Positions 1 through 31,837 of a stretch of 31,837 nt of DNA are shown here, in pieces. Location of the stretch: positions 1 through 31,837 of the IMG/VR virus record IMGVR_UViG_3300045176_000024; one strand, written 5' to 3'. Both the position numbers and the translations under genes were made by a program. The notes beneath the pieces were generated by a model that was not told where the DNA came from, did no database searches, and saw only the letters and a program-made list of their open reading frames with translations. Every line of letters starts with the position of its first letter. Positions within the stretch are counted from its first letter, which is position 1. This DNA is from a virus (Duplodnaviria > Caudoviricetes).

Positions 1-1
1 G

Positions 2-652
2 TGCGTCGATCACCACGTCATCGTCAATGCCTGCGAACAGGCCGCCGTTGCGGCGCAGCACCAGGCCGGAGCTGCCGCTCTCATTCGTAGTGCGCAGTTG
101 CTCCTGCGGCGCCGCGTTGACGGGCATAAGGCACTCGCACTGTGGGTGCCTCAGGAGGTAGTGCATGCCTACCACGAGCTGGTGGGGGCCGGGCGTTGTC
201 AGCTCCTGCTGGGGCATCGAGTACGGCGAGCCGGTCAGGCGCCAGCCCACAGGATCAAGAGACGGATCGGCAGCGCTGGCCGTCACGCCCACAGGCACGC
301 GGCGGTAGGTGAGCAGCGACAGCGGCGACCACACGGCCGCACCCTGGATGTAGTCGCCCGGTGCCCAGCGCACGGCGCCTGCGATCACGGCCGCGTTTTG
401 CGCGCTGGTCTCTGCCGCAGCCGCGGCAGACTGGGCCGCATTCTTGTTGCCCTCGATGCCCTGCAGCGCTTGGCCCAGCTCCGCCAGGAAGGTGGTGAGC
501 CAGGCCACGAAGCCGGCGAGCCAGGTGCGGAAGGCCGCAGTCCAGTTCAGGTAGGCGTTGGTCTTGACGTCGAAGGCGGGCTGATCGTCGGTCAGCCGAT
601 TGGGGATGGGCGCCGACTCCGTAGGTGCGCCGGGGGGCGGGGTAAAAATCAT
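2..652 (-). CDS. Tail fibre / tail tip protein, 3' end runs out of the window
   Basis: Not in the ORF track. ATG at 652 overlaps the upstream stop (ATGA) and the frame stays open to the window edge: MIFTPPPGAPTESAPIPNRLTDDQPAFDVKTNAYLNW...AAQSAAAAAETSAQNAA...WAPGDYIQGAAVWSP. Ala-rich helix and position after the tail-tip gene fit. Confidence 0.7.
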   Translation of the reverse strand, partial: MIFTPPPGAPTESAPIPNRLTDDQPAFDVKTNAYLNWTAAFRTWLAGFVAWLTTFLAELGQALQGIEGNKNAAQSAAAAAETSAQNAAVIAGAVRWAPGDYIQGAAVWSPLSLLTYRRVPVGVTASAADPSLDPVGWRLTGSPYSMPQQELTTPGPHQLVVGMHYLLRHPQCECLMPVNAAPQEQLRTTNESGSSGLVLRRNGGLFAGIDDDVVIDA

Positions 653-1578
653 GTGGCAGGAACCTCCAGTCCTTCGATTGCCAAGTTGCAGTCAGAAAAC
701 CCACGTGCCACGAGAACTTGCTTGAAGCTCATGACATAGCCATAGCTGGTGAGCGCATTGACGCCGCGCGCGCCGAACCAAACGACCGGCCTGGAGCGGT
801 AGGGCAGGATCAGCTCGCGCGTGCGCTCGTACTGGGTGCCGCGCACCAGGACCTGCAGCTCCATGCGGTCCGAATACGCGCCCGGGTTGACTTTCCAGCC
901 GCCCCAGTCATCGCGCCCCTTCTGGCCCCAGTCGTCGAAGCCGATGGACGGCCGCCAGTAGGTGTCGCCCAGCCAGACAGAGCGCCCGATGACGCATTCG
1001 CCGCAGCGCGCCTTGGCGCCCGGGTTGCGGATGCGGATCGTGACGGTGGCCTGGGTGTAGGCCGGCAGGCCGGAGATGTGCAGCTTCGTTTCGCGCTCGA
1101 TGGGATGGAAGAAGTAGCCCCAGTGCGAGCCGCCCGAGGGCTTGAGCATCAGCAGGGAGCCGGTGTCCTTGAGCACGCCGTGGACGGGATCGGTGACCAC
1201 GAGCTGCACGTCGTAGGCTTGCACCCCCATCAGCATCACGTCGGTGACCACGCGGCCGGGCGCGACGACGATCTCGATCATGTCGTCGTGCTCCGTGACG
1301 GAGCCGAGCGACGTGTCGAACATGCGCAGACGGTTCTCGACCCCGCGCGATTGCCACTTGCCTGCAGTTGTCGCGGGATCATTGCCCAGGTTGTTCGCCA
1401 TCATGGAGCGCCAGATCACGCGCTGCGCGTCAATCACTTCCTCGTTCAGGGCGTACTGCACCGTGGCCGACCAGGGCGCCAACGTGCTCGCAGGCACGTT
1501 GGTGGTCATGTTGTCAGGGGTGATCGCCATGGGTGGCAGGAACCCCATGCCCAGGGCGTATCCGTCGAGCGGGCTCAT
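649..1578 (-). CDS. Minor tail / distal tail-like protein with an N-terminal carbohydrate-binding-like motif (309 aa)
   Basis: Directly follows the tape measure gene (ATGA overlap). WSATVQYALNEEV...IWRSMMANNLGNDP...KW resembles a CBM5/12-type module. Confidence 0.65.
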   Translation of the reverse strand: MSPLDGYALGMGFLPPMAITPDNMTTNVPASTLAPWSATVQYALNEEVIDAQRVIWRSMMANNLGNDPATTAGKWQSRGVENRLRMFDTSLGSVTEHDDMIEIVVAPGRVVTDVMLMGVQAYDVQLVVTDPVHGVLKDTGSLLMLKPSGGSHWGYFFHPIERETKLHISGLPAYTQATVTIRIRNPGAKARCGECVIGRSVWLGDTYWRPSIGFDDWGQKGRDDWGGWKVNPGAYSDRMELQVLVRGTQYERTRELILPYRSRPVVWFGARGVNALTSYGYVMSFKQVLVARGFSDCNLAIEGLEVPAT

Positions 1579-4500
1579 GCTGTCTCCCTTTGCAGCACGC
1601 CGATGGCGTCCTGCTTGCGCGCGAGGGTCTCGATGCTGTCGAGCCGCACGATCACGGCGCGCAGCAGGTCGTACTGCTGCTGGGCGAGCTGGCGCAGCGC
1701 GGCCACGGTTTGCGCCTCGCCCTTGCCGCCGAGCGCATGCACGCCCAGACGCCCGCCGATGTTCGCCAGGGGAAGGATGGCTTCCTCCCCCGCCTCGCCC
1801 ATCTGGCCGATGTCGAAGAAGGTCGGGCGCGTGACCACGCCGTTGCTGAATGCGCCGCCGCTCGCGAAGCGCTTGATGCCGATGCCCTCGAAAAGGCTGT
1901 CGATGTAGTCCTCGGGCATCTCGTAGACGCGCGCGATGTCCGCGTTGCTGATGCCCGAGCCGTACAGTGCGGCGTTGATGTGCTGAAGCGTGCTGGCGTC
2001 GTCATGGCCCAGGCCACGCTCTTGCGCATACTTGAGTTGCTGGTCGATGCGCCAGCGGATGTCGGCATCCCGGTCATAGTTCCCGCCCTCCGAGCCACCG
2101 CCAGGCCCTGAGACGAAGCCGCCACCGCCGCCTCCACCGCTGCCGCCGCTCCCGCCGCTCCCACCGCTGGCGTCCTTCCCCGTCTCTTCAAACATCCGCT
2201 CATAGAACTCGCGCACGGCGCTTTCAACGTCGCGCACGGCCACCGTATTGCCTCGGGCCGCATCCAGCGCTTCGCGGCCCAGCCGCGAAATCGTGTCCAG
2301 GCGGTCCACCTCGATCCGGGCCTGCTCCAGCAGCAGCTCGGACACGTCCGCCTGGGCTTCGCCGTTGTCACCGATGGCGTCGAGCTTGTTGGCGAGGATG
2401 AGCTGCGCGGCCTCGTAATCCAGCCGGTTGGCGTAGGCGCTGGTGCCCATGCCCGCGCGTGCATCTGCGACGGCCTGGCGCAGGCCCTCGGCATCGGGGA
2501 GCTGGCCGCCGCGTGCGGCGGTGAGCGCGTTGTCGATCCATGCATTGGCCTGCGCGGCCGACATCGCGGCAGCGCTCGCAACCTGGCCGCGCAGCTCGCG
2601 TGCCTGATCGCGAGCGATGTCCACGACGGCACGGGCCGTGGCGAGGCGTTCCTCGCGCAGCGCGACCTCGGACTGCGCGGCGTCGCGCGCGGCCTGGACG
2701 CTCTTTTGCAGGGCAGACCAGGCGGCATCGGTCGCGGCTTTGCGCGCATCGGCCTCGGCCTTGGCCTGGCGCTCTGCAGCCTCCTCCTGGGCCTTGGCGG
2801 CATCCTCGGCAGACCGGGTGATCTGGGCCAGCGAGCCCTGCAGGTTGAGCAGCGCGGCCACCGTGGGCGCGCCTGCGGCGCCCAGGGCAATGTTGGCGTC
2901 CATCAGCGCGCGCAGCTCGTCGCGGGACCGGGGCAGCTCGTACCCGAGCGCCGCGAATTGGGTAGTGAGGTCACGGGTCAGCGCCGCGCTGCGCTCACCC
3001 TCGGTGTAGTAGTTCTGGTAGTAGCTGCTGGTGAGCGCGGCGAGGTTCTCGGCGCCGCCTGTGGCCCTGAGCAGCGCGGTGATGGCGTCATTGGCATAGC
3101 CCGCGAAACCCTGGATGCTGTTGCCCAGGTTGGCGAACAGGGCTTGGACTTGCCCGATCTGCTGCACCACGGGGCCGAGGGCTTCCAACGTGGGGGAGTC
3201 GCCCAGCGCGTCGAGCATCTCGCGCGCCCACTCTGCATCTCCGATGGCCGTCTTGAGGGCATCACGGGCGCTGGCGGCGATGGCGGCGAAGTACTGCCGC
3301 TGGCCTTCTTCCCCATCTGCAAATTCCCTCGGCGCCCAGCGGCTGGTCTGGGTGTCGGCCCAGTTCAGAATGGACTTGTCGCCCAGCCGGATCATGAGCG
3401 AGCCCCAGGCACCGTCCTTGGACGAGTCGTCGGCGAAGGCCGTCGCTGCGTAGTACCCGGCCTGCTGCCCGAAGGAGGTCGCCGTGGCGTCCAGCAGGCC
3501 TACGAGCGTTTGTGCGATGGAGGCACTTTGCTGCTCGACGCTCTGGTCGTAATAGCGCGAGTTGACGCCGAACGTCAGGCCCTGGTCGAGCACGCCCAGG
3601 CCCGTGGTTGTGCCGCCCGCTTCGCTGTAGCTGGCCGCGCCCCCGATGTGCGGAGTGGAGCCCTTGAACACCCCGCCGAGGCCGCCCAGCAGTGCGATGC
3701 CGGCCAAGGCCCAGCCCCAGCCGGGGATGGCGCCCAACGCGCCCGTCAGGCCGCCCCCGGCTGCGGCACCCGCTCCGGCCCCTGCGCCCACGCCACCCGC
3801 CGTAAGGCCGAGGCCACCGCCTGCGGTCAGTCCAAGTCCGCCACCCGCCGTAAGGCCCAGACCCGTTGCGCCCGAGCCGAGCGCATACATGGAACTCGCG
3901 CCGCCAAGGCCAAGCCAGCCGCCCGCTGCCGTGAGGGCATTGCCCAGCACGCTGTTGCCGGTCGCCAGGGCATAGAGACTGCTCGCGTTGCTTGCCATGC
4001 CGAGCAGGTTTCCGGCGCCGCCGCCATTTCCGCCCAGCAGTGCCTGCAAGCCGCTCCCACCGATCAGCCCCATCATGTTGCCGACGATGTTCACGACGAA
4101 TGGCTCGGCGAACGCCTTGTACAGCTCGTTCGCGACGGTCGTTTTAAACGTCGTCGCCATGCTCTTGTTGAAGGCGTCCCACGCATCCTCGCCCCGATTG
4201 AGCATGTCGGCGAAGCCCTGGCGGAAGGTGTCGTTGATCTGGTCCACCGTGCGCGTGGTCTCGCGCGCATAGACGCGCCCCACCACGGCCGCCTGGGCGC
4301 GCGCGGCGGCTTCGCTCGCTTCGGCCTTGAGCTTTTCCGCGCCGGCCCGGTCTGCAGGGTTCTTGGCGTCGATCTCCTCCAGCCGCTTCTTGAGGTCGAT
4401 GGCGATGCGGTACTGCTCCAGCGCGATCTCGCGCTCGCGCTGCGACAGTGTGGTCAGGCTCAGCTCGAACTGGGTGGCCGCGTTGGCCTCATCGATGGCC

Positions 4501-7457
4501 TTTGCATAGTCGTGCACCATGCGGGCCGATTCGTTGTAGCCCTGCACCTTCGCAAGATCGCGTATCGCCTGGGCCTGTTCGCGCAGGGCCTTGGACGCAC
4601 GGCCCGTCAGGTCGATGCCGGCCATCGTGACGGCCTGGCGCTCCAGCTCGGCGGCGGCGTCCTCTACGCGCGCCTGGCGCAGCGCGCCCAGGGCCGCGCC
4701 GGTCTTGCCGATCTCCAGCGTGTCCAGCCTGGCAACGCGCAGGTTTTCCTGAGCCTCGCGCGCGGAGCGCTCATAGCCTTCGATGCGCTGCTCCAGCGCC
4801 TCGGCCGCCTGGGCGTCCAGCTCCTGCTGCTGGCGCGCGGCCTGGACCTCGGTGTTGGCGCGCCGTTGCGCCAGCTCGGCCAGCTCGCCCTGGATGTTGG
4901 CCTGCTCCTTGGCCGAATCCTTGCGCCCCTGCAGCAGGGCCAGCTCGGCCTGCAGCGCCGCGCGCTGCGCGTCGATGTCGGCGAGCTGCAGGGCCGTGCG
5001 CCGCTCCAGCGCCTCGGACTCATCGATGGCGCCGCGCTTGCGCAGCGCGTCCACCTCGGCCAGGCTGTCTGCGGTCTGCGCCGCGAGCAGCTTGTAGCCT
5101 TGCTTCGTCGCGGCGATCTCGGCATCGATACCCTGCGCGCGGGCGGTGGCCGCGCTGGCGCCCAGGTCCTTGATCTTCTTGTCGCGCTCGGCCGCGAGCT
5201 GGCGCTCGACCTGGTCCTGCTCGGCCTGGGCCTGGCGGATTTTCTCCGGATCGGTGCCTCGCTGCTCCAGGGCGGTGCGGTACTGCTCCCACGCGCTGCG
5301 CGAGGCCGACAGCTTGTCCGAGTACTCCTGCTGGATGGCGATGGCGGTCTTTACGCCGTCGTTGGCCTTGCGCCATGCTTGCTCTGCGCCTTGCACCGTG
5401 AGGCCGAGCTTGCCGGCGCCGGTGGTCAGGCTGGTCTGCGCTTCCTCGGCGCTCCTGATCTTGCCGGCCAGTGTGCCGTACTGCACGAGCAGCTTCTGCA
5501 GCAGCTCGCGGCGCGCTTCCTCTGGCAGGCCCTGGCCCCCGGTCGGTCCCTTGCCGGCCTGCAGGTTGTCGATCTGCGCCTGCAGCTCTGCCAGACGGTC
5601 GGTCGCCTCGCCGCTTTGCTTCGCCAGGTCGCCCATGCCTGCAGCGGCCAGCGCGTTGCGCTGCTGCAGCTTGGCGATCTGCTTGTCCAGGTCCGCGATG
5701 ATCTCGGGCGTGGTGCGCGCCACGGCGCCCTGCACCTGGCGCTCGGCATCGGAGCCCTTGTTGCCCCACAGTGCCCAGGCGGTCGCGCCCAGCGTCACGG
5801 CCGTGGTGACGATGCCGATAGGGCCGCCCAGGAAGCCAGCCACCCCGCTGAGCGCACGCCCGGCCACCGAGGCCGCGCCCTGCGCCGCCGCCAGTTGCGC
5901 GGCCGAGGCCGAGGCGGCGTTCTGCGCTGCCGTCTGGGCCGTGGTGGCCGCTGCAATGGCAGCCTGCACGCCGGCCTGCTGCTTGCCCAGCGTTGCCAGC
6001 TCGGTCATCAGCACGGCATGGCGGGCCTGCGCGGCGGTCAGCGCCTGGGTGCCCTCGCGCACGGCGGCCAGCGCAATGCTCTGTGCGCCAGCGGCGCGGG
6101 CGGCGGCGATCTGCGCCTCGGCCTGGGCCATGGTGGCACGCACCGCGTCCATCTTGGCCACGACCTCGGCACGCGCCACAACAATGGCCTCGCGCGTGGT
6201 GTTGAGGGTGGCGATCTGCGTGGCCTGCGCCGCCACGTCGGCCTGAGCCTGCGCGGCCTTGGCCGACAGCTCGGACAGGTAGGCCGCCAGCTTCTGCTTG
6301 CTTGTGAGAGCGACCTCCACGTTGCCGGCCGACTCGGCCGCCGACTGCACGGCCGCCAGGCGCGACGCCTGCGCCGCCTCGACCTTCGCGACCGTGGCCC
6401 GCGCCATGTCGGCCACGAAGTTCCCCAGCTTCATGCCCATGTAGGCCGACGCCAGCATCGTCACCGCTTCGCGGTGTTCGTAGAGCCCAACGCCCAGCTC
6501 GCGCAACGCTCCCACGCCGGTGACCGCCATCTCAGACAGTTCCCGGATGCCCGCGACCAAGTCTTCGTTGAGTGTGACCTTCTGGTTAGCGTCAATGGTC
6601 GAGAAGAGGCTGGACACTTCACCCAGCGCAGCCTTGGATGCCGTGATCAGTGGCTCCATACCTTCGGCCGCCACACGCGTGGCGCCTTCTCGAATCTGAT
6701 CAAGCCTGCCTTTGAAGGTATCGCCGAACGCATTGCTCGACTCCTCGAAGCCCTGCAGTCGAGACATCAGGAATGCGAACAGCCCCTCGCTAGACGCCTT
6801 GGCTTTCGCTATGTCCGAGTCCTTGAGCCCCAGCGCATTCGCCAGCGTCGAGCTGGCCGGCTGGATGCCGCCCGCGACCAGGTCGCGCAGTTCCTGCACC
6901 ACCTGGCTCGCGTCCAGGCCCATGCTCTTGACTGCGTTGGTGCCGACCACGGTGAGCTGGCGGATTTCGTCCAGCGTCATGCGCGCGCCCAGGCCGGGGG
7001 CCAGCAGCGCCTGGAACACCTGCACCAGCTCCTGGCTGGTGGCGGCAGTGCGCAGCGCGTCGTCGTTGAGCTGCTGGATGTACTGGACGGCGAGCTGCAG
7101 GCCCCGGTTGTAGTCGAGCTGTTGGCCGTTGATGGCCGTCATGCTGCCCAGGATGCCGGCCATGCCGACCTGGCTCACCTCCAGGTTCTTGGAGTAGTCG
7201 AACGCATTGCGCGGCAGGGCCGTGAGCGCGTTGCTGATCGCCTCGATGCCGTTGCTGACGATGTGCAGGCCGGCCGCGCCCTGCACGATGTCACGCACCG
7301 ACATGCTGACCTGCGCCAGGCTGCGTGTGGCGCGCGCCGCTCCCTGCTCGGCGCTGGCGCCCAGGTTCACGAACTCGCGCGCGGCGCGTGGCAGCTCAGT
7401 CGTCACCGACTGGGCGTCCACCACCATCTTGATGCCTACCTGGCGTACCGCGCTCAT
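1575..7457 (-). CDS. Tail tape measure protein (1960 aa)
   Basis: Very long Ala-rich helical ORF with Gly-rich hydrophobic segments and a C-terminal FASGGAF...MGEAGEEAILPL motif typical of tape measure proteins. Lies downstream of the tail chaperone. Confidence 0.92.
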   Translation of the reverse strand: MSAVRQVGIKMVVDAQSVTTELPRAAREFVNLGASAEQGAARATRSLAQVSMSVRDIVQGAAGLHIVSNGIEAISNALTALPRNAFDYSKNLEVSQVGMAGILGSMTAINGQQLDYNRGLQLAVQYIQQLNDDALRTAATSQELVQVFQALLAPGLGARMTLDEIRQLTVVGTNAVKSMGLDASQVVQELRDLVAGGIQPASSTLANALGLKDSDIAKAKASSEGLFAFLMSRLQGFEESSNAFGDTFKGRLDQIREGATRVAAEGMEPLITASKAALGEVSSLFSTIDANQKVTLNEDLVAGIRELSEMAVTGVGALRELGVGLYEHREAVTMLASAYMGMKLGNFVADMARATVAKVEAAQASRLAAVQSAAESAGNVEVALTSKQKLAAYLSELSAKAAQAQADVAAQATQIATLNTTREAIVVARAEVVAKMDAVRATMAQAEAQIAAARAAGAQSIALAAVREGTQALTAAQARHAVLMTELATLGKQQAGVQAAIAAATTAQTAAQNAASASAAQLAAAQGAASVAGRALSGVAGFLGGPIGIVTTAVTLGATAWALWGNKGSDAERQVQGAVARTTPEIIADLDKQIAKLQQRNALAAAGMGDLAKQSGEATDRLAELQAQIDNLQAGKGPTGGQGLPEEARRELLQKLLVQYGTLAGKIRSAEEAQTSLTTGAGKLGLTVQGAEQAWRKANDGVKTAIAIQQEYSDKLSASRSAWEQYRTALEQRGTDPEKIRQAQAEQDQVERQLAAERDKKIKDLGASAATARAQGIDAEIAATKQGYKLLAAQTADSLAEVDALRKRGAIDESEALERRTALQLADIDAQRAALQAELALLQGRKDSAKEQANIQGELAELAQRRANTEVQAARQQQELDAQAAEALEQRIEGYERSAREAQENLRVARLDTLEIGKTGAALGALRQARVEDAAAELERQAVTMAGIDLTGRASKALREQAQAIRDLAKVQGYNESARMVHDYAKAIDEANAATQFELSLTTLSQREREIALEQYRIAIDLKKRLEEIDAKNPADRAGAEKLKAEASEAAARAQAAVVGRVYARETTRTVDQINDTFRQGFADMLNRGEDAWDAFNKSMATTFKTTVANELYKAFAEPFVVNIVGNMMGLIGGSGLQALLGGNGGGAGNLLGMASNASSLYALATGNSVLGNALTAAGGWLGLGGASSMYALGSGATGLGLTAGGGLGLTAGGGLGLTAGGVGAGAGAGAAAGGGLTGALGAIPGWGWALAGIALLGGLGGVFKGSTPHIGGAASYSEAGGTTTGLGVLDQGLTFGVNSRYYDQSVEQQSASIAQTLVGLLDATATSFGQQAGYYAATAFADDSSKDGAWGSLMIRLGDKSILNWADTQTSRWAPREFADGEEGQRQYFAAIAASARDALKTAIGDAEWAREMLDALGDSPTLEALGPVVQQIGQVQALFANLGNSIQGFAGYANDAITALLRATGGAENLAALTSSYYQNYYTEGERSAALTRDLTTQFAALGYELPRSRDELRALMDANIALGAAGAPTVAALLNLQGSLAQITRSAEDAAKAQEEAAERQAKAEADARKAATDAAWSALQKSVQAARDAAQSEVALREERLATARAVVDIARDQARELRGQVASAAAMSAAQANAWIDNALTAARGGQLPDAEGLRQAVADARAGMGTSAYANRLDYEAAQLILANKLDAIGDNGEAQADVSELLLEQARIEVDRLDTISRLGREALDAARGNTVAVRDVESAVREFYERMFEETGKDASGGSGGSGGSGGGGGGGFVSGPGGGSEGGNYDRDADIRWRIDQQLKYAQERGLGHDDASTLQHINAALYGSGISNADIARVYEMPEDYIDSLFEGIGIKRFASGGAFSNGVVTRPTFFDIGQMGEAGEEAILPLANIGGRLGVHALGGKGEAQTVAALRQLAQQQYDLLRAVIVRLDSIETLARKQDAIGVLQRETA

Positions 7458-7475
7458 TTGTTTTAAAGTCCCTGT

Positions 7476-7619
7476 ATGTTCAAGTTCCTGACCGGCTTCT
7501 GGCTTCCCGTCCTGTTCCTGCTGATGGTCTTCAAGGCATCAGCTACAGGCGTGTGGCTGGTATTGCCCCTGGTGCTCGTGCCGGCCTGGCTGCTGTACTG
7601 CCTGATGTCCAGCCGCTGA
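7476..7619 (+). CDS. Small two-TM membrane protein (47 aa), antisense to the tail operon
   Basis: Not in the ORF track. MFKFLTGFWLPVLFLLMVFKASATGVWLVLPLVLVPAWLLYCLMSSR fills the gap between the chaperone and tape measure genes and is followed by a hairpin and T-run. No clear RBS. Confidence 0.6.
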   Translation: MFKFLTGFWLPVLFLLMVFKASATGVWLVLPLVLVPAWLLYCLMSSR

Positions 7620-7639
7620 CCGCCACCGTCTCCAGGAAC

Positions 7640-7668
7640 CAGGCCGGGCAATCCGGCCTGTTTCATTT
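7640..7668 (+). terminator. Putative intrinsic terminator for the small + strand gene
   Basis: CAGGCCGG-gcaat-CCGGCCTG followed by TTTCATTT. Confidence 0.55.
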
Positions 7669-8058
7669 GCGGCGCTGCTGGTTGAGCAGCTTCACGGTCT
7701 CCTGCTCCAGCACCTGGAGCTGGGCGAACACCTCGGCCTCCCGCTCCTGCGGCACCCCATAGCGCCGCATCACGACCTCGACGCCGGGGTAGTTGAGCCC
7801 CTCCCACACCACGCCACCGCCCAGCGGGATCGGCGTCTTGACCCATTGCGAGCCACAGCCCAGGTACACGTCCCAGGCCATCGCGTGCTCGGGCCACAGC
7901 GCGTAGTCCTGCGGGCGATCGCGCTGGTGTTGCGGAGGAATGAGCCGGTTAAGGTCCACCCCGAGCAGTGCGGCGTCGGCCCGCAGGTCGTCATCGACTA
8001 CGTGGCGGCGCGCGCCGTCTCGGCCGAAGTGGTGCCGGACGGCGCCGCGGAGTTTTTT
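7663..8058 (-). CDS. Tail assembly chaperone -1 frameshift extension (gpT-like, DUF1799-like)
   Basis: Open frame entered at the slippery site, with no good start of its own: KKLRGAVRHHF...LWPEHAMAWDVYLGCGSQW...GLNYPGVEVVM...LQVLEQE. Confidence 0.75.
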   Translation of the reverse strand, partial: KKLRGAVRHHFGRDGARRHVVDDDLRADAALLGVDLNRLIPPQHQRDRPQDYALWPEHAMAWDVYLGCGSQWVKTPIPLGGGVVWEGLNYPGVEVVMRRYGVPQEREAEVFAQLQVLEQETVKLLNQQRRK

Positions 8059-8468
8059 TGCGCCGCCTCGCGCTGGTTGACAAAGAAGTGGTCGAACCAG
8101 CACACGGCCATGGCCTGCTCCAGACCCGGATAGGCCTGGTTGGTCGAGCGCCGCTCTTCATGGCTGTAGGGCACCGCGTTACCGTTCTCATCGAGCATGC
8201 CGCCCCAGCCCGCGACTACCTTGTCGAGTAGCTCGGCATTGCTGAGACGGCGGTGCTCCTGGGTGGGTGCGGCGTCCGCCTTGGGCGCGGGCACCTCGAC
8301 CACATAGCCCAGCGTGTAGCGCTTGTGCAGCTCGTCGCGCTCGCCCTCGGGCAGGCGCTTGAAGATGGTGTCGAACTTGTGCACGTGGAACGTGCCGTTG
8401 TCGTCGGGCAGGAACAGCTCGGCGGGGCAGGTGACTGTGGGCTTGAGACCGGAAATCTTGACGGCCAT
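7998..8468 (-). CDS. Tail assembly chaperone (gpG-like, 156 aa)
   Basis: Start MAVKISG at 8468 with RBS AAGAGG. Lies between tail tube and tape measure and ends in QKNS at an A-run. Confidence 0.82.
   Translation of the reverse strand: MAVKISGLKPTVTCPAELFLPDDNGTFHVHKFDTIFKRLPEGERDELHKRYTLGYVVEVPAPKADAAPTQEHRRLSNAELLDKVVAGWGGMLDENGNAVPYSHEERRSTNQAYPGLEQAMAVCWFDHFFVNQREAAQKNSAAPSGTTSAETARAAT
8052..8058 (-). other. Programmed -1 ribosomal frameshift heptamer A AAA AAC
   Basis: Minus strand reads GCG CAA AAA AAC TCC. A -1 slip joins this frame to the 7663 frame, as in lambda-type G/GT chaperones. Confidence 0.8.
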
Positions 8469-8526
8469 GGTTTTCCTCTTGCGGTTGGTGGTGGGTGGTG
8501 GGTGGACTGGGGAGCCGCCGCGCCGG

Positions 8527-9459
8527 TCAGCGCACCACGATCTCCCATTCGTCGTTGCCCAGCAGGGGCACGTAGCGCAGCGGCACCGTGATCTGCTGGA
8601 CACCGTCCGACTCCCCGAAGGTGGGCTTGCCAAGCTGCACGTTGGGCGCGATCAGCTCGATCACGTTGGTGGCGCCGGGGCCGTGCTTGAACGCGATCGG
8701 GCCGCGCGTGGACTGGCGGGCCAGCTCGACCCAGTTCTTGTCGGATACGCGGGTGTTGTCGAACGTCACGCTGCCGGTGCTCTTGCGGCCGGTGATCTCG
8801 ACCGTGTCCACGTTGATCAGGTCGCGCTTGATGACCGTGTTGCCGAAGTCGAAACTGAATGCGCTGGCCGCCACTGCCGTGCCGTGCAGCGACAGCGTGG
8901 TGTTCGCCTTGTTGACGCCGAACGGGTCCTGGAAGGCGGCATAGGAAGCGGCAGGCAGAGGGGCATCGGTGGCCGCCTGGTAGGTGCCCGTGATCTCGAA
9001 CTGCCATTTGGCAATCGTCTTGGCGTCGCCAGCCAGCTTCGTGTTGATCATGCCGGCCGTCATCTTCTGCAGGTTGCGGCCCACGGCGATGTAGATCGTC
9101 ACGCTCTCCAGCCCATCGGTGACGGGGGCGAAGCGCACGTCGGTATCGTCGTTCACGGTCACGCTGGTGGCCGAGGCGCGCAGCAGCGCGTCATAGCCGG
9201 GCAGCTCGCCGGGCACCGCCACGCCCGCCGCTTCCACCGAGAACGACAGCTTGGCGTACTGGGTGACCATGGTGCTGCCGCCGTCGCCGAAGTACGGGCG
9301 GATGTTGTTGCGCTCGATCTCGTCGCCTTCCAGCGGCGTGAAGGTCACATCGCTCACGAGGATGGCGTTGGCCGCGCCCGTGGGCAGGGCGTCGGTGCCC
9401 TTCGTGGTTTCGACCTTGGCGAGGATGATGGTCTGGTTGATGAAGATCGGATCGGACAT
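8527..9459 (-). CDS. Major tail (tube) protein (310 aa)
   Basis: ILAKVETTKGTDA...IERNNIRPYFG...ITGRKSTGSVT motifs and position upstream of the chaperone. Confidence 0.85.
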   Translation of the reverse strand: MSDPIFINQTIILAKVETTKGTDALPTGAANAILVSDVTFTPLEGDEIERNNIRPYFGDGGSTMVTQYAKLSFSVEAAGVAVPGELPGYDALLRASATSVTVNDDTDVRFAPVTDGLESVTIYIAVGRNLQKMTAGMINTKLAGDAKTIAKWQFEITGTYQAATDAPLPAASYAAFQDPFGVNKANTTLSLHGTAVAASAFSFDFGNTVIKRDLINVDTVEITGRKSTGSVTFDNTRVSDKNWVELARQSTRGPIAFKHGPGATNVIELIAPNVQLGKPTFGESDGVQQITVPLRYVPLLGNDEWEIVVR

Positions 9460-9499
9460 GGCCGTTTAATTCCTGTGCGTGTTTGTTGATGGGGGCCGC

Positions 9500-9784
9500 T
9501 CAGTCGGCTGCGCGCCGGGTGCGCTCGATCAGCGAGCGGGTGCCATCGGCTTTGCGGCGGTAGAGGCCGCCCCGGCCGGTGTGCTCGTCGCGCGCCGGCG
9601 CCTGGGCCGCCGGCGAGGCGGTCGCCGGGGCATCAGCCACGGGGGCATCAGCTCCAGCGCCAGCGACAGTTGCTGCGGCTGCGGCCGGCTGCGCGGCTTG
9701 CTGGCCTTCTTGGGCTTGCGGCGCTTGCGCGTCGTCACGGGTGGTGGCATCGGGCACCTTCTTCAGCTTGGTGGACTTGGTCAC
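9500..9784 (-). CDS. Hypothetical low-complexity protein (94 aa)
   Basis: GTG start overlaps the upstream stop (GTGA) with RBS GGAG. Ala/Pro-rich body with a C-terminal GRGGLYRRKADGTRSLIERT motif. Confidence 0.6.
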   Translation of the reverse strand: MTKSTKLKKVPDATTRDDAQAPQAQEGQQAAQPAAAAATVAGAGADAPVADAPATASPAAQAPARDEHTGRGGLYRRKADGTRSLIERTRRAAD

Positions 9785-10275
9785 GAGTAGCTCCAGGTTC
9801 TGAGTTGCAGGACAACGGAGTGGCACAGCACTCCCGAGAAAAAAACCGGCCCCGCATCCACGACCTGCACGCCATCGGTGCTGTCGTCGCGGCCGGCCAG
9901 CGGGCCGGGCTGGCACACGCCGCCCAGGGTGGGATCGGCACGCACCACGGCGCGGAACTGCTCAACCAGGCCGTCGAGCACCAGCTCGGTCGCGTCCGCG
10001 TCGCGAAAGGCCAGGTAGCCGCGCACCGTCCAGGTGTGCACGTTCACGGTGCGGCGAAGGTTCGGGCTGTGCTCGGCCGTGCTGCTGCGGCGCAGCCACC
10101 AGCCGCGGATGTGCGGGTCTGCAGGCGTGCTGCCAGGCGGCGGCGTGTAGACGTAGAGGTCGGCGAACTCGCCGTTGCTGTCGGCGTGGCGCTCGCGGTC
10201 GTGGACGATGCCGATCTCGGGCACCGAGGCCAGGGCCGCAACGATGGCGGCGCGGTGCTGGGCCAAGGTGCTCAT
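9781..10275 (-). CDS. Tail terminator / neck-like protein (164 aa)
   Basis: Likely start MSTLAQHRAAIVAAL at 10275 (ATGA overlap). ...FRAVVRADPTLGGVC motif and position before the tail tube. Confidence 0.7.
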   Translation of the reverse strand: MSTLAQHRAAIVAALASVPEIGIVHDRERHADSNGEFADLYVYTPPPGSTPADPHIRGWWLRRSSTAEHSPNLRRTVNVHTWTVRGYLAFRDADATELVLDGLVEQFRAVVRADPTLGGVCQPGPLAGRDDSTDGVQVVDAGPVFFSGVLCHSVVLQLRTWSYS

Positions 10276-10772
10276 GCGGCACCTCCGGCCAGGCGCTCGG
10301 CCACGCGGCCGGCCGCGCTCTCGAACATGCGCAGCACCTGGCCCTCGGTGGCGGCGATGGCCTGCTCCAGGGGGCGCTGCGGCGCGGTGCCCTTGCGGGC
10401 GATCTTGCGGGCCACCAGGAAGGCCACGCTGCGCTCGCGCTTGGGTTCCACGCCCAGCACCGCGCGCACCCAGGGCACCAGGGCCTCGACGGGCGGCATG
10501 TGCGGCTTGGTGCCCAGCTCCACGAACATGAGCGAGGGCTGCGAGCTGCCCACGGTGCCGATCACGCCCACGGGCGTTGAGAATGCGTCGCTCGTGATGC
10601 TGGCGGCTGTCTTGCCCGTGGCCTTGGGCGTTTGCTCCTTGGCCTCGCGCTCGACCAGCAGCGTGGCCTCGGTCATGGTGCCGAGCAGCTCGCGGCGCGT
10701 GGCCTCGGGCGCCTGCTCGAAGCCGCGCAGCAGCGCGGCCAGGCTGGGGATGGACAGGTGCAGGCTGCTCAC
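10272..10772 (-). CDS. HK97 gp10-like tail completion / neck protein (166 aa)
   Basis: GTG start overlaps the upstream stop. TPKATGKTAASI...FVELGTKPHMPP...KGTAPQRPLE motifs. Confidence 0.75.
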   Translation of the reverse strand: MSSLHLSIPSLAALLRGFEQAPEATRRELLGTMTEATLLVEREAKEQTPKATGKTAASITSDAFSTPVGVIGTVGSSQPSLMFVELGTKPHMPPVEALVPWVRAVLGVEPKRERSVAFLVARKIARKGTAPQRPLEQAIAATEGQVLRMFESAAGRVAERLAGGAA

Positions 10773-11446
10773 AGCACACCTCGCGTGAGCTGGTGGCGGC
10801 GCCGGCCCGGCCAGGACACCACGGCGGCGGCAGCGGCCTGGCCGCCTGCGGGCGAGCCTGCTGGGGCGAACGGATCGGCCTGGCTGGTGCCCTGGTAGTA
10901 GGCCGAGCGGTATTCCTTGGCGCGCGCCGCGAAGTTGCGGGCGCGGCTTTCGGTGCGAGCCACGTCGCCGCCCGTAGCCGCCTCGCGCTCGCCGCTGTAG
11001 CGCGCCGCGAGCTGCTGGCACAGCAGGTGCGCCGCGTACTGGGCGACGGCCAGGCGGTGCTCTGCCGGGATTGTGTCCGCGTCCACGTCGAGCAGATGGG
11101 GCACGGCGAAGGCTACACGCACGACAGCGCCGGCAGGCAACGCGTTGATGCACTCCAGGCCCCAGCCGCCAGCGGGCATCCGGTAGGCATCCACGTAAAC
11201 CGGCGTGCGCGTCTCGATGGGGTACAGGACATGCAGCACCCGCGCCGCATCGCTCCAGCCTTCGGGCACGGGGCCGAACACGCCCAGCGACGGCCAGGTC
11301 ACATCGTCATGCAGCTCGCGCGGCAGATCGGTGCTGTAGCGCACGCGCGCCTGCTCGATGGCGCGGTCGCGGGTGTCGGGCGTGACGGCCTTGTCCTGGT
11401 CGGACACCATGTCCTTCACGAGCTGCTGGTAGTCGGCGAGTGCCAT
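10769..11446 (-). CDS. Head-tail connector/adaptor-like protein (225 aa)
   Basis: First gene after the capsid gene, with phage-like codon usage. Function inferred from synteny. Confidence 0.65.
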   Translation of the reverse strand: MALADYQQLVKDMVSDQDKAVTPDTRDRAIEQARVRYSTDLPRELHDDVTWPSLGVFGPVPEGWSDAARVLHVLYPIETRTPVYVDAYRMPAGGWGLECINALPAGAVVRVAFAVPHLLDVDADTIPAEHRLAVAQYAAHLLCQQLAARYSGEREAATGGDVARTESRARNFAARAKEYRSAYYQGTSQADPFAPAGSPAGGQAAAAAVVSWPGRRRHQLTRGVL

Positions 11447-11476
11447 GTTTAAAAGTCGGTGGTCGGGTGGTCGGCT

Positions 11477-11516
11477 GGGTTGGTGAAGGCTCCAGGTGTG
11501 GAGCCTTTACGAACCC
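11477..11516. repeat. 18-bp imperfect inverted repeat downstream of the capsid gene
   Basis: GGGTTGGTGAAGGCTCCA-ggtg-TGGAGCCTTTACGAACCC, with no U-tract. Confidence 0.7.
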
Positions 11517-11607
11517 ACCCCTCGCGGGGCGGGCCGGGCTGCATTCATGAAGGGGGGGCCACCCCCTGGCGCCGTGTGGCGCCCGCTTCTCCTCGGGGTG
11601 AGTCCGG

Positions 11608-13956
11608 TCAGGCCACCACGGCCTTGGTGAAGGCGCGGTAGTCGGTCACCGCGCCGCCGTAGATGTGGCGCAGCTTGTAGGTCAGCTTGTCGGCCGCGAA
11701 CATGGAGCCCACCGTGGGCGAGTCCTGCACGAACAGGTCGGGCTCCTGCTGGCCGTCCATGAAACCGATCTCGATGCCGGGGATGTCAGCCGGATCGGCG
11801 GCGGTGCACCAGTCGTTGGCATCCGCCCAGTACCAGACCGGGATGATGTTCATCGTGAGCGACTGGATGAACGTCTTCTCGTTGTTGGTGGACAGCTTGA
11901 ACAGATCGACTGCGGCCTCCTGCAGCTCCACCGGCACGACCAGGCGCGAGGGCGTAATGCCGATGCGGTCGTTGCTCGACAGCTCGGTCTGCTTGAGCAT
12001 CGCCAGCCGGTGCGCCGCGAGCTGCGCCTTGTCCAGCGCGGCCGTGAACAGGTTGCCGTGATCGACGTGGAACAGCGCCTTGGCGTCGTAGATCACCGGA
12101 TTGGTGCGCAGGAAGTCGAACACGAACTTGGCGAGCGTGCGCTTGGCGGCGCGCGAGAGCTTCGTGGGAATACGGCGGATCGCGCCCACGTCGTCGTTCT
12201 TGATCATCTCCAGCGTCACGTCCTCGGTACCGCCCTTCTTGACCGCCTTGTAGGTGGCCTCTTCGTCGCTCGGGCTGGTCAGTGCCTGGTAGTCGGCGCC
12301 CTCGGCCACGGTGGGCAGATCGCCGTAGCCGCCCCAGCGGGTGCGGTGCTGCATGCGGAAGTCCGAGAGCGGCACCACGTTGACGATCTGGCGCCAGCCG
12401 TCGAAGTCCACCGCAGCGCGGTACTCGGCCAGCATGCGGCGTGCCACGCTGTCGCCCAGCACCTCGCCCAGCGAGGCACTGCCCAGCGATTCGACCAGGC
12501 GCGACTGGTCGCACTCGCGCAGGCGGCCGGTGACCAGGCGGTCGCCCGTCATCTCGAAATAGCACTCCTTGAAGGACTGCACGCGGCCGTGGTCCTTGTG
12601 GGTGGGGTCCCAGAAGGCATCCAGCATGTCGCGCATGGTCAGGCTGCGGTCGCCCACTGTGATCGCGCCATTGCCGAACATGGGCACGCGCACGGGGCCG
12701 CTTTCGGTCAGACGGGCGACATAGCCGCCCTCGGCCGTGATCAGCTCGCCCACGGCGGCCTCGGTGAGCCGGTCTGCGCCGGCCGTGGCGATCTGGGCCA
12801 CCAGGCGCTCTTTGGACGCCTGGGGCAGCTTGGCCGCGTTGATGCGCTCGCGGGCGGCGCCGCGCAGTTCGAAGACTTGCAGATCGGCGCGGGTCAGCGG
12901 GGCGCTATCACCCTGGTTCTGGCCCTGGGCCTCGGCCACGCGCTGGGTGCCAGGCTCAGGCACCAACGGGCCGCACACGGCCTCGTGCAGGGCGACCACC
13001 TCATCGTCGGTGATCGTGTCCACGTTGATCGCGGCGTGCTTCGCCGGGTCTTTGGCCTTGACGGCCTCCAGCATGCGTTGCTTCCAGAGAGGCATTGCTT
13101 CTTCCTTGGGGTTGGTAGAGGGATCGGCGGCGGCTTCGGTCAGACGATCCAGGCCGCCGCCAGCGCCCGGCTCGACGATCAGATCGACAGAGACCACCTT
13201 GGTGAACTTCACCGCCTCGGTGAGGCGTTCCTTGCCCACCTGGCGGGGCTTGGTACGCGCGAAGGCGTCGATGGACAGGCCCAGCAGGCTCTGCATGCCG
13301 CGCTTGACGGCCTCGACCATCTTGGTGACGGCCGCGTCGGTGGGGTCGATGGCCCGGAAGGTGCCCACGAGCGCGCCGGTGTCGGGCGTCTTGCCCTCGA
13401 CAAAGCGCACGCCGTAGATGCCGCCGATCAGGCTGCGCACGTCCTTGCCCTTGCCGGCCAGGTGGTCGGCATCGCTCTTGGCGAACACGCGCACGCCCTC
13501 GAACTGGGGCGCAGCCTCGCGCAGCGTGGCATCGGGGTAGTAGTTGCGGTTGCCGCTGCGGCCGGCCTTGACGATGGTGACCTCGATGGAGCCATCGGCC
13601 GCTTCGCGGAACACCGCCGCCGCATCGAGAGCGGCACTCTCGCGCACCGCAGCGGCCGGCGCGGGTACGGTGCCCACGGGCGCATAGTCCGCCACCACCT
13701 CGGCCGCATCACCCAGCGCCACGGTGTTGTCCGCCGCGACGGTGTAGGCGTAGCTGTACAGGCGCCCCTTGAACGCCACCACCACGCGGTCGGGCCAGAT
13801 GCCACGCACGTCCACGTAGTAGTCGCCATTGGCCGACAGGCGCAGCTTGTCGCGTACGGCCTGGCGCACTAGGTCGATGAGCTGGCCGTACTCGGTGGTA
13901 ACAGCCTCGGTGAGGCGTGCGTAGCCGGTGCCAGCGGGGAGGAGCTTCATCGGCAT
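11608..13956 (-). CDS. Fused prohead protease - scaffold - major capsid protein (C-terminal Mu gpT-like, 782 aa)
   Basis: Protease-like region (GRSGNRNYYP...H...GLSID...SVDLIVEPGAGG), a helical middle region, and a capsid-like C-terminal ~290 aa (LSDFR...LPTVAEGADY...VTLEMIKNDD...LFHVDHGN...YKLRHIYGG). Confidence 0.87.
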   Translation of the reverse strand: MPMKLLPAGTGYARLTEAVTTEYGQLIDLVRQAVRDKLRLSANGDYYVDVRGIWPDRVVVAFKGRLYSYAYTVAADNTVALGDAAEVVADYAPVGTVPAPAAAVRESAALDAAAVFREAADGSIEVTIVKAGRSGNRNYYPDATLREAAPQFEGVRVFAKSDADHLAGKGKDVRSLIGGIYGVRFVEGKTPDTGALVGTFRAIDPTDAAVTKMVEAVKRGMQSLLGLSIDAFARTKPRQVGKERLTEAVKFTKVVSVDLIVEPGAGGGLDRLTEAAADPSTNPKEEAMPLWKQRMLEAVKAKDPAKHAAINVDTITDDEVVALHEAVCGPLVPEPGTQRVAEAQGQNQGDSAPLTRADLQVFELRGAARERINAAKLPQASKERLVAQIATAGADRLTEAAVGELITAEGGYVARLTESGPVRVPMFGNGAITVGDRSLTMRDMLDAFWDPTHKDHGRVQSFKECYFEMTGDRLVTGRLRECDQSRLVESLGSASLGEVLGDSVARRMLAEYRAAVDFDGWRQIVNVVPLSDFRMQHRTRWGGYGDLPTVAEGADYQALTSPSDEEATYKAVKKGGTEDVTLEMIKNDDVGAIRRIPTKLSRAAKRTLAKFVFDFLRTNPVIYDAKALFHVDHGNLFTAALDKAQLAAHRLAMLKQTELSSNDRIGITPSRLVVPVELQEAAVDLFKLSTNNEKTFIQSLTMNIIPVWYWADANDWCTAADPADIPGIEIGFMDGQQEPDLFVQDSPTVGSMFAADKLTYKLRHIYGGAVTDYRAFTKAVVA

Positions 13957-13962
13957 GGCCGC

Positions 13963-14211
13963 TTACTCGTCCTGGCTGGAGAGCTTCTGGCCGTCGCGGG
14001 TCACCACGACGACGTGCGTGCCGTAGTCGCGGCAGGACAGCACCTCGGCGGCCTGCACGGGCACTTCCTTGGCGCGCGCCACCTTGGCGCCGTCCTTGCC
14101 GTCCACCAGCTCGGTCACGGTGCGCTTGACGCGCTTGGCGGCTTCGGCAGCGGTGAGCTGCCTGGCCTTGCTGTCGCCCTGGGGCGGGTTTTGGTTCTTG
14201 TCCTCGGACAT
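13963..14211 (-). CDS. Hypothetical protein, first gene of the head operon (82 aa)
   Basis: RBS GGAG before the ATG, ends 6 nt before the capsid gene, phage-like codon usage. Confidence 0.7.
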   Translation of the reverse strand: MSEDKNQNPPQGDSKARQLTAAEAAKRVKRTVTELVDGKDGAKVARAKEVPVQAAEVLSCRDYGTHVVVVTRDGQKLSSQDE

Positions 14212-14252
14212 CTGTCACTCCATCGGTGGGCCGCACGGGGCGGCGATTGCGA

Positions 14253-14310
14253 TGGAGGGACTGTGCCGGTGGGGGCACAAAAAACTAAGGCCGACATATG
14301 TCGGCCTGAA
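14253..14310 (-). promoter_or_regulatory. Putative late promoter / terminator element, copy 1 (head-tail operon)
   Basis: Perfect 20-bp palindrome AGGCCGACATATGTCGGCCT (14288-14307), then on the minus strand TAGTTTTTT and CACAGT. Near-identical copy at 22467-22524. Confidence 0.72.
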
Positions 14311-14383
14311 AAGTAGGGAAGGCGCTTTTTAGGTTACCAGAGGCGCAAGATCAATTGAAATAGCACTACTTCGTCAATAAAGG

Positions 14384-14902
14384 TCACTGCTTTGAATTTT
14401 GGCTAAGCGAGAACAACCCTTCTAGGGCCCGCTTCCCCTCGTCTTCCTGATCCACAAAAGTCTTAATAGTGTTCGCAGGAACCAATGTTAGAAGCACCGT
14501 CCACAACTGAAAAAGCGTCAAGGCTACAAGCACCCCATAGGAGATGCCACGGCACCATTCAACACTCAATGGCAGAGGATATTTTTTTGCAATGGGTGCG
14601 ATCAAACCAATCAACAGGATGGCGCCTAAGATAAGAGTCGAGTTCACGACAGGGCTAAAAAGTTGGCCGATCCCCGTTTCAGATGGAGCGCCATCCTTAC
14701 GAGGTTTGAAGGAGAGCTTCAAGCGTTCGGGATAGATGATCGCTAGCCACGCGCCGATTACGCCAAAAATAATGGCAGCAGTAGTGCGCAGCCCCTCAAA
14801 CATCGGCCACTGCTCCGCAAACGGGACATTCCGGCCGAGCCATCCCCCGGCGCATACCGCCACAAGAGCAAAAACCCAAGCCAAGACCCGCAACACGATC
14901 AT
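14384..14902 (-). CDS. Four-TM membrane protein (172 aa), candidate defence effector
   Basis: Four hydrophobic segments, visibly lower GC than the flanks, starts 4 nt after the upstream stop. Confidence 0.8.
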   Translation of the reverse strand: MIVLRVLAWVFALVAVCAGGWLGRNVPFAEQWPMFEGLRTTAAIIFGVIGAWLAIIYPERLKLSFKPRKDGAPSETGIGQLFSPVVNSTLILGAILLIGLIAPIAKKYPLPLSVEWCRGISYGVLVALTLFQLWTVLLTLVPANTIKTFVDQEDEGKRALEGLFSLSQNSKQ

Positions 14903-14906
14903 CCCT

Positions 14907-15926
14907 TCAGTTCATCAGACCGAGGAGGTAGGCTCGGTGGCGAGCCAATTCGTGCAGCAAGCTTTCTGGGCGCACCAGTTCCGCATTGTTTCTTTCGACG
15001 TCAAGCTCCAAGGTCTCACGTACAAACTCCTTTCCCAGCCAGTGCGTATGGGTGTCACCATGAAAAACAAACCCATAGTCTGAATCGTCCCGATCTTCCT
15101 CTCGCCATTGTGAAATGATCTCTTTGACTTCGTCCTTCTCCAGACCATCTACCTCAACCTGATACTTGATAGTTGCCTCTTGCTGAGCAGTTTTATGCTC
15201 GGCGAGGTGAACACCTTCCAGTAGTTTTTGAAAAAAACTTCTCTCTGGGCGTATGGCAAGATCAAGCCTCGTCTTCCTTTCCAACCTTCGGATACTCGAA
15301 GCATTTGCGAGGATTTGGTTAAGTGGTCCTGGCTTGACAAAAACCTCCGTCTTAAATCGCGCGCTCAGATGAACCGGATCGGAATTCCGGTCTGGTCGAT
15401 AGCCAACGATGGTGCGCTGACCGTCTGCGTCGGGTTCGCTGAACACCACGTAAGAAGTGAAGCGCTGAACAAAACACCGCATGTATTTATTCATCCCAGA
15501 CACACCGGTTGTCGGATGCTGAAACCGAACACTAGCCATCAGTCCGTTCTCGGGCAAAAACCAGAAATACGTCGCATGACCTGGAATGTGTCCTTCTTCA
15601 ACTTCAGTTTCTGACACATCCGCATTGCCGACTGCTGCCTGGCCATTTATAGAGGTAACAGTCCCATCCGTATTGTGGGACTCGTTCCACAAAGTTAGTA
15701 GCCAATCTGTACCACGTCGGGTTGCGTCTACGAGGTAGACCGGAAGGTGATTGCCGCCATCCTGCGGATCAAACGTTTTAGTGTGCGCTAGTTGCTTGCC
15801 GTTACCCCAACGCTTGAGATCTCGAAGAATGTCACTCTCCGCCCCGAACCGTGGATTCCTATGATCCCCTCTCGGGTAATAGCCGCATGACGCAACCTTG
15901 TACAAGGACACCTTCACCTGCTCCAT
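14907..15926 (-). CDS. Soluble hypothetical protein (339 aa), candidate defence sensor
   Basis: RBS GGAGG 7 nt before the ATG at 15926, lower GC than the flanks, no TM segments, forms an operon with the 4-TM gene. Confidence 0.8.
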   Translation of the reverse strand: MEQVKVSLYKVASCGYYPRGDHRNPRFGAESDILRDLKRWGNGKQLAHTKTFDPQDGGNHLPVYLVDATRRGTDWLLTLWNESHNTDGTVTSINGQAAVGNADVSETEVEEGHIPGHATYFWFLPENGLMASVRFQHPTTGVSGMNKYMRCFVQRFTSYVVFSEPDADGQRTIVGYRPDRNSDPVHLSARFKTEVFVKPGPLNQILANASSIRRLERKTRLDLAIRPERSFFQKLLEGVHLAEHKTAQQEATIKYQVEVDGLEKDEVKEIISQWREEDRDDSDYGFVFHGDTHTHWLGKEFVRETLELDVERNNAELVRPESLLHELARHRAYLLGLMN

Positions 15927-15961
15927 CACCGTGCCTCCGCTCCAGTTTGTTGGGGTGGGGC

Positions 15962-15989
15962 ATTACATCACGACACAACCCGCTTTAAA
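15962..15989 (-). promoter_or_regulatory. Possible sigma70 promoter for the two-gene insert
   Basis: Minus strand TTTAAA-16 nt-TGTAAT with a TGn extension. Weak match only. Confidence 0.3.
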
Positions 15990-16077
15990 CCCCCTTTAAA
16001 TCAGCCGACAAGGCCCCTAAGCAGGTGATCCCAGGGGGTTGCCGCATCGAAGCGGTTTAAACGCTCCTAGCGCCCCC

Positions 16078-17001
16078 TCATTCCTTTCGCCTCCCCGCCC
16101 TCTTCGCTGCATGGTCCAGGGCGGCCTTGCGCCCATCGAGCTGCAGTTCGCGCTTCGTGAACGGCTTGGCCCCCGGCGTCATGACCTGCCAGGTCTTGAG
16201 CCACGGCAGCGCGATGCACCCGCAGTGGATCACCTGCTCTGGCGGGGCCTTGGGATCGTGGGGGCACTGCATCATGTCGAAGCCCCCGCCAGGGTTGGGC
16301 ACCTTGAACGCCTTGCCGGCTTCGACCACCTCGCCATCCATCAGGTCATGGTTCCAGCGGCTGTGTATCTTGCCGCTGCGCCGCCACTGCTTGCCCAGGC
16401 CCGGCACCAGGGGCGCGGCCTGCACCAGGCGCTCCTTGCCTGCCACCGCGAAAGCCCGGCTGACCTCGGTGTTCACGATGCTGGTGGCCCGCTTGGTGGA
16501 GTCGGCGGCCAGGATGGCCTGCACGGTCTTGATGGCCTGGAACGGCGTCACGCCGCCGATGGTGACCAGGCCGAGCTGCTGCCCGATCTTGGCCGCCGCC
16601 TCGGCTGTGACTGCGCGCATTCGGTCCACGCCGAAGGTCTGCATCGCCGCCAGGATGCGCGCGTCGAGCAGGCCCAGGCGCAGTTCCACGTTGTGGCCGA
16701 TAGCGGCCAGTGGCTTGTCCACCACGTCCTCGCCCTGGGTCCATCCCTGGCGCAGCGCCTGGCTGACGGAGGCGCCCGCCTGGTGGCCCGTGGCGGTCAG
16801 GACGGTGTCGAGCTGGTCACGCAGCCGCGTGAGCTGCCACTGTTGCCAGTCGGCGGGCTGGGCGGCGAGCTGCTGCGAGATCTGCACCCACGCCTCGCGC
16901 AGCAGGGCCACCACGCCCTGATTGGCGCCGAGCAGCAGCCGGGCGCGCTCGGCCAGGCGTTCCTTTAAAACCGCCTCGAAGCGCTTCTGCTCGGGCGTCA
17001 C
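16078..17001 (-). CDS. Minor head morphogenesis protein (Mu gpF / SPP1 gp7-like, 307 aa)
   Basis: GTG start overlaps the portal stop. RATSIVNTEVSRA...KQWRRSG...H...DGE...PHDP...IHCGC motifs. Confidence 0.85.
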   Translation of the reverse strand: MTPEQKRFEAVLKERLAERARLLLGANQGVVALLREAWVQISQQLAAQPADWQQWQLTRLRDQLDTVLTATGHQAGASVSQALRQGWTQGEDVVDKPLAAIGHNVELRLGLLDARILAAMQTFGVDRMRAVTAEAAAKIGQQLGLVTIGGVTPFQAIKTVQAILAADSTKRATSIVNTEVSRAFAVAGKERLVQAAPLVPGLGKQWRRSGKIHSRWNHDLMDGEVVEAGKAFKVPNPGGGFDMMQCPHDPKAPPEQVIHCGCIALPWLKTWQVMTPGAKPFTKRELQLDGRKAALDHAAKRAGRRKE

Positions 17002-18503
17002 GTTGCAGGCGCCGGTGCGGGCGCAGGCGGCGCGGCGTTCCCGGCCGCGAGTGCGTCGCGCAGGTCGGCGGGCAGGTTGAAGCTGTCCTCGGCCTGGCGC
17101 CTGGCCTTGCGCTCGGCCGCTTCTGCGCGCGCGGCGGCCAGCTCGGTCTTGGCGTCGAAGTCCTGGCCGAAGCGCTGGGCCACGTCCGCGATGATCTTGA
17201 GGGCAGTCTCTTCGGTGAGCAGCCCGGCCTCGGTCATCTGGATTACCGCTGCCGTGACTGCCTGCATGGCCGACGCGAACTTGGTGATGTCGCGGTTGAG
17301 CAGCTCGGGGAACACCGCCGTGACCTGCCATTCGTCCTTGGCCCAGTCGGGCTTGACGCCACGGGTCTGGGCGCTGCACCACAGCACGTAGCGGCCGATT
17401 TCCTCCAGCATGCGCTTGAGGAACCCCTGGCGCATGCTGTACATCTTGAAGGTGGGCTCGCCCATCTCCGAAGCGGCGGCCCGGTTCACGTCGCCGCCGC
17501 CGCCGAACCAATGCTCGGGCACCGTGGCGCCGCCCAGGACATGGTTGCGCAGCAGCCGGGCGCTCTGGCTGGTGTCGGCCGCCTGCAGCCCGGGCGTCTT
17601 GGGTTCCAGCTTGACCTGGTCGTTGTGCACGAACACACTGTTGGCGCCCGGCGGCACGAATTCCTTCTCATACTTCTTGACGGCGTCAGGGTCGGCACCG
17701 GTCATCGTGATGTCCCAGACAAAGCGCCGCAGGTAGTCAATGCGGTCCAGCTCGGAGAACAGGAAGTTGTCGTAGGCATCCAGCCAGTCCATCTGCCCCA
17801 GAAGGTCGCTTCTCCCACGGCTGCCGTTGGGAAACTTGTTGAGCTGGAACAGCAGCACGTCGCCGTCGCCGAAGTCCTCGGCGCGGATGCGCTGGGTGCG
17901 CTCGCTGAACAGCTCGGCATCCTCGCCCAGCACGATCACGCGGTACTTGTGCTGGCGCCCCCGGTTGTCGCGCTTGGTGACCACGCCGATGGGCTGCTCG
18001 GGGTTGTCGGGGTCGTTGACCACCGTGGCGATCTGGCGCGGGTCCAGGTAGCCCAGGCGCACGAAGCCATCGCCCTCGCGCACGTTGGCGATGTAGCACT
18101 GCTCCCCCAGCAGGCCCAAGGCGCGCACGCGCTGCTCCAGTTTCATGGGCCAGTTGTTGATGGGGTCGCTCCAGAAAGCGTTGAGCAGCGCCTGGTGCTC
18201 GTCATTCACGCACTGCAGCGTGACACCCTCGGCCAGCAGGTAGGCCAACGGCAGCTCGACCAGGCGGTTGGCGAGCAGGTTGCTCTGCCACAGGTACTCG
18301 GCGAGCTTCTGCATGCGCTCCTGGGCCATGGGCTCCAGGTCGCGGTCGTTCATGCTCGCCAGGCCGTCGCCGGAGATGCGGCGCCAGCCGGCATCGTCGG
18401 CGCGGTCGCCCTGGGCCATGGCCGCCTCGCGCACGGGCTTGGACGCGGCATCGGTGGCCGGAGCGTAGCCCACCGCCTCCAGCATGCGTTTAAAGATTCC
18501 CAT
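16998..18503 (-). CDS. Portal protein (501 aa)
   Basis: Start MGIFKRMLEA with RBS AAGGA. Lies between terminase and gpF. NLLANRLVE, GRSDL and VPEHWFG...NRAAA motifs. Confidence 0.85.
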   Translation of the reverse strand: MGIFKRMLEAVGYAPATDAASKPVREAAMAQGDRADDAGWRRISGDGLASMNDRDLEPMAQERMQKLAEYLWQSNLLANRLVELPLAYLLAEGVTLQCVNDEHQALLNAFWSDPINNWPMKLEQRVRALGLLGEQCYIANVREGDGFVRLGYLDPRQIATVVNDPDNPEQPIGVVTKRDNRGRQHKYRVIVLGEDAELFSERTQRIRAEDFGDGDVLLFQLNKFPNGSRGRSDLLGQMDWLDAYDNFLFSELDRIDYLRRFVWDITMTGADPDAVKKYEKEFVPPGANSVFVHNDQVKLEPKTPGLQAADTSQSARLLRNHVLGGATVPEHWFGGGGDVNRAAASEMGEPTFKMYSMRQGFLKRMLEEIGRYVLWCSAQTRGVKPDWAKDEWQVTAVFPELLNRDITKFASAMQAVTAAVIQMTEAGLLTEETALKIIADVAQRFGQDFDAKTELAAARAEAAERKARRQAEDSFNLPADLRDALAAGNAAPPAPAPAPAT

Positions 18504-18504
18504 G

Positions 18505-18684
18505 TCAGTCCTTCGCCGCCAGCTCGGCGCCCAGCAGGGCCAGGGCCATGACGCCGTGGTCGTTGTGCAGCGCGACCACCTCGCGCAGCTTGGCGGCGGC
18601 CAGCTCCACGCCCTGGCGTTCGGCTTCGGGCAGCGCATAGATGGCGCCACGGATCAAAAGAAGTTGCTGTTGTGCTTCGTTCAT
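18505..18684 (-). CDS. Hypothetical protein (59 aa)
   Basis: MNEAQQQLLLIRGAI start overlaps the terL stop (ATGA) and the ORF fills the terL-portal gap. Confidence 0.65.
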   Translation of the reverse strand: MNEAQQQLLLIRGAIYALPEAERQGVELAAAKLREVVALHNDHGVMALALLGAELAAKD

Positions 18685-20354
18685 CTCGGTCTCCGGAACA
18701 TGCGCGCGGCCTGCCGCGCGTAGCGCTCTCGCGCGGTCTTTGGTTGCTGGGTGCTGTTGCCGCCCTGGGCCATGGCGGCGATGCCGCCTGTCACGCACAG
18801 CATCCAGAGCATTTGCACCATGTCCGGCCCGTCGTCATGGTCGGCCTTGGGGAAGTGGCGGAACTGGTCGACAAGCGTGGTCTGGCTGCTGTGCAGCCGG
18901 AGCAGGCCGTTGTGCATGTGCGGCTGCAGGCTCTCGATGCGCAGCAGCTTGTCGCTGATGGGGATCAGGGCGCGCGCGGGCACAGGTACCCCGAGCTGGG
19001 CGCTGCGCTTGACCAGCTCGGTGCGCAGGAATTCCTGGAACTGCACCGACTCGAAGCCCCAGACGATGCAGCAGTACTCGCGCTGCATCTCGATCACGTC
19101 GCTGATGATGCGGTCGGGCACGCGCTTCTTGATGGCCGCCTCCACCACATCCATCACGCCCGTCTCGCGGTTGTAGCCGCCCACGCCGATGGCGCTGGGG
19201 TCGCGGCTGTTGCCCGCCTTGCCCAGGCTGGGGTCGCAAGCGCCGTAGAAAATCCACTCGGCCAGGCGGTTGACCCAGAAGCGGATGGAGTGGGCGAAGG
19301 GCGCGTCGTCGCCCGCCACGGGGTCGTTCTGCTGCTCTGAGTCGAACGCGGCGTGGCCTTCACGCGCGCGGCGGATCATGAGCTTGACCAGCGGACGCAC
19401 AGCCGGCCAGCTCACCCGCGCGCCCTGATCCATCTCGGCCTGGTTCTCGCGGTAGAGCGCCATGGCGGCAGCCTCGCCTTGCTGTGGCGTCTCGCCGCCC
19501 AGCAGTAGCCCCTCGAACTGCTCCCACAGGTCCATGCGCTCGGGCCAGTGGAGGATGGCTTTAAAGACCTTGCGATTCCACAGCGGGTTCTTGAGGAAGC
19601 GCGCGAGCACGCTGTCGTAGTGCAGCACCGTGCCGATCAGGATGGCGTGCATGGAGTCGTCGGGCGGGCCGAGCGACAGGACGGACTTGGTGACGAACGC
19701 CTGCAGCTTGTCGCGCTGCGCGGGCGTGTTCACATTCTCGTCGTTCTCGATGTCGTCCATGATCGCCAACTGCGGGCGGTAGGCGCCGTGGCGGCGGCCG
19801 CGAATCTTCTTGGCCGACCCGAACGCCTCGATCTTGCGGCCGTTGGCCGTGACGATCACGCCCGCGCGCCACACCTTGCCCTGGCCCGCCGCCTCGGGGA
19901 AGTCGCTGGCGATGCGCGGGTTGGCTTCCAGTTCGGCCTTGATGGCCTCCAGCATCTCGGCGGCTTGCTCGAAGGCATCCATGATGATGACGATGTACCA
20001 GAGCAGCCCGGTGACCACGCACCAGGACACGAAGGACATGCTGACCTTCGTGGACTTGGCCTCACCGCGAGGTGCAGCCGTGGCATCACGCTGGCCGGTG
20101 CCGCTGTTGATGATCTCGGGCAGGCGCTTGTACAGGTACACGTGCAGCGCACTGGGCTCGGCCTTGCCGTAGTGGGGAAAGTAGTTGCGGTCCCAGTACT
20201 CGAAGCCATGCACCGGGTCGCAGACCTTGCGGCGGCGCTCGGCGATGGCCTCGGGGCTCACGTCCCAGCCGTCCATGTCGGCGTCGATCTGGCGGCGCAG
20301 ATCGTCAGCCAAGGCCGTCAGGCCGGCGAGGAATTCCTTGGTGTTCTTTGCCAT
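18681..20354 (-). CDS. terL: Terminase large subunit (557 aa)
   Basis: Walker A-like APRGEAKST, Walker B IMDDIEND, IGT coupling motif, nuclease motifs ACDPSLG and HDDGPD. Confidence 0.95.
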   Translation of the reverse strand: MAKNTKEFLAGLTALADDLRRQIDADMDGWDVSPEAIAERRRKVCDPVHGFEYWDRNYFPHYGKAEPSALHVYLYKRLPEIINSGTGQRDATAAPRGEAKSTKVSMSFVSWCVVTGLLWYIVIIMDAFEQAAEMLEAIKAELEANPRIASDFPEAAGQGKVWRAGVIVTANGRKIEAFGSAKKIRGRRHGAYRPQLAIMDDIENDENVNTPAQRDKLQAFVTKSVLSLGPPDDSMHAILIGTVLHYDSVLARFLKNPLWNRKVFKAILHWPERMDLWEQFEGLLLGGETPQQGEAAAMALYRENQAEMDQGARVSWPAVRPLVKLMIRRAREGHAAFDSEQQNDPVAGDDAPFAHSIRFWVNRLAEWIFYGACDPSLGKAGNSRDPSAIGVGGYNRETGVMDVVEAAIKKRVPDRIISDVIEMQREYCCIVWGFESVQFQEFLRTELVKRSAQLGVPVPARALIPISDKLLRIESLQPHMHNGLLRLHSSQTTLVDQFRHFPKADHDDGPDMVQMLWMLCVTGGIAAMAQGGNSTQQPKTARERYARQAARMFRRPR

Positions 20355-20356
20355 GG

Positions 20357-20449
20357 CTAGAGGGCCGCCGCCAATAGCAGCAGCGCTTTGAAGTAGTGGC
20401 CTTCAAACAGGAGCCACAGGGCAACGATGAAAACCATGTTGCGGTCCAT
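20357..20449 (-). CDS. Hydrophobic mini-protein (30 aa)
   Basis: Not in the ORF track. MDRNMVFIVALWLLFEGHYFKALLLLAAAL starts in a TGATG overlap with terS and stops 2 nt before the terL ATG. Confidence 0.5.
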   Translation of the reverse strand: MDRNMVFIVALWLLFEGHYFKALLLLAAAL

Positions 20450-20946
20450 CACCGCACCTTCGCCAGCTCTTCGCCGAACGGCTCCAGCATGTCGGCCAGG
20501 GCGGCCAGGTGTTGCGGATACTTCGCCTTGGCGAACGTCACGAACCGCTGCAGTACATCGATCTGCACGGCCTGGCGGTCCAGGTCGGGCGCCAGGCGCT
20601 TGAAGCTCGCCATGGTCTTGTTGAAGCTGTCGCTCATGCTGGCGAGCGTTTCGGCGCGCTCGCGCGGACCCATCTTCTGGTCTTCGCGCAACAGGTCCAT
20701 GGTGGCCTGGTGTTGCACCAGGTAGTCTTCCAGCAGCTTCTTGGACAGGCTGGCGAAGTTGTCATCGCCCAGGGCCATGGCCGTGCGGACGGTGTCCCAG
20801 TCGTCGCCCTTCTCTGCGGCCTCTTTTTTCCAGCGGTTGGCCGTGCCACGCGGCACCCCCGCTTTCGCGCAGGCTGCATCCATGGGCAGGCGCTGGAAGA
20901 TGTAGAAGCCGCGCAGTTGGGTGCGCTTTTCGCCAGGGTGTGCCAT
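20449..20946 (-). CDS. Terminase small subunit (DUF1804-like, 165 aa)
   Basis: MAH...N-terminal HTH...TANRWKKEA...GDDWD motif, upstream of terL. Confidence 0.8.
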   Translation of the reverse strand: MAHPGEKRTQLRGFYIFQRLPMDAACAKAGVPRGTANRWKKEAAEKGDDWDTVRTAMALGDDNFASLSKKLLEDYLVQHQATMDLLREDQKMGPRERAETLASMSDSFNKTMASFKRLAPDLDRQAVQIDVLQRFVTFAKAKYPQHLAALADMLEPFGEELAKVR

Positions 20947-21233
20947 CAGTTGCCCAGGCCGGAGCCGCCGCGCAGGAACTGCTTGATGCCTTCCACGACC
21001 AGCGCCGTGCCCACTGCCACCGCGCCGCCCGAAACGGCGCCTGCCACAGCCGCCTTCTTTTCAACCTCGCGCAGCCGCGCATCGAGCCCGTTGTAGTGCT
21101 CCTCCATGCGCTTTTCCATGCGGTCCATGCGCGTGTTCTGTTGTTCCTGGCCGTCCCGCAGGGATTGCACGAGGCCGTGAATCTGCCCGAGCAGCAGCAG
21201 TTCCTGGCGGCGGTCGTTGTTCTGTTCGCTCAT
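20946..21233 (-). CDS. Coiled-coil protein with C-terminal hydrophobic helix (95 aa), possible lysis accessory or holin-like
   Basis: MSEQNNDRRQ start overlaps the Rz stop. RMDRMEKRMEE...LDARLREVEKK followed by AAVAGAVSGGAVAVGTALVV. Confidence 0.65.
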   Translation of the reverse strand: MSEQNNDRRQELLLLGQIHGLVQSLRDGQEQQNTRMDRMEKRMEEHYNGLDARLREVEKKAAVAGAVSGGAVAVGTALVVEGIKQFLRGGSGLGN

Positions 21234-21847
21234 GGGTTGTCGCGGTTGTTTAAAAACTCGATCAATGCGCGGTAGCGCTGCCGGTCTGCTGCGCAGCTCT
21301 TGGCGTTGGCGGTGTGGTTGTCCCAGGCGTCTTGGAGCGTGAGGCCGGAGTCCTCGGCACAAGCGGCGTCGGCTCCTTCGGGGGCACCAGCAAGGCCGCA
21401 GGCACTGGCTGGCGCGTCGATGCCCGTGAGGGCGCCGTTCCACATCCGGACAGCAGCAAGAGTGAGAGCAGGGCCGCGATCGACATCAGGGCCAGGCGCG
21501 TCGCGGCTGCCTGCTGCCGGCGTGGCGTCCTGGTCACTCCCATGACAGGGGGCAGCAGCAGCCACAGGGCGAGGCACCACAAGAGGTACGCGGCGACCAA
21601 GGTCGTGATACTGGAGAGCAAGGGCGGCATAGCGGTCTTCCTGGTCGAGGTGTTCGGTGAGGTAGTGGGCTGCGGCCTGGTCGGCGCGTTGGGTTTCCCG
21701 GGCCGTGGCCTCGCGCTCGGCCTGCAGTTCCTTGGCGTGCTTGGCAAGCCACGCGTTGTCGGTGGCGGTGTGGCCCCACCAGTAGCCGCCGCCGACCAAG
21801 GCCAGGGAGGTGCCGAGGGCGAGCAGAGCGCGGGCGGCAAGGCTCAT
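21230..21847 (-). CDS. i-spanin (Rz-like, 205 aa)
   Basis: Start overlaps the endolysin stop. N-terminal TM (LLALGTSLALVGGGYWWG), then a coiled coil and C-terminal Cys residues. Confidence 0.8.
   Translation of the reverse strand: MSLAARALLALGTSLALVGGGYWWGHTATDNAWLAKHAKELQAEREATARETQRADQAAAHYLTEHLDQEDRYAALALQYHDLGRRVPLVVPRPVAAAAPCHGSDQDATPAAGSRDAPGPDVDRGPALTLAAVRMWNGALTGIDAPASACGLAGAPEGADAACAEDSGLTLQDAWDNHTANAKSCAADRQRYRALIEFLNNRDNP
21262..21543 (-). CDS. Embedded o-spanin lipoprotein (Rz1-like); start could instead be 21486
   Basis: Alternative frame fully inside Rz: basic N-region, LMSIAALLSLLLLSG-C lipobox, then a Pro-rich mature part. Confidence 0.72.
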   Translation of the reverse strand: MGVTRTPRRQQAAATRLALMSIAALLSLLLLSGCGTAPSRASTRQPVPAALLVPPKEPTPLVPRTPASRSKTPGTTTPPTPRAAQQTGSATAH

Positions 21848-22467
21848 TGCTGCAGCCCCATGCACTTGGCGTGGCGCTCCTGCTGGCGCGTCCATACGCC
21901 CGCGCAGCGCTTGTTGCCGGGCGTGCTGCAGTCGTAGCCCCCTGCAAAGCGGTATCGCAGCAGCGCATTGCAGGCCGCCACGTAGTTGCCTGTCAGCAGC
22001 TCGCGCCGCATGCTGGACTTCTGCCAGGCGGCCGTGCCGTACTGGTAGACCCAATCCATGTAGAGGTCGTATTCACCCTGGTGCAGCTTCACGCCGGGCA
22101 GCGATGCACGGAATGCCGCCTCCTCGCGGCTGATGTGCGCATGGGCCTTGATGAGCCCCCGCACGGGCGTGGTGGTGTCGCCCATCTTCACGGGCGTGCC
22201 GTCTTCGTGATAGGTGCTGCCGAAGCCCACGGTGGGCCGGTCGCCCTGAGTGGGGATGACGGCGGTGCCCGTGTAGTTTTCGCTGACCACGAGGCCGACC
22301 AGACCGGCAGCGGACAAGGACAGGCCGGCGACCAGCATGCGCGGGCTGACGCCGCCGAACATTCGGCCCTTGCCTTGCGCTGCGCGTGCTTGGCGCTGGC
22401 GATAGATCGTCGCGACCACCACCAGGGCGATCAGCGCGAACAGGAAAAAGGATGGTGTGATTGCCAT
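21844..22467 (-). CDS. Endolysin (GH24 lysozyme) with SAR-like helix and an extra N-terminal TM (207 aa)
   Basis: SENYTGTAVIPTQGDRPTVGFGST catalytic loop, QGEYD, ACNALLRY and GVWTRQQER motifs. Confidence 0.88.
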   Translation of the reverse strand: MAITPSFFLFALIALVVVATIYRQRQARAAQGKGRMFGGVSPRMLVAGLSLSAAGLVGLVVSENYTGTAVIPTQGDRPTVGFGSTYHEDGTPVKMGDTTTPVRGLIKAHAHISREEAAFRASLPGVKLHQGEYDLYMDWVYQYGTAAWQKSSMRRELLTGNYVAACNALLRYRFAGGYDCSTPGNKRCAGVWTRQQERHAKCMGLQQ

Positions 22468-22524
22468 GCCGCGACTGTCATCGCGGAGGCATAAAAAACT
22501 AAGGCCGACATATGCCGGCCCGAA
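22467..22524 (-). promoter_or_regulatory. Putative late promoter / terminator element, copy 2 (lysis-packaging operon)
   Basis: 22-bp exact match AAAAAACTAAGGCCGACATATG (22493-22514 vs 14279-14300) and GACTGT conserved at the same offset. Confidence 0.72.
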
Positions 22525-22541
22525 CTCGCTTGGAGTGCCTT

Positions 22542-23000
22542 CTACGGTAGCACGGCCCGGCTCGCACGGTCAACACGTGCGCGCTTGCGCCAGACCCATG
22601 GCGCGATGGGGGCCGCGTCTTGCCAGAGCCCCACGCCCGCCGCGCGTGCCGACTCCTCCAGGCGCTTGATCTGAGGGTCCGTGAGGTACTCGGTGTATGC
22701 CCATGCCAGGCCTGCACGCACCTGGTGGGCACTGGCATCAGTGCCCTCGCACTCGACGCGCGCCACGGTACGGCGGTAGCGATCGGTTTTAAGCGGGGTG
22801 AGGCGAGCCCAGGTTTTAAAGCACAGCTTCGCCAGGTGCTGGCGCGACACGTTGCCAAACGGCTGCTTGCGCTCAGGGGCGTCGATCTCTGCCAGGCGCA
22901 CCTTGACTTGCTGGTACTGGCCGGGATCTCCGCAGCGTGCGGTCAGTGTGTCGCCGTCAGCGATGGCCACGACCAGGCAGAGTGCAGTCGCGGTGATCAA
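22542..23000 (-). CDS. Thermonuclease (SNase) family protein (152 aa)
   Basis: DGDT, VRLAEIDAPE, QPFG, DRYRRTVA, GLAW and GLW motifs. TTG start overlaps the upstream stop. Confidence 0.9.
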   Translation of the reverse strand: MITATALCLVVAIADGDTLTARCGDPGQYQQVKVRLAEIDAPERKQPFGNVSRQHLAKLCFKTWARLTPLKTDRYRRTVARVECEGTDASAHQVRAGLAWAYTEYLTDPQIKRLEESARAAGVGLWQDAAPIAPWVWRKRARVDRASRAVLP

Positions 23001-23353
23001 GATGCAGATCGTGGCGAGATGAGTTGCTTGCCGTCGAGCGTCAGCAGCTTGATCCTGCCGCTATCTTCGTCAACGACACAGAGCGCAATCATCGCCACCT
23101 CATTCCCCAGGCCATTGCGCATCCTCACCATGCGAGAGTTCTGGTTCCACAGGTAGCGCCAGTCCGCGCCTCCACGCATTGCACCCACGTCGGGAATCAC
23201 AGCTGTTTCGGGGTCTCGGGCATATCCCTTCAATGCCTTCTGGCATATGCGCAATGCCGCTTCGTTCTTGATCGTCGCGCCCGGGCCTGCGGCCATTGCG
23301 GAGCCCAGACCAAGAGTGATAGCCAGCACAGCGACCGTCATCGTCTTTCTCAT
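22997..23353 (-). CDS. Secreted/periplasmic hypothetical protein (118 aa)
   Basis: RBS AGGAGG, Sec signal MRKTMTVAVLAITLGLGSAMA, two Cys in the mature part. Confidence 0.78.
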   Translation of the reverse strand: MRKTMTVAVLAITLGLGSAMAAGPGATIKNEAALRICQKALKGYARDPETAVIPDVGAMRGGADWRYLWNQNSRMVRMRNGLGNEVAMIALCVVDEDSGRIKLLTLDGKQLISPRSAS

Positions 23354-23363
23354 TGCCGCCCTC

Positions 23364-24068
23364 CTAGTTAAACGTCACGCCACCCCAGCGCACACGACCC
23401 AACACGGCGAAGTCACGCTGCGACTCATCGTCTGACCCATCTATCTCGAAAGGTGCGTACTCCGAATTTGCACTGCTAACCCGCAACACCTTGCCGGGTA
23501 GCCGTTGTAGCTTCTTCAGCATCAGCGCCCCATCCAGACGGATCGCATGGATGCCTTCGGTGTGCACGTCGTTGTCGCGCAGATCGAGCATCGTGGTGTC
23601 ACGCGAGCGAAGTAACGGCTCCATTGAGTTACCCACAACGGACACCAACACGAGTTCGTTGTGTGCAATACCCAGTACGACGCGGATGAATGCGGCCTCA
23701 AAGGGCCGCATCGCGATCACCTGCTCCACATCGCAGAAGACTCCGTTGCCTGCTGAGACGGAGACGTCAAAGTGGGGCACGTACACGTACTCTCCCGATT
23801 CCACGGCATGCACGCTGCGCTCCACCTTCGTGGATCGCACCTCTCCCGTAAGCAGCCATTCGGCCGGACAGCGCCCGGCCTCAGCCATGCGCAGCAGCGC
23901 AAAAGCGTCAGGGACAGTGAGCCCTCTCTCGAATTTCCCGATGGTGTTGACGTGGAGATCGAGCTTGCGAGCGAACTCTTCCCTGGTCATGCCACTTCGG
24001 CACGACCGAATTCGCTCTCCAAGGGACGCTGCATAGCTGTCCCGAAGTTCATTGCTAGGTCTGTCCAT
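23364..24068 (-). CDS. Prophage repressor, XRE HTH plus S24 peptidase (CI-like, 234 aa)
   Basis: HTH (TREEFARKLDLHVNTIGKFERG), Ala-Gly site in VSAGNG, catalytic GNSMEP and LKKL. Divergent from ner. Confidence 0.92.
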   Translation of the reverse strand: MDRPSNELRDSYAASLGERIRSCRSGMTREEFARKLDLHVNTIGKFERGLTVPDAFALLRMAEAGRCPAEWLLTGEVRSTKVERSVHAVESGEYVYVPHFDVSVSAGNGVFCDVEQVIAMRPFEAAFIRVVLGIAHNELVLVSVVGNSMEPLLRSRDTTMLDLRDNDVHTEGIHAIRLDGALMLKKLQRLPGKVLRVSSANSEYAPFEIDGSDDESQRDFAVLGRVRWGGVTFN

Positions 24069-24090
24069 GTGTCAACCGCCTCTCTGGGTT

Positions 24091-24279
24091 CAAACACTTT
24101 TGTGTGTCCATGAACACATTAAAGCATGCAACTCAGAAATCCAAGGGACCACTAGCACCAAATCTCCACCGCAGCAACACCCAACAGGAATCAGGGCGCA
24201 CACGTTCATGTTGAAAAAGTAGTTGCACAAACATTTATTTGTGTTCAGAATCATGACCATGGACACACAAAAATGTATG
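24091..24279. promoter_or_regulatory. Operator-like repeats in the repressor-ner intergenic region
   Basis: CAAACACTTTTGTGTGTCCATG (24091-24112), CAAACATTTATTTGTGTTCA (24228-24247) and an inverted copy CATGGACACACAAAAATGTATG (24258-24279). Confidence 0.65.
24223..24251 (+). promoter_or_regulatory. Early promoter (Pe-like)
   Basis: TTGCAC-17 nt-CAGAAT, overlapped by an operator-like repeat. Confidence 0.6.
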
Positions 24280-24567
24280 CCGCGCACCGATTGGCATCCC
24301 GCCGATGTGAAGGCTGCACTCGAAAAGAAAGGTGTAAGCCTTCGTCAGCTTGCCAAGGAGCACGGCTATTCACACTTTCAGCGCGTGCTGTCCACTCACT
24401 GGTGGGCAGCTGAGCAAATCATCGCCAAAGCCCTGGGCATGCCTGCCGAGCAAATTTGGCCCTCTCGATATGTGACTCCGCGCACCAAAGCCAGAGCCCT
24501 CACGGTGAAGATTTCCGTCACGCGCTCCGGTCGCATCCGCAAGCAACAGCAGGAGACCCGCGTATGA
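24259..24567 (+). CDS. ner: Ner/Nlp-like DNA-binding regulator (about 102 aa, start uncertain)
   Basis: DWHPADVKAALEKKGVSLRQLA...EQIIAKALG...IWPSRY signature, immediately before the transposase. Confidence 0.88.
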   Translation: MDTQKCMPRTDWHPADVKAALEKKGVSLRQLAKEHGYSHFQRVLSTHWWAAEQIIAKALGMPAEQIWPSRYVTPRTKARALTVKISVTRSGRIRKQQQETRV

Positions 24568-26774
24568 CATGGCTCACCGCACGTGAACTGGCGGGCTTGC
24601 CTGGGATGCCTGGGAGCGAGCGCCGCACACGCGAGAAACTGGAGCACCTTGAAACGGCCTCCCGCCCCCGCGCAAAGGTGGGGGGCGGTCTGGAATACGA
24701 CACCTCGGCCCTGCCTGCTGAAACCCGCGCAGCCATCGCCGCGCGCACCGTCGCCCAGGCCACCAGCACGGCCCTGGCGCAGATCGATCCCGCTCCCGTG
24801 GTGGCCTTCGCCCCGCCCGAGAAGCCGCTGCCCATGCCGCTCGTGCCCACGCCAGAGCCGCAGCGCCGCCCGCCCAGCCTGGCGGACAAGGGCACGGCCG
24901 ACGCACGCATGGTGCTGGTCAACATGGTGCTCGACCTGGAGCCCTTGCACGGCGTCAAGCGCGCATGCGCCACGGTGGCCCTGCAGCTCGCCAGCGGCCA
25001 GGCCAGCGCCGAGCTGCAGGCCACCGCCCGCAAGGCCAACCAGCGCGCCCGCGCCGACCAGGTCAGCGCCCGCACGCTGGAGCGCTATCTCTCCATCTAC
25101 CGCGAGGGCGGCTGGTGGGGCCTGCTGCCCGCGCCAGCGCCGCAGTCTTCCCTGCACGACGTGGAGCAGGACGTGGCCGCCGTGCTCGGCCTGTACCACA
25201 GCCGCGACGCGCGCTTTCGCAAGCTCTCGGGCGCGGCCAAGGAAGTGACGCGCCAGCTCGGCCGCGACATCGACACGTGGAAGGCACTCTACGCCCGCGC
25301 CCGCCGCGCGCTCGACAAGCTGGGCAAGGACCACGAGGCGAACATCGCCCTGATCAAGGCCCGCCATGCCGCCGGGGCGCAGCGTGACGCCAAGCTGCCC
25401 TTCCAGTGGCGCGACACGTCGGACATGCTGCCCAACGACGTCTGGCTGATTGACGGCCACACGTTTAAAGCCAAAGTGCGCCACCCCGACCACGGCGCGC
25501 CTTTCGCGCCCGAGCTGACCGTGTGCGTGGATGCCCGCACACGCATGGTCACCGGCTGGTCGGTCAACCTGTCCGAGAACGTGCGTGCGGTGGGCGATGC
25601 CCTGCGCCACGGCGTGGGCCTGTGGGGCGTGCCTGCCATCCTCTACGGCGACAACGGCGCGGGCGAAACCGCCAAGCAGATGGATTGCCCGATTGACGGG
25701 TTCTGCGCGCGGCTGGGCATCGACCACCGCACGGGCATTGCAGGCAAGCCGCAGGGCCACGGGGGCATTGAGCGCCTGTGGCAGACGGTGGGCATCAACT
25801 GCGCCCGCAACTTCGCCACCTACCAGGGCAAGGACGTGGACGGCGGCACCTTCCGCAAGGTGGCAGCAGAGCTTGCCAAGGAGCAGCGCGCCGTGCGCCG
25901 CGCCGAGAAGACCGGCGAAGTGGTGGTGTTGAGCAACAAGGTGCCGACCTGGGAGCAATTCATCGCAGCGGTCGAGAAAGCCGTGTACGAATACAACCAC
26001 GAGCACCGCCACCGCAAGCTGCCCAAGCGCGCCGATGGCGAGCGCATGACACCCGGCGAGCTGTGGGCGGCCGAATACCGCAAGGACAAGCAGGAGCTGC
26101 TCACGGCGCTGGAGCTGCGCATGATGTTCATGCCTGCCGTCCTGCGCACCGCCAAGCGCGGCCAGGTCACCTTCTTCAATCAGACCTACGCGGCCCCCGA
26201 GCTGATGCGCCGCGACGTGGATGGCCGCGAGGTCAGCGTGCGCTACGACATCCACGATCCGAGCGCCGTGCTGGTCTACACGCTGGGCGGCGAGTACGTG
26301 TGCGAAGCACGCTTCGACGCCAGCCGCCGCGCCTTCTTCCCGACGCCCGTCATTGAGATGGCCAAGGAGAAGCGCGCCCGCGCCGCCATCAAGCGCCGCG
26401 AGCAGCAGATCGACCTGGCCCTGCGCGAGCTGTCGCCCACGCTGCAGCCCGACACCCTTTCCCTGCCGGAGCCCAGCACGCCCTTCGTGGTCGTGCCCTC
26501 CACCCTGGAGGTTCCTTCCTCCTCCCTCCCTCTCTCTTCCCCCGGGGGCGAGGCCGCGCAAGCGGCTTCGGGCAGGCCTTTCTTCGACACGTCCGCCGAC
26601 CGCTACGAGTGGCTCATGGCTCACCGCGACCAGTGGGATGCGGGCGACGAGGCATGGCTGCGCAAGTACGTGGCGACCGACGACTACGCGCACCTGGCCG
26701 GCTACTACGCGGCGCGGGGGCTGGAGTGGGGGGATTCATCGGGCGAGCAGCCCGGTTTTAAGAGTGCCCTGTGA
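24564..26774 (+). CDS. MuA-like DDE transposase (736 aa)
   Basis: ATG at 24564 with RBS AGGAG. N-terminal Mu-type HTH (WLTARELAGLPGMP...GGGLEY), DDE motifs WLIDGH / YGDNG / IERLW, YNHEHRH, and C-terminal VRYDIHD. Confidence 0.95.
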   Translation: MTWLTARELAGLPGMPGSERRTREKLEHLETASRPRAKVGGGLEYDTSALPAETRAAIAARTVAQATSTALAQIDPAPVVAFAPPEKPLPMPLVPTPEPQRRPPSLADKGTADARMVLVNMVLDLEPLHGVKRACATVALQLASGQASAELQATARKANQRARADQVSARTLERYLSIYREGGWWGLLPAPAPQSSLHDVEQDVAAVLGLYHSRDARFRKLSGAAKEVTRQLGRDIDTWKALYARARRALDKLGKDHEANIALIKARHAAGAQRDAKLPFQWRDTSDMLPNDVWLIDGHTFKAKVRHPDHGAPFAPELTVCVDARTRMVTGWSVNLSENVRAVGDALRHGVGLWGVPAILYGDNGAGETAKQMDCPIDGFCARLGIDHRTGIAGKPQGHGGIERLWQTVGINCARNFATYQGKDVDGGTFRKVAAELAKEQRAVRRAEKTGEVVVLSNKVPTWEQFIAAVEKAVYEYNHEHRHRKLPKRADGERMTPGELWAAEYRKDKQELLTALELRMMFMPAVLRTAKRGQVTFFNQTYAAPELMRRDVDGREVSVRYDIHDPSAVLVYTLGGEYVCEARFDASRRAFFPTPVIEMAKEKRARAAIKRREQQIDLALRELSPTLQPDTLSLPEPSTPFVVVPSTLEVPSSSLPLSSPGGEAAQAASGRPFFDTSADRYEWLMAHRDQWDAGDEAWLRKYVATDDYAHLAGYYAARGLEWGDSSGEQPGFKSAL

Positions 26775-26792
26775 CGGTTGCAGCCGTCACAG
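26769..26792. repeat. Hairpin overlapping the transposase stop codon
   Basis: CTGTGACGG-ttgcag-CCGTCACAG, no U-tract. Confidence 0.6.
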
Positions 26793-26840
26793 AGCGTGCC
26801 TGAGTTGATAGATCGAGACCCAAAGCAAAGGGGAATGTAA

Positions 26841-27572
26841 GTGAAAAAAGGATTCGTGCAAACCGCCAATTTCCGGCTGCTCAAGGAGGCCGAGAAGATC
26901 GTGGAGCGCCGTGGCGCGCGCGAGGCCGGCCTGGTGCTCATCCAGGGCAAGTACGGCATCGGCAAGTCGGAATTGACCGAGCGCTGGGCCAGCGAGAACG
27001 GCCACGTGTTCATCCGCTCCAAGCGCGTCTGGACATCGCGCTCCATGCTCGAAGACGTCGCCACCGCGCTGGGCCTGTCCGTGCGCGGTACCGCCAAAGA
27101 CGTCGAGAACCGCATCGCCGAGCACCTGATGCAGACGATGCAGACGCTGATCTTCGATGAGGCCGACTACCTGGCCGACATGAAGTCGGCGGTCAAGCTG
27201 GAGACCATCCGCGACATCACGGACGTGACGGGCACGATGGTGTTCCTGGTCGGCATGGAGAACTTCCCGGCCATCGTGCAACGCTATGAGCACATCGCGA
27301 GCCGCGTGGCGCGCATCGTGCAACTGCACCCGCTCAGCCTGACGGACGTCCAGGCGGCGTGCAAGGCCAAGTCCGAAGTGCCGCTGACGCCTGCCCTGGT
27401 GGAGAAGATCCACCACGACAGCAAGGGCCGGATGCGCCACGTGCTCAACGCCATCGCCAACATCGAGGTGTGGGCCGAGGCCAATAGCTGGAGCGAGGTG
27501 GACGTAGCCCACGTCAAGGGCCGGTCGCTTTGCGTGGACTTCAACGGCCATCTCGCCGCGAGGGGTGTGTGA
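26841..27572 (+). CDS. MuB-like AAA+ transposition ATPase (243 aa)
   Basis: Walker A GKYGIGKS, Walker B LIFDEAD, LVGM and SRV motifs, downstream of the transposase. Confidence 0.9.
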   Translation: MKKGFVQTANFRLLKEAEKIVERRGAREAGLVLIQGKYGIGKSELTERWASENGHVFIRSKRVWTSRSMLEDVATALGLSVRGTAKDVENRIAEHLMQTMQTLIFDEADYLADMKSAVKLETIRDITDVTGTMVFLVGMENFPAIVQRYEHIASRVARIVQLHPLSLTDVQAACKAKSEVPLTPALVEKIHHDSKGRMRHVLNAIANIEVWAEANSWSEVDVAHVKGRSLCVDFNGHLAARGV

Positions 27573-28201
27573 TGGCGCGGCTGCAGTGGTATGTCATTCC
27601 CGCGCTGGTGGCGCTCGCGCACAACGTCAAGAGCAGCGCGCGGCCGGTCACGGCCGCCGAGCTGAGCACCTGGGCCACCGATGGGCGCGTGAACTTCCCG
27701 CACGGCGTTGCCGCCGCCGCGCTTGCCACGTTCAGAACGCATGGCTACGTGCGCGCTGAGGCACAGCGCCACTACAAGACCGGCGCGCTCAACCGCTGGT
27801 ACGTCACGCCCAAGGGCCTGCAGGCCGCCCAGGCGGCCGTGCGTGCGACGCTCGCGGGCTCCGCGCCAGACGTGCAGGCGCTGCCCACGCGGCTGTGGAA
27901 CCTGCTGCGCATCCGCAAGCGCATCACGGCGGCAGAGGCCGCGCAGACGCTGGTGGATGCGGATGACGCCTACGACGCCCAGGCCAAGCGCATCGGCGCG
28001 CTGCTGGCGGCGTGGGCCAAGTACGCCCCCGGCGCCGTGGCCGCCGCGAGCAAGCGCGAGGCAGGGCGCATCCGCTACGTGCTGGTGCAAGACCTGGGAC
28101 GCTGGCCGCCCCCCTCGCGCGCGGACCAGATGCACCCGAGCGACTTCGGCCACGCCGCCGCGATTCCCGCGATGTACCTCCAGGAGGGCGCCGCGCAATG
28201 A
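27572..28201 (+). CDS. Hypothetical protein, probable tandem winged-helix (209 aa)
   Basis: TGATG overlap. VTAAEL...WYVTPKG and LWNLLRIRKRITAAE...RYVLVQDLG segments look like winged-helix domains. Confidence 0.7.
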   Translation: MARLQWYVIPALVALAHNVKSSARPVTAAELSTWATDGRVNFPHGVAAAALATFRTHGYVRAEAQRHYKTGALNRWYVTPKGLQAAQAAVRATLAGSAPDVQALPTRLWNLLRIRKRITAAEAAQTLVDADDAYDAQAKRIGALLAAWAKYAPGAVAAASKREAGRIRYVLVQDLGRWPPPSRADQMHPSDFGHAAAIPAMYLQEGAAQ

Positions 28202-28644
28202 CTGCATCGCCCGCGTACATGAGCGAGCCCTGGTTCGGGCTGCTGCTGCAGCGCGTGGACGCCGAAGGGGTCACCCAGGCGTCCATCGCCAAGCAGCTCG
28301 GCATCAGCAGCGGCGCACTCAGCCAAGTGCTGCACGGCAAGGGGGCGTATGGCAACGGCACGGCCAGCACGACACGCATCGCAGACCGCGTGATCCACAC
28401 CTACGGCCGCTATCCGTGCCCGCACCTGTCGGCCGAGGCCGGCGAGGAGCGGGTGATCACGGCCGAGCAGTGCCGCGCCCATGCCCACCGCCCGCCACCG
28501 GCCACGCCGCGCGGCGCGAAGCACTGGCAGGCCTGCCGCGACTGCCAGCACCTGGCCGCCAGCGCGCCCCCGGTGCCGCGCGCCGTGCAGCACCGCCACA
28601 AGGTCATCCCCATCCAGCCCCAGGAGGCAAGCCATGCCGTTTAA
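28198..28644 (+). CDS. XRE-like HTH protein with a Cys/His cluster (148 aa)
   Basis: ATGA overlap. TQASIAKQLGISSGALSQVLHGKG, then CPHL...C...CRDC. Confidence 0.75.
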   Translation: MTASPAYMSEPWFGLLLQRVDAEGVTQASIAKQLGISSGALSQVLHGKGAYGNGTASTTRIADRVIHTYGRYPCPHLSAEAGEERVITAEQCRAHAHRPPPATPRGAKHWQACRDCQHLAASAPPVPRAVQHRHKVIPIQPQEASHAV

Positions 28645-28846
28645 AGCACTCGCCCGCGCCATCGCACGCCTGCAGCAGCTCTGGCTCGCGCATCGCATCG
28701 ACCAGGTGCGCACCCACATGCGGCGCGAGCTTGCCCTGCACCAGCAGCACATGGCCCAGTTGCGCGCCGAGCTGGATGCACTGGAGCTGCGCCAGGTGCG
28801 GTCGTACATCGGCCAGCCCCTGGGCAACCGGAGGGCCGTGCCGTGA
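28634..28846 (+). CDS. Hypothetical coiled-coil protein (70 aa)
   Basis: RBS AGGAGG before MPFKALARAIARLQ. Confidence 0.65.
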   Translation: MPFKALARAIARLQQLWLAHRIDQVRTHMRRELALHQQHMAQLRAELDALELRQVRSYIGQPLGNRRAVP

Positions 28847-29064
28847 GCAACGTCATCCAGCTCCCCGCGCGCCTGGTGCATGCCGAGGCCGACTACCGCC
28901 GCCCGCCGCTGGCGTGGATCACGCGCCGCGCGCGCCGCATCGAGCGCTTCTTCCAGGTCTCGCGCCGCGTGGCCGTGGCCGAGGCCGTCGAGAACTACTT
29001 CACCTTCACGCGCATGCACCGCGAGCGCGTTCTCAAGCTCATAGGAGACCACTCTCATGTCTAA
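28843..29064 (+). CDS. Hypothetical protein (73 aa)
   Basis: GTGA overlap and RBS GAGG. Confidence 0.65.
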   Translation: MSNVIQLPARLVHAEADYRRPPLAWITRRARRIERFFQVSRRVAVAEAVENYFTFTRMHRERVLKLIGDHSHV

Positions 29065-29476
29065 AGGCATCACCTATTCCTGCGCCAACGTCTGGCGCGC
29101 CATCGCCCGCGCGGGCGGCTGGTGGAGCGTGCTGCGCACGGCCCGCGACTGGGCCGGCGTGTTCTCGATGGACGAGATCGAGGAACACCTGGTCACGCTC
29201 AAGCGGGCGGGCTTCCTGGAGGCGAAGCAACACCCGCGCGAAGGCACCGTGTACGCCTACACGGCCAGGTGCCAGGTGCTGCCGGGCGAGACGCTCGCCC
29301 CCGTGGCCACGGCCACGCAGGACGGCGGCCAGGCGGTTCTGGAGCCCTACCGCCCGAGCGTCATGTCCTCGGTCTACCGGCCAGCCCCGGCCACCTATCG
29401 CCCCGGCGCCATGGATCACCTGCAGTGCCCGAGCCTGCATATGGGCAAGCGCACGTATCGCGGAGCTGCGGCATGA
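29057..29476 (+). CDS. Hypothetical protein, possible winged helix (139 aa)
   Basis: RBS AGGAG, C-terminal RPGAMDHLQCPS motif. Confidence 0.7.
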   Translation: MSKGITYSCANVWRAIARAGGWWSVLRTARDWAGVFSMDEIEEHLVTLKRAGFLEAKQHPREGTVYAYTARCQVLPGETLAPVATATQDGGQAVLEPYRPSVMSSVYRPAPATYRPGAMDHLQCPSLHMGKRTYRGAAA

Positions 29477-29730
29477 GCACCGCCGAGCAAGACCAACGTG
29501 CGGCCGAGACGAAGAAGGCGAACGAGTTGTCGGTCCTGGTGCTTGAGTACATCGCTGACAACCCGCACCGCGTCCAGATCACGGCCTTGATATCGGCCTA
29601 CATCCAGACGGCCCTCGCCAATCCGTGCTGCACCGAGGGCTGCCTTGTGCAACTCGGCAAAGCCGCCCTCCTGCTGACCAACGCCATCGGCGCCAACCAG
29701 GCCCAGGCCCAAGGGCAGCCCCTCCACTGA
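29473..29730 (+). CDS. Hypothetical protein (85 aa)
   Basis: MSTAEQDQ start in an ATGA overlap with RBS GGAG. Confidence 0.65.
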   Translation: MSTAEQDQRAAETKKANELSVLVLEYIADNPHRVQITALISAYIQTALANPCCTEGCLVQLGKAALLLTNAIGANQAQAQGQPLH

Positions 29731-29746
29731 TCGAAAGACCACCACC

Positions 29747-30364
29747 ATGGACCCCAAAACCATTCCCCCAGGCTACTGGGAAGACGCCAACGGCAACCTG
29801 ATCCCCGAATCCAAGGTCAAGGACATCGACAAGCTGCGCCATCAAGTGGTGGCCGATCTGTGCGACCAGGCACAAGACATACGCGCGGCCCTGCAGTCGT
29901 TCAAGGCCCACGCCATGGCCGAGGTGGCGGCCTTCGTCGCCACCAGCATGGAGCAGTACGGCGTCAAGTCGGGCGGCGAAAAGGGCAACTGCACGCTCCT
30001 GAGTTTCGACGGCCGTTACAAGGTGGTCCGCCAGATGCAGGACAAGCTCACCTTCGGCGAGCAGCTCATGGCCGCCAAGGCCTTGATCGACGAGTGCGTG
30101 CACGCCTGGGCCGAGGGTGCCAACGACAACATCAAGGCCCTGGTGAACCATGCCTTCCAGACCGACAAGGAAGGCAAGATCAACACGGGCCGCGTGCTGG
30201 GCCTACGCCGCCTGGACATCCGCGACGCGAAATGGCAGCAGGCCATGCAGGCCATCGCGGACAGCATCCAGACCGCGAGCACCAAGCCTTACGTGCGCTT
30301 CTACGAGCGCAACGAAGCCACCGGCGACTACGTTGCCATCAACCTCGACGTGGCGGCTGTATGA
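29747..30364 (+). CDS. DUF3164-like protein of Mu-like phages (205 aa)
   Basis: GYWEDANGNLIP...GGEKGNCTLLSFDG...LMAAKALIDEC...AF..DKEGKIN...YVRFYER signature. Confidence 0.85.
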   Translation: MDPKTIPPGYWEDANGNLIPESKVKDIDKLRHQVVADLCDQAQDIRAALQSFKAHAMAEVAAFVATSMEQYGVKSGGEKGNCTLLSFDGRYKVVRQMQDKLTFGEQLMAAKALIDECVHAWAEGANDNIKALVNHAFQTDKEGKINTGRVLGLRRLDIRDAKWQQAMQAIADSIQTASTKPYVRFYERNEATGDYVAINLDVAAV

Positions 30365-30666
30365 GCACGGCAGCACCCACTTTCGAGCAGATCGCCGCCG
30401 AGATCGCGCGCCTGCGTGCCGTGCAGCCCCGCGTGCCCCGTTACTCGTTCTTCGGCGACGACAACCGAGAGGCCATCGACGCGCAGATCAGGGTGCTCGA
30501 AGACGCCTTGTCCCGTGACGACGTGCACGCCCGCTTTGGCATGTGCAGCCTGGAGTTCAACGAGAACATCCTGGAGGGCGCGCTCATGGCGCACGACTGG
30601 ATGACGGGCGAGCTGGCCTCTGACGAATCGTCGCCCGCCGCTGGCTGGGAGGCCATCGCCAGATGA
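30361..30666 (+). CDS. Hypothetical protein (101 aa)
   Basis: MSTAAPTFEQIA start in an ATGA overlap. Confidence 0.7.
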   Translation: MSTAAPTFEQIAAEIARLRAVQPRVPRYSFFGDDNREAIDAQIRVLEDALSRDDVHARFGMCSLEFNENILEGALMAHDWMTGELASDESSPAAGWEAIAR

Positions 30667-30842
30667 GCCCATCGCCTCGCATCGTGTGCGTGGCCTGCAC
30701 CACGCGCGAGGTCGGCATCTACGAGCTGCTGTGCGCGCAGTGCCGCCCATTGGCCGCGCAGATGGGCCTGGTGGAAGCCTCGCCTACGCCGCCCGCCGCC
30801 GAGCCGGATCAGCGCATCCAGGTCGGCCCCACAGACATTTAA
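30663..30842 (+). CDS. Small zinc-finger-like protein (59 aa)
   Basis: Not in the ORF track. MSPSPRIVCVACTTREVGIYELLCAQCRP...; ATGA overlap; CxxC-x11-CxxC. Confidence 0.6.
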   Translation: MSPSPRIVCVACTTREVGIYELLCAQCRPLAAQMGLVEASPTPPAAEPDQRIQVGPTDI

Positions 30843-30854
30843 AGGAGCATCCCC

Positions 30855-31124
30855 ATGCCCAAGAAAAAGCCCAGCTCGCAACCCAAGGCGAGCAAGCCCA
30901 TGAAGCTCCAGGTCAACACGGCCGGAGCCTGGAAGGACGTCATCACGTTTGAAGGCTGCGAGGACCACGTCACCGGCGAGGTGATGGACAACGCCCACTG
31001 GCTCGGCATTCACCACGACGGCGTGGTCTCGTTCCGTATCGCGGCCGTTGATCAGCAGATCGGCGTGCTCGCGCACTGGACCCGAGAAAAAGGCTGGAAG
31101 GAGTGCGGCGATGCAGTTCGTTGA
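30855..31124 (+). CDS. Hypothetical protein (89 aa)
   Basis: RBS AAGGAG, LQVNTAGAWKDV motif. Confidence 0.7.
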   Translation: MPKKKPSSQPKASKPMKLQVNTAGAWKDVITFEGCEDHVTGEVMDNAHWLGIHHDGVVSFRIAAVDQQIGVLAHWTREKGWKECGDAVR

Positions 31125-31548
31125 AATCCTCTCCGCACTGCTGGGCATGGTCGGCGCGCTGCTGCTTGCCACGCGCAGCCGCTATGCCGGCTGGGCCTTC
31201 GTGGCCTGGCTCATCAGCAACATCGGTTGGATCGTGTTCGGAGCCGGCAACCAGCACTGGTTCTTCATGCTGCAGCAGGCGGTCTTCACGGCCACATCGG
31301 TTATCGGAATCTGGACCTGGCTAGTGCGCCCACAACAGCGCCAGACGGGACAGATCACGCCCGAGCAGGAGCAGCGCATCCGCACCGTGATTGAGCAGTC
31401 GCTCGACACTGACTTCGTCGCATTGGTGCAAACGCCCCACGTGCTGCATACGACTGCCCCTGTGACCTATGACTGCCTCCGGCACATCCTTCTTTGGGGC
31501 ATGCAAGAGGGCATTGCCATGGAGCGAGAAGGGGGAGCAAAGGCATGA
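31111..31548 (+). CDS. Membrane protein: 3-TM PnuC-half-like N-terminus plus soluble C-terminus (145 aa)
   Basis: RBS AAGGAG. GWAFVAWLISNIGW...QQAVF...GIWTW resembles nicotinamide riboside transporter repeats. Confidence 0.65.
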   Translation: MQFVEILSALLGMVGALLLATRSRYAGWAFVAWLISNIGWIVFGAGNQHWFFMLQQAVFTATSVIGIWTWLVRPQQRQTGQITPEQEQRIRTVIEQSLDTDFVALVQTPHVLHTTAPVTYDCLRHILLWGMQEGIAMEREGGAKA

Positions 31549-31837
31549 ACCGCGAAGACGCCCTCAAGAAGATCAAGAAGTGCCTGGCACTAAGCCGCAG
31601 CGCCAACGAGCATGAGGCCGCCGTTGCGTTGCGCCAGGCTCAGCATCTGATGCGCGAGCATGGCCTACGTGAGCAGGACGTGTCGCTGGCCGACGTAGCC
31701 GAGGTGCGCGTGAAGGCATGCAGCACTGCCGCCAACGCATGGGAGCTGCGCTTGGTCGGCGTCATCGCGGAGGCTTTCTGCTGCGAGACCTTCGGCATGC
31801 TGGAAGGCCGCTACAACGATGCGGGCAACTTCGTGCG
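31545..31837 (+). CDS. DUF2786-like protein, truncated by the window end
   Basis: Not in the ORF track. MNREDALKKIKKCLALSRSANEHEAAVALRQAQHLMREHGL signature, ATGA overlap. Confidence 0.82.
   Translation, partial: MNREDALKKIKKCLALSRSANEHEAAVALRQAQHLMREHGLREQDVSLADVAEVRVKACSTAANAWELRLVGVIAEAFCCETFGMLEGRYNDAGNFV

Follow-up and report, generated by a model that had tools for sequence, protein, structure and literature searches.

Seventy years of work on RexAB of phage lambda have left its trigger and mechanism still unresolved (Rosendahl et al., 2026; PMC12894663). The same report describes RexABpp (PP_5643/PP_5644) from prophage P1 of Pseudomonas putida, which provides phage-specific defence of up to 1000-fold and requires both of its genes. 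Its RexA-like protein is described as a dimer that binds DNA non-specifically, and its four-transmembrane (4-TM) protein as arresting growth and letting dye enter the cells, but without depolarising them; the two-hybrid assay presented there found no contact between the two proteins (PMC12894663).

A further group with this general layout is PDC-M18, a phage defence candidate of the PADLOC collection, in which such candidates are described as predictions (Payne et al., 2024; 10.1101/2024.01.29.577857). According to Table 2 of PMC11754643, PDC-M18 corresponds to system 4 of the P4 hotspot. Rousset et al. (2022; PMC9122126) suggested that the family might be distantly homologous to RexAB; their Table S2B, which gives additional tested systems not on the validated list, includes system 4 as pFR81 'RexA + 4TM'. 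In their assays pFR81 gave no robust defence against a panel of 8 coliphages, P2 and four P2-like phages, with systems carried in E. coli under native promoters. These authors also point out that negatives can reflect poor expression, as with PARIS-1.

The pair examined here is found in a linear virus DNA record estimated to be 59% complete. All 31,837 nt of this stretch, hereafter the window, were analysed, and ORF coordinates are counted within it. Window genes include those for a transposition protein, a CI-like repressor, an endolysin, a terminase, a portal protein, a gpF-like protein, a protease-capsid fusion and a tape measure protein, a set that identifies a Mu-like temperate phage. Named close relatives of ORF B come from Acidovorax and other Comamonadaceae, which is a hint, and only a hint, of the host group.

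Table 1. Features of the two-gene cassette and its surroundings in the window
Feature	Position	Strand	Remarks
gpF-like head morphogenesis gene	16078..16983	-	Upstream flank of cassette; phrog_2468, E 2.5e-19
Three TTTAAA boxes after gpF stop	15984..16061		Left border of slot, conserved backbone
Shine-Dalgarno GGAGG	15938-15934	-	7 nt before ORF A ATG
ORF A, PDC-M18A, 339 aa from ATG	15926..14907	-	Predicted RexA/RdgC-type fold
4-nt gap, A stop to B start	14903..14906	-	Intergenic sequence
ORF B, PDC-M18B, 172 aa	14902..14384	-	Four predicted membrane helices, charged C-terminal tail
Terminator-like hairpin, then T run	14307-14288	-	Right border of cargo slot
Conserved 82-aa ORF	14211-13963	-	Downstream flank of cassette
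Protease-major capsid fusion	13956-11608	-	Downstream flank of cassette, after 82-aa ORF

An earlier note on this DNA, made from the letters alone, described an AT-richer two-gene operon with a strong ribosome binding site, inserted between gpF and the head operon, and the features in Table 1 agree with that description. ORF A could alternatively start at a GTG one codon upstream, giving 340 aa. Translation of A and B is likely coupled across the short gap between them, and the spacing in related loci is mostly -13 to +19 nt. The cassette has a GC content of 0.515 versus 0.667 for the window, the lowest of any 1.5-kb stretch, and third-position GC is 0.53 and 0.58 in its two genes versus 0.90 in the gpF, capsid and terminase genes. 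This composition is foreign to the phage, and the cassette was acquired horizontally. The possible own promoter mentioned in the earlier note did not hold up: a sigma-70-like scan found none on the minus strand and one on the plus strand where 0.9 were expected, and a looser scan gave at best a 9/12 site (TTTAAA-16-TGTAAT) that lacks the conserved A of the -10 box. Differences between ORF A and its homolog in a related phage (L093) fall 87/57/230 on codon positions 1/2/3, which indicates purifying selection.

Two other features of the window were observed in passing. A single 782-aa ORF joins the protease and the major capsid protein. A second stretch of lower GC (22542-24068) occupies the accessory position of the repressor operon, where a 118-aa ORF without a family and then a 152-aa nuclease-like ORF come after the CI-like repressor gene, all on one strand.

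Family membership is demonstrated by a scan of the PADLOC HMM library. All six models that match ORF A are PDC-M18A (best E 2.1e-117, covering 1-337 of 339), and all five that match ORF B are PDC-M18B (best E 3.9e-70, 5-173 of 178); neither protein has a family in Pfam or NCBIfam. The earlier note could not place either protein in a family with confidence and proposed a candidate new system; both points give way to an exact match with a catalogued candidate. Judged by these profile matches, the pair belongs to PDC-M18 rather than to lambda RexAB, since it has no detectable sequence similarity to lambda RexA or RexB. The Pfam RexA model (PF15969) matches neither ORF A nor any of 19 distant homologs (0/19), whereas the lambda RexA control is recovered at E 1e-97, and for RexB against ORF B there is no Pfam match and an hhalign probability of 0.4%. 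The discovery is accordingly modest, in that the family was already catalogued and its resemblance to RexAB had been noted in print in 2022 by Rousset et al. The P4 branch is recognizable with the same profiles: in E. coli ECONIH2, the A profile matches WP_001335488, which lies between psu and int (E 2.4e-28, 4-336 of 339), and the gene that follows it matches the B profile (E 6.6e-19).

The two proteins have the soluble and 4-TM character first proposed for them, with no hydrophobic 19-residue segment in A and four in B. An AlphaFold model of B consists of four long helices (pLDDT 91). The predicted structure of ORF A has RexA as its top structural match and combines a split globular domain (about 1-197 and 300-339) with an inserted domain (about 200-298), such that a RexA/RdgC-type fold is predicted; no KwaB-like fold is among the structural matches listed for it. 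The RexAB-like architecture suggested earlier is therefore retained at the level of fold and of A-then-4TM gene order, but not at the level of sequence. A suggested resemblance to DUF4747 or DUF6731 is a language-model lead only: it consists of a feature similarity of 0.93 to clusters that have these families in 15% of their members, and neither Pfam model (PF15931, PF20505) gives a match.

Pairing of the two genes, which the earlier note proposed to check, is essentially obligate. Of 67 loci from species-representative genomes, 64 have B immediately after A, and in the remaining three no more than 241 nt of contig is left; B is split or short in three of the 64. A sample of 401 genomes from one genus holds A in 12 and B in all 12, one of these being a locus (L012) already in the larger set. 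ORF A is also present in seven phage records and five plasmids, and the family spreads across Pseudomonadota, Bacteroidota/Balneolota, Spirochaetota, Cyanobacteria and Campylobacterota. Neighbours were surveyed as the two nearest ORFs on each side (241 ORFs, from a simple caller that may misframe GC-rich DNA). Of the 67 loci, 8 have restriction-modification genes among these neighbours and 17 have genes of phage, integrase or transposase type, with a union of 23, in a hand tally that has no background control. At one locus (L053:9774-11518), the homolog is flanked on one side by an integrase and on the other by a reverse transcriptase and Avd of the diversity-generating retroelement type.

The interval that separates gpF from the head genes is an accessory slot of variable content. 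We recovered 55 distinct versions of it from viral contigs of related phages, ranging from 58 to 3683 nt, and A and B occupy only two of these, in the studied phage and in L093, where A is 67% and B 76% identical. Eight of the 37 closest distinct intervals are empty (313 nt or shorter). The hairpin noticed earlier downstream of the cassette is real, but it belongs to the phage backbone, because a hairpin plus CCTTA is kept in 35 of the 37 with or without cargo; at least two TTTAAA (TTAAA) boxes occur in 32 of the 37, both counts being made with loose patterns and no shuffle control. The view of this interval as an accessory hotspot is thus sustained, whereas a special role in defence is not supported by its cargo. 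In a scan of 71 of the 85 cargo ORFs (near-duplicates and tiny ORFs of empty intervals were dropped), one has a full-length PADLOC match, and the others have partial HTH, IrrE, ParA or SMC matches, or none.

Individual cargoes differ widely. That single match is a PDC-S54 candidate (L151:4261-5538), and other intervals carry an 880-aa SMC/AAA ATPase (L167:2327-4969) or a ParA-like ATPase (L096:6054-7121). Small HTH and/or IrrE/ImmA-like (CapH/CapP-like) genes, a DNA-damage-responsive regulator type, recur in L103, L104, L110, L113 and L137. A 313-aa and 148-aa pair (L109:6061-7483), which neither Pfam nor PADLOC assigns to a family and which does not resemble ORF A, is a candidate for an unrelated two-gene module. 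Of the 14 contigs that are at least 35 kb long, 10 have the end of the gpF gene at 0.45-0.55 of total length. The central gyrase site of phage Mu is located between genes G and I. This site is a strong one, positioned at the centre of the genome (PMC10052514). The TTTAAA boxes after the gpF stop, as seen in the window and in related loci L089-L117, may be an analogue of it.

We consider it reasonably probable that the PDC-M18 cassette is a RexAB-type exclusion module that operates in the lysogen, with A as sensor and B as membrane effector. Dimerisation, DNA binding, the direction from sensor to effector, membrane damage and lysogen expression are all carried over in this model from lambda RexAB and RexABpp. 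Specifically, dimers of the ORF A protein would clamp DNA non-specifically and would sense the replication of invading phages of a narrow range. In response, the ORF B protein would oligomerise in the membrane, and the resulting membrane damage would halt the cell. The loss of attacked cells in this manner would likely protect the neighbours of the infected host from other phages. If so, then why did the one published test of the family fail? The narrow phage specificity of RexAB-type systems would also explain that negative result, and because only a single, distant member was assayed, in E. coli, PDC-M18 merits another test in native-like hosts. A second point against exclusion is that the conserved columns of ORF A (7 basic versus 6 acidic) give no compositional sign of DNA binding, and a third that no sign of expression of the cassette in this phage was found.

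It is conceivable, if doubtful, that the roles are reversed, such that B acts in the membrane as a sensor or tether and keeps A inactive until infection releases it, whereupon A clamps DNA to block phage replication or transcription. Kiwa may provide a parallel. The fold and pairing evidence fits this arrangement equally, and a structural comparison of ORF B gave no informative match to a pore. Rosendahl et al. (PMC12894663) describe the Butters effector as the RexA-like cytosolic protein, but they also identify the membrane protein as effector in two proteobacterial RexAB-type systems. Also on the side of a membrane effector, the conserved polar residues of ORF B (E36, R39, S88, R118 and Q132, within or beside its helices) are compatible with a pore lining, which is not proof. 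Moreover, the pair has no match to KwaB (DUF4868) or KwaA in Pfam or PADLOC.

Somewhat broader, and also doubtful, is a joint reading of fold and slot. PDC-M18 might form a widespread branch of its own within the RexA/RdgC DNA-clamp superfamily, one in which the clamp is the anti-phage effector, tethered by its 4-TM partner. A Mu-like phage family would insert cassettes of this kind at a central slot whose TTTAAA and hairpin borders are fixed, and the mostly unannotated cargo of this slot could be an unmined pool of defence or counter-defence genes.

Alternatively, the pair might mainly tune the lysis-lysogeny switch or the host energetics of its carrier, with exclusion as a by-product, a role that Adams et al. 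raised for lambda RexA. Ps59 and Vibrio phage PE002 indeed carry the pair within the repressor operon, where it comes after the repressor gene in the same orientation, and the negative pFR81 test would suit this explanation. An accessory gene of the B3-like phage Fc02, at the position of the Ps59 pair, is reported to be transcribed in the lysogen (PMC9936078), which indirectly supports lysogen expression of the Ps59 copy only. We judge a tuning role improbable because other homologs adjoin restriction-modification genes, integrases or housekeeping genes without a repressor, the studied pair is 7.4 kb from its CI-like repressor gene (23364-24068) and is missing from 53 of 55 related intervals, and RexABpp is described as having no effect on its own repressor promoter (PMC12894663). 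It is likewise improbable that the target is plasmids, satellites or other mobile DNA, or that the cassette is silent cargo: the sole published test found no defence and no clear promoter is present, but a silent relic does not fit well with intact genes, a good ribosome binding site and purifying selection, and nothing in the analysis points to a plasmid target.

Among the described pairs, those of Sbash (gp30/gp31), CarolAnn and Butters share the combination of cytosolic and membrane genes in a temperate phage, and Sbash gp30 and gp31 have no profile similarity to the studied pair. RexABpp is probably a separate lineage, since its termini, as given by primers only, resemble none of 12 PDC-M18 pairs from the genus Pseudomonas. 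System 4 of the P4 hotspot (pFR81) is of the same family by both profiles and has a 4-TM partner, but it belongs to a distant subfamily (23% identity for A, 22% for B) carried by a P4 satellite. With PDC-M18 itself there is no defining difference: both proteins match the models over their full length, in equal order and adjacent on one strand. The placing of PDC-M18 in the predicted RexA fold makes available many natural variants, strictly paired and with a median identity of 30%, on which the trigger and the A-B interface could be mapped. Relative to lambda RexA and RexB, the studied proteins are longer (A by 60 aa, B by 28 aa), and the pair lies outside the repressor operon, in a Mu-like phage. 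Regardless, it shares with RexAB a predicted RexA fold in A, with split globular and inserted domains, a 4-TM partner directly downstream and carriage by a temperate phage, and by analogy it probably works like RexAB.
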